Of a DNA stretch of 64,000 nucleotides, positions 1 to 64,000 are shown in pieces (within the stretch, counting starts at the first letter, position 1; every line of letters starts with the position of its first letter). Source of the DNA: Candidatus Latescibacterota bacterium (GTDB lineage Bacteria; Latescibacterota; UBA2968; GCA-2709665); NCBI GenBank assembly GCA_963662665.2, contig CAXXJS010000037.1, forward strand, positions 32,001 to 96,000, in the 5' to 3' direction. Under the pieces are notes generated by a model. The model was not told the DNA's origin. It saw only the letters and a list, made by a program, of their open reading frames with translations, and made no database searches. The position numbers were made by a program, and so were the translations under genes.

Positions 1-1161
1 AGGCGTCCCGCCGTCCCACAACCCGCCATGCCGGCATGCGGCCGGCAGATATGCTGCTGAAGTTGCCCCCGCTTCTTCTGCAGGACCGCCCGTCAGGTTT
101 TCGCCGTGAAGATAGAATGCCGCCGACGCCTGCCGGGGAAGGTCTTCGGCCATTCGCCATCCACCAGCTATCATGGTGCGATCCGTCACCGGTTCTTCAT
201 GTTGTCGCTGGTATATCTGCACGGGGGGTTCTTCCGCAACGCCGTTGTCCATCTCCTTCAGCCAGCAGTCCCACCAGCGCAGCAATTCATAGAAGACGTC
301 GATCCGGGGTCCACAGTGCGACTGGTCTCCGTACGAATGCGACCATGGCCCCATCAGCAGGCGTTTGGGCGACCGCAGCGCCCGGTATACCCGCAGCGGC
401 GGCGTGGGGTATCCGTCGTGCCAGCCGCCAATCAGCAGGGCGGCCGCCTGAATATGATCGTAGCGCCCGGATATGGAACCCACCGCCCAGTAGTCATCCT
501 CCACCTGATGGGAAATCCACTTCAGCAGATACGGCTCGTTCTGCTCCAGCCTCTGCAGCCAGAGTTCGCTCCACCGCTCGCCGACGGCTTCGCGAAACGG
601 GGGAAGGCCGTTGCGCGCCACCATATTCAGGCCGTAGGTCAGCATGTCATAGAAGCCTCTCAGGCATCCGCCTTTGTAGTGACAGTCATCGGTATACCTT
701 CTGTCTGTAAAATAGGCAGGCGCGATCGCTTTCAGCGCAGGCGGCGCCATCGCCGCCACCTGCAGGGTGGTGAATCCGCTATAGGACGTACCCAGCATTC
801 CCACGCGACCATCGCACCAGGACTGATCCGCCAACCAGGCGATTGCGTCAAATCCGTCCTGCGTTTCCTCCGCCATATACTCATCCTTGCTTACGCCCTC
901 AGAATTACCTGTTCCCCGTGCATTCAGATAGACAAAGGAATATCCGCGCCTTGCGAAGTAACGTGCAATCGGCGCGGTGGATCCGTCCGACCCGCCGCGG
1001 TACGGGTCGTACCACACCAGTGCCGGAAACTCATCTTCGGTCAACGGCCGGGTTATCGTGGCGCCCAGAGAGATCCCGTCGCGTGTTGGGATGCGATATT
1101 GATTACTCGTCCGGAAACCGTATTCAGGCGTCGAACAGATTTGCCTCTTTGACAGATCCAT
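1..1161 (-). CDS. CocE/NonD family (peptidase S15-like) alpha/beta hydrolase, 3' end outside window
   Basis: Absent from the ORF track because it has no stop in the window. Manual minus-strand translation from ATG 1161 (RBS GAGGA upstream) gives MDLSKRQ..IPTRDGISLGATITRP..PALVWYDPY..YFARRGYSFVYLNARGTGNSEG..WCDGRVGMLGTSYSG (GxSYxG nucleophile motif). Confidence 0.85.
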   Translation of the reverse strand, partial: MDLSKRQICSTPEYGFRTSNQYRIPTRDGISLGATITRPLTEDEFPALVWYDPYRGGSDGSTAPIARYFARRGYSFVYLNARGTGNSEGVSKDEYMAEETQDGFDAIAWLADQSWCDGRVGMLGTSYSGFTTLQVAAMAPPALKAIAPAYFTDRRYTDDCHYKGGCLRGFYDMLTYGLNMVARNGLPPFREAVGERWSELWLQRLEQNEPYLLKWISHQVEDDYWAVGSISGRYDHIQAAALLIGGWHDGYPTPPLRVYRALRSPKRLLMGPWSHSYGDQSHCGPRIDVFYELLRWWDCWLKEMDNGVAEEPPVQIYQRQHEEPVTDRTMIAGGWRMAEDLPRQASAAFYLHGENLTGGPAEEAGATSAAYLPAACRHGGLWDGGTP

Positions 1162-1182
1162 CTGTTATTCCTCACCTTTGTG

Positions 1183-1211
1183 TTGACAGCGCCATCCGGA
1201 TTGTTTACTTA
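1183..1211 (+). promoter_or_regulatory. sigma70-type promoter upstream of the UbiD gene
   Basis: TTGACA (1183-1188), 17-bp spacer, TACTTA (1206-1211). Confidence 0.55.
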
Positions 1212-1351
1212 AAAACTGCGGGTTCCCGAACGTAAACTCGGTCTCATCGTACGTTAACGGAATTTACGGATGTTTACGTCAGGGTCGGCGACGGGGCATT
1301 TGCCTGAACCTGCGACAATCGATCCGTTCACTCGCTTTGCCTGGAGAAACG

Positions 1352-3181
1352 ATGCGCTACAAGAGCATGCGCCACTGCGTCCACGACCTGGAAAAACACG
1401 GCCACCTCGTCCGGATCAGGGATGAAGTGGATCCCAACCTTGAAATGGCCGAGATTCACCGCCGCGTCTACCAGTCTCGCGGCCCTGCCCTTTTTTACGA
1501 GAACGTCAAAGGCAGCGCGTTTCCGGCGGTGTCGAACCTGTTCGGCACCCTTGAGCGTTCCAGATTTATCTTCCGATCCACCTTCGAGTGGGTCAGGCGT
1601 CTTATTGAAATCAAGGCCGACCCGCCCGCCTATCTCAAAGCGCCCTGGAAAGCCGCGGGTATCGCCCGCATCGCGCCGACTATACCGCCCCGAAGGGTCC
1701 GGTCCGGTCCCGTTCTCAGACACAGGACCACAGTCTCCCGCCTGCCGCAGATCAAGTGCTGGCCTGACGACGGCGGCGCCTTCATCCTGCTTCCCCAGGT
1801 TTACACCGAAGATCCACTGAATCCAGGTATTCTCAAGTCCAACCTGGGGATGTACCGCGTTCAGATGTCGGGCAACCAGTACGAACCGGACAAAGAGGTC
1901 GGGCTGCACTACCAGATCCGGCGGGACATCGGCATCCACCATACAAATGCTATCGCAGAGGGCGAGCCACTTCGGGTCAGCGTTTTTGTCGGGGGGCCGC
2001 CCGCCCACACGTTCGCGGCGGTTATGCCCCTTCCCGAAGGCCTGCCCGAAGTCGCATTCGCGGGAGGCCTGGCCGGCCGCCGGTTCCGTTATACACAAAA
2101 AAACGGCTTCACCATATCCGCCGAAGCCGATTTCTGCGTTACGGGCGTCGTAAACCCGGGTGAAACCCTGCCCGAAGGCCCGTTCGGCGACCACCTGGGA
2201 TATTACAGTCTGGCCCACGAATTCCCGGTGTTGAACGTAGAGGCCGTCTATCACCGCAAGGACGCGGTCTGGCCCTTCACCGTCGTGGGACGGCCGCCGC
2301 AGGAAGACACCGCCTTCGGGGAACTCATCCACGAGTTGACAGGTCCCATGGTCCCCGTCGAACTACCCGGCCTCAAGGCCATCAACGCCGTCGACGCCGC
2401 CGGCGTTCACCCTCTGCTTCTGGCCATCGGCAGCGAGCGTTACGTGCCCTATCGCGAACGGCAGCCGCAGGAAATCCTCACCATTGCCAACGCCCTGCTG
2501 GGATTCGGCGCGTGCTCGCTCGCCAAGTTTCTATTGATCGTCGCCGGCGAAGACAATCCGCAACTGGATATTCACAACATCGGCAGTTTTCTCGGCCACC
2601 TGCTCGAACGCGTCGACTGGACTCGCGACCTGCACTTTCAGACCCGAACGACCATCGATACCCTGGACTATTCCGGCACCGGCCTGAACGAAGGTTCCAA
2701 GGTTGTGATCGCCGCGGCAGGTGAAAAAAAACGGGATCTGCCCACCGGGATTGCACACAATCTGATCCTGCCCGAAGAACTGAAGAATCCTCGGGTTGCG
2801 CTTCCGGGCATCCTGGCCGTAGAGGCGCCCCGCTATATTACTCCTGCCGACGCGGAAACGGCCCAACGGCTGACAGCCGCCCTGGAATTGGTGGACCGGG
2901 TACGGGATTTTCCATTGATTCTGCTCGTGGACGACGCCGACTTCACCGCGCGCACGCTGAACAATTTCCTTTGGGTTACGTTTACCCGGTCCAATCCCTC
3001 GCACGACATTTACGGTGTCGGGAGTTTCATCGAAAACAAACATTGGGGCTGTCACGGACCCTTGATCATCGACGCCCGCCTCAAGCCCCACCACGCGCCG
3101 CCTCTGGTTGAAGATCCGCACGTCAGGCGGAAAGTGGATCGTCTGGGCGAGCCCAACGGCCCCCTTCACGGCGTCATTTGA
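1352..3181 (+). CDS. UbiD family prFMN-dependent decarboxylase (quinone biosynthesis type)
   Basis: GPALFYENVKG, PAVSNLFGT, NLGMYR, EGPFGDHLGYY, TVVGRPPQED motifs; ATG 1352 after GGAG. Confidence 0.9.
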   Translation: MRYKSMRHCVHDLEKHGHLVRIRDEVDPNLEMAEIHRRVYQSRGPALFYENVKGSAFPAVSNLFGTLERSRFIFRSTFEWVRRLIEIKADPPAYLKAPWKAAGIARIAPTIPPRRVRSGPVLRHRTTVSRLPQIKCWPDDGGAFILLPQVYTEDPLNPGILKSNLGMYRVQMSGNQYEPDKEVGLHYQIRRDIGIHHTNAIAEGEPLRVSVFVGGPPAHTFAAVMPLPEGLPEVAFAGGLAGRRFRYTQKNGFTISAEADFCVTGVVNPGETLPEGPFGDHLGYYSLAHEFPVLNVEAVYHRKDAVWPFTVVGRPPQEDTAFGELIHELTGPMVPVELPGLKAINAVDAAGVHPLLLAIGSERYVPYRERQPQEILTIANALLGFGACSLAKFLLIVAGEDNPQLDIHNIGSFLGHLLERVDWTRDLHFQTRTTIDTLDYSGTGLNEGSKVVIAAAGEKKRDLPTGIAHNLILPEELKNPRVALPGILAVEAPRYITPADAETAQRLTAALELVDRVRDFPLILLVDDADFTARTLNNFLWVTFTRSNPSHDIYGVGSFIENKHWGCHGPLIIDARLKPHHAPPLVEDPHVRRKVDRLGEPNGPLHGVI

Positions 3182-3188
3182 ACGGTGT

Positions 3189-4622
3189 TCAATAAAGATC
3201 GTCCGCCGTAGTCACCGCACACCACCGTGCAATAATCAGCTCGTCGATCAAGGCCTTCCGGGCTCTGGGTGTGCCAATGCGCCTGAGCGCCATTCCCGCA
3301 TAAAACCGGTTGTAGCGATTTTCGTCCCCCAGCACGTCAATCAGGTCATCCACCGCAGGGTCTCCCGCTTCGCCAAGGTTGCAAAGCACCAGGGCCGCAT
3401 TGCGCCGAACACGGTAATCGGGATCCGCTACCGCCCGGAACACCGCAGGCAGTACATCTTCGGAATCCGCCCCCATGGAGCGCAACGCTTCCAGCGCGTT
3501 GCGACGGACCCACCAGTGATCGTCGGCGACCCTCCCGACAAGGCCGGATACCGCGGCGCGCGCTTCCGGGCCCATCCGGGCGAGCACGTCCGCCGCCATA
3601 GCGCGAATCCACCAGTGATTGTCCTCCAGCACTTCCAGAAGCGCGGGGACAACCGGCGCACCCATGGTTGACAATGCCCGCGCGGCCGCTCCCGGCGTGG
3701 GATTGGTGCCGTGAGCGTTGTCGGCCGTCGTTGCCGTGGTTTCCTCGATAGCCGCCAGTGTCTCCCTGCGCATTGCGTCTACGAGAAGCGGTACTGACGT
3801 TGTGTCGCCAGCCAGCGCATATGCCGTATTGATACGCACGCACTCGTCCTCGTCGAACAGCCCCTCCTCTTTGACATCCCCTATCGCGTCCGAACGCCCG
3901 TTGACCTCCTGTCCCCGCAGCCAGCGCCACACATCCAGGGATACGGCCGGATTGGCGTCTTCGACGGGGGGCGTCCAGGCTTGCTCCTGATGGTTCCAGT
4001 TGGGCGCCAGCGGAGACCTCATACGCGTAAACTGAAACTTCAGCATGTACCGTTTTCTGCCGCTCACGTTAGGCGTTGCCCGGTGCCAGGAGTCAAAATG
4101 CATCAATGTCACGATCCCGGCGTCGCCGCAGATGGCATACTCGGGTTCGCGGGTTTCTTCCGGGTTGGGATCGGAAATGGTCTTATAGTTCTGCCAGCGC
4201 GGAATAACTCCTGACGGCCCCATGTCTTTCGTGGTATCCTGCGGATAATAGAAAGCCAGGACCCACTGAAAACGTGGATGCCGGATATTGTGGTCGAATA
4301 CATAACAATCCTTGTGCCAGCTCTGCCCCCGGTTACCCGGCGGATTCAGATGGCAATGACGGTGGGGGTTCATGATGTAATCGGGTCCGAGAAGGCTCGC
4401 CAACGCACCACGCACCACCGGCTGATCGAATACCTGCTGAATCCGGGGCACGCGCGGCAGAATATTGTTGCCAACATTGCCTTCCTTTTCGAAAACGGTT
4501 TCAATCTCGTCGTAAATCTTACCGTGTACGTCGGTGATCCCATCCGTCTGTACCGTAATGTATCCGTCCAGAATAAATCGCTGGATCTGAGTGTCCGTCA
4601 GAAGATGATTTGTCGCCGTCAT
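3189..4622 (-). CDS. Phytanoyl-CoA dioxygenase (PhyH) domain fused to C-terminal HEAT repeats
   Basis: N-terminal LLTDTQIQRFILDGY, WHKD and SWHRA Fe ligands; C-terminal repeats LEDNHWWIRAMAADVLARMG, ADDHWWVRRNALEAL, DPDYRVRRNAALVL. Confidence 0.8.
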   Translation of the reverse strand: MTATNHLLTDTQIQRFILDGYITVQTDGITDVHGKIYDEIETVFEKEGNVGNNILPRVPRIQQVFDQPVVRGALASLLGPDYIMNPHRHCHLNPPGNRGQSWHKDCYVFDHNIRHPRFQWVLAFYYPQDTTKDMGPSGVIPRWQNYKTISDPNPEETREPEYAICGDAGIVTLMHFDSWHRATPNVSGRKRYMLKFQFTRMRSPLAPNWNHQEQAWTPPVEDANPAVSLDVWRWLRGQEVNGRSDAIGDVKEEGLFDEDECVRINTAYALAGDTTSVPLLVDAMRRETLAAIEETTATTADNAHGTNPTPGAAARALSTMGAPVVPALLEVLEDNHWWIRAMAADVLARMGPEARAAVSGLVGRVADDHWWVRRNALEALRSMGADSEDVLPAVFRAVADPDYRVRRNAALVLCNLGEAGDPAVDDLIDVLGDENRYNRFYAGMALRRIGTPRARKALIDELIIARWCAVTTADDLY

Positions 4623-4648
4623 CGTTCAACCTCCTCGTACGCCGGTCT

Positions 4649-6505
4649 TCACCGTGTTGCCGGAAGTCCGAAACCGAGCTTTCCCCGGGCTCTATTCACC
4701 GCCGTCACCACTTGTTCAACCGTGTAAAAATCGCTCTTGAAGACCTCCCGCCCGTCAGACGCATAGATCACGAGCAACGGGATGGTCAATCGGCCGGTAT
4801 TTCGCAGCTTTTCCTTGCCAACCGGGTTATTGCCCGTTATATCCACCTTGATCGCGGCCACGTCGGGCCGCGCCAGCAATTCCACGACTTCCGGGCTTTG
4901 CAGCACGTTGTGTTCCAGCACTTTACAGTTCAGACACCACTCCGCGGTAAAGTCCATCACCACAACCCGGCCCTCCTCCAGCGCCGCTTCCAACCGAGCG
5001 GGTGTGTAGAAAATCCAATCGATCGGCCCTTTATCCGTGAATCGGACGGCGCCCACCGCGGAAAAAACGAAAAGGGCCGCGCCCAGACAGCCGAAAAACG
5101 CGCGTCGTCCCGCCCGCGCGGTAATCCGCAATGTACCGTAAGCCAGCCAGAACCCGGCGGCAGCGCCAAATGCCATTACTGCCCACCAGTATCCCGTCCC
5201 CGGCGGGTCCGGCGGTGTGACGGCAAGCGCGCTGAGCCCCACGCCCACGAAATAGGCCGCCGCCGCCAGCATCAAGAGGCCCATCACCTGCTTGATCAAC
5301 TCGCTGGCCGGACCCGTTCGGGGCATCCGTTCCACAAGCGCCGGAAAGATCGACAACGCCATATATGGCGCCGCCATCCCGGCGCCGATCGAGGCGAACG
5401 TAAGCAGCGTGGTTGCCGGATATTGGGTGGCCGCCCACGCGGCGGCGGCCCCCATGAAAGGCGCCGTGCAGGGGGTGGAAAGCACTGCCGTCATAATGCC
5501 GAAGCCGAACGAACCCGCGAGGCTGTCCTGGCCGGGATTGATCCGGTAAACCGTTTGCGGCAACCGGACGTAAAACAGCCCGCACATGCCAACGGCCATA
5601 ACGGCGATGATCAGCCCGACGAAAATCGTAAACATTGGATACTGGAAAAGTTGATTGGTGGCAGTAAACCCGCTGACACCCGCGATCATCGTCCCCAGCG
5701 CCAGCCAGAAAGCGACCACGCCCAGCGACATTGACGCCCCCAGCACGAGACGTCGCGTCTGGTTCTCCGACGCCTGCGCCAGCCCGATAATCTTGATGGG
5801 AATCACCGGAAGCACGCAGGGCGTAAGATTCAGCAGCCCGCCGCCGAATGCTGCCACAAGAAGAAGCAGAATCAGACCTGCTCCGGATGACGTATCGATC
5901 GAAAATGTCCAGCCGAACAGATCGAAACGCACACCGCTTGTTTCAGAAACGGCGCCCGTGGCGCTATACCCTTCGAACAACGCTGAATTCACCCTGTTTA
6001 CAGGTTGGCCGGCGTCCACGATCCCGATCGACGCTTCCATTACGACCGTTTTTGGTATGAAACACGTGTACGCATCGCAGGCCTGATACTCCACTTCGAG
6101 TTTAAGTCCCTGAGATCCGGGTTGTACCTCGTCGCCCACCTTAATGGGGAGGAAGAAGACCGTTCGACCCTCGAAAACCATAAGATCGCCGTCCGCGTAA
6201 TCGGCCTGTATGGGATGCGGCTCAGGGAAACGAACGGCTTCCAGCGTCAGTCCGCTCGCCGCTTCGAGGATCCGTACGTCTGTAGGATACGGTTCAAAGT
6301 CACCGACGACCAACACCTGAGCCGGATCGGGATTGATGTGAAATCCTTCGTCGATATCCACCACGATGGCCAGCGCCACGAGGTCGCCCGGACGCGCCCC
6401 ATCCACGGGCCAGGCCGTACTCACCCTGACTTTGTCCTGCGCGTGGGCCGGCGCCGCCGCGATGACAAACGCTACCAGCAGGATCCATTTATCCATGTCT
6501 CGCAT
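4649..6505 (-). CDS. DsbD/DipZ-like thiol:disulfide interchange protein
   Basis: Signal peptide, N-domain YQACDAYTC, membrane domain LNLTPCVLP and STPCTAPF, thioredoxin DFTAEWCLNCK. Confidence 0.9.
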   Translation of the reverse strand: MRDMDKWILLVAFVIAAAPAHAQDKVRVSTAWPVDGARPGDLVALAIVVDIDEGFHINPDPAQVLVVGDFEPYPTDVRILEAASGLTLEAVRFPEPHPIQADYADGDLMVFEGRTVFFLPIKVGDEVQPGSQGLKLEVEYQACDAYTCFIPKTVVMEASIGIVDAGQPVNRVNSALFEGYSATGAVSETSGVRFDLFGWTFSIDTSSGAGLILLLLVAAFGGGLLNLTPCVLPVIPIKIIGLAQASENQTRRLVLGASMSLGVVAFWLALGTMIAGVSGFTATNQLFQYPMFTIFVGLIIAVMAVGMCGLFYVRLPQTVYRINPGQDSLAGSFGFGIMTAVLSTPCTAPFMGAAAAWAATQYPATTLLTFASIGAGMAAPYMALSIFPALVERMPRTGPASELIKQVMGLLMLAAAAYFVGVGLSALAVTPPDPPGTGYWWAVMAFGAAAGFWLAYGTLRITARAGRRAFFGCLGAALFVFSAVGAVRFTDKGPIDWIFYTPARLEAALEEGRVVVMDFTAEWCLNCKVLEHNVLQSPEVVELLARPDVAAIKVDITGNNPVGKEKLRNTGRLTIPLLVIYASDGREVFKSDFYTVEQVVTAVNRARGKLGFGLPATR

Positions 6506-6708
6506 TGCAAAAGGCTCCTCAAAGGTACATCATTCTGAATGCCTGCTCTTTCCCGTAAAGGAAGTGAAAAGATGTCTTGATGGCAACGCTTTTTTCTTTG
6601 CAAACAACCGGGGCCGTCCTTAATTTAGGCCCGCAAAATCAACATCCCTGCGGCCATTCCATGCGGGCCCGAATTTCAGTTCTGAACCGCTATTGGAGAC
6701 TCCCTTCA

Positions 6709-7257
6709 TTGCATTTCCTGCGTGCCTACGTCCGCTTTGCGAATCGGTTGAATGAGCGCGTCGGCGTTGCCGTATCGTGGCTGACGACGGTCCTGGTGGC
6801 TGTTGTCTGTTACGACGTATTCACGCGTTATTTACTGCAAAGCAGTCTGGTGGCGGTGCAGGAGCTGCAATGGCACCTGTTTGCCGTTATTTTCCTGATC
6901 GGCGCGGCGTATACATTGAAACATGGCAAGCATGTGCGCGTGGACGTCTTTTACAATCGTTTCCCGGAAAAAACCAGGGCATGGGTGGATTTCGCCGGAA
7001 GCCTGCTCTTTCTCATACCCTTCTGCGTGGTCGCCATCTGGTGTTCCCACGCGTTTGTCATTAACGCCTTCATTATCGGGGAAGGTTCGCCGGATCCCGG
7101 CGGACTGCCCGCGCGGTTCATCCTGAAGGCCGCCATTCCCGCGGGGTTTTTTCTGCTGACCCTGCAGGGCCTGGCGCTGGCCGCTGGTTCGCTGTTTAAA
7201 ATTGCGGGCAGCCAGCCGATCGAACCTGAAACCGAACGACAGAGGGCGAACGCATAA
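6709..7257 (+). CDS. dctQ: TRAP transporter small permease
   Basis: About 4 TM helices, ELQWHLF, HVRVDVFY, SPDPGGLP; probable TTG start after GGAG at 6695. Confidence 0.85.
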   Translation: MHFLRAYVRFANRLNERVGVAVSWLTTVLVAVVCYDVFTRYLLQSSLVAVQELQWHLFAVIFLIGAAYTLKHGKHVRVDVFYNRFPEKTRAWVDFAGSLLFLIPFCVVAIWCSHAFVINAFIIGEGSPDPGGLPARFILKAAIPAGFFLLTLQGLALAAGSLFKIAGSQPIEPETERQRANA

Positions 7258-7420
7258 CAGCCCGTTGGAAAAGTCCATCCGGGCTGCGTCCGGCCCTTGT
7301 GGCCGAATGACTGCGTTGCGCTCCCTCCCCGAATCCCCCGATTCGACGCGGTCGCGCGCCTTGTCTTCGGCCACAATGACTCGGCCTCGCCTGCAGAGCG
7401 ACTTTTTCAACGGACTGATA
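7255..7420 (+). mobile_element. 166-bp MITE-like element, copy 1 (TA-flanked, imperfect 18-bp terminal inverted repeats)
   Basis: Ends CAGCCCGTTGGAAAAGTC ... GACTTTTTCAACGGACTG, TA on both sides; near-identical inverted copy at 30826-30991. Confidence 0.85.
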
Positions 7421-8737
7421 ATGGAAGCCATGCCGCTCATCCTGTTCGGGGTCCTGTTTGTACTGCTGCTGTTCGGTTTCCCGGTGGCATTCACGCTGGG
7501 CGGCGTCTCCTTCATCCTGGGTTATTTCACGTTCGGCATCGAATTCTTCAATTTGTTGCCCCTGCGCATATGGGGCGTGATGACGAATTACGTACTCATC
7601 GCGGTCCCTCTGTTTGTCTATATGGGCGTCATGCTCGAAAAATCCGGGCTTGCCGAGGAACTGCTGGAAACAATGGCGCTGCTCTTCGGCAAGTTGCGCG
7701 GCGGGCTCGCGGTTTCGGTCGTCGTCGTCGGCGCCCTTCTGGGCGCTTCGACCGGCATTGTCGGGGCAACCGTTGTTACCATGGGTCTCCTGAGCCTGCC
7801 GACCATGCTCCGACGCGGCTATCGCACCGAACTCGCCACGGGTATCATCTCCGCGTCCGGCACGCTGGGTCAGATCATCCCGCCCAGCATCGTCCTGGTG
7901 CTGCTGGGAAGTATCCTGAATATTTCCATTGGCGACATGTTCATTGCCGCCGTCATCCCCGGCATGTGCCTCGTAGGCCTCTACCTGACCTGGATCGTAA
8001 TTGTCGCCCTCACAAGGCCGGACTCCGCGCCGGCGATGCCCGTAGAGGACCTGGACCGGTTTGTGGGCTCCGTGAGAATCAAGCAGACCATCCACGCGTT
8101 TCTCCTTCCGGGCATGCTGATAGCGGCCGTCCTGGGCTCCATTTTTGCGGGCATCGCCTCCCCCACAGAGGCCGCCGCCGTGGGGGCACTCGGCGCCACC
8201 GTCCTCACGCTTTGCAAGCGAAAGCTATCGCTCGAAACCCTCAAGTCCGTTATGGCCGAGACCACCCATCTCACCTGTATGGTCTTCATCATACTGGTCG
8301 GCGCCACAGCCTTCGGCCTTGTATTCAGGGGAATGCACGGTGACGCGTACCTCACGCGACTGATCGTGGAAGCAGACCCGGGGCCCCACGTTTTCCTCGC
8401 GCTGGTTATGGTTGTCATTTTTGTCGCCGGGTTTTTCATAGATTTCATCGAGATTACGTTTATCATCGTTCCTGTTGTCGCGCCGATATTCGCACACCTG
8501 GGTGTCGACCTTCTCTGGGTAGGCGTCCTCATCGCAATGAATCTGCAGACCTCATTTCTGACACCGCCGTTCGGATTCTCCCTGTTCTACCTGAAAGGCG
8601 TCGCGCCGCCTGAAGTTCGGACCGGACACATCTATCGAGGCATCGTTCCCTTTATCATCGTCCAGCTAATCGGCCTTACCCTGGTGATCGTTTTTCCTGA
8701 AGTGGCCACGTGGCTGCCCCGATACCTGGCGTCCTGA
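7421..8737 (+). CDS. dctM: TRAP transporter large permease
   Basis: GFPVAFTLGG, ASGTLGQIIPPSI, GIASPTEAAAVG, LTPPFG; many TM helices. Confidence 0.92.
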   Translation: MEAMPLILFGVLFVLLLFGFPVAFTLGGVSFILGYFTFGIEFFNLLPLRIWGVMTNYVLIAVPLFVYMGVMLEKSGLAEELLETMALLFGKLRGGLAVSVVVVGALLGASTGIVGATVVTMGLLSLPTMLRRGYRTELATGIISASGTLGQIIPPSIVLVLLGSILNISIGDMFIAAVIPGMCLVGLYLTWIVIVALTRPDSAPAMPVEDLDRFVGSVRIKQTIHAFLLPGMLIAAVLGSIFAGIASPTEAAAVGALGATVLTLCKRKLSLETLKSVMAETTHLTCMVFIILVGATAFGLVFRGMHGDAYLTRLIVEADPGPHVFLALVMVVIFVAGFFIDFIEITFIIVPVVAPIFAHLGVDLLWVGVLIAMNLQTSFLTPPFGFSLFYLKGVAPPEVRTGHIYRGIVPFIIVQLIGLTLVIVFPEVATWLPRYLAS

Positions 8738-8749
8738 TGAAGCAGAATT

Positions 8750-8778
8750 AAAAAAGGGACGCGCCTTTCGCGCGTCCC
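8750..8778 (-). terminator. intrinsic terminator of dctP
   Basis: GGGACGCGC/GCGCGTCCC stem preceded by an A-run (U-tract on the minus strand). Confidence 0.7.
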
Positions 8779-8809
8779 ACTGAAACACGACTTTCGAAGT
8801 AAACAACCG

Positions 8810-9931
8810 CTATCCGCCGATAGCGGAATAATAGAGCTTCTCCGAGAGCGACGCCCATGGGGTGATTTTCTTCCTGAACGCGTCAAAGGAACCGTATACC
8901 TTCTTGCTCATCGGGTCGGCTTCCGCCACCTCGTTTTCGACCTCCACGGAGAACCGGCGCAGCGTCTCGAGGACCTCGTTGGAAAACCTCCGCAACTCAA
9001 CGTTGTGTTCTTCGGTGAGCTTTCGGAGATAGACGCTGTTCCTGGCCTCGAATTCGGAAAGCATCCATGCGTTCGATCGGGCCGCGGCAGCTTCCACAAT
9101 CTGTTGAAGATCGGATGGCAGTTGCTCAAATGCGAGCTTGTTGACGATCAACTCAAGCGCGGTACCGGGCTCGTGCCATCCCGGATAGTAATAATATTTC
9201 GCCGCCCGGAAGAAACCCATCAGGAAGTCATGGTAGGGTCCGATCCATTCGGTTGCGTCGATGACGCCTCGTTCCAGGTTGGTGTAGATCTCGCCTCCGG
9301 CAGAAAGCACGGCGGATCCGCCGGCCTTTGCGATAACCTTGCCGCCAAGCCCCGGGATGCGCATCTTCAGGCCGTGAAAATCGGCGATACTGTTCATTTC
9401 CCGATTGTACCAGCCGCCCATTTGAACCCCGGTATTGCCCACGGGCATCGCAATCAGGTTGAACGGGGCATACAGTTCCTGCCAGAGCTCCAGCCCGCCG
9501 CCACTGTAGATCCAGGCGTTAAGCTGTTGCCCGTTCATGCCAAATGGAACCGCCGCAAAAAACTGCGTGGCGGGCGCTTTGCCGGCCCAATAGTACGCGG
9601 CGCCGTGGCACATCTCAACGGTACCCTGGTTCACAGCATCGAAACCTTCGAGCGCCGGAATCAACTCGCCGCCACCGTAAACCGTAATTTTCAGTTGTCC
9701 GCCGGACATCACGTCGATCCATTTGGCCAACAAGTCCGCGCCTTCGCCAAGAATAGGAAAATGCGGCGGCCAGGTCGTTACCATTTTCCATTCGAATTTT
9801 CTCCTGGTATGTACGGCGGGCGCGTCTGACTCTTCCATTGAGGCGGGGCTGCAACCGGATAGAGCCGCTACGCCTCCGGCAACTCCGACGGAGGCCTTCT
9901 TGAGAAAATCACGGCGTTCGAACTTCTCCAT
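8810..9931 (-). CDS. dctP: TRAP substrate-binding protein (TakP-like), Tat lipoprotein signal
   Basis: RRDFLKK Tat motif, LSGC lipobox, WKMVTTWP, GNTGVQMGGW, GLKMRIPG, YYYYPGWHEP. Confidence 0.9.
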   Translation of the reverse strand: MEKFERRDFLKKASVGVAGGVAALSGCSPASMEESDAPAVHTRRKFEWKMVTTWPPHFPILGEGADLLAKWIDVMSGGQLKITVYGGGELIPALEGFDAVNQGTVEMCHGAAYYWAGKAPATQFFAAVPFGMNGQQLNAWIYSGGGLELWQELYAPFNLIAMPVGNTGVQMGGWYNREMNSIADFHGLKMRIPGLGGKVIAKAGGSAVLSAGGEIYTNLERGVIDATEWIGPYHDFLMGFFRAAKYYYYPGWHEPGTALELIVNKLAFEQLPSDLQQIVEAAAARSNAWMLSEFEARNSVYLRKLTEEHNVELRRFSNEVLETLRRFSVEVENEVAEADPMSKKVYGSFDAFRKKITPWASLSEKLYYSAIGG

Positions 9932-10075
9932 TCAACTCCTCCGTGGAAGAATCCGTCGTCAAGTAGAACGGAAGTCAATCAACCAGACATGGTAGGTCGC
10001 GCAAGCGTCTATCGCAAGAAGAATGAGGACCCCTGTTCTCCTCCTTTTCGGAGAGACGGGGTTCGGGAGAAAGCA

Positions 10076-12811
10076 ATGAGCGAAACAGAAAAGAAGCTCT
10101 ACCTGCTGGACGGAATGGCGCTGGTTTACAGGGCTCATTTTTCCATGATCCGCAACCCCCGCATGTCCTCCACCGGCCTGAATACTTCCACCGTATTCGT
10201 TCTGACCAACACCCTGCTGGATATTCTGAACAATGCGGACCCCACCCACATCGGCGTTGTCTTTGACACGCCCGAACCGACCCACCGCCACAAGATGTTT
10301 CCCGAATACAAGGCCCAGCGCGAGGCCATGCCCGAGGACCTCAGTACGGCGCTTCCTTATGTTTTCCGCCTGTGCGAAGCGTTCAACCTCCCGGTTGTCC
10401 GCGTTCCCGGATGGGAAGCCGACGACGTGATCGGTACGCTCGCCAGGCAGGCGGAAGAATCCGGCTTTAACACCTATATGGTGACGCCCGACAAGGACTA
10501 CGGTCAGCTGGTTTCGGACCGCACTTTTGTCTGTAAACCGGGGCGTACCGGCGACGTGGAAGTTCAGGGCGTCAAGGAAATTCTGGATAAATGGAAGATC
10601 GAACACGTGGACCAGGTGATAGACGTCCTGGGCCTGATGGGCGACAGTTCGGATAACGTGCCCGGTGTGCCGGGTGTGGGTGAAAAAACCGCCCAGAAAC
10701 TGATCGGAAAGTATGGAAGCATTGAAAACCTGCTCGACCACGTGGACGAACTCAAAGGAAAACAGAAGGAACGCGTCGAAGAAAACCGTGAACAGGCTCT
10801 ACTCTCGAAAGAACTGGTCACGATAGACCGCGACGTGACGCTGGACGTCAAACCTGACGACCTGGCGCGCACGGACTGGAACGAAGAAAAACTGAAATCT
10901 CTATTTATCGAACTCGAATTCAATACCTTGGGCCAGCGCTTGTTTGGTGAAGCGTTCACAGCGGGTCCCACGTCCGCCACCGACAATGGCACAGGCGAAG
11001 TCCGAACCATCGAAGACGTGGAACATGACTACAGACTAATGGACACTCAGGAATCCCGTCGCGAACTCATCGCCGCGTTGAGCGAGCAATGCGCGTTCTG
11101 TTTCGACGTCGAAACCACCGGCCTGAATTCCAAGACCTGTGAGCTGATCGGCCTGGCTTTCTCGTATGAGGCGTACAAGGGATTTTACGTACCCCTTCCC
11201 CAGGTTCGGGACGAAGCGCTCGCGATTCTGGAAGCGTTTCGCCCGATTCTGGAAAATCCTGGAATTGAAAAAATCGGCCACCATCTGAAGTTCGATCTCA
11301 GCGTATTGCGCTGGAAGGGCTTCCGAGTTAATGGACCGCTGTTCGATACCATGCTTGCGGCCTATCTGGCCACGCCGGATCTCCGCCGCACCATGGACTA
11401 TCTTTCGGAAGCGCTGCTGGGATACCATCCCATTCCGATTTCGGATCTCATCGGTGAAAAGGGCGAGGACCAGCTGAGCCTGACGGACGTGCCGCTGGAT
11501 CAAGTAACGACCTACGCGGCGGAGGATGCGGACATTACCCTTCAGTTGAGCGAAGTCCTGAGATCCAGGCTTGAAGAAATGGGCCAGGTGCGGGTGTTCA
11601 GGGACGTGGAATGCCCGCTCATTCCTGCCCTTGTGGAAATGGAACACGAAGGCATCCGATGTGAAGCCGGCGTGCTTCGAGACCTGTCAGAAGGGCTTTC
11701 CGGTGAAATCGAACGCGCCAGGGAGGATATCTTCCAACTGGCGGGAGAGCACTTCGATCTCAACTCCCCGAGACAGTTGGGGGACATCCTCTTCGACAAA
11801 CTGAAACTCGATCCGAATGCGCGGCGCACAGCGAGGACCAAACAGTACCAGACCACGGAACAGGTTCTGCGACGGCTGGCGTACAAACATGAAATCGTGG
11901 AAAAGGTGATGTTCTACCGCATGTGCGCGAAATTGAAATCGACGTACGTCGACCAATTGCCCGGATCGATTTTCAAACCCACGGGCCGCGTCCATACAAA
12001 CTACGAAGCGGCGGTTGCCGCCACGGGCCGGCTGCAGTCTCACGGACCGAACATGCAGAATATCCCCATTCGAACCGAAATGGGCCGGGAAATCCGAAAA
12101 GCGTTTGTGTCTAGAGACGAAGACCATGTGCTGCTTGCCGCCGACTATTCGCAGATCGAACTCCGGGTGGCGGCCGAACTCAGCGGAGACGAAGCCCTTA
12201 CGGAAGTTTTCAGACAAGGCGGCGATATCCATACCGCGACCGCTGAAAGAATCTACGGCATCGAAGGGGCAACCGAAGATATGCGGCGACACGCGAAGAC
12301 CGTCAACTTCGGTATCATCTACGGGATCTCGGCGTTCGGCCTCGCCGATCGCCTGGACATTTCGCGCAAGCAGGCCGCGGAGCTCATCACCCACTACTTC
12401 GATCAGTTTCCGGGCATTCGTACCTACATGGACGAGACCATCGAGTTCGCCCGGGAAAACGGTTACGTGGAAACGGTCACCGGCCGCCGCCGCTATCTGC
12501 GCGACATCAACTCCCGAAACGCCACCACACGCAAGGGAGAAGAGCGAAACGCCATCAACTCACGTATTCAGGGCACGGCTGCGGATATGATTAAAATCGC
12601 GATGGGCCATATCCATCGCGAGATTCTGGAACGCGGACTCAGATCGCGAATGCTCCTGCAGGTACACGACGAACTGGTTTTCGATATGCACAAAGACGAA
12701 GCGGACGTCCTCCCGGGCATTGTGGAGAACGGGATGAAGACCGCCATTCCGATGCAGGTCCCCATCGTCGTGGAGATGGGTACGGGGTCCAACTGGCTGG
12801 ACGCGCACTGA
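10076..12811 (+). CDS. polA: DNA polymerase I
   Basis: 5'-3' exonuclease LLDGMALVYRAH, 3'-5' exonuclease FDVETTG, polymerase motifs ADYSQIELR, AKTVNFGIIYG, LLQVHDEL. Confidence 0.98.
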   Translation: MSETEKKLYLLDGMALVYRAHFSMIRNPRMSSTGLNTSTVFVLTNTLLDILNNADPTHIGVVFDTPEPTHRHKMFPEYKAQREAMPEDLSTALPYVFRLCEAFNLPVVRVPGWEADDVIGTLARQAEESGFNTYMVTPDKDYGQLVSDRTFVCKPGRTGDVEVQGVKEILDKWKIEHVDQVIDVLGLMGDSSDNVPGVPGVGEKTAQKLIGKYGSIENLLDHVDELKGKQKERVEENREQALLSKELVTIDRDVTLDVKPDDLARTDWNEEKLKSLFIELEFNTLGQRLFGEAFTAGPTSATDNGTGEVRTIEDVEHDYRLMDTQESRRELIAALSEQCAFCFDVETTGLNSKTCELIGLAFSYEAYKGFYVPLPQVRDEALAILEAFRPILENPGIEKIGHHLKFDLSVLRWKGFRVNGPLFDTMLAAYLATPDLRRTMDYLSEALLGYHPIPISDLIGEKGEDQLSLTDVPLDQVTTYAAEDADITLQLSEVLRSRLEEMGQVRVFRDVECPLIPALVEMEHEGIRCEAGVLRDLSEGLSGEIERAREDIFQLAGEHFDLNSPRQLGDILFDKLKLDPNARRTARTKQYQTTEQVLRRLAYKHEIVEKVMFYRMCAKLKSTYVDQLPGSIFKPTGRVHTNYEAAVAATGRLQSHGPNMQNIPIRTEMGREIRKAFVSRDEDHVLLAADYSQIELRVAAELSGDEALTEVFRQGGDIHTATAERIYGIEGATEDMRRHAKTVNFGIIYGISAFGLADRLDISRKQAAELITHYFDQFPGIRTYMDETIEFARENGYVETVTGRRRYLRDINSRNATTRKGEERNAINSRIQGTAADMIKIAMGHIHREILERGLRSRMLLQVHDELVFDMHKDEADVLPGIVENGMKTAIPMQVPIVVEMGTGSNWLDAH

Positions 12812-13091
12812 CCTGGCGAAGCGCCCGTGTCAGGTTGTCGGCACGGCAACGCACCGATCAGACACCGGCGCATGCACGTTCTGCAGGCTGCCGGTTGACA
12901 CCGGCTGTTTTTGGTTTAGATTTCCTATTGAGAACAAACGTAGTGGAGAAGCGGCCCCGGCCCGGGTCATTGCGACGAAGAGCCATTCGAACAGGCATAC
13001 GGCAACGGATCGGGGACAGGGGACCGAAGGCGGCGAAGATTCGGCCGGGTCTCCTTCACGACGCCTTTCAACTCGAGATCAGGTAAATTTC

Positions 13092-14321
13092 ATGAAGCCC
13101 ATCGCCTACATTGCCCTATTGGGCTGTCTCCTGTGCCTCACCGCGGTCTGTTCAGACGTGAACCCGGCAAATGCACAGGAAACGCCGGCAACCGCCGGCG
13201 ACGTCACGGACCCTGCATCCCTTCGGGCGTTCGTGGAATACGCGAAAGCGCAACTGGATGACATCGCCGACGCCGCCGAACTGGCCGTCCTTTGGGGCAG
13301 CATGCGCCTCGAGGGAGACTGGAAGTCAGGGAATACCTACCTGATCGTTCTCAACAGCCGGGGGTCGGTGCTGTTCCACGCCGATCAGCCCGACGCCGAG
13401 GGAAATACCCTCCGGGGCATTGTCGACGCCAGGAGAGACAGCATTGGAAAGAATCTCCTCACGGAAGCAGCTGCCGGGGGCGGTTTTGTCGGGTACTATT
13501 GGGACGATCCCAACGTTGAGGGCGACGATGGCGGCCACCCCAAGGTGGCCTATGCCACGCAGTTTTTCTCGGAGCTAACCGACGAAAACTATATTCTGGT
13601 CGGCGGGTTTTACCAGGACCTGTCGAATCTGCCCGCCGGTGATCCCGTTTCCGTACCCCGCCCCGACGTCACGGCCGGCGAGGTGGTGGACCGCGAGACC
13701 CTGAAGGCCTTTGTCGAAAGCGCCCTCAAGGCCTTTTCCGTTGCGCTTGAGCGAATCGGACTGGAGAAGCTTACGACCATTCAGGAGGTCTTCAGAGTCG
13801 AAGGCGGGCACTGGAAGCACGGCTCGATCTATGCCTTCGTTTTTACAACCGGCGGGTACCTGGTCTTTCACGGGGCGGAACCCGAGCGCGAGGGGAGAGT
13901 CATCAACGTGGATGTTGAAGACGCCAACGGCGTCAAGATCGTACAGGAAATCATGAAAGCTGCGCGGGAAGGCGGTGGCTACGTCGAGTACGTGTGGGAC
14001 GATCCGACGGTTGATGAGGACGGAGACGGCGAGTTGCTGGGCGATACGGTGGGCTCATTCAAGGTGAGTTACGCGCTGCTCCACACCCATCTCGGCGAAG
14101 AATACATTATTGGCGCCGGCATCTACCGGCGCGGGCCCGACTTCGACGAGGACGGTGCGGTGGGTTTCGGCGACTTTCTTCTGTTTGCCAGGCATTTCGG
14201 GTTGAACAGGAACGACGCGGATTTCGACGGTCTGTACGATCTCAATAGCGATGGCGAAATCGGGTTTCGGGATTTCGTGCTCTTTGCGGCGGACTTCGGC
14301 AAACGGGTACGGTCGAATTGA
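13092..14321 (+). CDS. Secreted protein with two single-Cache-like domains and a C-terminal dockerin-like (paired Ca-loop) module
   Basis: Signal peptide; duplicated unit LKAFVE..GxWKxGxxY..VxFH..DAxG..AAxxGGG(F/Y)VxYxWDDP..KVxYA..YIxxxG; C-terminal DFDEDGAVGFGDFLLFA..DLNSDGEIGFRDFVLFA. Confidence 0.75.
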   Translation: MKPIAYIALLGCLLCLTAVCSDVNPANAQETPATAGDVTDPASLRAFVEYAKAQLDDIADAAELAVLWGSMRLEGDWKSGNTYLIVLNSRGSVLFHADQPDAEGNTLRGIVDARRDSIGKNLLTEAAAGGGFVGYYWDDPNVEGDDGGHPKVAYATQFFSELTDENYILVGGFYQDLSNLPAGDPVSVPRPDVTAGEVVDRETLKAFVESALKAFSVALERIGLEKLTTIQEVFRVEGGHWKHGSIYAFVFTTGGYLVFHGAEPEREGRVINVDVEDANGVKIVQEIMKAAREGGGYVEYVWDDPTVDEDGDGELLGDTVGSFKVSYALLHTHLGEEYIIGAGIYRRGPDFDEDGAVGFGDFLLFARHFGLNRNDADFDGLYDLNSDGEIGFRDFVLFAADFGKRVRSN

Positions 14322-14495
14322 CGGCCTGTTTGACCGCGGGTTGTTGCGGCGGTGCTGAGCAAGAAAAAAAGGGAGGCGGCGAAGGACAGATTCACGGATT
14401 GGAAAGTGGCGACGCGAAGGGCGAATCGTATCGCCGTTTCGTCATTTGATCCCGGAACTGCCGTAAAATAAAACGGTCGGGTATTTAACACGCAT

Positions 14496-14532
14496 AAAAA
14501 GAAGGGCCGTGTGACTCACACGGCCCTTCTTT
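14496..14532. terminator. bidirectional intrinsic terminator between convergent genes
   Basis: AAAAAGAAGGGCCGTGTG-ACT-CACACGGCCCTTCTTT perfect stem. Confidence 0.85.
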
Positions 14533-14574
14533 CGTTGGTGATAGTGGAGCAGAGAATCCCCGAAACCATGGCTC

Positions 14575-16932
14575 TCAGTTTACCGTAAAGGTGTTCTCGC
14601 TGGCGTACGTTCCCCTTTCACCGTCAATCGTTATCTCGGCGACCATCCGGTATTCCCCGGCGCTGGTTGTCGAGTAGGGGCACAGCCCCACGCGCAGCGT
14701 TCGTTCAATATCGGCCCATGAATCGCCCTCTCTACGTTGCCACTTCGACGTGTGTGTCGTGTACGCCGAACCCTCAATGGATATGCCAATCAGCGTGATG
14801 CATTGCTCGGTTGTGGATAGTGCCAGGAATTGAACCCCTCCGTCCGACACCAGAAGCCCGGCCAGCGGTTGAATTTCCACGGGCATGGTTGTGGCTTCCT
14901 CGCAGTTTTCTCCGGTGGTTCGGTCGATGCCCTCCAGCCACAACTGAAAGCCCTCGTCAAGAGGCGCGCACAGCCCGGTGGCGTGAAACTGGATATCTTC
15001 CATGCCGTTCAGATTGGTCAGGCTGAACGGCAGCGCGCCCTTCAGGTCCGCATTATCGTTGACCCACAACTGGGCGAGGTCGGACAGGTTTCCAATGGAT
15101 TCAGGCAGTTCGCCGCTCAACGTATTCTCGGACAGGTCCAGCCATACCAGGGTGGACAATCTGCCCAATTCCGAGGGAATCGGTCCGGTCAGCTTGTTGG
15201 CGGCGATCCAGGCCACTTCCAGGGAGGCCATATCGGCCAGCGAACCCGGTATCTCGCCGGTCAGTTCATTCTTGTCTAGTTCCAGCCACCTGAGTTCGTC
15301 GAGGGCGCCGAACTCGGACGGAATCTCGCCCGTCAGCTTATTTTCGTTAAGCCTGAGCACTTCAAGGACGGCAATATCGGCCAATGTGGGTGGAATGGCT
15401 CCGGACAGGTCGTTTTCGTTAAGGTAGAGCCGTTGGAGGTGGGGCAGGTTGCCAAGCGCCCCGGGAATCTCACCGGACAGTCTATTCGAGCTTAGCCAAA
15501 TCATATTCACGTTGGTCATGTCGCCCAGTTCGGCCGGTATGGCGCCGGACAGTTGGTTTTCCGAGATATCCAGAAATAACAGGTTCGTCAGCTTGCCAAA
15601 TTCCGCGGGTATCTCGCCACTCAACGCATTCTTCCAAATCCACAGGATCTTGAGATTGGACAGATTTCCCAGTTCGGCAGGCATCTCACCGCTCAACTCG
15701 TTTTCGTCGAAATTCAGCCAGCGCAGTTCAGAAAGGTCTCCAAGTTGCGCGGGTATGGTTCCGCTCAACTGGTTGGCGTTGAGCGCCAGCCATCTGAGAC
15801 TGGACAGGTTTCCCAGTTCGGCGGGTATCTCACCGCTCAACGCGTTCCGGTGCAGATAGAGCGCTTCATTACGGGTAAGACTCCCCAATTCATGTGGAAT
15901 GGGACCGGAAATGCCATTCCGTTGAAGGTAGAGCCGTCTGAGATGCGAAAGGCTGCCCAGTTCAGAGGGGATTTCACCGGTCAGATTGTTCTCGCTCAGG
16001 CTTACTACCGAAACGCGACCGTCGAATGTGATGACGCCATGCCACGTGGAAACGTGTTTGTCGGTCAGCCAGTTGGTCCGTTCATTCCAGCTGTCTCCAC
16101 CCGTCGACCTGTATAGCGCCACCAGGGCGTCACGTTCCGCTGGGTCCACAAGCGGGGCGGGCGGCGGGAGTTCCTTTCCGAACTGAGCGGCGAATTCGAG
16201 AAAATCGCCGAGACCGACCGTCCCGTCGCCATCCAGGTCGAACCGTCCGTCGAAGGAATCCTCCTCCCGCTGAGCGCCGAAATTGCTCGCGAGCAGCAGA
16301 AAGTCGGAAAATAAGACAGTACCGTCGCCGTCGAAGTCGGCACGGTGTACGTCAAGGCCGGGAGACGGGGCCGCCGTACTGTCCTGCAGGGAAAGATCGA
16401 CGTCGAACGACGCGGTTTTCTCCCGGTATCGCCCGAGTTGAATGTCACCCCGGGCCAAACGGATCGTTGTGCTCGAAAAAGACTCGGACGTTCGAAAACG
16501 TATGGTGCCCACAAGGCCGTCTCTGGGCGTGGTGCGGCTCGCAAACGGCCAGACCGAAACCTCCACGGACTTCGGATGCGTTTCTTCCTTCGTCGTCGCC
16601 ACGGCATGGGTCATGATTCCGCCAACGTCGAACCTGTCGAAGAGGACCTGCCGAGCGTCGTATTCGAAGCGCATGGACACGACGGTCGCCCCCTGGATGT
16701 CATCGCCGAAGACCTGTATGGAAACGACGTCCCCGGCGGAGACTTCAAGTGACGTCGCGCCCTGATCGCCCTCCGCGCCATCCAGATCGGGAGAAAGCGA
16801 AAACAGACTCTGGGAAGAAACCGGCTGCGGGCCAATCCACAGGGCAATGGAAATGGTGACAGAGATCAGCAGCGCCGCCCCGCGGAAGTATCGGGCGGAC
16901 CAAAGCGATGGAGGAGTTCTCGATTCAGGCAT
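14575..16932 (-). CDS. Secreted cohesin-like + dockerin-like + plant-type LRR protein
   Basis: Signal peptide; beta-rich N-domain (VSIQVFG..FEYDARQV..LVGTIRFRT); ADFDGDGTVLFSDFLLL..DLDGDGTVGLGDFLEF; cap ERDALVALY..W..TNW..WHGV; about 14 24-aa repeats LxLxxNxLSGEIPxELGxL. Confidence 0.85.
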   Translation of the reverse strand: MPESRTPPSLWSARYFRGAALLISVTISIALWIGPQPVSSQSLFSLSPDLDGAEGDQGATSLEVSAGDVVSIQVFGDDIQGATVVSMRFEYDARQVLFDRFDVGGIMTHAVATTKEETHPKSVEVSVWPFASRTTPRDGLVGTIRFRTSESFSSTTIRLARGDIQLGRYREKTASFDVDLSLQDSTAAPSPGLDVHRADFDGDGTVLFSDFLLLASNFGAQREEDSFDGRFDLDGDGTVGLGDFLEFAAQFGKELPPPAPLVDPAERDALVALYRSTGGDSWNERTNWLTDKHVSTWHGVITFDGRVSVVSLSENNLTGEIPSELGSLSHLRRLYLQRNGISGPIPHELGSLTRNEALYLHRNALSGEIPAELGNLSSLRWLALNANQLSGTIPAQLGDLSELRWLNFDENELSGEMPAELGNLSNLKILWIWKNALSGEIPAEFGKLTNLLFLDISENQLSGAIPAELGDMTNVNMIWLSSNRLSGEIPGALGNLPHLQRLYLNENDLSGAIPPTLADIAVLEVLRLNENKLTGEIPSEFGALDELRWLELDKNELTGEIPGSLADMASLEVAWIAANKLTGPIPSELGRLSTLVWLDLSENTLSGELPESIGNLSDLAQLWVNDNADLKGALPFSLTNLNGMEDIQFHATGLCAPLDEGFQLWLEGIDRTTGENCEEATTMPVEIQPLAGLLVSDGGVQFLALSTTEQCITLIGISIEGSAYTTHTSKWQRREGDSWADIERTLRVGLCPYSTTSAGEYRMVAEITIDGERGTYASENTFTVN

Positions 16933-17189
16933 CGGGTTCTTTCTCCCTATTTGGTGCAGGAGTTCTCATTTTCCAGATATTATAAAACATAATTAAATAC
17001 TCTGATTTCAACAAGGGTATCGCGGGTCGTATTTATGTATCCCAGGTTTGCGCATGTGCGGCGCACAATTGACGGCCGTCAGCCAACTTTAGGACAATAG
17101 AAGGCCGCTCCATCGTCGCATTCATCGCGGAGACCCACACGTCCCTTCGACTTCCAGCGGTCTCAGTATTCACTGCTTAGTCGAATTAT

Positions 17190-17230
17190 ACAACATAAAC
17201 GTTGACAACAGAATTGTTGTATGATATATT
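17190..17230 (+). promoter_or_regulatory. sigma70 promoter overlapped by tandem palindromes (putative operator)
   Basis: TTGACA 17202-17207, 17 bp, TATATT 17225-17230; ACAACA-GAAT-TGTTGT at 17205-17220 and ACAACA-TAAA-CGTTGA at 17190-17205. Confidence 0.65.
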
Positions 17231-17262
17231 TGCCTCCTATTCATCAAAAAAGGAGCGTACTA

Positions 17263-18504
17263 ATGAACTCATCCACGGGCCGCTGGGTTTGCGGCGATGA
17301 CTTTTTCAACCGTGATCGTGAATTGAAGATTCTGGAAACACTGGTCCGAGACGGAAACCACGTGCTGTTGACCGGACAGCGGAGGATGGGAAAGACCAGT
17401 ATCGTCAGGGAACTCGGTCGCCTACTCGAAGCCGACGGTTGGATCTTTCTCTTTGCCGATGTTGAAGGAGCGGCATCTCCAGAGGATGCGATTACTGAGA
17501 TTGCGAGGGCCGTGCTCCCCGTTCGTCCGGTAGCTGCCCGTTTTGCCGTTGGAATGAAGCGTTTCTTGACTGAAAGCTTAGAGGAAATCAACGCGCTCGA
17601 ATTTGCCGTGAAAATCCGTGCAGGGCTGAACGCCGGCAATTGGAAGCATCATGGTGAGCAGATGTTTAGTGTATGCGCCGAGCAGGACAGGCCGGTGCTC
17701 CTGGTCGTCGACGAACTACCCATATTTCTCAAACGAATGCTCCAAGCCGACGGCAACGCACGTCGTGTGGACGAATTCCTGAGTTGGATGCGCGGAGAAT
17801 TACAGATTCTTGAAGAAGGCGCTCCAGTTCTCATTGTGTCCGGCAGTATCGGTCTCGAACCACTCGTGCGGAGGCTCGGAATACCCGACCGCATCAACCA
17901 TTTCTATCCGTATCGGCTCGCGCCATGGGACCGTGCAACAAGCGTGAAGTGCTTCAACCGCCTTGCGGAAAGTTACAAGTTACCCCTGGAGGACGGAGTG
18001 GCCGATGCAGTGTATACTGCACTCGGGATCGGCATCCCCCACCACGTTCAATCATTCTTCACGCGTCTGCGGGAATTCGCCACCATGCACGAACGTAAAA
18101 GGGTGACGGTGAAAGACGTGGACCAGGTCTATCATAACTCACTCCTGGGACCTTCCGGCCAAAGCGACCTCGTGCACTACGAGACGCGCCTCATGGATGT
18201 GCTGGAAGATGAGAGCTACTCTATTGCGATGGAGATTCTCGCCGAAGCGGCGGTTGAGGGAGTGTTCACACCAGACGCGTATAGCTGTCTTGGCCAAATG
18301 TATTCCAGGCTCGTAAATGATGCACCTGCACGCATCGCCGATGTTCTTGATGTCCTGGAACACGACGGGTATCTCAAAGGCAGTGCCGACGGCCACCGTT
18401 TTGAGTCGCGTGTGCTCAAGGACTGGTGGGCATCCCGATTCAGAGATCACCATATCCCGATCCTGCGCCGCGAAGACAAAAGAGATTCAAAGGAGGCAGT
18501 GTAA
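17263..18504 (+). CDS. P-loop ATPase (archaeal-ATPase/STAND-like), 413 aa
   Basis: FFNRDREL, Walker A GQRRMGKTS, Walker B LLVVDE, SGSIG, GIPHHVQ; RBS AGGAG at 17251. Confidence 0.85.
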   Translation: MNSSTGRWVCGDDFFNRDRELKILETLVRDGNHVLLTGQRRMGKTSIVRELGRLLEADGWIFLFADVEGAASPEDAITEIARAVLPVRPVAARFAVGMKRFLTESLEEINALEFAVKIRAGLNAGNWKHHGEQMFSVCAEQDRPVLLVVDELPIFLKRMLQADGNARRVDEFLSWMRGELQILEEGAPVLIVSGSIGLEPLVRRLGIPDRINHFYPYRLAPWDRATSVKCFNRLAESYKLPLEDGVADAVYTALGIGIPHHVQSFFTRLREFATMHERKRVTVKDVDQVYHNSLLGPSGQSDLVHYETRLMDVLEDESYSIAMEILAEAAVEGVFTPDAYSCLGQMYSRLVNDAPARIADVLDVLEHDGYLKGSADGHRFESRVLKDWWASRFRDHHIPILRREDKRDSKEAV

Positions 18505-21275
18505 TGACAGCTTCCAAACCATCGCCGCTGAGCCCCAATCGCAGGATAAGGAAGTTCAACCCCGGCACGCATCAATCTGACGAAGAGATTGTCGAGCAGT
18601 TTGTCGTTCGCAAACGCGAACTGGATGCCGTACTCGAGGTTCTCCGTGAAAACGTGAATTCACCCTCCTGCCAGCACATAATGATCGTTGGCCCTCGCGG
18701 TCGGGGAAAAACCATTCTCCTGGTTCGGGTCGCCGCGGAGTTGCGGACCGACAAGCAACTCTCAGAAAGCCTGTTTCCAGTCCGGTTCATGGAAGAGAGC
18801 CAGGAGATCTTCAATCTGGCCGACTTCTGGCTCGAGGCGCTGTTTCATCTCGCAAGGGAGACCGAGGAGCAGAATCCTGTCCTTTCGCGGAATCTGCGTG
18901 AAACGCATGGCGACCTTTCCTCGCGGTGGCGTGAACAGTCGCTCGAAGCGCTCGCCCGAGCCGCGGTTCTGGAAGCGGCGGACCGGCTGGACCGAAAACT
19001 CGTGCTTATGGTTGAGAACCTGCAATCGCTATGCGAAAACGTGGATGACAACTTCGGCTGGAAGCTTAGAGAGGCACTTCAGTCCGAACCTCAGGTCATG
19101 CTGCTTGCGTCCGCAACAAGTCGATTCGAGGGTCTTGACGACGTGGAGCAGCCCTTTTTCGAACTGTTTCGAAACATCAACTTGCAACCGCTGGACACAG
19201 ATGAGTGTCGCCGCCTGTGGCTGGTCGTGAGCGGAGATAAAGTGAGTTCGCGGGAGATCAGGCCGATCCAGATCCTGACCGGCGGAAACCCGCGCCTTCT
19301 GGTCATCGTCGCGGAGTTTGCGAGACACCGCTCCCTGCGCAGGCTGATGGAAGAACTGGTAACGCTGATCGACGAGCACACGGAGTATTTTCGCGGACAT
19401 CTGGAGGTCTTGGCGAAGACTGAGCGACGGGTGTACGTCTCGGTGATAGACCTCTGGAAGCCGTCGAGTCCCGGCGAAATCGCGGCGCGCGCTCGTACAG
19501 ACGTGCGCATCGTATCGACGATGCTGGGGAGATTGGTCGAGCGGGGGGCTGTCACCGTGGAAGGCCGGGGACGAAAGAGACTATATGCCCCCGCGGAACC
19601 TCTCTACAGCATCTATTACAAGCTGCGGCGCGAGCGCGATGCGGCGGCCGTCGTGGAGAATCTGATACACTTTATGGTGGCGTTCTACGACATTGGCGAG
19701 TTGGACGGAATTCGTGAACAGTTATATTCCGAGGCAATCGGTTCAGATATCATCCGCGCCGGATTAGACCGCGCGCTAGCGAAAATTCCACCTGCCAACG
19801 ACAGTTACACGAAAAAAAAGTGGGATTTCGTCAAAGACGCTGCGGTTAAGGTTGAAGTCTATCATCAAGGAGTGGCTGAAAGACGGCTTGACAAAGATAT
19901 CGAGGACGCGTTTCAGGTACATGCGTGGCAGAAAGTCATCGGAATCATCGATGAGGTGTTCACGTCCAGGAACATGGAATCTCGGAAATTGTCAGAAGCA
20001 TTCATTGCCCGAATTATGCATGCGAAGGCCTTTGCGTACGAGCAACTTCGAGATTTTCACGCGGTGATCACAGCGTGCGACGAGCTGGTCAAGCGCTTTG
20101 GCGAAAGCAGTAAGCCGGAAACTCAGACGAGGGTCGCTGCTGCGTTGTTGGATAAGGGCAGAGCGAAACAACAGATGAATGATCTGGAGGGAGCCACGTC
20201 AATCTACGATGAGGTCGTTGAGCGCGGTAGGGAAGGCGACATATCAAGTCTTCTGTGGTTGGCCGTCGCTGCATTACATTACACGGGAGAAGCCAGAAGG
20301 GAACAGGGTGATCTGAGGGGAGCCATTGTGGCGTTCGACGAAGTGGTCGAACTCTATAGCGAAAACAAACCACCAGATCTTCAGTTCTGGGTTGCAGCGT
20401 CGTTGGTTCGCAAAGCAGAAGCATTCAAGGAACAGGGCGATTTTGAGGAGGCCCTTTCGTTATGCGAGGAAGCAGTCAGGCGATTTGGCGAAAGCGTCGC
20501 GCCGGATGTTCAAAGCTGGATTGCCGGGGCACTGATCGATAAGGGAAGATTGAGAAAGGATCAGGGCCATCTGGAGAAAGCCCTTGTAAACTTCCAGGAT
20601 GTGGTCGAGCGTTACGGCGACGACGATGAGCCTGAACTCCGGAGGTATGTCGCTGGGGCGTTGATCGACATTGGAAGAACGAAAGAGGAACTGGGTGATC
20701 TTGTAGGAGCTATGGCATCATGGGATGAGATGGTCTCGCGCTATGGCAATAGCGACGAGACCATTGTTCAAAGGCTTGTCACCGGTGCGTTGCTGGAAAA
20801 GGGCCGATGTCAGTCCGAAATGGGACATGCAGATGAAGCGCTACTGTTGTGTAAGGACCTCGAAAAAAGGGTTCGTGCTCTGGCCGGAAATGGAAATTGC
20901 CAATTCGCGTGGCAGATTTTGTGTATACGAACTCTGGCGCTGGCGGTCCGAGATGAGAATGTAGCTGCTATGAATGTGTTTTGCTCGGTGTATGCCTCAT
21001 TGCCTTCTGACAGCGAAGTTGGAATGAACTGGATGATAAGGCTCGTGCCCAACCTGCTCGCAGCCGGGGCCTCAGAACAGGAGCTCGTTGCAGTTCTTCT
21101 GACCGATCCCTCGAAATCCAGTACGCTGGCGCCTCTTGTCGTCGCGCTTCGCGAACGGCAGGGCGAGAGGGTTTATGCACCAGCGGAGGTTCGCGAGGTC
21201 GCTGCGGATGTGCGCAAGCTAATCGTCGACCGTGTGAAGAGTCGGGCGAATGCGACAGCAGATTCTCCGGCTTGA
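18504..21275 (+). CDS. STAND-like ATPase + winged-helix + TPR-like repeat protein, 923 aa
   Basis: FVVRKREL, Walker A GPRGRGKT, variant Walker B LMVEN, TGGNPR, wHTH-like SPGEIAARARTDVRIVSTMLGRLVERG, about 7 repeats with a 43-aa period; TAATG overlap with the upstream gene. Confidence 0.85.
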   Translation: MTASKPSPLSPNRRIRKFNPGTHQSDEEIVEQFVVRKRELDAVLEVLRENVNSPSCQHIMIVGPRGRGKTILLVRVAAELRTDKQLSESLFPVRFMEESQEIFNLADFWLEALFHLARETEEQNPVLSRNLRETHGDLSSRWREQSLEALARAAVLEAADRLDRKLVLMVENLQSLCENVDDNFGWKLREALQSEPQVMLLASATSRFEGLDDVEQPFFELFRNINLQPLDTDECRRLWLVVSGDKVSSREIRPIQILTGGNPRLLVIVAEFARHRSLRRLMEELVTLIDEHTEYFRGHLEVLAKTERRVYVSVIDLWKPSSPGEIAARARTDVRIVSTMLGRLVERGAVTVEGRGRKRLYAPAEPLYSIYYKLRRERDAAAVVENLIHFMVAFYDIGELDGIREQLYSEAIGSDIIRAGLDRALAKIPPANDSYTKKKWDFVKDAAVKVEVYHQGVAERRLDKDIEDAFQVHAWQKVIGIIDEVFTSRNMESRKLSEAFIARIMHAKAFAYEQLRDFHAVITACDELVKRFGESSKPETQTRVAAALLDKGRAKQQMNDLEGATSIYDEVVERGREGDISSLLWLAVAALHYTGEARREQGDLRGAIVAFDEVVELYSENKPPDLQFWVAASLVRKAEAFKEQGDFEEALSLCEEAVRRFGESVAPDVQSWIAGALIDKGRLRKDQGHLEKALVNFQDVVERYGDDDEPELRRYVAGALIDIGRTKEELGDLVGAMASWDEMVSRYGNSDETIVQRLVTGALLEKGRCQSEMGHADEALLLCKDLEKRVRALAGNGNCQFAWQILCIRTLALAVRDENVAAMNVFCSVYASLPSDSEVGMNWMIRLVPNLLAAGASEQELVAVLLTDPSKSSTLAPLVVALRERQGERVYAPAEVREVAADVRKLIVDRVKSRANATADSPA

Positions 21276-21642
21276 GCAACTTCAGCACGGGCAACTGATT
21301 TCGGTTTGTCTACGCCCAATGGGGTTGACAGTTGTGGATTTATGCAATAGATTTCGGATATGAATATCCGTTGTGACGCGAAGCGAGGCATTCGAAGTGG
21401 ATTATTCACGAAAGCCAGTGCTTTTTGTTGAATAATTGGCTGTTTTTCGACAATGAACCGGCAGTTCTTGCAGCTGTGGGATCGAGTTGGTCGTCGCTGT
21501 GTCGCGCGGTAAATGGTCGAAGGTTCATTGCCGTCGTTCATATCCGGGAGCACTATTCCCGCATTTGGTCTTTATCCTGTTTATCCTGTCCATCCATGTA
21601 AGGTCTGTATTCTGAATTTAACGGTGTTTAAGGAGTGTCGGT

Positions 21643-22725
21643 ATGCGGAAGATAATCCTCCCGGCCGTCTGCGGGGCGCTGGTTTCAATCGGACCGGCCC
21701 TTGCCGATGAACTGACCACGGACAACGGGAAGCGCGCTATTGCCAATCCGAAGGCGCGGCAGCTAAGTGTCCTGGATGCGGGCAAGAGTTCACTACAGAA
21801 GCCCACGCCGATGTCGGGGGAAGGGACGTTGAAGGGATACGGGCTTTCGCTGGAACACGTTCCCTCCAGGTACGAAATGGTAAACGGTCGCGCGTTGAGC
21901 GGGAACCCGCTGGAAGCCGGGGACGGCAAACGGCCGCTGCCCTTGCCGACATCGGATTTCGGGGACGGAAGATCCAACGGAAGACTGACGAGGGGATTGA
22001 ACATAACCGGGGGCCGGAACGCGTTTGCCACGCTCAGGCTGGAAAAGGTTGAAGACTCGAGCGCAGACAACGGGCTCCTGAAACTCCACGTCTCACTGGC
22101 CCGCGTGAAGGACCTGAAAGGGTACGGGTTTTCACTGCACTACGACCCGACGAAGTACGAGCTGATGGATGCCACGGAATTGGAAGAGAACCTGCTCAAA
22201 TCCGGCTTGGGGCGGCAGACGCTGTTCGTATCGGCAAACCACACACCGGGCAGGCTGGATGTGGGCGCGGTGAAGGTGGATGGTCAGGCGGTCAGCGGCG
22301 ACGGAAGGCTTGTAGAACTCACCTTTAAGACAGTCGGTACGCCAGCTTCCGGCGATTTCAGAATTTCGGAGGGTGTGCTGGTCGGCCTCGATGGCGCCAT
22401 CGACCGGCTGGCGAATGTTGATTTCGCCCGCCTGACGCCACAACCCGGCAAATATAGCCTGGACCAGAATATGCCGAATCCGTTCAACCCCTCCACCGTT
22501 ATCGGATACACCCTTCCCGAGGCCGGCCCGGTACGGCTGGCCATCTACAACCTTCTGGGCCAGGAGGTCCGCGTTCTGGTCGACCGTCATATGGAGGCAG
22601 GTTCCTTCTCGGCGACCTGGAATGGGAAGGACGAAATGGAGCGGCCGGTGTCCAGCGGAATCTATCTCTATCGGATACAGGCCGCCGATTTTACGGCGTC
22701 CAAACGGATGATGTTCCTGAAATGA
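21643..22725 (+). CDS. Secreted protein with cohesin-like domain and C-terminal FlgD-Ig/T9SS-CTD-like domain
   Basis: Signal peptide; DLKGYGFSLHYDPTKYEL..VSGDGRLVELTFK; C-terminal LDQNMPNPFNPSTVIGY..AIYNLLGQEVR..WNGKDE..SSGIYLYRI..KRMMFLK. Confidence 0.75.
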   Translation: MRKIILPAVCGALVSIGPALADELTTDNGKRAIANPKARQLSVLDAGKSSLQKPTPMSGEGTLKGYGLSLEHVPSRYEMVNGRALSGNPLEAGDGKRPLPLPTSDFGDGRSNGRLTRGLNITGGRNAFATLRLEKVEDSSADNGLLKLHVSLARVKDLKGYGFSLHYDPTKYELMDATELEENLLKSGLGRQTLFVSANHTPGRLDVGAVKVDGQAVSGDGRLVELTFKTVGTPASGDFRISEGVLVGLDGAIDRLANVDFARLTPQPGKYSLDQNMPNPFNPSTVIGYTLPEAGPVRLAIYNLLGQEVRVLVDRHMEAGSFSATWNGKDEMERPVSSGIYLYRIQAADFTASKRMMFLK

Positions 22726-22751
22726 ACCAGGCTGGACGTCGCAGCGGGATA

Positions 22752-22783
22752 GAAGGGCCGCCCCGAACGTGAGGCGGCCCTTT
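22752..22783 (+). terminator. putative intrinsic terminator
   Basis: AAGGGCCGCC/GGCGGCCCTT stem followed by a short T-run. Confidence 0.55.
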
Positions 22784-22819
22784 CCATTCCAGTCGATCAC
22801 CCAATGGAAGGAAGGAAAC

Positions 22820-23725
22820 ATGCCCCGATTTTGCGCAATCGCCCTGGCGGCCCTTACTGCGCTCGGATTCGTCCAGAAGGTTGTCGCGGAGACGCCGGAC
22901 TTCTACGCGCACTGGGCGGACGGCAAGGCGGAGATCTCCAGCTATCGCGTGGCGCAGCCTCGTTACGGAGAGTCACGCGAGGGATACGGCGTCCTCATTT
23001 TCGTCACCGAAGACGTGAATCGAAATACCTACATTAAAGTCGAGTCGCCAACGCCACCGGACGAGAAGGTCTACGTTCTCAAACTGAACAACGTGTTGAA
23101 GTTCACCACCGGCATCTACGACTATTCGGTAATGACATCCGTCTTCAGCGCCGTTGAGGGTCTGGACGGTTCAAACCCGTTTGAACTGATGAAAGTGAAT
23201 CTGAGTTCGCAGGAGTGGTGCGGACATATTTTCGATGAAATTCGCGTGAATGGAGGCAAACTGCGCGGCACCCTGAACAGTTACTTCGAACGCGAAGGCC
23301 TGCGTACATACAGTCTGGACAAGCCCGAAGGCTTTCAGAGCGAAGACCATCTTCTCATACAAATCCGGGAGCTCAAAGGACCCATGATGCAGACGGGCGA
23401 ATCGCGGCCGGTCCGGCTTCTGCGCAGCCTCTGGTCATTCCGGACGCGCCACCGTCCCCACGCCCTGGTGGACGCACGGTTGAGCAAAGGACTGCCTGAG
23501 ACGATCACCGTGTCGAACGAGAGCCACAACGCCATTCCATGGCGCTGGGAAACAGACGGGTGGAACACAACCGTGTGGGTGGAAACGGCGTACCCTCGCC
23601 GCATTCTGAAATGGGAGGACACGTTGGGCGGCAGTGCGGAACTGATGGTGACCGTACGCGAACCCTATTGGCAGCAGAAAGCATCGCGGGACGAAATCTA
23701 CCGGCAGCGGCTGGGGATACCCTGA
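22820..23725 (+). CDS. Conserved hypothetical secreted protein
   Basis: Signal peptide; FYAHWADGKAEISSY..RYGE.R.G..VLIFVTED, KLN..KFTTGIYDYS, SSQEWCG; RBS AAGGA. Confidence 0.7.
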   Translation: MPRFCAIALAALTALGFVQKVVAETPDFYAHWADGKAEISSYRVAQPRYGESREGYGVLIFVTEDVNRNTYIKVESPTPPDEKVYVLKLNNVLKFTTGIYDYSVMTSVFSAVEGLDGSNPFELMKVNLSSQEWCGHIFDEIRVNGGKLRGTLNSYFEREGLRTYSLDKPEGFQSEDHLLIQIRELKGPMMQTGESRPVRLLRSLWSFRTRHRPHALVDARLSKGLPETITVSNESHNAIPWRWETDGWNTTVWVETAYPRRILKWEDTLGGSAELMVTVREPYWQQKASRDEIYRQRLGIP

Positions 23726-23747
23726 AATATAAATTGGAGGACCGAGA

Positions 23748-24497
23748 GTGACGACAATCGAAAAGGCGCGAGAAGCCATAGAACAGAGCGACATCGGGAG
23801 GCTGGAGGGTTTAATCACATCCTTTCCCGATCTGCCCAATCTCAGATCGGGAGACAACGATCGCACGCTTCTGCATACCATCGCAGATTACCCCGGGCAC
23901 AAACCGAAGGGCGTGGAAATGGCCAGACTGGTCATCGACGCGGGAGGCGACGTTAACGGGCGTTTTCAACACGGGGAGGTTGAATCGGTAAAGGAGACGC
24001 CATTGCACTGGGCAGCCAGCAACGATGACGTCGATCTGGCGGACCTCCTGCTCGACGCTGACGCGGACATAGATATCGATTGCGGCGTCATCGCGAATGG
24101 GACGCCGATATGGAATGCCGTTATTTTTCGATGTGTGAACGCCGCACGGCTGTTGATCGACCGTGGCGCGGCATCGAACCTCATGACGGCCGCCGGCGCA
24201 GGGCGACGGGACCTCGTGGATCGGTTCTTTGACGACGACGGAAACGTGACGGAAAACGCCGGGGCCCTGCCATGCTGGGATGAACCGAGGCCGCCGCAGA
24301 CGGCCCTGGACAGCGCTTTCGGCCTGGCGTGTCGAAACGGCCATACGACGATCGCCAAAATTCTTTACGAACGGGGCGCCGATCCGGATTGGGTCAACCC
24401 GGCCGGCGAATCCGCGTTTCTTCAGGCACGGAGAGGCAATCACAGGATCGTCATGGACTGGATGAAGGCGCGCGGCCTCGCACCGGATGACGCTTGA
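23748..24497 (+). CDS. Ankyrin repeat protein
   Basis: RTLLH, ETPLHWAASNDD..LLLDADADID, ACRNGH..LYERGADP; GTG start after GGAGG. Confidence 0.88.
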   Translation: MTTIEKAREAIEQSDIGRLEGLITSFPDLPNLRSGDNDRTLLHTIADYPGHKPKGVEMARLVIDAGGDVNGRFQHGEVESVKETPLHWAASNDDVDLADLLLDADADIDIDCGVIANGTPIWNAVIFRCVNAARLLIDRGAASNLMTAAGAGRRDLVDRFFDDDGNVTENAGALPCWDEPRPPQTALDSAFGLACRNGHTTIAKILYERGADPDWVNPAGESAFLQARRGNHRIVMDWMKARGLAPDDA

Positions 24498-25077
24498 CGT
24501 GAATCCGGACGCATCTTCTCTCGTAATTCTGGGTAGTGAATCGCAGGGCGGGTCGTATATATTGAGGATTCGCCTGGCGGAGCCTACCCCGCTCTCGTTC
24601 GGCGGATTCAAGCGCGGAAAGATCATATCGCTGCCTGCGGGAGAGTACGTCTACGTCGGGTCGGCGACGTCGAAGAAAGGCGCCGCGTCGCTGGCCAACC
24701 GCCTGGTCCGCCATGCCACCCGAAGCGGCAGGAAGGAACCTCACGGAATCCGGTGCGAATTACTCCGGCGATTCAACCCCATCGGTCTGGGAAACGAAAA
24801 CCTCGAGCCAGCAACCCAAAAGAACCTGCACTGGAATATCGACTATCTGCTGGACCTGCCGGCTGCCGAGCTGACCGGCGCCTGCATCCTTCGAACTCCG
24901 GAGTATCTCGAAGAACGTCTGGGTAAATTCCTGGAGCGCGATCCCCAAACCATCGTTGTTGAAAAAGGCCTGGGCGCAAACGATGCGCCCGGCAACACCC
25001 ACGTTCTACGCCTCGCGGCCGGAGAGGCGTGGTGGACGTCCCTTCCTGAACGGCTCAGAGGCCATTTTAGCATTTAA
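24487..25077 (+). CDS. DUF123 / GIY-YIG (Uri superfamily) nuclease-like protein
   Basis: GGSYILRI, GEYVYVGSA, RLVRH, LHWNIDYLL, GLGAND. Confidence 0.75.
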   Translation: MTLDVNPDASSLVILGSESQGGSYILRIRLAEPTPLSFGGFKRGKIISLPAGEYVYVGSATSKKGAASLANRLVRHATRSGRKEPHGIRCELLRRFNPIGLGNENLEPATQKNLHWNIDYLLDLPAAELTGACILRTPEYLEERLGKFLERDPQTIVVEKGLGANDAPGNTHVLRLAAGEAWWTSLPERLRGHFSI

Positions 25078-26107
25078 ACCCCGCACCGCCCTCCCCCGAG
25101 ACTTCCTCAAACCGTTGCAGCACCTGGTCGGGTGACGCGGTGCCCGTCGTACCGATCTGCTGGATGGTGATGGACGACACCAGAACGCCGACCCGTGCGG
25201 CATCGACGTACGAGGCACCCGCGCAAAGCGCCGAGACAATCCCCGCGGAAACGCTGTCCCCCGCGCCCACAATATCGATGGGATCGGGCACCGGGATACC
25301 GGGAACCTGGTCTGTTGCCTCGCCGTCGGCGCAGAGGATACCCTCGGGACCAAGTGTAACGTAGACGGGCCGCCCGGTGCGCTCCAGGAAAGACCGAACG
25401 GCGGCGTTCAGACACGTCGCCCCTTCCGTCCCGGAATCCCGGGAAGCCGCCTCGAACGCCTCTTCGCGGTTGACCTTGACAATCACATTGCGGAAAAGGC
25501 CGATGTGCGAACGGGAATCGGCAAGAAACACGACGTCGGGATTCTCAGCGGCGAGCCGCGCGATACCCGCCCGTACGTGATCCGTGATGACGCCGCAATT
25601 ACGTTCCTGGACCTGGTCGAGTACAATCACACCGTGAACCTCGCCCGACAGATTCTCCATGGCGGCGAGGATATGGTCTTCAACGTCTCGCGGGAGTGGC
25701 GCACGATTCTTAATATCCAATCGTTCCATCTCCTGACCGGTCGTGCTGAGAACAGGTTTTGTATAAGTTGGCGTAACGCGGTCCGAAACCTCAATCAGAT
25801 GCTCCGTTCCCACGCCCGTCGCACGAAGGCCGACCTTCAGATCGTATCCCTCTCCATCTTTGCCAATCGCCCCGAGCGCACGGATTTGCCCCACGCCCAG
25901 GGCATTCAGGTTGCCGGTCACCGTTCCCGCCGCACCCGGCCGGTTTCGGACCTGTACGACCTGCCGGGCCTCCATCCCGGTCTCCAGAGATCGTTCAGCG
26001 AGGCCAGGATCGACTATGAGATAGCGATCCAGGAAAAAGTCCCCGACAACCAGGATAACAAGGTCCGAAAACCTTCCCAGCAGATTTTGAAGATCGGAAT
26101 GGGTCAT
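25067..26107 (-). CDS. PfkB family carbohydrate kinase (RfaE/HldE kinase-like)
   Basis: LVVGDFFLDRY, PGAAG, VTLGPEG, DIVGAGDS. Confidence 0.88.
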   Translation of the reverse strand: MTHSDLQNLLGRFSDLVILVVGDFFLDRYLIVDPGLAERSLETGMEARQVVQVRNRPGAAGTVTGNLNALGVGQIRALGAIGKDGEGYDLKVGLRATGVGTEHLIEVSDRVTPTYTKPVLSTTGQEMERLDIKNRAPLPRDVEDHILAAMENLSGEVHGVIVLDQVQERNCGVITDHVRAGIARLAAENPDVVFLADSRSHIGLFRNVIVKVNREEAFEAASRDSGTEGATCLNAAVRSFLERTGRPVYVTLGPEGILCADGEATDQVPGIPVPDPIDIVGAGDSVSAGIVSALCAGASYVDAARVGVLVSSITIQQIGTTGTASPDQVLQRFEEVSGEGGAGFKC

Positions 26108-26149
26108 GGAGAAATCGGGCCACCCCGGATTGCGGGCGGCGACCGGATT

Positions 26150-26962
26150 TTACGTATTCAGGAGAAAGTCCACGAGTAACTCCTGACGCCGAAAATCCGG
26201 TACTATCAGATCCGCTCCCGCTTGAATCAGACGTTCGCGTTTCCAGGCATTCACGCCCCGCCGGCGAGCCTCATCCGACGCGACGCCCACGGCCGTACCG
26301 CCCGCCGACTTGACGTTCTCAATTTCCACGTATCCATCGCCAAAGCCCAGCAACTCCCCGCCCTCGATCTCCTGCGAGGCGATAAGATCCCGGATTACCC
26401 GTTCTTTGGAGAAGTCCTGATATTGGTCCAGTGCGCCGTAGATACGTTCTTCAAAGAAGGGCGTCAGCCCCAGCAGGGCGGCCTCTTCTTTAACGTACAT
26501 CTCGTCTGTACCACTTGCCAGATAAAGCGTAAGTCCACGGCGTTGCAGGTTGCGAAGAAGATCCAACGACTTCGGCACCATCAGTTCTTCCGCGTTGACC
26601 GCTCTGGAACGGAGGCTTTGAACGCGATCCCGTATATGACCATTGAGCCGTTCGTGATAGCTGTGTTTGTAGGCGACCGGATCCGGTGGCGTCCCTCCGC
26701 GTTTTCGCACTTCCTCGGCAAGCTGGATCATCTGGTAGATGGTCTGTTTTCCGGTAAGCCGGTCGACAAAGTCAGCTACAACATGTTCAAGTTGGGTTTC
26801 GGTTTCGCCGGTCTTGCACTCGCCAAGCGTTTCAACCATCATCGGCACCATGATTTCCCGCCAGCCCTGGCGAATCAGCGAGAGGGTTCCGTCGAAATCG
26901 AAAAGCACCGAGCGGAAACGACCCCGGGTCATTCCGTGGTTCACGCATTCTATTTCAGCCAT
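26150..26962 (-). CDS. HAD superfamily hydrolase
   Basis: LFDFDGTL, LASGT, GFGDGYVE. Confidence 0.88.
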   Translation of the reverse strand: MAEIECVNHGMTRGRFRSVLFDFDGTLSLIRQGWREIMVPMMVETLGECKTGETETQLEHVVADFVDRLTGKQTIYQMIQLAEEVRKRGGTPPDPVAYKHSYHERLNGHIRDRVQSLRSRAVNAEELMVPKSLDLLRNLQRRGLTLYLASGTDEMYVKEEAALLGLTPFFEERIYGALDQYQDFSKERVIRDLIASQEIEGGELLGFGDGYVEIENVKSAGGTAVGVASDEARRRGVNAWKRERLIQAGADLIVPDFRRQELLVDFLLNT

Positions 26963-27210
26963 TCGCAGGCAATCGGAGCTATTTGGAGCGACCACTGATT
27001 ACCTCATTTTCGAGAAAAACCGAACATTTGTCCGGCTGCACCGCGCAATCTAATTGTGCAACTGAAATTGTCAAGACGTTTAACCTTTCTGAACCATATG
27101 GTTTTGGATTTAAATCTGCTTGTGAAATTTTAATTCTACATTATCTTAATATTGTATCTGTTTTGTCATCGATAGTGAGGGAGGCTGAACGGACGTTTCA
27201 GGGTCCGGAT

Positions 27211-27879
27211 ATGGATCGGCGAGTTGTGCAGCGTTCAACCACCCGTAAGGGTGAATTGCAGCTTGCGTCCGTTCAAGACGGCACGGTCACCCATTTCGAA
27301 CTCATTGTCAACGATGTCTTCCTGATGGCAACGTACAATGCCTCGTCCAACCGGGCATTGGCGGACACCGTTATGGAAACATCGAAGTCCCGCAAGCACA
27401 TCAACCTTCTCATTGGCGGGTTGGGGTTGGGAATCTCGCTTCGGCAGGCGCTCGGCTATTCCAACGTGGATTCCGTGTGTGTCGTGGAACTGGAATCGCG
27501 GATTGTAAACTGGAATCGCGAATACCTGGGCAATACCGATATTCTGGACGATGCCCGCACAGAAGTGGTGGTGGGCGATTTTTTCGATTACATTCAGGGG
27601 AATCCCCGAAGCTATCACGGCATCGCATTGGATATCGACAATGGTCCCGACCGGGTCGTGCATTCGGAAAATCGCCGCGCGTATAGCGTTTCCGCACTGC
27701 ATACGCTCAGGACACGGTTGCGTCCCGGTGGAACCCTTGCGATCTGGAGCCACGCCGTCAACAGTTCGTATGAACGCGCGCTGGAGAGAGTCTTCGGGGG
27801 GATGACTAGACGGCAAACGTGCGACCACAACCTGACCGGGAAACCGCTCGATAGTGTGATATACGCGGTTCGGGCCTGA
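27211..27879 (+). CDS. Spermidine-synthase-like SAM-dependent transferase
   Basis: LLIGGLGLG, VVELE, LDIDNGP, LRPGGTLAIWS. Confidence 0.8.
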   Translation: MDRRVVQRSTTRKGELQLASVQDGTVTHFELIVNDVFLMATYNASSNRALADTVMETSKSRKHINLLIGGLGLGISLRQALGYSNVDSVCVVELESRIVNWNREYLGNTDILDDARTEVVVGDFFDYIQGNPRSYHGIALDIDNGPDRVVHSENRRAYSVSALHTLRTRLRPGGTLAIWSHAVNSSYERALERVFGGMTRRQTCDHNLTGKPLDSVIYAVRA

Positions 27880-27915
27880 CCGGCTGGTAAAGACGACCTG
27901 AAAGGAATTGTCTGG

Positions 27916-29220
27916 ATGAACAAAGACTCACTCACGATTACGGATAACCGCACCGGCAACACTTACCATGTTCCGATTCTGTACGGAACGTACCCTGAAT
28001 ACGGCGCCGCCGTTCGGACGGCCGACTTGAAGGAGATCAAGGTTTCCGAAGACGATTTCGGGTTGCTCGGATACGATCCATCGTATCTGAATACCGGCTC
28101 CTGCCAGAGTTCAGTGACATTTATCGACGGTGAGAAGGGAATCCTCAGGTACCGAGGATATCCGATCGAGCAACTCGCTGAGCACAGCACCTATCTGGAG
28201 ACCTCGTATCTGCTGTTATATGGAGAGTTGCCCGGACAGGCGGAACTGGATGCCTGGAACGAGTCGGTGATGACGTACGTGAGGACCGAACCGAAGTTGA
28301 ACGAATTGGTGAACGGTTTCCGCAAGGGTTCCCACGCAATGGGTATGATGGTGGGCGCGTTGGGATCTTTGTCCACGTTCTACGAAAACGCGAGAGAAAT
28401 CGGTTCCGAAGAAGCTCAGGAACAGCACATCCGCCGGTTGATCGGAATGGCTTTAATGGCGGCGGCAGCGGTGTACCGCCGAAGCCAGGGGCTGGATTTT
28501 GTGGAACCCGATCCGTCATTGGGGTTTTGCGGCAACTATTTGAAAATGCTGTTTGGCGGAACGACCGCATATACGCCCGATCCGGCGCTGGAACGGGCGC
28601 TCGAAGTCCTTTTGATTCTGCACGCCGACCATGAACAGAATTGCAGCGCCAGCACGATGCGCGGCGTTGGCAGCAGCGGGGCAGACCCCTATTCAGCCGC
28701 CGCCGGGGCCGCCGCCGCACTGTACGGACCGGCGCACGGGGGCGCAAATGAAGCCGTGCTGAAGATGCTGAACGAGATCGGGTCAGTTGACAATATCCCG
28801 TCCTACATCGAGCGGGTCTATAACAGGGAAGTACTCCTGCAGGGCTTTGGGCACAGGGTATACAAGAACTACGATCCCAGAGCAGCGATCATCAAGAAGA
28901 CCGCCGAGGAGGTGTTCGAAGTTACCGGAAAGAATCCGCTCATCGACATCGCGGTGGAACTTGAGCGCATCGCGCTCGAAGAAGAATTTTTCGTATCTCG
29001 CAGACTCTATCCGAACGTCGATTTCTATTCGGGCATTATCTACCAGGCGATGGGCCTTCCAACGGACATGATGACGGTAATGTTCGCGGTGGGCAGAATG
29101 CCTGGCTGGCTGGCGCAATGGAAAGAGTTGATGCACGATTCGGAGCAACGCATCGCGCGTCCGCGGCAGATCTACATAGGTGAAGACATCCGGGACTATA
29201 CGCCGATGGGAGAGAGGTAG
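27916..29220 (+). CDS. gltA: Citrate synthase
   Basis: ILHADHEQNCS, LYGPAHGGANE, GFGHRVYKNYDPRA, LYPNVDFYSG. Confidence 0.97.
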   Translation: MNKDSLTITDNRTGNTYHVPILYGTYPEYGAAVRTADLKEIKVSEDDFGLLGYDPSYLNTGSCQSSVTFIDGEKGILRYRGYPIEQLAEHSTYLETSYLLLYGELPGQAELDAWNESVMTYVRTEPKLNELVNGFRKGSHAMGMMVGALGSLSTFYENAREIGSEEAQEQHIRRLIGMALMAAAAVYRRSQGLDFVEPDPSLGFCGNYLKMLFGGTTAYTPDPALERALEVLLILHADHEQNCSASTMRGVGSSGADPYSAAAGAAAALYGPAHGGANEAVLKMLNEIGSVDNIPSYIERVYNREVLLQGFGHRVYKNYDPRAAIIKKTAEEVFEVTGKNPLIDIAVELERIALEEEFFVSRRLYPNVDFYSGIIYQAMGLPTDMMTVMFAVGRMPGWLAQWKELMHDSEQRIARPRQIYIGEDIRDYTPMGER

Positions 29221-29250
29221 GAGACGGATCCCAAGCGACAAGGTTCTGAG

Positions 29251-29298
29251 AAGACAAGCGCGCAAAAGCCGCCGGCTTTTGCGCGCTTGTCTTTCTTT
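29251..29298. terminator. long-stem terminator after gltA
   Basis: 20-bp perfect stem AAGACAAGCGCGCAAAAGCC/GGCTTTTGCGCGCTTGTCTT followed by TCTTT. Confidence 0.85.
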
Positions 29299-29343
29299 GG
29301 CTGTTGGCAGGGAAGTTGAGAAGGGTAAGAACCCCTTATATTG

Positions 29344-29634
29344 CTAATTCAATGGATGTGCATCCATGTACTCGCGCACGGCATTCTTGATGACTGTCTG
29401 AATCCCTCCACCGTGTTTCCTGCAGTATTCAAAGGTTTCCCGGTCAATTGGAATCTGCGCCAGCATGTCGGTCTTTTTCCAATCTTCACCGCTCATGAAA
29501 GGTGGCGCGTCCGGGTCGGAAAGCGCGGCCGCGTTCAAGTCAGCTTCCGACAACCCCTTGACCCGACCCCAGTCTGTCCGTGAATCTATTGGCAGGTCAT
29601 CACGGGAATATCTCACGATATTTTCTTCGTTCAT
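29344..29634 (-). CDS. BrnA-like antitoxin (orphan)
   Basis: RTDWGRV..SEADL.AAALSDPDAPP..IPIDRETFEY..GGGIQTVIKNAVREYM; GGAG RBS. Confidence 0.65.
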   Translation of the reverse strand: MNEENIVRYSRDDLPIDSRTDWGRVKGLSEADLNAAALSDPDAPPFMSGEDWKKTDMLAQIPIDRETFEYCRKHGGGIQTVIKNAVREYMDAHPLN

Positions 29635-29673
29635 TTCGATTGGCTCTCCGTGCGGAAATGATTCGAAGGCGTC

Positions 29674-29844
29674 TGTTGCGCCCACGGCGTCCAATGCGCC
29701 GTCGATGACGGTTTCGGCGCCGCCCTCAACGAATCCGAATCTCTTGAGGGAACTGTGAAAGAGAAGGGCATCGCCTTTCCGGAGGCCGAGAGCGGCGAAG
29801 CCTTGAAGGACGTCGTCCTTGTGAATGGAATTCCGGTTTGCCAT
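29674..29844 (-). pseudogene. 5' fragment of an AAC(3)-family N-acetyltransferase
   Basis: LGLRKGDALLFHSSLKRFGFVEGGAETVIDGALDAVG, after which the family pattern stops. Confidence 0.7.
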
Positions 29845-30043
29845 TGAATTTGGTGGAATCCGATCGACGACCATTGCTTCGCCAGACCTAAAAGAAAAAA
29901 TAAACCGGCGATATTACTTCAAACCGCCGAGGCTGAAAGACACTTATAAGCCTTCACGAACTACAGAATACAGAAACTTTCTGTCTGATCAGCCTCCGGC
30001 GTGAATTGTTGGCGGGTCATATCAATGAATATGAGATTTCAAA

Positions 30044-30259
30044 TCAGAGCTTGGACTGTATGCGCACTTTCTTGATCTCATTGACGATCTCGTCCAATGT
30101 CATATCCTCGAAGATCCGCTCCCGCTCCTGGGTATAATCTCCGTAACCCATCGTAAATTGATTGATGAAACGTATCGTGTTCGCGATACCGATCTCTTTG
30201 GAAAGCACTTCGAGGGCTTCTTTGGTTATTTCGCTTAAAGCTTTCTCCTGAACTGTCAT
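30044..30259 (-). CDS. Small protein, probable antitoxin partner of the PIN toxin
   Basis: 71 aa, ATGA overlap with the PIN gene, ALEVLSKEIG..TIRFI..GYGDYT.ER. Confidence 0.65.
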   Translation of the reverse strand: MTVQEKALSEITKEALEVLSKEIGIANTIRFINQFTMGYGDYTQERERIFEDMTLDEIVNEIKKVRIQSKL

Positions 30260-30696
30260 TCGCTAATCTCCGAAATGAGTTCGGTGGGTGAAACTATCCG
30301 CACTCGAAGACTTCCCAATGCCTCCGATCGGCTCAGAATTCTATCATCACAAGTACAAAAATAATCAGTTCCTGCTACTTCTGCGCTTGCCAAATGCAAT
30401 GCATCCATTGGTTTGAAACCTGATTCAACCAGGTCGCGTGATCTGTCCTCAACCCGGTCGTTTATTTCAACCGAAATTGACGCCTTTGACATTACTCTGA
30501 ATGCAAACAACCTTCGAAGAATATTTGGATTTCTAAATGCCTCGTAAAGAAGCGTTTCAGATCCTACCAGTTCAAGTTCGCCCGATTCACAAAGGCCGAT
30601 CAATCCCAATACCGCCTCCGATTCAATAGTTATACGAATCTGAGTCTTACTGTCCAGGGGACGTTGCAAGCTACAATTATCAAGATATATCTTCAT
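30256..30696 (-). CDS. PIN-domain (VapC-like) ribonuclease
   Basis: KIYLDN, DALHLASA, YFCTCDDRI; AT-rich relative to flanks. Confidence 0.85.
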   Translation of the reverse strand: MKIYLDNCSLQRPLDSKTQIRITIESEAVLGLIGLCESGELELVGSETLLYEAFRNPNILRRLFAFRVMSKASISVEINDRVEDRSRDLVESGFKPMDALHLASAEVAGTDYFCTCDDRILSRSEALGSLRVRIVSPTELISEISE

Positions 30697-30825
30697 AGTT
30701 TACAATATCATATCGGATATAACCGGGTCTTCTCCACCAAAAATACCGCTAACAAGGTCAATAATCAAGGCAAAACATCCAACAAAGCAGGAGCGGAGAG
30801 AAAATGATGATCTTGCAGCGTGCCT

Positions 30826-30991
30826 TAGCAGTCCGTTGAAAAAGTCGCTCTGCAGGCGAGGCCGAGTCATTGTGGCCGAAGACAAGGCGCGCGACCGCGT
30901 CGAATCGGGGGATTCGGGGAGGGAGCGCAACGCAGTCATTCGGCCACAAGGGCCGGACGCAGCCCGGATGGACTTTTCCAACGGGCTGTTA
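30826..30991 (-). mobile_element. 166-bp MITE-like element, copy 2
   Basis: Inverted near-identical copy of 7255-7420, TA-flanked. Confidence 0.85.
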
Positions 30992-31152
30992 GATCTTCAA
31001 GAGTGTCAGGTACACGTTTCCCGGTTCCCCCGACATGCGCTCACGGCCCTTCAGTTCTACGAAATCCTTTCAATAGACAACTTTCTTCTCCGTGCGACAG
31101 TACTTGTCAGCGGCTTTCGCTTTTTGGGTGCCGCTGTCGAAATCGTCGTTCG

Positions 31153-32649
31153 TCAACCCTTCGATTCCGCCAAATAGCCGGCAACCTTGTCTTGTCCTGC
31201 AAAACGCGCCCAGTCTTCTGCGGTGCCATCGTATCGATGGTCTCTTATAGTCACGTCGATTCCTTTGTCAACGAGATATACAACCTGTTCCATGCGGCCG
31301 GCGAAGGCGCACTCGTGCAGGACGCTGGCCGGTTCGTGGGTACTCCATCTCGTGTTGATATCGGCGCCGTGATCCAGGAGATAATCCGCTATTCGGAAAT
31401 TGCCGTTCCGGACGGCCCAGGCAAGCGCACGATCGACGACCTCCTGAATGGTTGTCAGAGATGATTGCCCCGGCTGAGAGAGGTACACGGATGGATCGTC
31501 CAACCGCGGATAGCCGTTGGCGAACCTCTTTGCGATCGCTTCCAGGTCGCCCAGACCGGCAGCATGGGGGAGATCGTCCGGCACCTGCCAGACCTGCGAC
31601 AGTGCCGGAACGTAGTCGGCATGCCCGTATTCGAGAGCATACGAGATAGCGCAAGACGACGGCGGTTCAGCCGCGGATGCAATGGCAGCGCCACTGCCGA
31701 TCACGACCTCGATCACCGGCAGCGTTCCCTCGGAGTAGGCAGCGACCTCAAGCAGCCTTTTCTGGGTATCGAGATAACGAGGGCCCAGGAAAAAGGGTTC
31801 GGCAGATAGCAGATCACCGATGGCCTCTGCGTCGCCCTCGTCCAGTGCGGCGAGCAGGCGCAACTCCACGGCCCGGCTCCAGATCAGACCGTGGGCGTCG
31901 CCTGCCTCCCGGTAGGAGCGAACGCGCCTTCTGGACTCGGGCTGTTTCTCCAGCAGGAAATCGATGAACGCTGCTTCCCCCTGCCAGGCCTCGACGCGGA
32001 TCCGGAGATCTCCGTCGAACTGAAAACAACGGTGCAGCAGGTATTGGGCGACGTCGCGATGAGCCAGCCTGCAGGCGTAGAGAAAGGCATCGGCCACGAT
32101 CAGCCGATCGTCCGCGGGATCGGGCCAGTCCTCCTCGGCGCCGGCGTACCCGGAGCGGAGTTCCGCTTCCGGGCGCCCTGTGCCGAGCAGAGCGCCGGCA
32201 GCGTCGAAACATTTCCGCACCTTGTCGAGATCGCCCCGCGCGGCGAAGATACGCAGGTTGTCGGGCAGCACACCCATCTCGTCGAACAGCGCGAGCATGC
32301 CGTGGGCGCCGGTGTCGATCGTCCTGAGGTAGACCCGGGGGTGCATGACCGCGCCGGCGTCGAGCAGCAGGCGCGCGCAGTCGGGCCGGTTGTAGACCGC
32401 TTCGTTCTCCGCGCCGGGGAAATTGGCGTACGAGGTCGTGGCATGGAGCAGGGCGGGACCTTCGTCGTGCTCGCTCCGGATGAGCAGGCCCGGGTGCTTT
32501 GCAATAAGGCTGCCCAGGCGCGCGGTGTCATTGGCGTGGATCGCATTCACCGCCGCTTTGGCGGCTCTCTGCATTCTACCGGAGCATTCGCAGTTGGCAT
32601 CGCTTCTCATTGAAACCTGCCTCCCTTTCACCATCGCCGCCTCCAGCAT
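31153..32649 (-). CDS. Ankyrin repeat protein (start uncertain)
   Basis: ARLLLDAGA, AWAVRNGNFRIADYLLDHGADIN, LHECAFAGR..YLVDKGID..DGTAEDWA. Confidence 0.8.
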   Translation of the reverse strand: MLEAAMVKGRQVSMRSDANCECSGRMQRAAKAAVNAIHANDTARLGSLIAKHPGLLIRSEHDEGPALLHATTSYANFPGAENEAVYNRPDCARLLLDAGAVMHPRVYLRTIDTGAHGMLALFDEMGVLPDNLRIFAARGDLDKVRKCFDAAGALLGTGRPEAELRSGYAGAEEDWPDPADDRLIVADAFLYACRLAHRDVAQYLLHRCFQFDGDLRIRVEAWQGEAAFIDFLLEKQPESRRRVRSYREAGDAHGLIWSRAVELRLLAALDEGDAEAIGDLLSAEPFFLGPRYLDTQKRLLEVAAYSEGTLPVIEVVIGSGAAIASAAEPPSSCAISYALEYGHADYVPALSQVWQVPDDLPHAAGLGDLEAIAKRFANGYPRLDDPSVYLSQPGQSSLTTIQEVVDRALAWAVRNGNFRIADYLLDHGADINTRWSTHEPASVLHECAFAGRMEQVVYLVDKGIDVTIRDHRYDGTAEDWARFAGQDKVAGYLAESKG

Positions 32650-32736
32650 ATGCGCCCATGAACCAAGGAATGGGACGAGAATATGGCCGAACGGAATATG
32701 TGCTTCATTGAGACATGAACTATCGGATCGTTATTT

Positions 32737-34083
32737 TCACTTCCGCGTTCGAAGCGCGTCGTCGACGGCCGAGGCCAGTTGATCGACGTGCTGTTCATCC
32801 ATTGGCAATGAGACGTTGCCGCCGAGTTTCCAGTAGATCCCGCGGTTGAGCAGGGCGAAGAAGAGCCATCGGTGCAGAAGCTGGTTCTCTCGGGCTGCTT
32901 CGCGGTAATTTCGCGGCCTCTCGGTAAGGAAGTGGATCCGGAACAGGGAGCCCGACGTTGTGACCTGCGCATCGACGCCGGCATCCTGGAAAACGCATAT
33001 GAGCCTGCCGGCAAGGCGCCTTGTCAGGTTATCCAGCCTTTCGTAGGCTTCCGGCGTGAGCAGGCGAAGGGTCGTTAGGCCCGCGACGATGGCGATGGGG
33101 TTGGCGTTATACGTGCCGGAGTGAGGGATTTCCGGCGCGCCTCCGGCGGGGTTGTAGAGGTCCAGGACGTCGGAGCGGCCGCCAATCACGGCGCCAGGGG
33201 TGCCGCCCGCCACGACTTTGCCCAGACACGTGAGGTCGGGGCGGACGCCGTAGGCTTCCTGTGCGCCGCCGCGGGAGATGCGGAAGCTGACGATTTCATC
33301 GAAGATGAGCAGGACGCCGGCGTGTTCGGTGATTTCGCTCAGTCGCGACAGAAAGCCGTTTACCGGAAGGGTAAAGCCCGCGGCAGTGGAAAGCGGATCG
33401 ACAATCACCGCGGCCAGATCGTTCCGGTGTTCGTTGATGATGGCATCGCAGGCGTCGGCGTCATTGAACGGGAGGACGACCACATTCTCGATGGCCTGCG
33501 GGGTGAGGCCGCGTGACGAAGGCACGGATTCGGGCCTTTCGGCCGGTCCCAGGTTCCCTTCGAGCGGAGGGACGTGGCTGACCATAACGTATTCATCCAT
33601 CCCGTGGTACGCCCCTTCGAATTTCGCGATTTTGGTTTTGCCGGTGAAGGCGCGTGCGGCGCGGATGGCATTGAGAATGGCTTCGGTACCGGAACTGCAG
33701 AAACGCACCTTTTCGAAGGAGCCGACGCGGTTCTTCAGGAATTCGGCCATTTCGACCTCAAGGGCAAGCGGCCGTGAGAAGCCGGTGCCGAGGGTTATCC
33801 GTTCCTGCAGGGCGGCGACAATATCGGGGTGGGCGTGGCCCAGGATGAGGGCGGTGTTATTATTCACGAAATCGAGAAGGCGATGGCCGTCCAGGTCGAA
33901 GAGATGGACGCCTGCGCCGCGGTCGGCGTAGACCGGGTACGGGTCGAAGTGGACGCCGGTTCGCGTGTTTCCGCCGGGAAGAGATGCCTGGGCGCGTCTG
34001 AACATCTCACGGGAACGCGGGTGGCTGTCCATGTATTCGGCAATCTGCCGATCCAGCGATGCCCGGAGATTTTCTGAATCCAT
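32737..34083 (-). CDS. Class III PLP aminotransferase (GSA-aminomutase-like)
   Basis: LPGGNTR, ILGHAHP, SGTEA, FEGAYHG, LIFDEI, LGKVVAGG, HSGTYNANP. Confidence 0.9.
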   Translation of the reverse strand: MDSENLRASLDRQIAEYMDSHPRSREMFRRAQASLPGGNTRTGVHFDPYPVYADRGAGVHLFDLDGHRLLDFVNNNTALILGHAHPDIVAALQERITLGTGFSRPLALEVEMAEFLKNRVGSFEKVRFCSSGTEAILNAIRAARAFTGKTKIAKFEGAYHGMDEYVMVSHVPPLEGNLGPAERPESVPSSRGLTPQAIENVVVLPFNDADACDAIINEHRNDLAAVIVDPLSTAAGFTLPVNGFLSRLSEITEHAGVLLIFDEIVSFRISRGGAQEAYGVRPDLTCLGKVVAGGTPGAVIGGRSDVLDLYNPAGGAPEIPHSGTYNANPIAIVAGLTTLRLLTPEAYERLDNLTRRLAGRLICVFQDAGVDAQVTTSGSLFRIHFLTERPRNYREAARENQLLHRWLFFALLNRGIYWKLGGNVSLPMDEQHVDQLASAVDDALRTRK

Positions 34084-34359
34084 GTATTCCTCACCACGAC
34101 AGGGCCGGCGCCGAAGACGGAGAAGGTGAAGTGTCCCGGCATTCGGCAATGTATAATTGGATTCAAAATATCGAAAAATCGTAAGAGATTCCAAAGGTTG
34201 TTTGAAGCCTCGGGCAATGGATACGACTCAGCAGTCCCTATGGACGCTTCCAACGGGCTGGCGGGCGGAAGAGGTTGACTTGCCCGGGATACGGGCGTAG
34301 CATATAGCGGGTGTTTCCGACAGGCTGACGTGATATCGACGTATGGCGGAGGTATCGTT

Positions 34360-35346
34360 ATGACGGGCTTCGAAGTCAACGAGTTGCCGCGGCTTACCGG
34401 CGACCTGGCGGTGGCGAAGTCAAATATCGAGCGGTTCGGATATTGTCTGCTGAAGGACGCGTTGAGCCGGGACCAGGTGGCGGCCATGCGTCAAAGGCTG
34501 GTGGAACAGGCGGAGGCGGAGAGGCAACTGGGCGCGGCATATGAAGACGGAGGGCCCGATCAGAACTGGGGATCGTTTCGGGACGAAAGCGGTCGGGTGC
34601 GACCGGAGGCGTTCACCGAGGCACACGGGGGCGTCAATCAGCGGCTGTGGATGTTGATCAACAAGGGTCGTGTGTTTCACCAGGTGTTGTTTCAGGAACG
34701 GGTGCGGGAGGTGATAAGCCATGTTCTGGGCGAGGAGTACCTGCTGTCGAGCTTTACCGCGAATATCGCCAGGCCAGGCGGGGTGGAGATGGACCTGCAT
34801 ACCGATCAGTGGTGGATGCCCTCGCCCACGCGTCCTGGCCGAAAGGCATTGCCGGTGGGCTCGATCACCCGGGAGCGGTTTGATACGGACGTGGACGACG
34901 CATCGCCGATGATCGCACCGGCGGCCGCGGTGAACGTGCTCTGGATGCTCGTGGATTTCACCGCCGGAAACGGTGGGACGCGCGTCGTTCCCGGCAGCCA
35001 TTTGTTCGGTCGGCATCCCGAAAAGGCGGCTGACGTAGAGGCGGTGGCCGCGGAGGGCCCGGCGGGTACGGCGCTGATCATCGATGCGCGGATCTGGCAT
35101 GGAACGGGGGCCAACGTGACCGGCGGCCAACGGCTGGCGCTGCTCACGACCTTCTGCGGCCCGCAGTTCCGGCCGCAGGAGAATTTCACCGTTGGCACAT
35201 CGCCCGAAGTTCTGAACGATGCCCCTCCCGAGTTGCTGGCGCTGCTCGGTTTCAAGGTGTGGAACGCGTACGGCCGTGTTGAAAACCCTGCGGTGGAGTT
35301 CATTTCTCCGGGCGAATCGTCGCTGGGGGAACTGCGGCCGGAGTAG
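34360..35346 (+). CDS. Phytanoyl-CoA dioxygenase family protein
   Basis: LHTDQ, DFTAGNGGTRVVPGSH, IWHGTGAN, RPQEN. Confidence 0.88.
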   Translation: MTGFEVNELPRLTGDLAVAKSNIERFGYCLLKDALSRDQVAAMRQRLVEQAEAERQLGAAYEDGGPDQNWGSFRDESGRVRPEAFTEAHGGVNQRLWMLINKGRVFHQVLFQERVREVISHVLGEEYLLSSFTANIARPGGVEMDLHTDQWWMPSPTRPGRKALPVGSITRERFDTDVDDASPMIAPAAAVNVLWMLVDFTAGNGGTRVVPGSHLFGRHPEKAADVEAVAAEGPAGTALIIDARIWHGTGANVTGGQRLALLTTFCGPQFRPQENFTVGTSPEVLNDAPPELLALLGFKVWNAYGRVENPAVEFISPGESSLGELRPE

Positions 35347-35350
35347 AGTT

Positions 35351-35614
35351 ATGGCGCGCAACGATAGGGTTGATCGACGGACCATTTCCATCCACTGCGC
35401 CAGGTGCCGGACGTTGCTCTACAAGTACCGGAAAGGCGGCAGGGGCGGCCTGGTCAAGTGTCTGGTGGAACGAATTGCAGAGGACTTCACCAACGGAGAC
35501 CTGAAGTGCCCCGAATGCGGGCAGGCATTTGCGCGAGACCGCATGATGGGCGGGCGACCCGCGCACAAGATCATCCAGGGCAAGGTATATACCAGGGGGA
35601 TGTCGAGAAAGTAA
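35351..35614 (+). CDS. Small zinc-ribbon protein
   Basis: CARC..LYKYRKGG.G.LVKC..CPECG..FAR. Confidence 0.7.
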   Translation: MARNDRVDRRTISIHCARCRTLLYKYRKGGRGGLVKCLVERIAEDFTNGDLKCPECGQAFARDRMMGGRPAHKIIQGKVYTRGMSRK

Positions 35615-35829
35615 CCTTGATTCGGTATTTTTCCGGGACGCAAAATCGAATATAGGCAAGTGGATAAAGGCGATTTGACGGCTGATTACCAGGATACACC
35701 AGGTCACTGGACGTGAACTGAAAGCGTGTCCTTTTTGACGACCGCTTCGCCCCGTTTCAGGGATTTTCGTTGCGTTGCCGAGTTGCTGTTGTTTATCGAA
35801 TTGGGGGTAATATCAGTCAGGAGACGATA

Positions 35830-36369
35830 ATGGCAGAAGAACGCGCGACGTTCGGAGGGGGATGCTTCTGGTGCGTGGAGGCGTTTTATCAGGACCTGAA
35901 AGGGGTGCTGGAAGTGGTATCGGGATATGCGGGCGGCTCGGGTACGAATCCGACGTACCGGGAGGTGTGCGAGGGGACCACGGGGCATGCCGAGGTGGTG
36001 CAGATCCGATTCGATCGGGAGACGATTTCCTATCGGGACCTGCTGGACGTGTTCTGGCGCACCCACGATCCCACAACGCTTAACCGCCAGGGTGCGGACG
36101 TGGGTACGCAGTACCGCTCTGTGGTTTTCTATCACGACGAGCAACAGCGGGCTAAGGCGACACAATCCATGGCCGAGACGGATGCATCGGAGCTGTGGAA
36201 GGATCCGATCGTGACCGAGATTTCGCCGCTGACCGAATTCTACAGGGCCGAGGATTACCATCAGAACTACTATCGCTCGAATCGCGCTCAGCCGTATTGC
36301 ATATTCGTGATCGACCCGAAGATGAAATGGTTCAGGGAGGCGTTTCAGGACCGGTTGAAAGCAGAGTGA
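35830..36369 (+). CDS. msrA: Peptide methionine sulfoxide reductase A
   Basis: GGCFWCVE, HDPTTLNRQGADVGTQYRS, AEDYHQNYY. Confidence 0.97.
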   Translation: MAEERATFGGGCFWCVEAFYQDLKGVLEVVSGYAGGSGTNPTYREVCEGTTGHAEVVQIRFDRETISYRDLLDVFWRTHDPTTLNRQGADVGTQYRSVVFYHDEQQRAKATQSMAETDASELWKDPIVTEISPLTEFYRAEDYHQNYYRSNRAQPYCIFVIDPKMKWFREAFQDRLKAE

Positions 36370-36373
36370 CGGC

Positions 36374-38599
36374 ATGGACGGTTGGCGATACGGATTCAGG
36401 CTGGAGGTGACGTCGTCGCTACGGCGAGATCTGGGACGCATTCCGATGTCAGTGGACCTGGATTTCGGCGGCATGGCGCGGGAGATCGAGGCCCCGGGCG
36501 TGTTCGATCCGAATTCAATAGAAGTCGTGGACGTGGCGTCGGGTGAGCCGATCGCGTACGCCCGTTCCGAGGATTTCGCGTACGGCGATCGTGGAAGAAT
36601 AGAGTGGGTGATTGAGGATCCCACCCATACGGAGTATCAGATCCGGTTTCGCACCGCTCCTGAAAGGCCGCTGTTGCAGCCGCAGGAGTACACGCCCCTG
36701 ATCGGGGTCGGAGATCTCCTGCGATACAACGCCGGGGTCCCGCGGCCGATTGTACTCGCGCATTCGATGCGGCTCGTGGACATCAACGGCGACGGCCGCG
36801 GCGATCTGGCGGGATGCTGGAATTATTACTATCGACCGGGGTCGCCCGTCAGCGGGATTGTATGTCATCCTCGTGTGGGACCGGAAGAGGACTTCACGTT
36901 TGGAGATCTTGCCCGGTTGCGTTACGTGGAAGAGCACGGATCTCGCGAACTCAAGCATTTCCCGGACGTGTACGCCGAAGCGGATTTCGCCGATCTGAAC
37001 GGGGACGGGTTGCCCGATATCGTGTACGCCGGGATGCTCGACAAAGGAGTGACGGCCTACCTGAATTCGGGGGAACGCGACGGGGGCGGGTTGCCCGTGT
37101 TCGTTAAGGACATTGAGATTCCGGCGCCTGTTGCTCAGAACGCGGGGATCCGGATTGTGGATCTGAGCGGGAATGGCGCGCCGGACCTCGTGGTCAACGG
37201 TCATTATATCCGGAATCTGAATCCGGACGGCTGGCCGTTCATAGCCGCGGATGCGGTCGATCTTGGGGTTGGGAAACAGCTCGCTTTCCTGGATCTCGAC
37301 GGCGACGGACTGCCGGACGTGATGGCGATGCCGGTTGGCGGGTACGATCATCCACTGACGTGGCGGAGGAATCTGGGCGGGGACCCGCCCCGGTTCGGAC
37401 CGCAACAGATGCTGGGCGTCACGGAGCCGGAATTCTGCAGCCGGCTCAGTCCGGTATCGGACGGAAAAAGGAATGGGATTCTCGTGCAGCACAATATGCA
37501 CCAGAATCTCACGTACTTCGAACACGCCGGAACGAGTCGCGGCCAGCCGCGTTTCGTACGCCGGGGAATGGCGCGTTCGGTTTCGGCCGTGATGTCATTC
37601 AGCGATCAGGCGTGGGCGTGTTCGTGCGACTGGAACGGCGACGGCGTCAACGATCTCGTTATCGGAGGCGGTTACGGGTGGCCGCGCGTGGTCATCAATC
37701 GTGGGAGCAATGAGCGACCGGCCTGGAAAGAGCCGGAATTGATCTTTTCCGAAGGAGAGCCGATCCGGGTATTGCGCGACGAGATCCTGCACAGCAGCCA
37801 CTGGCACAATATGGGGTACCCCTATCCCGTATTTGTGGATTGGGACGGGGACGGCCTGCCGGACCTGATGCTCCCCAATGAAACGAACCGGATTGTATGG
37901 TATCGAAATATCGGTACGCTCGAAGAACCGAAGTTCGGGTATCGCAGATTCCTCGAAGTGGATGGATTCCCGGATTCCGATAATTTGAGGGCTGAAACGG
38001 GCCGGGCGGCCTCCGACGAGACCCGGCCCAACAGTCCCTACCCCTGCGATGCGCGATCCCCTTTTTTCTGGCGGATCGGCGCGGCGTTTGCGGACTGGAA
38101 CGGCGACGGAATGATGGATTTTATCGCGCACGACCATACGCGAAAGGCAACGCTTTTCCTTCAATACAGGGATGGCGAGGGCCGCCGCAGACTCAAACAC
38201 CGCCACCACGTGCGGCTGGTGGACGGCCGTGAAATCGACGATTCAATTGTGGGCCGGGAAAAGCACTGGACCGAGTCGTTCCGCGCCGTGGATTGGGACG
38301 GGGATGGGTTGATCGACCTGGTATACAACGTCGCGGGGACGGGAAAGATCTATCTGCTGCGCAACGTGGGTTCGTCGGATGCGCCTGTTTTCGACCTGCC
38401 GAGAGAGTTCAGGTGTTACGGTGAGGAGATCGCGTTTACGGTTCACGGACCGAACGCGTGGCCGGGTGATTTCAATGGTGATGGGAAGCCCGATCTGCTG
38501 GGGTGTGTGGAGTGGAGCGTATACCCGTTCTACTGTTACGCGGCCCTGGAAATGGAAAGTCACCCAACCTACAGGATCGGAACGGCGACGAGATTATAG
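36374..38599 (+). CDS. FG-GAP/VCBS repeat protein
   Basis: Many DxNGDGxxDL / DWDGDGxxDL repeats. Confidence 0.85.
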   Translation: MDGWRYGFRLEVTSSLRRDLGRIPMSVDLDFGGMAREIEAPGVFDPNSIEVVDVASGEPIAYARSEDFAYGDRGRIEWVIEDPTHTEYQIRFRTAPERPLLQPQEYTPLIGVGDLLRYNAGVPRPIVLAHSMRLVDINGDGRGDLAGCWNYYYRPGSPVSGIVCHPRVGPEEDFTFGDLARLRYVEEHGSRELKHFPDVYAEADFADLNGDGLPDIVYAGMLDKGVTAYLNSGERDGGGLPVFVKDIEIPAPVAQNAGIRIVDLSGNGAPDLVVNGHYIRNLNPDGWPFIAADAVDLGVGKQLAFLDLDGDGLPDVMAMPVGGYDHPLTWRRNLGGDPPRFGPQQMLGVTEPEFCSRLSPVSDGKRNGILVQHNMHQNLTYFEHAGTSRGQPRFVRRGMARSVSAVMSFSDQAWACSCDWNGDGVNDLVIGGGYGWPRVVINRGSNERPAWKEPELIFSEGEPIRVLRDEILHSSHWHNMGYPYPVFVDWDGDGLPDLMLPNETNRIVWYRNIGTLEEPKFGYRRFLEVDGFPDSDNLRAETGRAASDETRPNSPYPCDARSPFFWRIGAAFADWNGDGMMDFIAHDHTRKATLFLQYRDGEGRRRLKHRHHVRLVDGREIDDSIVGREKHWTESFRAVDWDGDGLIDLVYNVAGTGKIYLLRNVGSSDAPVFDLPREFRCYGEEIAFTVHGPNAWPGDFNGDGKPDLLGCVEWSVYPFYCYAALEMESHPTYRIGTATRL

Positions 38600-38645
38600 T
38601 TGTCCAGTCGCGCCAGCCTTTCGGAATCCGGGTTGTTTTCGCAGT

Positions 38646-39497
38646 TCAATCGGCCATTGCCGGTCCGGCGACGGCCTGCCGGCGGGCGGATGCAAGCGCG
38701 TGGTAGCAGAATTCCGCGGCCTGCCACGGGTCGTACCCGGGCCGGCTCCAGATCATGGCGCTGACTTCCGCGCCAACGGGTACTTCGGTTCCGGCTTCGA
38801 GCAGCGTCTTGAAGTATTCGATGAGGTCGAGGCTGCCTTCGCCGGGCAACAGGAAGGTGACGGCGCCGTCTTTCATATACCCGTCTTTGACGTGGATGTG
38901 GACGGTGTCGGGCAGGCAGAGACCGGCGGCGCGCTTCAGATCGATGCCCTGCACGTGAAAGTGGCTGTGGTCGAAGTGGATTTTGAGGTTGGGATGGCGG
39001 GTGTGCGCCATGAGCCACGCCGCTTTTTCCGGCGTGTCCAGGACGGCGCCGACGTGCGGTTCCACGGCCAGGATGACGTGATGTTCGGCTGCGACGTCCG
39101 CGAGTTCGATCAGGTCGGCAGCGACGGCGTCCCTGTCGGTTTTCCATTTTGTGAGGGGGCCGCTTACCGTGGTGGTGATGATGCTGGGCGCATCCCCGTA
39201 ATTCAGGTCGCGGGCGAGCACGCAGTTCCGGATAAAACGTTCCAGCATAGGCGGGCGGTCGGAGCCCTGGGCGCAGGTGGATACGGGCCCGAAGAGAGCC
39301 GGCGGCGGGAAGCCGAGATCTCGCAGGGCGTCCGCAAGTCTGCTCCGCGTGTTCCGGTCGAGCTTATGGGGCGCGGTTGGCCACGCGTCTCCGACGGCAA
39401 TTTCGACGGCTTCGTAGCCGATCGCGCGGATTCTCGGCAAGGCTTCAAAGACGTCCACGTTCTGTGTGGCGTAGGTGCTGAACCCGATGGGGATCAT
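38646..39497 (-). CDS. Sugar phosphate isomerase/epimerase (xylose-isomerase-like TIM barrel)
   Basis: GYEAVE, LAVEPH, FDHSH, HIHVKD, PGEG. Confidence 0.85.
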   Translation of the reverse strand: MIPIGFSTYATQNVDVFEALPRIRAIGYEAVEIAVGDAWPTAPHKLDRNTRSRLADALRDLGFPPPALFGPVSTCAQGSDRPPMLERFIRNCVLARDLNYGDAPSIITTTVSGPLTKWKTDRDAVAADLIELADVAAEHHVILAVEPHVGAVLDTPEKAAWLMAHTRHPNLKIHFDHSHFHVQGIDLKRAAGLCLPDTVHIHVKDGYMKDGAVTFLLPGEGSLDLIEYFKTLLEAGTEVPVGAEVSAMIWSRPGYDPWQAAEFCYHALASARRQAVAGPAMAD

Positions 39498-39505
39498 ATC
39501 AAATC

Positions 39506-39700
39506 CGGAAAAAGGAAGAAGGAAAAAGGAAGAAGGAAAAACCTTAAGGCGGGGAGCCGGGGAAAGACGTCCTTGCTTGATTGGTTCTGCCTCTTATGCC
39601 TCCGGTAAAAAATGAAACCGCACGGGACAGGCAGTCTCTACCATCTCCCGTCTAACGTCTATCCGTTCATCAGGCGCCCACATCATCTCCCGTCTAACGT
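39506..39700. repeat. Intergenic repeat: tandem GGAARAA heptamers plus a ~100-bp unit shared with 56050-56150
   Basis: AAGACGTC..GATTGGTTCT..TTATGCCTCCGG..AAATGAAACCGCACG..CAGG at both loci; CATCTCCCGTCTAACGTC occurs twice. Confidence 0.75.
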
Positions 39701-39811
39701 CATTCCCTCTTCAAGACCCGCAACCCTGCGGTTCTCGAAGATAGAGAACATAATAAATGTGTCAAGCGGCGTCGGAGCAGGTAGGCAGTGAATTTCGAAA
39801 GAGATACTGAT

Positions 39812-41050
39812 ATGGAGCGGATCAATCTGGGACTGGTGGGATGCGGCGGCATGGGAACGCGGCACCTCTATGGCCTGCGGACGCTCGCGCAGACGCCGTT
39901 CAACCGGATCGATCTGCGGGCGTTGTGCGACATTAACCCGGACAATGCCAGGATGGCTGCTGCCGAGGCCGGAAAGCTGCTGGGGGTGGAGCCGGCGGTC
40001 TTTACGGATTTGGAGACAATGGCCGCTGCGATGCCGGAACTGGATGCCGTCGACGTGGTAACCGATCCTGCTGTACACCACGAGGTTTCCTGCAAGGCAC
40101 TGGATCTCGGGCTGCACGTGATGGTGGAAAAACCGATGGCGATTACCGTTCGTGCATGTTTGCAGATGATCCAGGCGGCCCGGCGGAACGGACGCGTGTT
40201 ATCCGTGGCGGAGAACTACCGGCGTGACCCCTCGGCCCGGCTGGCGCACCACATGGTAACCAGCGGCGGGATAGGGACGCCGTACATGGGTCTGTTTCAC
40301 GAGGTAAGCGAAGGGGACAGAATCTTCATTACCCCATGGCGCCATCTCAAGAATCGTGGCGGGCCCCTGGTGGACATGGGGGTGCACTTTGCCGATCTGA
40401 TCCGCTATCAGCTGGGGGACATCCACGAGGTGTACGGCGACGTGAGGCTGGTGGAGCCGGTGCGGCGAAAGGCCGATACGATGTGGAGACCCTATGAGTA
40501 TTACCAAAGGCAATACGAAGACATGGCGCCCGTTGTCCCTGCAGACGCAGAGGATTCGTCCGTGGCGGTGTTTCGCATGGTTGGCGGCGCCACGGTGAGC
40601 TGGGTGGTTGGACTGGGAGGACACGGGGGTTGCAGTACGCAGATGATTCTGGGCACGGAGGGGTGCATCGAGGGTTTTGGAACCCGTGGCGGCCGGGTTC
40701 GGATGCGTCGGGGGCGCGGCGATTTCCAGGAACAGGAAGAAATGCTGGCACAGGCTGAGGGTTTCGAGCAGGATCCCATGTCGTCGCATTTCTTCCCGGC
40801 CGGGCTGACGTCGGCCGATCGCGAGGTGGACTGGAAGCTTCTCGCCATGGAGTATCACGAGTTGGGCGAGGCCATTGTCGAGGGCAAGGCCGTGGAGGTC
40901 GACGGGGTGGAGGGGATGAAGGACGTCGCGGCGGTATATGCGGTGTTCGAGTCCGCGACCGCAGGATGTACGGTGCGAATGGCGGACGTGGAAAGCGGCG
41001 AATTTGACGCCTATCAGGCGGACATTGACGCGGCGCTGGGTATTTCGTGA
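39812..41050 (+). CDS. Gfo/Idh/MocA family oxidoreductase
   Basis: GLVGCGGMG, HVMVEKPMA, VAENYR, DMGVH. Confidence 0.92.
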   Translation: MERINLGLVGCGGMGTRHLYGLRTLAQTPFNRIDLRALCDINPDNARMAAAEAGKLLGVEPAVFTDLETMAAAMPELDAVDVVTDPAVHHEVSCKALDLGLHVMVEKPMAITVRACLQMIQAARRNGRVLSVAENYRRDPSARLAHHMVTSGGIGTPYMGLFHEVSEGDRIFITPWRHLKNRGGPLVDMGVHFADLIRYQLGDIHEVYGDVRLVEPVRRKADTMWRPYEYYQRQYEDMAPVVPADAEDSSVAVFRMVGGATVSWVVGLGGHGGCSTQMILGTEGCIEGFGTRGGRVRMRRGRGDFQEQEEMLAQAEGFEQDPMSSHFFPAGLTSADREVDWKLLAMEYHELGEAIVEGKAVEVDGVEGMKDVAAVYAVFESATAGCTVRMADVESGEFDAYQADIDAALGIS

Positions 41051-41062
41051 AAGGAGTGTGAA

Positions 41063-42511
41063 ATGCCGGAAGATCGACCGAACGTAATATTGATTGTAAC
41101 GGATCAGCAGCGGGGGGATTGCGTGGGGCTGGACCCGAACGCGCCGGACGTCCTGCAAACGCCCAATCTCGATTGGCTGGGCGGTACGGGGGCGCATTTT
41201 GGTCGCGGGTATTCGGAGTGTCCCAGCTGTATTCCTGCAAGGCGTTCCCTGATGACCGGCACGGCGCCGGCGGCGAACGGTGTTGTCGGATTTCAGGGAA
41301 CGGAGTGGGACCCGCCTCACACGCTTGCGGGAGAATTGTCCGGGGCGGGCTATCAGACCGAAATGATCGGGAAGTTGCATCTATCGCCTCTGCGGAAGCG
41401 GTACGGATTCGATCATTTGCAGCTTGCGGACGGCACGCGCGGGAAGGAGAATGACTACGTGGACTGGCTGCGCGACCGCCATGGACGCGAGGAGGTGGAC
41501 CCGGGGATGGCGCACGGAGTCTCGTCCAACGGCTGGGTGGGGCGGCCGCACAACCTGCCCGAAGAGCAGATGCATACGTTCTGGTGCGTGGATCGAGCGA
41601 TGGAATTTCTGCTGAAACGAGACCCGTCGGCGCCGTTTTTCCTGAATCTGTCGTTTATCGATCCCCATCCGCCCCTGACGCCCCCAAAGTTCTACTACGA
41701 CCGGTATATCAATCGTGAGTTGCCCGATACCGTTGTGGGAGACTGGGCGCCTCAGTTTGACGAACCCCGGAAGGGGCTGGATCCGAATGCGTCGGAGATC
41801 TCTCTAACGGCGCAGGATATGCAGTGTGCGCGTGCGGCCTACTACGGGATGGTGAATTTCATCGACGACCAGATTGGAAGATTGATTCAGTTCGCTCGGG
41901 GTCTGCTGAATGAGAGTCTCATCATTTTTACGTCTGACCACGGAGAGATGCTCGGGGACCATCATCTATTCCGGAAAACGTGGCCCTACGAGGCGTCGGC
42001 GCGGGTGCCGTATCTCATTAGAGCGCCGCGGAGTTGGGGGGCGCCGGAGTCGGTAACGTGCCAAACGCCGGTGGGACTCCAGGATATCATGCCGACGATT
42101 CTGGATGCGTGCGGCCTGGAGGTTCCCGAGACGTGTACGGGAAGGAGTCTGGTACCGGTGCTGCGCGGCGAATCGGAGGGCGTACGCGATATCTTGCACG
42201 GCGAGCACTCCGGGTGCTATGCGTACGAACAAGGGAATCACTATGTGACGGATGGTCGTCACAAATACATCTGGTACACGCAGACGGGCCGCGAGCACCT
42301 GTTCGGCCTGGATGAAGATCCGCTGGAATTGAAAGATCTGGCGATGGGCGACGGCGCGGAGGACCGGTTGGGTCCGTGGCGAAAGCGGTTGGTTGGGTTC
42401 CTCAGGGACAGACCGGAGGGGTTCACGGACGGAGAGACGTTGATTGCCGGCCGGAAACATCGGTCGGTGATGCCGGGATACGAACCGGCGAGGATGTTTC
42501 CGTTCCTGTAG
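41063..42511 (+). CDS. Formylglycine-dependent sulfatase
   Basis: RPNVILIVTDQQR, CIPARRSLMTG (CxPxR), GKLH, PHPP, SDHGEMLG. Confidence 0.93.
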   Translation: MPEDRPNVILIVTDQQRGDCVGLDPNAPDVLQTPNLDWLGGTGAHFGRGYSECPSCIPARRSLMTGTAPAANGVVGFQGTEWDPPHTLAGELSGAGYQTEMIGKLHLSPLRKRYGFDHLQLADGTRGKENDYVDWLRDRHGREEVDPGMAHGVSSNGWVGRPHNLPEEQMHTFWCVDRAMEFLLKRDPSAPFFLNLSFIDPHPPLTPPKFYYDRYINRELPDTVVGDWAPQFDEPRKGLDPNASEISLTAQDMQCARAAYYGMVNFIDDQIGRLIQFARGLLNESLIIFTSDHGEMLGDHHLFRKTWPYEASARVPYLIRAPRSWGAPESVTCQTPVGLQDIMPTILDACGLEVPETCTGRSLVPVLRGESEGVRDILHGEHSGCYAYEQGNHYVTDGRHKYIWYTQTGREHLFGLDEDPLELKDLAMGDGAEDRLGPWRKRLVGFLRDRPEGFTDGETLIAGRKHRSVMPGYEPARMFPFL

Positions 42512-42710
42512 GATGAATCCCCCGCCGCTGGCGCAATCCCACGCCGACCGGACCGTTCACCGTCGCGGGTGGTTTCGATTGCCGGGGCCGGTCACGCCCG
42601 CTATATTTCAGCGATGGATCCTGCGCGATGGTCGGCCTGATGTATCGCGTATACGGCAATTGCGCCGAACTCGGGAAACCTTTTCGGACCAGAAAAAGGA
42701 GAAGCAACGT

Positions 42711-43142
42711 ATGGATTCGTTCAAACGCATCGTTGGTGTCTATCTGATCCTCGTGGCTGCCGTGGTTGCCATCCACACGGTCGTCGAACCGCTGTATTAT
42801 ACGTCCACCGAAGCCAGTCCGTACAGCCCGCACTGGAGCAAGATTAACGCGCTTATGGTGCTGGCGATCGTATTGGGTCTGGTTTTCGGCTGCATGCGCA
42901 AGCGGGGCATTGGCGGCGACGATGGAAGCGCGGTTACCCGGGAGTACCTGGAAGCACATGTCCTGTTCTACGGTCTTCTGTTTGTGGGCATCCTGTTTTT
43001 CTGGAATTTCTTCAACCTGCACAGTCCCGGCTTTACGGCAATTGCGCCGGAGACCGTATCGGCAGTGTGGATTGTGATCGATGCCGCCCTGCCGTTAATC
43101 CTGGGTGCAATGGGCGCCTCACTGCTCAGATCCCGGGGGTAA
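42711..43142 (+). CDS. Hypothetical membrane protein (about 4 TM)
   Basis: Hydrophobic segments; AAGGAG RBS. Confidence 0.7.
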   Translation: MDSFKRIVGVYLILVAAVVAIHTVVEPLYYTSTEASPYSPHWSKINALMVLAIVLGLVFGCMRKRGIGGDDGSAVTREYLEAHVLFYGLLFVGILFFWNFFNLHSPGFTAIAPETVSAVWIVIDAALPLILGAMGASLLRSRG

Positions 43143-43271
43143 ATCCGGGTCATTCCAGGGCACATGCCCGGTGAATCGGCGAGGTGGATGACAAAGCCGT
43201 CAGTTGGTCTGAAGCACAGTCTGACGGCTTTACCGTTTCAGATTTCGCTATCGCGCAGGTCGATCGCAGGT

Positions 43272-43667
43272 TCAACGCTTTCTGTCATGCGCGATCAGCA
43301 AATCCGCAGGAATTCCCAGGTTCTTGGTAAGCGACGCAATCTGGCGAATGGACAGGCTTCGCCTGCCGTTGAAGAATTCGGAGACGCGGCTTCTGCCACC
43401 GAGCCACTCGGCTAGATCGGATCGCGAGAGCCCTTTCTGTTCCAGCATAAACGCCACGATCTCCCGGGGATCCATGGTATCATCCAAGGGAAACCTGACG
43501 TCCTCGTACGCCTGTACCAGAACGGATAGAAACTCCAGCCGTTCGAAAGCTTCCGAACCCGGTTCAGGGTCGGCGTCCAGCAGACTATCGATTTCGCTCA
43601 CGGCCGCGTCGTATTCCGCTTCGTTTCGTAAGACGTGAGGTCTCGTGAAGTCCAGCAATCTGGTCAT
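43272..43667 (-). CDS. higA: HigA-type HTH antitoxin
   Basis: EAEYDAA..LSVLVQAYE..MLEQKGLSRSDL..SRVSEFFNGRRSLS. Confidence 0.88.
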   Translation of the reverse strand: MTRLLDFTRPHVLRNEAEYDAAVSEIDSLLDADPEPGSEAFERLEFLSVLVQAYEDVRFPLDDTMDPREIVAFMLEQKGLSRSDLAEWLGGRSRVSEFFNGRRSLSIRQIASLTKNLGIPADLLIAHDRKR

Positions 43668-43689
43668 ATTAAATGCCTTTGCAGATTGT

Positions 43690-43986
43690 TCATAAGTCGC
43701 CGCTTCGAGTACGTCTGTTGTATTCTTTGTGGGTAAGCACGTGTCGGATGTAAATCCTTCCAAGGTCGTACCGCATATCGACAATCAGCCTGTATTTGTT
43801 GCCTCCAATGTTGAAAATCGTCCGCCATCTTCCGAGGAAACTCGCAGAGGGAAAATCACGTCGAACTTCGTAGGGGCTGAAATAGCTTCTTGATCTTACG
43901 ATGGCCAGCCAGGCTCTAAGGGGCCGCTGGGAATCCGAATGCTTTCGCCAGAATTCCAGTAGTCTCTTACGGGTAATTACGTGCAT
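43690..43986 (-). CDS. higB: HigB-type mRNA interferase toxin
   Basis: MHVITRKRL.EFW.KH..FPSASF..IFNIGGNKYRLI..LTHKEY. Confidence 0.9.
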   Translation of the reverse strand: MHVITRKRLLEFWRKHSDSQRPLRAWLAIVRSRSYFSPYEVRRDFPSASFLGRWRTIFNIGGNKYRLIVDMRYDLGRIYIRHVLTHKEYNRRTRSGDL

Positions 43987-44015
43987 AGGGAATTACCTGA
44001 ATTTGCAAGGCTTGC

Positions 44016-44050
44016 GTTCCCAATATGGTAACTCTATGATGAAATGTCAA
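44016..44050 (-). promoter_or_regulatory. higBA promoter with overlapping operator palindrome
   Basis: Minus-strand TTGACA-17bp-CATATT; GTTCCCA-ATA-TGGTAAC imperfect palindrome over the -10. Confidence 0.65.
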
Positions 44051-44069
44051 GGGATCATTCCTGATTTTT

Positions 44070-44954
44070 TCACTTCGATCGCGAACCTGGGCGCTGGATT
44101 AGCAGGCCGGCGACAATGAGGACAAGGCCGATCGGGGTGGAGGGTAGAATTTCTTCGCCAACCAGAAAGTGGATGAAAAACAGGGAGACGAACGGAGAGA
44201 TGAAGATCAGGTTCGCAACCCTGGCCGTTGTTTCCGAAAGGCGTAGAGCGATGAGCCAGAAAACGAAGGCGATACCCATTTCAACAAGGCCGACGTAAGC
44301 GGCGCCGATCAGGCCGTACAGACTGGAAATTCGGACATCCGAAAAAACCAGGCAGAGTACGAACATAAACGGCAGTGCAAACGTGAAGTTGAGAAAAAGG
44401 CCGACAACGGCGTCCCGGTCATCTCGCGTATTGTAGATCCAGTACAGCGCCCATACGATCGTGCTGACCAGGGCCAGGGATACGCCGAGGGGGTCCGAGA
44501 GCCGAAAGTCCAGGACGTTGCCGCGCGTTGAGATCACCAGGACACCGGCGTAACACACGAACCCGGCGAGGATTTCTTGCGGCTTGACGCGTTGTTTCAA
44601 TAATGGAATGGAAAGGAGCGAGAGCGTAATGGCCCAGGTGTAGTTCAGGGGCTGAGCTTCCTGAGCGGGCAGGAGATCGTACGCTTTGAAGAGGATCAGG
44701 TAGTAGACGCACGGGTTGAGCAGGCCCAGAAGGAGGGACTTCAGGTATTGTGGTTTTGAGTACGAGAGGATGAGACTTCGTTTGCCCTGGATAACGATAA
44801 TCAGCGCCAGGGTGCATGCGGAAGCCAGGCTTGCATAGAAGAGAAGCTGCAGGGGGTCCAGGTATCGGAGGGAAATCTTGAAGGCGGAGGCAACGGTCGA
44901 CCAGAGAAGAACCGTGGCTATGGCGTAGAGGTAGGCTTTATTCTGGTCTCGCAT
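44070..44954 (-). CDS. DMT/EamA family transporter
   Basis: About 10 TM helices, LWSTVASAFK, PLNYTW, FLVGEEI. Confidence 0.88.
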   Translation of the reverse strand: MRDQNKAYLYAIATVLLWSTVASAFKISLRYLDPLQLLFYASLASACTLALIIVIQGKRSLILSYSKPQYLKSLLLGLLNPCVYYLILFKAYDLLPAQEAQPLNYTWAITLSLLSIPLLKQRVKPQEILAGFVCYAGVLVISTRGNVLDFRLSDPLGVSLALVSTIVWALYWIYNTRDDRDAVVGLFLNFTFALPFMFVLCLVFSDVRISSLYGLIGAAYVGLVEMGIAFVFWLIALRLSETTARVANLIFISPFVSLFFIHFLVGEEILPSTPIGLVLIVAGLLIQRPGSRSK

Positions 44955-45014
44955 CAAGGATTGGGGGATTTATAGCCACTCCCTGACCGTTCGGTTAAAT
45001 GCGACATTGTATCT

Positions 45015-45125
45015 TGTAAGGGCGACCCTTGTGGTCTCCCGCCTTGCCGGTGTTTCTCCCCCTTTCCTTTAGGAGAGGTGGCCCGGGGGGAGAGGTCCCG
45101 CTCTTAGCTGACAGCTAAAGGCTGC
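45015..45125. repeat. REP-like mosaic
   Basis: GTAAGGGCGACC..GGTCTCCC, CCCC..GGAGAGG palindrome and GCTCTTAGCTGA heptamer block shared with 49640-49960. Confidence 0.6.
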
Positions 45126-45129
45126 CTTT

Positions 45130-46065
45130 TTATTCCTTTTCCACCTTGTCCAGCTTCCGTTCGTAGGAAAGGTCGATTTCGGCGCGGATATTGTCCACGG
45201 GCTTCCGATGGTCTACTCGCCGTACCGCAGGGCGTGTAAGGTTCGTCCGTACTTTGTGGGAGACTACGAAGCCGCGTGTGGCGTCGACGACCCAGGTACC
45301 CTTACCTTTTCCGGTCCCGTCGACGACCAGCTGCAGGGAGCCAACGTTGACGGGCGCTCTGAAACGGACCGTTCTGTCTTCCTCGAATGTGACGATTTTA
45401 TTTCCCTTCTTGGTGGAAACATTCTTCACCTTGTATGTACTCTTGATTTCAACAATGGCATGGTCATCGAGCATCATTACCGGGGTTTTGAAATTCACTT
45501 CGCCGGACCAGGTGTCGCCGGGGCCAACCGGGTTTTCAGGAAGGAACGGCTTAAGTTCGGGAGTCCAGATCTGCCATAGATCCGTCAGTATGTCAGGACG
45601 GTTGAGGTCTCGCGCGGAATTGTTGCTTGATTGGCGCTGAACCGTTCCGTCTGACGAGAGAAACCATGTAAGTTCCCAATCGTCCAACTGCTCGAGGGTA
45701 TAGGGAAACTGGTCGTGCGTAAGGCGTTTGTTCTCGAAGAAAAAGCCATTGACGGCCTTGTTTACGGTTGCGACGAGGCGCGTGGCATTATCGTCGGATT
45801 CACCGTTCGTGCCCGCATGGACGACTTCCCGGCTTCGCCATTCGCCCCTGATCTCGCCCGACGTAAATCCGCGCTGCGTGCGTCCGGGCACGATGACTTC
45901 CGCGCGGTCGCTTTTGAAGGCGAATGAATATTTATGTTTATACTTGATGGTACGACCGTCCGGATAGGTGAGCCGAAGGGTGACTTTCTCCCTGGCATGG
46001 ATGGAAGCGCCGAATGACAACAGCAAAACAAGACACGGGACCAGGTATCCGGTAGCAGATTTCAT
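45130..46065 (-). CDS. Hypothetical secreted beta-rich protein
   Basis: AGGAGG RBS, signal peptide, LPENPVGPGDTW motif. Confidence 0.7.
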   Translation of the reverse strand: MKSATGYLVPCLVLLLSFGASIHAREKVTLRLTYPDGRTIKYKHKYSFAFKSDRAEVIVPGRTQRGFTSGEIRGEWRSREVVHAGTNGESDDNATRLVATVNKAVNGFFFENKRLTHDQFPYTLEQLDDWELTWFLSSDGTVQRQSSNNSARDLNRPDILTDLWQIWTPELKPFLPENPVGPGDTWSGEVNFKTPVMMLDDHAIVEIKSTYKVKNVSTKKGNKIVTFEEDRTVRFRAPVNVGSLQLVVDGTGKGKGTWVVDATRGFVVSHKVRTNLTRPAVRRVDHRKPVDNIRAEIDLSYERKLDKVEKE

Positions 46066-46094
46066 AGAACAATCCTCCTGTGTAACAATCCGGC

Positions 46095-47348
46095 TTATTT
46101 GAAAAGAAGCCCGAGATAAAAGACGGGGCTGAAGAGTTTCTTCTTTGGAACCGCGTTGGCGATCATTCCGGTAATAAGATCGCTGATCTGTGGATTTCGT
46201 GCCGCCTTTTGAATGACCAGATTGAGCAGGGGCCGCCAGCGGCCCAGGTCCTGCAGGCGCTTGCTGGTTCTGAGTTCGTCGCCAATGGCGTCCCAGAGAC
46301 GGTCTTCGTAACGGCTCAAAAAGCGGTCGCTGAAGTCGTTCGCCGTTTTGGCTTCGGCGGCCACCTGCGCGGCGAAACGCGCGGCGTACAGGGCGTTGCC
46401 GATGCCTTCCCCGGTGAAGGGGTCGATCAGCCCCGCGGCGTCGCCAAGAAGCATGTAACCGTTGCCATAGCTTTTCCTGCGGATGCTGCCGATGGGCAGG
46501 TTCCATCCGATGGGTTCTTCCAGGGCGCGTGCATTGGCAAAACGCCGGTCGAAGGGCGGGCGGCTGATCACTTTCTGAAGCGCATCCTTCAGATTGACTC
46601 TACGGCGCTTGAGGCTGCTGTGCAGCATGCCGATGCCGACGTTCGCATAGCCGTTCTCGAGGGGAAAGGCCCAGAAGTATCCCGGCAGGACTTCATTGAC
46701 GAAGTGCAGTTCGATCTGGTCCTTCAGTCCCGTCACGTTCTCGTAGTAACAACGCAGCGCCACAACCCAGTGCCGGCCGTCGTGGCGATATTGCCCGGTT
46801 CGGCGGGCGACGATGGAGTTGAAGCCGTCGCAGCCCAGGACCAGGTTGGCACGATAAGTGCGCTGCTGTCCATTGGTGCTGCCGGTTACGCCCGTGACGG
46901 TTCCGTTTTCCCGGACAAGATCCTTAACCGTAAACCCCTCGATGCAGGAATCGACGGATTCTCGGGCCTCGCCGAACAGAAAGGCGTCGAAAACCGTCCG
47001 GCGGATGACAAACCCCTCCATGGGGAGATCCCGCCCGGTACCGACGTCGTGAAGGGTATGCCGCTCCAGGTCGATCCAGGCATCCACGTGATTCGGGCTG
47101 CTGAAGACGATTTTATTGATGAACGCGCCGGGCAAATGCCGGATCTTTTCAAGCAGGCCGAGTTCGAGCAGTATGGCAACTGCTTTTCCCGACAGGGCGT
47201 CGCCGCAGACTTTGTCTCGCGGGAAGGTGGACTTGTCCAGCAACAGTGTCTTGAGACCGTGTCGGGCAGCGTACAGGGCGGCTGCCGATCCCGCGGGGCC
47301 TGCGCCCACGATGATCAAATCATAGGTCGTTCGTTGAGGGTCCGACAT
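46095..47348 (-). CDS. Geranylgeranyl reductase family FAD oxidoreductase
   Basis: IVGAGPAG, FPRDKVCGD, GYFWAFP, LGDAAGLIDPFTGEGI. Confidence 0.92.
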   Translation of the reverse strand: MSDPQRTTYDLIIVGAGPAGSAAALYAARHGLKTLLLDKSTFPRDKVCGDALSGKAVAILLELGLLEKIRHLPGAFINKIVFSSPNHVDAWIDLERHTLHDVGTGRDLPMEGFVIRRTVFDAFLFGEARESVDSCIEGFTVKDLVRENGTVTGVTGSTNGQQRTYRANLVLGCDGFNSIVARRTGQYRHDGRHWVVALRCYYENVTGLKDQIELHFVNEVLPGYFWAFPLENGYANVGIGMLHSSLKRRRVNLKDALQKVISRPPFDRRFANARALEEPIGWNLPIGSIRRKSYGNGYMLLGDAAGLIDPFTGEGIGNALYAARFAAQVAAEAKTANDFSDRFLSRYEDRLWDAIGDELRTSKRLQDLGRWRPLLNLVIQKAARNPQISDLITGMIANAVPKKKLFSPVFYLGLLFK

Positions 47349-47464
47349 AGAGTCTCTGGATCACGACGGCGAAAGATTCAAACTGCGGTACCTGTTAACA
47401 TATCCTTATCGTGCGGATGCGTCAAGCGAGAAAACCTGCCGACGAGGGCCGGGAGAACGGGGCA

Positions 47465-49639
47465 TTGAGCAAAAAACGTTCGCGACATTCGAAACGGCAA
47501 CGATCAGCCGGTTTCCGCAACCCCGCCAGCGTCGCTGCCGTGTTTCTGGGGCTTCACGTCCTTCTCGCCTTCTGGCGTCCCAACCCCTTCTGGGGCGCAG
47601 ATTTCCTTTACTACCATTCCAATTCAGTCCGGGCAACTTTCGTAATGCTTGCCGTACTCGTTTTCGTCCCGCGGGTGCGTGCCCGGGTCCACGCATTGCT
47701 CGCGACGCTTCCTGTTGCCCTCTGGGGTAGCGGCGCCCGCGCCTGGCTGGCGCGCTCTCTGGTGATCCTCCTTGCGCTCGCGGGTTTTTATTGGTTGCAA
47801 TCCGCGCGGCACCTTCTGGGCGACGGGTACCTTTACCTGCGGGAATTGGACGCCGGAATCTGGCAACGCGTGGATCGTGCGCCCCTCACCTTCGCGCTGA
47901 TTCGAGTCCTGCATCGTGCCGGCGCCGATGTGTGGCATACCGCCGAGAACACGTACCGTGTCTACAGCTATGCCTCGGGTCTCCTGTACGTCCTGCTCGC
48001 TTTCGCCACGGCCGGCGCTCTTGGCAGGAATGACCGCGAAAAATCCATTGTGTTCGCCTTCCTCGTTACCGCCGGATACGTACAACTCTTCTTCGGTTAC
48101 GTGGAAAATTACGCTTTCTACATGCCGGCCAGTCTGCTCTATCTGCTGGCCGGCCTTCGATACCTGGCTAACCGTGCGCCACTTTTTGTACCTGCGCTGG
48201 TGCTGGGACTGCTCGTCCCGTTCCACTTCCTGTTTATTCTCTTCGCGCCTTCCCTTCTAATCCTCGCCTGCTACGGGTATCGGCGCAGGGAGACCTCAAC
48301 GCGGCGATGGAGCAATGTCGCGGCAAATCTGGCGGCGTTGTGCTCGGCTCCGCTCGCCGCCGTGCTGGTCTTCTGGTTGGCCGGCTTTGACTTCGGCGCT
48401 TTTATGGAGCGGACCGGCGGAAAACACCACATCCTCCCCTTTATTTCGAAACCGGGTTTTTACGTGCCCTACCGCATCTTCTCCATCTCACATTTATTGG
48501 ATTTCGTCAACCTGCAAATCCTCTCGGCCCCCGCGGCGTTGATGGCGCTGTTCGTGTTCGGCAGGAAAGACTTTCAATACCATCCCTTTCTCCTGGCCGC
48601 GGCCGCCGTCCCGCTCGTCTTTACGTTCATTGCCAACCCCGAGATCGGCGCTTTCAGGGACTGGGACATTCTGGCGCTACCTGCCCTTCCCCTCACCCTC
48701 TGGGCCGCAGCGGCGCTACTGAAATTCCGCGAACGGGCGGAACCCCGTTCGCGTAACGTATCCTTGATTTGCGCAGCAGCCGCACTGCACACCGTGTTAT
48801 GGATTGGCGTAAACGCCAACCCCGTGACCGCAGAGGCGCGATACACACACCTCACGGGCCGGCTGAGCGGCCATGCCGCCTCATACGGTTGGGAAACGCT
48901 CGGTACCTATCACAGGCTTCAGGGAAAAACGGTACCGGCGTTGAACGCCTACAGGCGCGCGCTCGACGCGAATCCAAAGAACCCCAGACACTGGCTGTCG
49001 GTGGGGATCAGCTACTGCGACCTCGGCCATGCGGAGCGCGGGATCGACTACCTCAGAAAAGCAATTGAGATACAACCGGACCTCGCGGATGCGCATATCA
49101 ATCTGGGCGCCGCCTATCTGGGAACCGGGCGCCACGGGTCTGCGATCGACCACCTTGAGAGAGCCGTTGAACTCCAACCCGGCGCCGCGATTACATATGT
49201 CAACCTCGGCGCCGCCTACAACGAGACGGGCAGGCACGGCGAAGCCCTTAAACCTCTCAAAAAGGCTCTTGAAATACGACCCGGACACGCAGGGGCGCAT
49301 GTCAATCTCGGCGCGGCCTACCATGGTCTCCGCCGGCACGAGGAAGCCGTTGAACACCTCAAGAAAGCACTGGAACTCCAGCCCGCACTGGCCACCGCGC
49401 AAACCTACCTGAACATCGGCGGTACGTACCACAGCATGGGTCAGTTCGAAAAGGCGATTCCATATCTTCAGAAAGCCATTCAAATCAACCCCCGGCTCCC
49501 AAACGCCTACTTCAACCTGGGCCTGGCCTACGGCGCTCTGAATCGCATGGAGGAAGCCAGGGCCAACCTGCGAAAAGTCCTGGAACTGAATCCCGACGAT
49601 CCCCAGGCGCCAATGATCAGGCAATTGCTAAAAGAGTAA
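47465..49639 (+). CDS. Polytopic membrane protein with C-terminal TPR repeats (start uncertain)
   Basis: More than 10 TM helices, LLGDG, QLFFGYVENY, RDWD; TPRs AHINLGAAY..AIELQP. Confidence 0.8.
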   Translation: MSKKRSRHSKRQRSAGFRNPASVAAVFLGLHVLLAFWRPNPFWGADFLYYHSNSVRATFVMLAVLVFVPRVRARVHALLATLPVALWGSGARAWLARSLVILLALAGFYWLQSARHLLGDGYLYLRELDAGIWQRVDRAPLTFALIRVLHRAGADVWHTAENTYRVYSYASGLLYVLLAFATAGALGRNDREKSIVFAFLVTAGYVQLFFGYVENYAFYMPASLLYLLAGLRYLANRAPLFVPALVLGLLVPFHFLFILFAPSLLILACYGYRRRETSTRRWSNVAANLAALCSAPLAAVLVFWLAGFDFGAFMERTGGKHHILPFISKPGFYVPYRIFSISHLLDFVNLQILSAPAALMALFVFGRKDFQYHPFLLAAAAVPLVFTFIANPEIGAFRDWDILALPALPLTLWAAAALLKFRERAEPRSRNVSLICAAAALHTVLWIGVNANPVTAEARYTHLTGRLSGHAASYGWETLGTYHRLQGKTVPALNAYRRALDANPKNPRHWLSVGISYCDLGHAERGIDYLRKAIEIQPDLADAHINLGAAYLGTGRHGSAIDHLERAVELQPGAAITYVNLGAAYNETGRHGEALKPLKKALEIRPGHAGAHVNLGAAYHGLRRHEEAVEHLKKALELQPALATAQTYLNIGGTYHSMGQFEKAIPYLQKAIQINPRLPNAYFNLGLAYGALNRMEEARANLRKVLELNPDDPQAPMIRQLLKE

Positions 49640-49960
49640 GCTGTCAGCCTTCAGCTAAGAGCAAAAGGCGAGACCTACCCCCTGGCCCCCTTCCCAGGGG
49701 AAGGGGGGAACTGTCATCAAGTGAAGACATCTCGCTTTGCTCCCCCGCTCCCTTGGGAGAGGGGGCCGGGGAGAGAGGTCTGCGCCACCGGTGCAAATGT
49801 TGGGGCAGACATTGTGGTTGCCCTCATAGTGGCGCAGAATTCGATCGCCATTGCACATCGTTTGTAGGGGCGGCCGGCCGGTCGCCCCTACGAAAACGGG
49901 CATCCGTGAAGTGATGTCGTCAGGCCGTATCGTAGACCGGGTTTAGCCGATAGCCGACAG
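49640..49960. repeat. REP-like mosaic (GTAG REP, CCCCTTCC/GGAAGGGG hairpins, AGCT heptamers)
   Basis: GTAGGGGCG..CGCCCCTAC at 49864-49891; GAGACCTACCCC..GGAAGGGGGGAACT also present inverted at about 63750-63789. Confidence 0.7.
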
Positions 49961-50052
49961 CAGTTTTGATGTTATTCCTTTGTGTCCTTGTGTCTCCGTG
50001 TGAGCCGAACTTCGTTTTCGCTGACGGCTAACAGCTGTTTATCCTGACACTG

Positions 50053-50892
50053 GTGGTTTTCTTGGACCGAATCTATTTCATCTCCGACGTCCATATCGGC
50101 GCGCCCGACATCGGGGACGGCGCCCGAGAGCGGGAAGACGTCCTTATTGACTTCCTCAAGTCCATCCGCCCCTGTGCACGAGCGCTTTATATCGTCGGCG
50201 ACCTGTTTGACTTCTGGTTTGAATACCGCACGACGGTCCCGTCGAACGGCGCCCGGGTCCTTTTCGAACTCTACAACCTGGTTGAGTCCGGCGCGCGTGT
50301 GATCTACCTGCCAGGTAATCACGACCTCTGGCCCGGCGAATACTTCTCCGGACAGCTCGGCGTTGAACTGCCGGGCGGGCCGATTACCGTGAGTCATCAG
50401 GGACTCAAGATCCACATTGCCCACGGAGACGAAATCCGGACCGACTGGCGGTTCCGCATGAGTCGCGGCATCCTGAAAAACCGATTCTGCATGAGCCTGT
50501 TCCGCCTGATCCACCCGGACCTTGGGGCTGTCCTTGCCAGGTATACGTCCCGCCTCTCCGAGTACCGAATCCGGAGGCGCGGTTCAGGTAACCGGGATAT
50601 TCTCTATAAGGCCGCGCGAGAGAAAATCGCACAGGGCGTCGACGTCGTGATCCATGGCCACTACCACTTCTCTCTGCACGCCCGCGTGGGCGGTCCGGCA
50701 GACGGTCAGGCAGATCCGACGATGCGTCCCCGGGATGATGCCCGAGCCGAACGCAGCGGCGAACTCGTCGTCCTGGGCGACTGGATTCAGAAATGCACGT
50801 ATGCGGTATTGGAAAACGGGAAAATCCGGCTTGAGAAATGGGAAAAGCGTGTACTTTCCGAGCCGGTGACCGGGCCGGAGGAAACAGATTAG
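50053..50892 (+). CDS. lpxH: UDP-2,3-diacylglucosamine hydrolase (LpxH-like metallophosphoesterase)
   Basis: FISDVH, VGDLFDFW, PGNHD, AHGD, HGHYH, LGDW. Confidence 0.8.
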   Translation: MVFLDRIYFISDVHIGAPDIGDGAREREDVLIDFLKSIRPCARALYIVGDLFDFWFEYRTTVPSNGARVLFELYNLVESGARVIYLPGNHDLWPGEYFSGQLGVELPGGPITVSHQGLKIHIAHGDEIRTDWRFRMSRGILKNRFCMSLFRLIHPDLGAVLARYTSRLSEYRIRRRGSGNRDILYKAAREKIAQGVDVVIHGHYHFSLHARVGGPADGQADPTMRPRDDARAERSGELVVLGDWIQKCTYAVLENGKIRLEKWEKRVLSEPVTGPEETD

Positions 50893-50955
50893 GGAGATGG
50901 CGATGCGCCAGCGACCCATCCAAACACAATTGCACCATCCGCACCGGGCGTCTCA

Positions 50956-52446
50956 ATGATTCTATCCATCGACCAGGGCACCACGGGCACAACCGTGCTC
51001 GTTATCAATCGTGAAGGTGACGTTGCCGGCCGCGCTTATGCGGAATTCAGGCAGATTTACCCCCAACCCGGTTGGGTTTCTCACGATGCGGAGGAGATCT
51101 GGCGCTCCACCGCTGGCGTGATTGCCGAGGCGATCCGCAACGCGGGCGTGCGCCTGACATGTATTGCGGGTGTCGGGATAACCAACCAGCGGGAAACCAC
51201 CGTCATATGGGACCGCCGCACAGGTGAACCGGTGCACGACGCCATTGTGTGGCAATGTCGCCGGACCGCCGACATTTGCAGGCGCTACCAGGAACGGGGT
51301 CTTGAAGAAGTGGTCCGCGAAAAGACCGGCCTCGTCATAGACGCCTACTTTTCCGCCACCAAAATCGTCTGGCTCCTGGAAAACGTCCCCGGACTCCGTC
51401 GCCGGGCCGAAGCCGGCGACCTATGCTTCGGCACCATCGACACCTACCTCCTCCACCGTCTCACGAACGGCAAGGTTCACGCGACGGACCATACCAACGC
51501 CTCCCGCACCATGTGTTTCAATATCCACACGAAAGCGTGGGACGCGGACCTGCTGGACGTGTTCAACGTTCCGCGGGCGATCCTCCCGGAGGTCCACCCC
51601 TCCGCTCATGTGTTCGGCAATACCGCAGGCGCCGGTCCGCTTCCGGAAGGCATCCCCATCGCGGGTATCGCTGGAGACCAGCAGGCTGCACTCTTCGGGC
51701 AGCGCGGCGTATCCGAGGGCGACGTCAAGAACACCTACGGTACCGGCTGCTTCGCCCTTTTCCACACGGGCCCGAACGCGTTTCCTTCCAGGAACGGCCT
51801 GCTCACCACGATAGCATGCGACAGCCGGGGCGGTCCCGCCTTCGCCCTGGAAGGATCGGTTTTCAGCGCCGGCTCAGCCGTTCAGTGGTTGCGCGACGGC
51901 CTCGGCCTGATCGCGCGTGCGGCCGAAACCGAAGCCCTTGCCAGATCCGTGCCGGACAATGGCGGCGTCTACCTGGTGCCCGCATTTACGGGCCTCGGCG
52001 CGCCGTACTGGGACCCTGATGCCCGCGGGACGATCGTTGGCGTCAACCGCGGCACAGGACGCGCCCACCTCGCGCGCGCCGCCCTGGAGTCCATCGCCTA
52101 TCAAAGCGCCGCTCTCGTGGATGCGATGGCCGCCGATACGGGGCGTCCGGTCGCCGGATTGCGCGTTGACGGCGGCGCTTCGGCGAACGATTTCCTGATG
52201 CAGTTCCAGGCAGACATCCTCGATACGCCGGTGATCCGGCCCCGCCACACGGAGACAACCGCCCTGGGCGCCGCCATGCTGGCGGGCCTCGCGACCGGTT
52301 TCTGGACGGGACCGGACGCGCTTTCGGACCTGAACCCTCCCGAACGCACTTTCGAACCCTCCATGCCGGGAAAAAAGCGCGACGTCCTGCTCAAACGTTG
52401 GCGCCGTGCCGTACAAACCGCCAGGTACCACGGTAATCAGGAATAA
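50956..52446 (+). CDS. glpK: Glycerol kinase
   Basis: [43 protein letters not shown]. Confidence 0.97.
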
Positions 52447-52542
52447 AAAAAGCGATCACATGGATCGCTAATCGAGATAACAAAGGTCGAAAGTAGTGGT
52501 CACGTAGAATTTCCCCCACCCCCTAACTTCCCGAATTCCCTT

Positions 52543-52838
52543 GCCCTTTTTCTTTTTCGCCAAAGAAAAAGGGCCAAAAAGAACGGCGCCGCTCAGACGC
52601 CGCGGGGCTGCTTTTCCACGAATCGTCTCAAGGGAACTAAGGGACGGCATTGCCCTGAGAACGATGGGAGCGATACCGTACCAAGCTGCCGAACGGAATT
52701 ACGCGGAAAAGCCCCTACCGCCCGGACCGTGCGCTTGAAGGGACCGCACGAGTTTGGATACGATGGTGATGTTGTACGTTAAAGCGCGGAACGCCTGGTT
52801 CTGGCCTTCGAGGTTGATGGTGAGCGGCGCGTTTTTTG
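52543..52838. other. About 300-nt highly base-paired non-coding element (unassigned)
   Basis: 13-bp hairpin at 52543-52574; GCGCCGCTCA 52586-52595 pairs with TGAGCGGCGC 52821-52830 and encloses at least three further stems. Confidence 0.5.
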
Positions 52839-52910
52839 CCGCGAACAAAAGCCCCAACACCACCCCCGGATGGCCATGAGGTATACTGCGAAGGCGTTTT
52901 GAACGTGTAT

Positions 52911-53273
52911 TCATGATATCAACCGAAAACTCCCGAGTTCGTTGGCCAGATTGAAGTATTCTCGATCGTCCACGGCGTGGAGCGTTATTGCAGTAACGAC
53001 ACTCTTTCTCTTCAACGGGAAGAGAACGAAGTACCAAACCAGAAGACCAACAATGCCAAATGGCCATGCGCCGGTGAGAGTCAGATAAACGGCCACGGCC
53101 ATCGCGAACAATTCGAGCTTTCGAACAAACAGATTTAAAAGCAGAAAGCTCCAGGGCAGCTTCAACTCCAGCGCGCACCTGTTTCTCCACGTTACGTCGA
53201 ATGCTACCTTTCCGCTATCACTCACGTGCCGGCGAAATGAATCCCAATCGAAAGAAGACAATTGACCATCCAT
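52911..53273 (-). CDS. Small hypothetical membrane protein
   Basis: 120-aa ORF with two hydrophobic segments, starting 6 bp after the NYN gene. Confidence 0.6.
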   Translation of the reverse strand: MDGQLSSFDWDSFRRHVSDSGKVAFDVTWRNRCALELKLPWSFLLLNLFVRKLELFAMAVAVYLTLTGAWPFGIVGLLVWYFVLFPLKRKSVVTAITLHAVDDREYFNLANELGSFRLIS

Positions 53274-53279
53274 TGCAAG

Positions 53280-53912
53280 TCAGTTTCCCCACCTTTTCGG
53301 ACAACGCTGGATATGACCATCCTGCTTTTTTACTTCCAGTGGCAACCTACTCTTCCGAAATCTGCTTTCTCTGATCGTAAATGCGTTCGTTGAAACCGTA
53401 GATAATTCGCTTGAATGTCTGCCGGGTGGGAAGGCAACAATGACTCGTTTTTGTGGATGGCGCGCAATTACTGCCGTTACCGGGGGAGAAAGATCACTGT
53501 CACCTGAGACCACTATTGCGGTGTCAAACCTGTCATCTTGCGCGTCACAGAGCAATTCAACCGCGATCGTCACATCAGTCTTCTTTTCTTCGGCGCCGTA
53601 CCACTCTGCTCCACACCGCCGGCAACGAACGGACTTATCTATATAATGGCCAAAATAAAACTCGATACCCCCAATTGCTTCCAACGCTTCAAGGAATGTA
53701 TTTTGGCGTTTCCATTTTCCCGAGTTTCCGGGTCTCTGAGATACACGTAAAGTGAAATACTAGACCGCCTCCAACTGTTGAGAACCTTTCAGCAGGGATT
53801 GCGACAATCGCTTTAAATCAAGCCAGAGATAGCGATTATTCCACTTTTCCTTTATTCCATAATAAAGGTTGAATCCGTCGATATATACAATAACCCGATT
53901 ATTGTAACTCAT
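53280..53912 (-). pseudogene. NYN (LabA/DUF88) ribonuclease gene with one in-frame TAG at codon 51
   Basis: MSYNNRVIVYIDGFNLYYG..WLDL..QLEAV*YFT..EEKKTDVTIAVELL.DA..VVSGDSDLSP; the frame is continuous across the stop at 53762-53760. Confidence 0.85.
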
Positions 53913-53969
53913 TTTCCCTGTCATCGTTTCTTCTTGACAATTAGCCGGAAAGAGGTGTATTTTTCACGT

Positions 53970-54048
53970 GCTACGGCATATGTGCCCCCCGGAGGATAGT
54001 ATTCTCCGGCCCGACGCCCACTGTCTTTGACGTGGGCGTTTCTTTTTT
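53970..54048 (+). ncRNA. Candidate ~80-nt small RNA divergent from the NYN gene
   Basis: TTGACA 53934-53939, 18 bp, TATTTT 53958-53963; hairpins; plus-strand terminator GACGCCCAC..GTGGGCGTT-TCTTTTTT with no plus-strand CDS upstream. Confidence 0.45.
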
Positions 54049-54183
54049 GGTTTTGACGCCTTCCGCTGCAGGCAGGCCGGAGGAGAGGTCCCCTCGACCG
54101 CGAATTGATATCGCTTGGCCATATCGAATACCGGTGGACGGGGTGTGGTCCTCTCCCTTCTAACGTCTCCCCTCTCCCCGCTT

Positions 54184-55857
54184 TTATTCGTCCGTCACGC
54201 AACCCTCGGAAGCCGTTGTCACGGTCTTGATATATTTGTAGAGCGTTCCCTGCGTGGCTTTGTATGGCGGGGCCTCCCATGCCGCACGTCGATTCGCCAG
54301 TTCCTCATTGCTCAGGTCAACGTTGATCTCGTTGGACTCGGCGTCGATTGTAATCACGTCCCCGTTCTCGACAAGGGCGACCGTGCCGCCCACCTGCGCT
54401 TCGGGCGTGATGTGTCCCACGACAAATCCGTGCGAGCCTCCGGAGAACCGTCCGTCCGTAATCAGCGCCACGTCATTGCCCAGGCCCGCTCCCATAATCA
54501 CCGACGTGGGCGTGAGCATCTCAGGCATGCCAGGCCCGCCCGTAGGCCCCTCATAACGGATAACCACCACACATCCCTTCTTCACCTCGTTTCGCTCCAC
54601 TGCGCCGAGGAGATCCTCCTCGCGATCGAACACCATCGCGGGCCCTGAGAACCGCACCCCTTCCTTTCCCGTGATCTTGGCGACCGCGCCTTCCGCCGCC
54701 AGGTTTCCCCTCAGAATCCGAAGATGCCCCGTGGCCTTGATCGGCCGGTCCATCGGTCGAACGACCTGCTGTCCCTCGTCAAGCCCGGGCAACGCCGCGA
54801 GGTTTTCCCCAATCGTCTTTCCAGTTACCGTAAGACAGTCTCCATACAGAAGGCCGTTTTCCAGCAGAAGCTTCATCGCGCCCGGCGTTCCGCCCACGTT
54901 GTGCAGATCTTCCATCACATAGAGCCCGCTTGGCTTGAAGTCCGCCAACAACGGCACCCGGTCGCTCACTGCTTGAAAATCGTCGATCGAGAGCGCAACG
55001 CCCACAGACTTTGCAATCGCAACCAGATGCAGCACTGCGTTGGTCGATCCGCCGAGGGCCATCACGACCACCATCGCGTTCTCGAACGCCTCGCGGGTCA
55101 TAATGTCCCGGGGTTTGATGTCCTTCTCGAGCAGGTTACGGATGGCCGCGCCGGACTGGAAGCACTCCTCCAGCTTTCCCTTGTCCACGGCCGGCGTCGA
55201 AGAACTATAAGGCAGCGACATACCCATCGCTTCGATGGCGGACGCCATCGTGTTCGCGGTGTACATACCGCCGCACGCGCCGGCCCCCGGACAGGCGTGC
55301 TGCACGACGCCCTTCCTGGCTTCCTCGTCCAGATCGCCGGCCAGGTACTCACCGTAACTCTGGAAGGCGGACACGATGTCGAGCTTCTTGTGGTCGCGGA
55401 AACCCGGTTTGATCGTACCTCCATAAATCATCAATGACGGCCGGTTCAATCGCCCCATGGCCATCACGCAGCCCGGCATGTTCTTGTCGCAACCGGGCAG
55501 GGATATATTGGCGTCGTACCACTGGGCACCCATCACCGTCTCAATCGAATCGGCGATGAGGTCCCGCGACTGAAGCGAAAAGCTCATGCCCTCCGTGCCC
55601 ATGGAAATCCCGTCGCTCACGCCAATGGTGTTGAATCGCATGCCCAGCAGACCCGCCGCATCCACGCCCTGCTTCACCTTTGCGGCGAGGTCCAGCAGGT
55701 GCATATTACAGGTGTTTCCCTCGTACCACATGCTGGCGATGCCCACCTGCGCCTTGTCCATATCCGCTTCGGTCATTCCCGTTCCGTACAACATCGCCTG
55801 GGACGCGCCCTGGGATTTCACCTGCGTAATCCGGGAGCTGTACTTGTTCAATGCCAT
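54184..55857 (-). CDS. ilvD: Dihydroxy-acid dehydratase
   Basis: [52 protein letters not shown]. Confidence 0.97.
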
Positions 55858-55989
55858 GGGGTTCCTTTCCTGGTTGTCGCCCTGAAACCGTATTGTCCGC
55901 GGTTCCGTGTCAATTCCATTTTGTATTCGTTCAATCGAGATTTAATTTAATTGAATGCGGGACACCAGTCAACTGCCGGAAAATCGGGT

Positions 55990-56340
55990 AGAGGGGAGCC
56001 GGGAGACGGGAGAGGAAAAACCTGAAAGCGGGGAGAGGGTAGAGGTGAGACGGGAGAAGACGTCTTTGCCCGATTGGTTCTTCCTTTATGCCTCCGGCAA
56101 GAAATGAAACCGCACGAGGCAGGAAATCTCTCACGTCTTACGTCTCCCATCTCCCCCGGGGCATGGGTTCGGGTGGAGAAACGACCAGGCACTCATATCG
56201 TCTCACGTCTCCCCTATCACCGCTTCTGAGGGGCCGGGAGAGAGGTTCCGTCCGTATCGCCGACAGATTTCGCCAGTCCGTATCGATATCCGGTGAGCGA
56301 CGGGTGATCATCTCCCCTCTCCCGTCTCACGTCTCCCCGA
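55990..56340. repeat. Composite intergenic repeat with CGTCTCM/KGAGACG heptamers
   Basis: 56050-56150 resembles 39550-39660; 56230-56340 resembles 54075-54182. Confidence 0.7.
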
Positions 56341-56403
56341 ATCAATTGACCGTGAAAAACGAGAAGGGCGAATCAAGACGGTAGAAGAAGGACGAGACAA
56401 ACC

Positions 56404-57000
56404 TTGACGGATTTTTCTCTTCAGATCCGCATGAATATCTCCGCCGGGGCGATTGGGAAGTTGCCCGACAACCCGTGTCCGGAGGGCTACTGTCTGCGTA
56501 CGCTGAGACCCGGTGACGTGGATCATCTGCCCGAACTAATGGTGTCGGCCGGCGTGGGATGGACCCCTTTCGACGCGCCGGGAATGGCGGAATACCTCGA
56601 GATGCCGGACCGGATCGACGGGTCGCACGTGGTAGAGGCCGGCGGGCAACTGACGGCGCTATGCTTCGCTACGCGTCGTGAGGACGTCGATCCGCCGTGG
56701 GGTCAACTCGACTACGTTTGCGTTCGTCCCGGCCACCGGGGCGCGGGACTCGGATTCAGGGTATGCGCCGCCGTTTTACAATATCAATATCGGCGCGGGT
56801 ATCCCGAATCCACGTTGACAACGCTCCGGGTGACTCCCGACAATCTCCAACTCGCGGCTATCAAAACGTACCTCAGCCTCGGTTTCCTTCCTGTGAAGGC
56901 CGAGCGCAATCAGAAGGTCTGTGAGACGGTGTACCGGGCGCTCGGTTTGCCGCTGCCGGTTGGCTGGTGGCCGTTCGCGTCGCCTTTTCCGCCCGTCTGA
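56404..57000 (+). CDS. GNAT family acetyltransferase
   Basis: LRTLRPGD, DYVCVRPGHRGAGLG, AAIKTYLSLGF. Confidence 0.85.
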   Translation: MTDFSLQIRMNISAGAIGKLPDNPCPEGYCLRTLRPGDVDHLPELMVSAGVGWTPFDAPGMAEYLEMPDRIDGSHVVEAGGQLTALCFATRREDVDPPWGQLDYVCVRPGHRGAGLGFRVCAAVLQYQYRRGYPESTLTTLRVTPDNLQLAAIKTYLSLGFLPVKAERNQKVCETVYRALGLPLPVGWWPFASPFPPV

Positions 57001-57238
57001 CAGAGATACGTGGGCGATGTCCCGTCCCATAACGATTCACGCAACGTCACGCCTTTCCGGATCTGCAATCCGGTCAGGCGTTTTCTGTTGTTGGAAACTG
57101 CGTTTCCCGCATCACGCCCGCTGCATTACCAACCCTCTCATACATGAGGGAAGGGAACGGAAAACACGGCGTCTCAATCTAACAGAACAGCCGCCAAGAC
57201 TCTCAATCGTCGGACGCCGGGGGAAAACGGAGGCCCAT

Positions 57239-59671
57239 GTGAGACTAATTGTGTTTTTGGTTTTGTGCGTGTTGGCCGTGAATGTCAGCACACAGGTTCA
57301 TGGAAAGGGTACGGTCCGGGGAACCGTGCGCGATGCGACGAACGGTGAGACGTTACCGAACGCCAACGTTGTTGTCGACAGTTTGCGCATTGGCGTATCT
57401 ACGGACAAGACCGGCTATTTTGTCATCGGGAATCTGCCGCCGGGTTCGCACACGGTTACAGCCAGCTACATCGGATACGACAGTCGATCTCTCCCTGTCA
57501 CGATCGAGTCGGTTGAGACAAGGCGAATCGTCATTGAACTCGATCCCGTTGAATTGACGGGCGAAGCGATCGAGGTTATAGGCGATCCGGTTGCGCCGAC
57601 TGAAGTGACGCCGGTGAGCGCGTTCGGCACGCGCGTAACCGAACTGGCGCGCATTCCAACCGTGGGACAGCCCGATCTTCTGCGGGGCATTCAACTCCTC
57701 CCGGGCGTTCAGGCGGGGAGTGAGAATTCCGCGGGGTTGTACGTGCGGGGTGGCACGCCCGGACAGAATCTGATTCTGCTGGACGACGTGGTTGTATATG
57801 ACCCGAATCACCTGTTCGGGTTCTTCAGTACGTTCAATCCCGATGCATTGAAGGACGTGACACTGATCAAGGGGACGTTTCCCGCGCGGTACGGCGACCG
57901 CCTGTCGAGTGTGCTGGATATAACAAACCTGGACGGCAACCGGAAAGCTCTGGATGCGCGAGCTTCCATGGATCTGATCAGCGCGGGGCTGACGGTTGGC
58001 GGGCCGGTGGGCGATCGCGGGTCCTGGATGCTGTCGGGGCGACGTACGTATCAGGAGGTATTGGAATCGCCCCTTTTCAGTCACCTTGTTGACGAGATGT
58101 TCAGCACCCGAATCGGAACCATTGCCGCCAGCCCCGGCGCCGGCGGAGGTCCGGCCGGATTCGGGGGACGGTTGGGCGGGGGACGGTTCGGAGGGACGCG
58201 ATTCAATTTCCAGCAACAGACCGGCGACTTCGATCAGGACTACGGATTCTACGACGCGAATTTCAAGCTGAACCTGGATGCGTCTGAAAACGACCGGATT
58301 TCGATTAGCGGATACTTTGGCAGCGATGCACTCGATCTATCCCTGCCCTCGTTCCGGGAGCAGACCCGCGATCAACTCATGGATTGGGGCAATCAGATCG
58401 CGCGGTTCAAGTGGATGCGCATCCATACCGACAATCTTATTGGCAACGTGCAGATATCGGCAAGCCGGTACAGATCGAACTTCGACGTCGCCACCAATCA
58501 GAACGCAGATGGGAGCGGGCAGGGCGGTGAGGGCCGGCCGGGCCGTGGATTCGGACTGAATCGCAACAACGAGCTGAACGATCTGACGGCAAAGGCGACA
58601 TTGGACTTTTATTCCGGACCGTATCACACCACGCGAATGGGCGCCCAGCTTACGGCCTACGACGCATTCTACAGGCAGGGGGTGGGCGATTCCGTCCGTA
58701 CGGGAATCAATACCTCGTCGCTGTATCAGACGGGTTTCCTGGAGCACGCGATGCGCCTGGGTCGTCTTGAACTGACGCCGGGAATCCGCGTGAGTCACTT
58801 CAATAGCGGCAGCTACACCCGGTGGTCGCCTCGCGCGACGGGCCTGTTCCAGGTGGATGAGAGAGTCGCGTTCAAGGGGGGTTGGGGCATTTACCACCAG
58901 TTCGTCAACCTGATTTCAATAGAAGCCAACACGTATACGACGGATATGTGGCTGCCGGTGGATGAGACCCTCACACCCGGCAAAGCCGTACACAGCGCGT
59001 TCGGTCTCATGTTGACGCCCAGCGACGCGTGGCAGGTCGATCTGGAGTTTTACCAAAAGGGCCTGGAGGACCTCGTGGAGTTTCAGTCGCAGGTGCGTCT
59101 GGACGATTCAACCCCTCTCTCAGACCTGTTTGCAACCGGAACGGGTAAGTCCTACGGCGGTGAGGTCCTGCTTCGGAAGACGGAAGGGCGTTTGACGGGA
59201 TGGATTGGATATACGTTGAGCAAGACGGAACACACCTTTCCAGAATTGAACCAGGGCGACCCGTTTCCGCCGAAGTACGATCGGCGTCATGACGTGTCCC
59301 TGGTGACCGACCTTTACCTGGGCAAAGGCTGGAACCTGAACGCAAACTGGGTGTATGGTACGGGACAGGCATACACGATTCCGGAGGCGCGTTATGAGGT
59401 GCAGCAGCCCACGGGCCAGACCATTCCCTACGTCCATGTTTCGGAAAAGAACGCGTACCGCCTGCCGGCCTATCATCGGATGGATCTGGGCGTCACGCGC
59501 GCGCTGAATCTGGGCGGCGTGGAAGGGAAACTGGTATTCAGCGTATTCAACGTCTACAACCGGCGTAACGTATGGTACCGCTCGTTTGACGCGACCGAGC
59601 CGGAGATCCTGGTACAGGATGTGTTATTGCAGCCCATATTGCCGAGTGTCGGTCTACGATTCAATATGTAA
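57239..59671 (+). CDS. TonB-dependent receptor with N-terminal carboxypeptidase-regulatory-like domain
   Basis: GTVRDATNGETLP, LLPGVQ..GLYVRGG..QNLILLD, YGDRLSSVLD, YDRRH, LPAYHRMD, FNVYNRRN; GTG start after GGAGG. Confidence 0.92.
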   Translation: MRLIVFLVLCVLAVNVSTQVHGKGTVRGTVRDATNGETLPNANVVVDSLRIGVSTDKTGYFVIGNLPPGSHTVTASYIGYDSRSLPVTIESVETRRIVIELDPVELTGEAIEVIGDPVAPTEVTPVSAFGTRVTELARIPTVGQPDLLRGIQLLPGVQAGSENSAGLYVRGGTPGQNLILLDDVVVYDPNHLFGFFSTFNPDALKDVTLIKGTFPARYGDRLSSVLDITNLDGNRKALDARASMDLISAGLTVGGPVGDRGSWMLSGRRTYQEVLESPLFSHLVDEMFSTRIGTIAASPGAGGGPAGFGGRLGGGRFGGTRFNFQQQTGDFDQDYGFYDANFKLNLDASENDRISISGYFGSDALDLSLPSFREQTRDQLMDWGNQIARFKWMRIHTDNLIGNVQISASRYRSNFDVATNQNADGSGQGGEGRPGRGFGLNRNNELNDLTAKATLDFYSGPYHTTRMGAQLTAYDAFYRQGVGDSVRTGINTSSLYQTGFLEHAMRLGRLELTPGIRVSHFNSGSYTRWSPRATGLFQVDERVAFKGGWGIYHQFVNLISIEANTYTTDMWLPVDETLTPGKAVHSAFGLMLTPSDAWQVDLEFYQKGLEDLVEFQSQVRLDDSTPLSDLFATGTGKSYGGEVLLRKTEGRLTGWIGYTLSKTEHTFPELNQGDPFPPKYDRRHDVSLVTDLYLGKGWNLNANWVYGTGQAYTIPEARYEVQQPTGQTIPYVHVSEKNAYRLPAYHRMDLGVTRALNLGGVEGKLVFSVFNVYNRRNVWYRSFDATEPEILVQDVLLQPILPSVGLRFNM

Positions 59672-59694
59672 GACTGCCGGCGGAGGAATTCCAC

Positions 59695-60531
59695 ATGATC
59701 AAATTGCGATTGATTCAATGTCTGGCCATTGTTATTGGGTCCGGTGCGTGCAGTACGGCGCCGACGGAGTCGCTGGGAGAGTTTCGTGAGACGGTTCTCA
59801 TCGAAGGTTATCTTCAAGCGGGAAGCAGCGTCTCCGGATTATTCGTGGGCACCACGATGCCGCTTTCGAGCGAATACGATCGTGACGCCAGCGCGCTTTC
59901 CGATGCAAACGTTGCGATAACGGTGGATGGTGCGACGCATTTACTATCTCCGGTGGCGGACAAGCCCGGTACGTACCATCAACCGGACCTGATCGTCGAA
60001 TCCGGCAAGACATACCATCTGTCGGTTACGACAGGATTGGGGACGGTGACCGCGCAGACATCCGTTCCGCACCCGCCCCGGGCTTTGGGGCCGCCCGCGT
60101 TGTATATCGGCGGTGATCCGTATCGGGTGACGTGGGAGGGCGAGACAAACGGCGGTTACGTTACCTCCAGGCAGGTCGTGGAACTTCTGGAGCGAATTCC
60201 GCCGGAGAACCAGTTCGGCGGCGGGCGATTTGGCGGCGGCTTTGGCGGGACGATTGACACCACTGGATTTGGCGCGCTTAGGGACAGCATCGCACGGGCG
60301 GACCAGTGGCGGTTCCTGCAAGGGCAATCCCAGACCCTGAATCCCATTCAGTTTTCATATTATGGAACCTACTCGCTTCTTGTCTTTGCCCTCGACGAGA
60401 ACTACGGGGATTTTCTGATCTCGAGCCAGCAGGATGAGGCAACCCTGGACGAGCCCCGATTTCACGTGAAGGGCGGAATCGGGGTGTTTGCTTCCATGGC
60501 CGCGGATTCCGTCGAGTTCAAGGTGGAATGA
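59695..60531 (+). CDS. DUF4249-like lipoprotein partner of the TonB receptor
   Basis: Lipobox-like GAC, VLIEGYL, YHLSV..TAQTSVP, HVKGGIGVF. Confidence 0.75.
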   Translation: MIKLRLIQCLAIVIGSGACSTAPTESLGEFRETVLIEGYLQAGSSVSGLFVGTTMPLSSEYDRDASALSDANVAITVDGATHLLSPVADKPGTYHQPDLIVESGKTYHLSVTTGLGTVTAQTSVPHPPRALGPPALYIGGDPYRVTWEGETNGGYVTSRQVVELLERIPPENQFGGGRFGGGFGGTIDTTGFGALRDSIARADQWRFLQGQSQTLNPIQFSYYGTYSLLVFALDENYGDFLISSQQDEATLDEPRFHVKGGIGVFASMAADSVEFKVE

Positions 60532-60605
60532 CCCTGCGGGCGATCGTCAAGCCCTTGAGATTCCTTCAACGATCCACGCCGAGTAGCCCGGAAACGCCAC
60601 CCCGC

Positions 60606-60634
60606 TTGACAGGGACAGGCTGCCGGGCTATATT
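60606..60634 (+). promoter_or_regulatory. ssrA promoter
   Basis: TTGACA-17bp-TATATT. Confidence 0.75.
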
Positions 60635-60682
60635 TTCAACGGCTCGGGCGACCAGGCGGCCCGGGACAGAGCACTACCGTGT

Positions 60683-61042
60683 GGGGGCGACCTGGATTCG
60701 ACGGGGGTGGAGAGGCGATGGCTGCGTGTCGAGGTCCCATGTCCTCGTTAAACTGTGGGAACACTATATAATTGCGGACGATACGTACGCAATGGCTGCG
60801 TAACTAAAACGCAGTCCGTTCTGACGGGCTTCGCCTGCAGGGCCCGACCGGAGCGCCGACTTATGCGGGCTGGCTCGTGGACCTCCGTTCGAGGGTCCGT
60901 GAGCGAGAGCTTATCGAACTGGCGCGTTGGCAACCCCGTTTACCGGGGCGCCCGCGCGTGAGATTCAAAAGGTAAACTACACACGTAGACGCTGTCGTTG
61001 ATTTGCTTTCGGACGCGGGTTCGATTCCCGCCGCCTCCACCA
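60683..61042 (+). ncRNA. ssrA: tmRNA, tag peptide (A)ADDTYAMAA
   Basis: 5' GGGGGCGA..GGATTCGAC; acceptor stem with G3.U; T-arm GGGTTCGATTCCC and CCA end; tag ORF 60774-60803. Confidence 0.97.
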
Positions 61043-61367
61043 TATAATCCGCTCCATCAATTGCCTGCAAACTATCGATCAGATAGACAATAGAGGCTCC
61101 CGATTGATTCGCGCAAATTGCGAATCGTCTGCCGTACCAGGCAGAACCCCCCGAGTTGAGACGGGTAGCCGTCCAGCACACTCCCCCGCCCCGCCGCGCG
61201 AATCTCTACCAGACACGCTTACCTGTCGCAGTCTTGAATTTACGACTTCCGTACCGGGAAGACGCAGTTGGACTGCGGAAATCCGCATACCGCGGCAGCG
61301 AAACGCCGTCCCACGACTGGCAACTCGTTCGAGTGAGGAACAGCAAAGCCAGTACGGATACGATCTC

Positions 61368-62744
61368 ATGAGAACGCTCTTACCGAAGACGCCGCGGGTC
61401 ACCCGCGTCATTTTCTCGAGACGCGGGCGCAGCGACCTCCGCAGTCTGGGGGCTTTGCGGCGGCTTCGAACGTGTGGATGGGTGGTGCTGGCCCTCGCTA
61501 CCGTTAGCGGGTGCCGCACCGAGGAAAACGCGTCCGTAGCCACCACGTCCGAATGCGTGTCCTGCCATCGGGAAGTGACGCCAAGTATCGTCAAGGACTG
61601 GGAATTGAGCCAGCACAGGGTAAGGGGCGTGGACTGCGCGATGTGTCACGGATCCGGGCATCGTTCTGCAGAGGACGTCGCGCTTGTCAAGACCGCCACG
61701 CCCGAGGTCTGCGGGACCTGCCACCCGGTGCAGACCGACCAGTTCAAGGCAGGCAAGCACGCGTTGGCCTGGGCCAGCATGGTGGCCATGCCCACGACCC
61801 ACTGGCTACCCATGGCGCTTACCGGCGGCATGAAGGGCTGTGGAGGTTGCCATCAGGTCGGGATAAAGAGCGAGGAGGAGATTCGCCAGTTGAAGGATGA
61901 AGGCATCCGGTTTGGTCTGGCTTCCTGCGACGCCTGTCACACCAGGCACCTCTTCTCCGTCAAGGAAGCGCGAGAGCCTCAAGCTTGTCGAACCTGCCAT
62001 ATGGGAATGGACCATCCCCAGTGGGAGATGTATTCTTCGTCGAAGCACGGTGTCAGGCATGCCCTCAAACAGAGCGGAACGTTGCCCGCAGAAGCCGCGG
62101 CGCCAACCTGCCAGACGTGTCACATGCCCAAAGGGGACCACGAAGTGCGGACGGCCTGGGGGTTCCTCGCCGTCCGGCTGCCCTTGCCGGAGGACGAACA
62201 GTGGGCGGCCGACCGCGCGACCATTCTAACGGCCCTTGGCGTGTTGGACCCGCAGGGGAATCCAACGGCGCGGCTCGACGTTGTGAGGAAGGCCGACGTC
62301 GCCCGGCTCACCCAGGAGGACTGGCAACGGGAGAGGGACCGGATGGCCAGGATCTGTGAGCAGTGTCACTCTGCCAATCTCGTCAAGGCCGAGTTGAAGA
62401 AGGGCGACGAGATGATCCGCGAGTCGGACCGGCTGCTTGCCGAGGCCATTCGCATCATCGCAGGTTTGTACAGGGACGGGATCCTGCGCAAGCCGGGCCA
62501 CTACGCGTTCGACTATCCGGACCTGCTGGCATTCCATGACGCGCCAACGGTCATTGAACAGAGACTTTTCAAGATGCACCTGGAACACCGGATGAGGGCA
62601 TTTCAGGGGACGTTCCACAACAACCCCGATTACGCGCTCTGGTACGGCTGGAGCGAGATGCTTCAGGATCTGACCGAGATCAGGACGCTGGCGGAAGAGA
62701 TGCGCAGAAACCACCATCGGATGCCCCGGGACCCATACGAGTGA
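61368..62744 (+). CDS. Octaheme cytochrome c, hydroxylamine oxidoreductase (HAO) family (start uncertain)
   Basis: 8 CxxCH (CVSCH, CAMCH, CGTCH, CGGCH, CDACH, CRTCH, CQTCH, CEQCH); CHTRHLFS..EAREP..CHMG.DHPQWE.Y..SKHG; lipobox-like VSGC. Confidence 0.88.
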   Translation: MRTLLPKTPRVTRVIFSRRGRSDLRSLGALRRLRTCGWVVLALATVSGCRTEENASVATTSECVSCHREVTPSIVKDWELSQHRVRGVDCAMCHGSGHRSAEDVALVKTATPEVCGTCHPVQTDQFKAGKHALAWASMVAMPTTHWLPMALTGGMKGCGGCHQVGIKSEEEIRQLKDEGIRFGLASCDACHTRHLFSVKEAREPQACRTCHMGMDHPQWEMYSSSKHGVRHALKQSGTLPAEAAAPTCQTCHMPKGDHEVRTAWGFLAVRLPLPEDEQWAADRATILTALGVLDPQGNPTARLDVVRKADVARLTQEDWQRERDRMARICEQCHSANLVKAELKKGDEMIRESDRLLAEAIRIIAGLYRDGILRKPGHYAFDYPDLLAFHDAPTVIEQRLFKMHLEHRMRAFQGTFHNNPDYALWYGWSEMLQDLTEIRTLAEEMRRNHHRMPRDPYE

Positions 62745-63358
62745 CCGATTTCGCCATCATCCTGAGTATCCTGGCTCTCGCAACCCTCGGCGTGATCGGC
62801 TTTCTCGTTCGACGTCCCGGATTGACGTCCAATCTGGGGGGAAAGGTCCTCGCGTTCCTCGCGCTTTGCCTCCTGCCGGGGCTCCTGTTGCTTGGGGGCG
62901 CCGACCGCCATTACGAGCAGGCCAAGACGACGACGTTCTGTGTTTCCTGTCACGTGATCGAGCCCTACGCCGAAAGTCTCCTGATAGACCATCCGCGCTT
63001 CGTTCCCGCGGCGCATTTTCAGAACAGGCGGATACCCGCCGAACGGGCATGTTATACCTGCCACACCAACTACACGATGTTCGGCGACGTGGATGACAAG
63101 ATCAGAGGCGTGCGGCACGTATGGCACGCCGTGTTGGGTACAGGGTCCGACCCGGTCAGGATCTACAGTCCGTTCAAGAATCTCGCCTGTCTGACGTGCC
63201 ACAACGGCGCCCGCTCCTACGAGGAGCATGTTGCCCATATCCCGTTCCTGAAGCAAATGACGGAAGGCAAGACGTCATGCCTGATGTGCCACAACCTGAT
63301 TCACGAGGTCGACAAACTGGACCGGTTCCCAAGGTGGGATCCGGTGTCGGCACGATGA
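62741..63358 (+). CDS. NapC/NirT-family membrane-anchored tetraheme cytochrome c
   Basis: N-terminal TM helices, TTFCVSCH, CYTCH, CLTCH, CLMCH; GTGA overlap. Confidence 0.85.
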   Translation: MTDFAIILSILALATLGVIGFLVRRPGLTSNLGGKVLAFLALCLLPGLLLLGGADRHYEQAKTTTFCVSCHVIEPYAESLLIDHPRFVPAAHFQNRRIPAERACYTCHTNYTMFGDVDDKIRGVRHVWHAVLGTGSDPVRIYSPFKNLACLTCHNGARSYEEHVAHIPFLKQMTEGKTSCLMCHNLIHEVDKLDRFPRWDPVSAR

Positions 63359-63609
63359 GCCGGCTTCGGATACCGGGCTTGCGGGCCGGATTCGAGGGAC
63401 GCCTGCAGGTGTCGGGGCTCCTGATCGCTACGGGTCTGGTTGTAGAACTCGTCACGCTGTTCTGGAACCATCCGGTTTCGCTGTTCCTTTTCCTGTTCCC
63501 GGGATCGGTTCTGTTGGGCGCCGGCATACTGCTTTTCCTGTGGTCGGTCGTAACTAGGACCGAGGGTACGCGTTCGAAGGAATCCAGCCGAAAGCAAGAC
63601 GCGCGTTGA
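63355..63609 (+). CDS. Small 2-TM membrane protein
   Basis: ATGA overlap with the NapC-like gene; two hydrophobic helices. Confidence 0.7.
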   Translation: MSRLRIPGLRAGFEGRLQVSGLLIATGLVVELVTLFWNHPVSLFLFLFPGSVLLGAGILLFLWSVVTRTEGTRSKESSRKQDAR

Positions 63610-63749
63610 CCGAAGGGACGATGGGGTTCGATTCCCGCCGCCTCAGACAGAGCTATCAGCTATAAGCTTTCAGTTGTCAGCTAAAACCGATTGGCGATAT
63701 GGCCAGGCGAGATCAATTGCCGATAACAACGCCATTATGTGGGCGACTC

Positions 63750-63838
63750 TGAGAGTTCCCCCTTCCTCTCAGGAAGGGGGGTAGGTCTCGCAGGTGTTGC
63801 CAGAGCTGTTTTTCTTCTTCTGTCATCTGATATCGCAT
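63750..63838 (-). pseudogene. DUF559-like endonuclease remnant fused to a REP hairpin
   Basis: MRYQMTEEEKQLWQHLR resembles the DUF559 N-terminus and runs directly into a CCCCTTCC..GGAAGGGG hairpin. Confidence 0.45.
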
Positions 63839-64000
63839 ACCCGGAGGAATTATTCTGATGCATTTCAAAGCCGTTATTGGACAGGTGTGATATAAAGTAA
63901 TTCCTTTAATTCGCAAAATTTGTGAAAATTCCGCATTATATTATATCAAAATCCCCTTGAAGTTTCGAACTCTCGTCAGTATACTATATTTACAGAATTT

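Follow-up and report, generated by a model that had tools for sequence, protein, structure and literature searches.

A coupled pair of ORC/Cdc6-like and STAND-like ATPase genes in Latescibacterota as a candidate NLR-like module under a palindromic operator

Bacterial Avs (AVAST) proteins such as Avs3 (PDB 8dgc) are built around a STAND-type NTPase, behind which comes an extended and variable sensor of TPR-like repeats, and they bear a fused, usually N-terminal, effector such as a nuclease, protease, SIR2 or TIR domain. In STAND-TPR regulators such as PH0952 (6mfv) and MalT, too, TPRs control a nucleotide switch, and at least one output is DNA binding, which in MalT is carried by a separate LuxR-type HTH. 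The ATPase_2 ('archaeal ATPase') family (PF01637) includes SSO1545 (2fna) and PAB2304 (2qen), both of known structure, which are not known to have a function or to be paired with a TPR-STAND gene. In archaea, Orc1/Cdc6 proteins recognise repeated sequences at origins next to the genes that encode them.

A 64,000-nucleotide stretch of a Candidatus Latescibacterota contig, here called the window, contains two adjoining forward-strand genes that share features with these systems. Gene 1 (17263 to 18504, open frame from 17221) encodes a 413-aa ORC/Cdc6-like (ATPase_2-type) AAA+ ATPase, and gene 2 (18504 to 21275, open frame from 18426) encodes a 923-aa protein with a STAND-like NTPase, a winged helix, a TPR array and a C-terminal domain. 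The stop codon of gene 1 overlaps the start codon of gene 2 in the sequence TAATG, and the ATG at 18504 has AAGGAGG upstream, while the gene 1 ATG at 17263 is preceded on the same strand by the ribosome-binding site AAGGAG (17250 to 17255). A forward-strand sigma-70-type promoter (17202 to 17230; TTGACA, a 17-nt spacer, TATATT, and TG ahead of the -10 box) matches 11 of 12 positions and is the top-scoring of four promoter-like sites between 16800 and 21700, a number that is not by itself above chance (2.9 +/- 1.5 in shuffled sequences). The original prediction of a coupled two-ATPase unit with its own promoter and overlapping junction is thereby confirmed as an observation, and its interpretation of the gene pair proved right in part. 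The neighbours are indeed unrelated, with an LRR protein gene upstream on the minus strand and a cohesin/FlgD_ig protein gene downstream. Less can be made of the impression that the pair is more AT-rich than its flanks: its GC content (0.551) is below that of the window (0.580) and the genome (0.588), but this places it only at the 9.4th percentile among 2329 4-kb genome windows. The spacer upstream of gene 1 has a GC content of 0.439.

The gene 1 protein has the intact Walker A (GQRRMGKTS, 17374 to 17400) and Walker B (LLVVDE, 17698 to 17715) motifs that had been read from it, and among 79 homologues residues R40, G43, K44, S46 and D150 do not vary, with E151 kept in at least 90%. Pfam searches returned AAA_16 (5e-9) and ATPase_2 (3.3e-6). 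The latter falls under the Pfam gathering cut-off for both proteins of the pair (27.5 bits for gene 1 and 30.6 bits for gene 2 versus 33.2), and many close homologues do have PF01637 in their precomputed Pfam annotation. When a structure model of gene 1 (pLDDT 93.3) was searched with Foldseek, 2fna was the top match (E 7.9e-11, TM 0.60) and 2qen followed (E 2.0e-10, TM 0.59), with whole-chain alignments that cover the AAA+ base, the lid and the winged helix, although sequence identity to gene 1 is only 16-17%. Orc1/Cdc6, RuvB and TnsC structures came next, and these included 2qby and 2v1u, from the Orc1/Cdc6 heterodimer on origin DNA. This last likeness is one of general fold, and the TIGR02928 profile gives 21.2 bits versus a cut-off of 181.3 and matches the P-loop only. 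The lid and a helical linker are followed by an acidic winged helix (about 18268 to 18447, forward strand; charge -2). Gene 1 encodes a paralogous fold that lacks the sensor and has canonical motifs for Walker A and Walker B.

In the gene 2 protein, only about 30 residues precede the NTPase. The nucleotide-binding domain and lid (18594 to 19403, forward strand), delimited by invariant columns in the homologue alignment, contain Walker A GPRGRGKT (18690 to 18713), a deviant Walker B LVLMVEN (18999 to 19019) and GGNPR within TGGNPR (19281 to 19295), all of which the original prediction had picked out. None of the residues R65, G66, G68, K69, E171, N172, G260, G261, P263 and R264 varies among 54 homologues, and a Clostridium homologue with 21% identity still keeps VENLQ and the G-x-P-R motif. 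Because an invariant Glu-Asn replaces the usual two acidic Walker B residues, the core probably binds ATP and hydrolyses it poorly; general knowledge of AAA+ proteins suggests that Glu171-Asn172 may abolish hydrolysis. Pfam matches for this protein are AAA_16 (5.9e-10) and, weakly, nSTAND5 and NACHT, and the best Foldseek match is the STAND-TPR protein 6mfv (1.5e-8).

The next domain of gene 2 is a winged helix-turn-helix (19404 to 19643, forward strand), recognized from the structure model and from Pfam matches that are all weak (TrmB, DUF7342 and Penicillinase_R, with MarR_2 and HTH_27 in homologues). It has a net charge of +7, a pI of 10.3 and many invariant Arg, Ser and Thr residues. The domain had been listed before, without its basic character and strong conservation. 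Seven TPR-like repeats of 43 aa follow (19989 to 20879, forward strand), in agreement with the earlier count of about seven: helix pairs in the AF2 model start at residues 498, 538, 581, 624, 667, 710 and 753 with a period of 43, and Pfam TPR families match, including TPR_6 at 4.8e-17. A DNA-level search for tandem repeats over this region returned none. The protein ends in a conserved all-helical domain (20880 to 21272, forward strand) with invariant residues G855, P877, L882, G887, E895 and A900. This domain persists in natural TPR-less variants, with short forms that match residues 755-909 (locus L006) or 680-907 (L024), and a fold search with it gave no informative look-alike.

Conservation is distributed unevenly along gene 2. 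Mean pairwise identity is 70% in the nucleotide-binding domain, 77% in the lid and 76% in the winged helix versus 37% in the TPR array. The best 120 homologues share 67-94% identity in their first 460 residues and range from 544 to 1267 aa in length, and distant pairs carry other TPR types. These identities and lengths bear out the NLR-like layout that had been proposed, with a conserved nucleotide-binding core and a variable TPR array that is a putative ligand sensor.

Pfam, PADLOC, NCBIfam and fold searches revealed no nuclease, TIR, SIR2 or protease domain in either protein, as the original prediction had supposed, and no effector domain was found in nine distant gene 2 homologues or in six plasmid homologues. 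Since no effector domain is present in any member examined, what the system does as its output is guesswork. Likewise, neither protein matches a named defence system in PADLOC 2.0.0 or NCBIfam 20.0, which agrees with the earlier failure to name one. PADLOC yields matches at the P-loop level only (mad8, E about 3.5e-4; PDC-S01/S27, E 0.0076 or worse), and DS41_1 scores 12.5 bits versus a cut-off of 370.

Avs proteins are matched in layout, and Foldseek aligns gene 2 with Avs3 at 4.4e-7. The Walker A, Walker B and G-x-P features of the Avs STAND core are all found in gene 2, albeit with a deviant Walker B. In contrast to Avs, the cassette lacks a fused effector, and no Avs model in PADLOC 2.0.0 gives a match at E up to 0.1. 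It is further set apart by an obligate second ATPase gene, an ATPase_2/ORC-like core with a VEN Walker B, a winged helix that is basic, and an operator for autoregulation. The two proteins fall within the ORC/Cdc6-like ATPase_2 borderland of STAND and not within the Avs clades, a placement absent from the original prediction. The portion of a 2026 survey of 589 STAND clades that was available makes no mention of such a gene pair.

Two adjoining palindromic sites lie at the cassette promoter (17190 to 17220, unstranded): CAAC-N6-GTTG at 17191 to 17204 and ACAACA-N4-TGTTGT at 17205 to 17220, which overlap the -35 box within the context TATACAACATAAACGTTGACAACAGAATTGTTGTATGATAT (17187 to 17227). 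This element, too, had gone unremarked in the first reading. Related loci show that the operator is conserved. In 28 of the 33 loci, CAAC-N5-7-GTTG sites (60 in all) fall within the 120 bp that precede gene 1, against a background elsewhere in those loci of 33 sites per 441,648 bp, or 0.01 per 120 bp. Locus L034 has up to five tandem copies, and loci in Agrobacterium and Sphingobium that carry gene 2 alone retain palindromes of the CAACA..TGTTG type. A palindromic operator over the promoter implies that the system involves DNA binding, for autoregulation at the least. The basic winged helix of gene 2 is the probable operator-binding domain, given that its charge of +7 suits this role better than the -2 of its gene 1 counterpart.

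The two genes form a co-inherited pair whose obligate nature is supported by the gene neighbourhoods. Of the 23 close loci identified through gene 1, 22 have gene 2 directly 3' of it, the remaining one (L012) stopping at a contig end, and the same order occurs in all 10 loci in which gene 1 is only 25-45% identical. In none of these 33 loci, of which L012 is truncated, does gene 1 stand without gene 2. Among 284 neighbouring ORFs, just the two cassette families recur and the next family appears in four loci, so there is no conserved third gene. The pair is also carried on plasmids of the cultured bacteria Clostridium estertheticum, C. tagluense, Moraxella osloensis and Segatella copri. Gene 2 persists beside a fragmentary (L024) or frameshifted (L022) gene 1, and a solo gene 2 that is 39% identical is found on one Agrobacterium plasmid and on a Sphingobium plasmid.

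The cassette occurs across many bacterial phyla, and its distribution is patchy, transfer-prone and decaying. Within Latescibacterota, 43 of 168 genomes have a match, and the 53 matches include eight with an in-frame stop and four fragments. A quick tree of gene 1 requires nine phylum changes versus a minimum of five and a shuffled mean of 10.4, so that phyla are hardly clustered. Plasmid carriage is rare, with gene 1 in two and gene 2 in eight of 72,556 records (at E 1e-10 and 1e-8, respectively). There were no homologues in 50,697 phage records and no match in IMG/VR to one conserved pattern used as query; these absences are neutral with regard to defence and argue against carriage by phages.

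We tentatively favour, with slightly less than even confidence, the view that the cassette is an autoregulated NLR-like conflict module of sensor and partner, built from ATPases of the STAND/ORC-Cdc6-like kind and most likely directed against phages or other mobile elements. Gene 2 would act as sensor and switch, its variable TPR array binding a ligand that is probably a foreign protein, and its basic winged helix might sit on the palindromic operators to keep cassette expression low at rest. Gene 1 would be its obligate partner, recruited or set free once the sensor is activated, and could serve as executor through ATP-driven oligomerisation, possibly on DNA. Operator binding by gene 2, the ligand, any physical contact of gene 1 with gene 2 (such as the hetero-oligomer of the original prediction) and the output are proposed here by inference. 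Plant paired sensor/helper NLRs and animal NAIP-NLRC4 resemble the cassette in logic only. As in those pairs, two linked STAND-type genes are inherited as a unit, with one member a variable sensor that has a deviant nucleotide site and the other conserved and catalytically canonical. Unlike them, the cassette has a partner with no signalling or death domain, and no sequence relationship is evident beyond the superfamily.

Genomic context gives mixed evidence for a role in defence. Credible defence genes lie within three ORFs of the cassette in seven of 23 loci, with two more ambiguous, which is a raw count uncorrected for the background rate in these genomes. These neighbours are type IIG RM (twice); DRT UG21 with a type IV REase and PDC-S26; HEC-01B; HmaA; PDC-M24B with PDC-S39; and an MTase-HNH. 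By annotation reading, four of six plasmid records place the cassette amid defence genes (Qat; TIR, Pycsar and AbiE; WYL, DUF262 and an IetA-like gene; cyclases and ThiF). Partial association of this sort and a patchy, transfer-prone spread are further likenesses to Avs. Against a defence module, 14 of the 23 loci have no defence neighbour, and the window itself is not a defence island (PolA, Cache/dockerin, LRR, cohesin, ANK, DUF123 and metabolic genes). Furthermore, the solo copies indicate that gene 2 can last without gene 1, PADLOC matches do not go beyond the P-loop, effector domains are missing from the members examined, and the conserved operator and DNA-binding winged helix would suit a plain transcription regulator equally well.

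Such a regulator, a non-immune STAND-type signal transducer like MalT, AfsR or GutR, is the strongest competing explanation, albeit an unlikely one. The TPRs of gene 2 would sense a metabolite or host cue, the winged helix would bind DNA, and gene 1 would be a co-regulator or chaperone-like partner, with further targets reached through weaker sites. The promoter-overlapping operator, the conserved winged helix with its MarR/TrmB-type matches, 6mfv as top fold match, and a window populated by metabolic and eukaryote-like surface-protein genes would all fit. In Agrobacterium, moreover, the 160-bp divergent spacer that holds the palindromes also serves a cyclase operon. However, there is no evident regulon: in the 4.86-Mb genome, a search for full sites found the double palindrome solely at the cassette's own promoter, and the one other perfect single palindrome is inside an ORF. 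No conserved neighbour gene offers itself as a local target, and a housekeeping regulator would not usually show patchy presence, fragments, in-frame stops and relationships that cut across phyla. MalT also differs in that the cassette requires a second ATPase and has its only candidate for DNA binding, the winged helix, inside the core, with no separate output domain such as a LuxR-type HTH found by Pfam.

It is still more doubtful that the cassette is a selfish, toxin-antitoxin-like element that persists through post-segregational killing and not through defence, with gene 1 as a toxic ATPase and gene 2 as its neutraliser and operon repressor. Overlapping, translationally coupled genes behind an autoregulated promoter are expected of such an element, as are movement between phyla, occurrence on plasmids, and a gene 2 that outlasts broken or lost gene 1 when gene 1 is never found alone. 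Yet a variable TPR array of 300-700 aa would have no role on the antitoxin of a simple addiction system, two large ATPases with conserved nucleotide sites fit poorly, and plasmid carriage is rare. Many modern toxin-antitoxin modules are themselves defence systems, and this explanation therefore overlaps the preferred one.

Least probable of all is a role in replicating or maintaining a degraded mobile element, in which two ORC/Cdc6-like initiators would act on iteron-like repeats in an AT-rich spacer: the Orc1/Cdc6 structural matches, the repeated palindromes, the spacer GC of 0.44 and the plasmid copies are outweighed by repeats that overlap the -35 and -10 boxes in the manner of repressor sites, by TPR sensors that initiators do not feature, by an NCBIfam orc1/cdc6 score of about 21 bits versus about 181, by the lack of a conserved integrase, relaxase, partition or other mobile-element gene alongside, by the empty searches of viral collections, and by a cassette that in both L020 and L021 is flanked by the same two housekeeping genes (for adenosine deaminase and RelA/SpoT).

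Overall, the conflict-module explanation accounts best for the pair, which most likely represents an immune-type sensor module that has yet to be described.

It is well supported that the core of the cassette is a co-evolving, autoregulated gene pair without an enzymatic effector, in which a TPR-bearing, DNA-binding STAND-like switch is accompanied by a conserved, catalytically canonical ATPase of the ORC type. Gene 1 encodes 413 amino acids on the + strand, from the ATG at 17263 to the stop codon at 18502-18504, and is preceded by a ribosome-binding site, AAGGAG, at 17250-17255. Gene 2 (+ strand, 923 aa) runs from the ATG at 18504 to 21275, with AAGGAGG upstream and its start codon lying within TAATG. 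This overlap, together with a promoter (TTGACA-17-TATATT with TG; + strand, 17202-17230) upstream of gene 1, bears out the original prediction of a two-gene unit with its own promoter. With 11 of 12 consensus positions matched, this promoter ranks first among four promoter-like sites, but shuffled sequences yield 2.9 ± 1.5 such sites, so only the quality of this site is notable and not the count. The pair had also been described as AT-rich, which holds only in a mild form: its GC content is 0.551, compared to 0.588 for the genome, and it falls at the 9.4th percentile among 2329 genome windows of 4 kb. The upstream spacer has a GC content of 0.439.

The surroundings of the cassette in the window are no defence island. 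Its flanking genes encode LRR, Cache/dockerin, PolA, cohesin/FlgD_ig, ankyrin, DUF123 and metabolic proteins. The eukaryote-like or surface-protein genes around it (Cache/dockerin, a 785-aa LRR protein, cohesin/FlgD_ig and ankyrin-repeat) lie at 13092-16932 and 21643-24497, and the gene for the DUF123 protein (1.5e-16; 24487-25077) shares 11 bases with the end of the ankyrin gene. Repeat proteins of this LRR and ankyrin-like sort are typical of sponge symbionts, and a 'Poriferihabitaceae' MAG is among the sources of related loci.

Of 8000 candidates scored against gene 1, 1963 matched, and the top 120 are 66-99% identical and 372-424 aa long; a library at 50% identity holds 2003 representatives at E <=0.001 and 241 at E <=1e-30. 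The proposed obligate pairing is upheld by 23 loci that a genome scan obtained from MAGs carrying the labels of six or more phyla: gene 2 is directly downstream of gene 1 in 22, and the 23rd stops at a contig end. Among 284 clustered neighbour ORFs, only gene 1 and gene 2 form recurrent families, the next family reaching four loci. At distant loci in the window's phylum, where gene 1 is 25-45% identical, a gene 2 homologue is again directly downstream (10/10). The TPR types of these ten pairs vary (TPR_12/TPR_10, TPR_17 or the 43-aa type), and none carries an effector domain. Pairs also reside on plasmids of Clostridium estertheticum (gene 1 + gene 2 of 408 + 943 aa), C. tagluense (392 + 530 aa), Moraxella osloensis (397 + 699 aa) and Segatella copri (384 + 298 aa).

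Gene 2 can also be found by itself. Solo homologues at 39% identity are carried by the examined plasmids of Agrobacterium tumefaciens and Sphingobium baderi, on which tblastn found no gene 1, with the Sphingobium search also spanning the plasmid origin. Similarly, gene 2 is intact beside a gene 1 fragment at the related locus L024 and beside a frameshifted gene 1 at L022. These solo and broken-partner loci, set beside the paired ones, define an asymmetry: gene 1 was never seen without gene 2, whereas gene 2 occurs alone. Some loci hold additional copies. At L018 (10852-13830), a second, inverted cassette lies tail-to-tail with the first and has a gene 2 of 34% identity beside a degraded gene 1, and L023 and L024 each have a second gene 2 paralogue in tandem.

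The gene 1 protein matches AAA_16 in Pfam (5e-9) and falls below the cut-off for ATPase_2/PF01637 (27.5 vs 33.2 bits). Its AF2 model (pLDDT 93.3, pTM 0.90) is nearest in fold to the ATPase_2 structures 2fna (E 7.9e-11, TM 0.60) and 2qen, followed by Orc1/Cdc6, RuvB and TnsC; a sequence search of the PDB yields 2qen as the sole match (E 0.037). Residues R40, G43, K44, S46, W127, D150 and P259 are invariant among 79 homologues. E151 is kept in 90% or more of this set, and the nucleotide site is therefore canonical. The C-terminal winged helix is non-basic, with a net charge of -2.

For gene 2, Pfam returns AAA_16 (5.9e-10), weak matches to ATPase_2, nSTAND5, NACHT and TrmB/DUF7342, and many TPR families. 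The structure model (pLDDT 83.8) is divided into a nucleotide-binding domain (residues 31-225), a lid (226-300), a winged helix (301-380), a helical arm (381-495), seven helix pairs with a period of 43 (498-792) and a helical C-terminal domain (793-923). In fold it is closest to 6mfv, a STAND-TPR protein (1.5e-8), with Avs3 third. A PDB sequence search with gene 2 gave no meaningful match, and a comparison of its C-terminal domain with the protein atlas was uninformative (best score 0.84). Walker A, the E171-N172 pair (LVLMVEN) and GGNPR are invariant in 54 homologues, and the VENLQ and G-x-P-R motifs are kept in a Clostridium homologue that is only 21% identical. The E171-N172 pair puts Asn where AAA+ proteins generally carry the second acidic residue of Walker B, which suggests an ATP site that might bind nucleotide and hydrolyze it poorly.

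The conserved and variable parts of gene 2 are sharply partitioned. Mean pairwise identity among 54 sequences is 70% in the nucleotide-binding domain, 77% in the lid and 76% in the winged helix, which has a charge of +7 and a pI of 10.3 and is among the best-conserved parts. Identity drops to 41% in the arm and 37% in the TPRs and stands at 48% in the C-terminal domain. The best 120 matches to residues 1-460 are 67-94% identical in that region and range from 544 to 1267 aa in total length, and natural TPR-less forms retain the C-terminal domain. No DNA-level tandem repeat was found within the window, and the TPR region is free of indels in the one near-identical strain contig (X6 record 13; 2306 bases, 9 differences), recovered from contigs of four runs.

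Two adjoining palindromes, TATACAACATAAACGTTGACAACAGAATTGTTGTATGATAT, lie upstream of gene 1 at 17187-17227, the second being positioned between the -35 and -10 boxes. Of 33 loci, 28 have the pattern CAAC-N5-7-GTTG in the 120 bp preceding gene 1 (60 sites); the remainder of these 33 loci holds 33 sites in 441,648 bp, equivalent to 0.01 per 120 bp. Inspection by eye reveals variant repeats in four of the five loci that fail this strict pattern (L029, L031, L032 and L034) and none in L003. Also by eye, the six plasmid loci have promoter-proximal palindromes of lineage-specific sequence, and CCAACAATTTTGTTGG-like sites are visible at both solo gene 2 loci. Since the operator is kept upstream of gene 1, one of the two proteins is predicted to bind DNA sequence-specifically and to control the operon that encodes it. 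The likely candidate is gene 2, given its basic, conserved winged helix and the persistence of the operator at loci lacking gene 1. These same features would also fit a plain STAND transcription regulator, a reading that we regard as unlikely.

Operator-like sequences were also noted at other positions. The window's genome contains the double palindrome at a single site and the perfect ACAACA-N4-TGTTGT at two; the second perfect copy (C59:6516, on another contig of this genome) was considered as a regulon site and set aside, as it is inside an ORF and was taken as chance. A different contig (C8:986-1040) has an intergenic palindrome, GGCCAACAACACGTTTTGTTGGCC, followed by a second GGCCAACAAC copy; the palindrome contains the CAACA/TGTTG half-site of the cassette operator, and no cassette homologue is located there. 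Upstream of the distant cassette at L034 (5902-5990), a 17-base operator variant of the GGAAACAAATTCGTTGG type is repeated five times in tandem.

The absence of an effector, as originally noted, was confirmed: the Pfam, PADLOC and NCBIfam results contain no effector family, be it nuclease, TIR, SIR2, protease or another. Nor could the pair be assigned to a named system, because PADLOC and NCBIfam system models match either protein at the P-loop level at most. The literature searched contained no description of the gene 1/gene 2 pair, and the clade tables of a 2026 STAND survey, which lay outside this search, may list the clade. A hunt for fused effectors uncovered three longer proteins, and read-through fusions are rare. 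P0395 (1092 aa), on alignment to gene 2, proved to be a read-through of gene 1 into gene 2. The Pfam list of P0396 and its coverage of 28% make it look like a second case, whereas P0397 has only a weak TrmB match. In a further protein, P0342, TPRs are fused to a core resembling gene 1, and no enzyme domain was found in any of these four proteins. A recent duplication was rejected as the origin of the pair: BLASTP aligns the two proteins only near the P-loop (17/53 identities, E 0.024), and they therefore share a fold class without being close paralogues. Complex prediction with the TPR-less cognate pair from L006 (411 + 585 aa) gave an ipSAE of 0.00 in two runs made without controls, a value that weighs neither for nor against contact between the proteins.

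The cassette is patchily distributed. Matches at E <=1e-20 are present in 43 of 168 genomes of the window's phylum, among them 9 of 14 other genomes of its genus, two of which have only remnants of 57-58 residues. The 53 matches in the phylum include eight with an in-frame stop and four fragments, and a genome can hold up to five divergent copies. On a quick maximum-likelihood tree of 23 gene 1 sequences, phylum labels, which are MAG labels and possibly wrong, need nine changes (minimum 5, shuffled mean 10.4), and 18 of 200 label shuffles are as low. One fully supported clade of five rows has three phylum labels. The taxon range rests on record titles, plasmid records and automatic protein-atlas labels. 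Phage records gave no cassette match, an IMG/VR scan with the single pattern [AG][QP]RRxGKTS[LI] recovered no relatives, and PHROGs gave a single weak match (E 0.0016). In metagenome runs that contain the window, contigs of other organisms (85-95% identity) pile onto the conserved core of both genes (17271-17427, 18056-18212, 18684-18840 and 19155-19782), where summed depth reaches up to ~50x that of the flanks; over the TPR region, the only contigs that align are those of the organism itself. Related cassettes thus seem to be carried by many co-resident genomes.

Genomic context was scored with PADLOC (E <=1e-10) for three ORFs on either side, or 117 ORFs in the 23 loci. Credible defence genes are near the cassette in seven loci: type IIG RM (L003, L004), DRT UG21 with a type IV REase and PDC-S26 (L007), HEC-01B (L008), HmaA (L014), PDC-M24B with PDC-S39 (L019) and MTase-HNH (L020). 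Two more are ambiguous (a generic RT in L011, PDC-S45 in L022) and 14 have none; PolA, adenosine deaminase, RelA/SpoT, a sigma-54 activator and a group II intron RT were set aside as housekeeping look-alikes. As the annotation was read here, defence genes are also adjacent in four of the six plasmid records examined (Qat; TIR, Pycsar and AbiE; WYL, DUF262 and IetA-like; cyclases and ThiF). This proximity is suggestive, being a matter of counts without a background control rather than of enrichment. At L003 (783-6576) and L004 (757-6565), from MAGs with different phylum labels, genes for a ~1790-aa protein (Mrr_cat_2 + ResIII; PADLOC type IIG REase-MTase, 1.7e-86) and a DUF7689 protein are directly upstream of the cassette, and the Cache and LRR genes that are upstream in the window sit downstream. 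L014 (10803-13585) has an HmaA-like SNF2 helicase (1.5e-235, matching only the first 500 of the profile's 1176 positions) and, after it, a group II intron-type RT, which looks like a defence gene broken by an intron.

A role in conflict or immunity is tentatively preferred, at somewhat less than an even chance, because of the variable sensor, transfer among phyla, patchiness and decay, multi-copy genomes and partial defence context. The dependence of gene 1 on gene 2 favours gene 1 as a costly executor. Such asymmetry might also be cast as that of a TA-like addiction cassette, which is improbable. That the pair is a relic replication module, with Orc1/Cdc6 among the near folds of gene 1, is more improbable still.

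The most specific form of the conflict role is itself unlikely: this would be the first bacterial sensor/helper NLR-like pair whose executor is an ORC/Cdc6-like AAA+ protein instead of an enzyme domain. The TPR sensor would leave its own operator upon binding a foreign protein, and the freed sensor would nucleate polymerization of the small ATPase, either on DNA or as a ring. The polymerized ATPase would then stop replication of the invader or the cell, and the module would have been exchanged between bacteria from many phyla that live together.

The STAND immune sensors known in bacteria, such as Avs and bNACHT, act via a fused enzyme. In contrast, this large family keeps the sensor logic without a recognizable weapon, and has a second ATPase as partner and its own operator instead. 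An immune function would reveal a novel output and give sensor/helper NLR pairs a counterpart among prokaryotes, whereas a regulatory function would make the cassette an autoregulated STAND transcription switch of a novel type. In both cases, the cassette is well defined and testable, given that carrier plasmids are present in cultured Clostridium, Moraxella and Segatella strains and that the predicted operator can be assayed.
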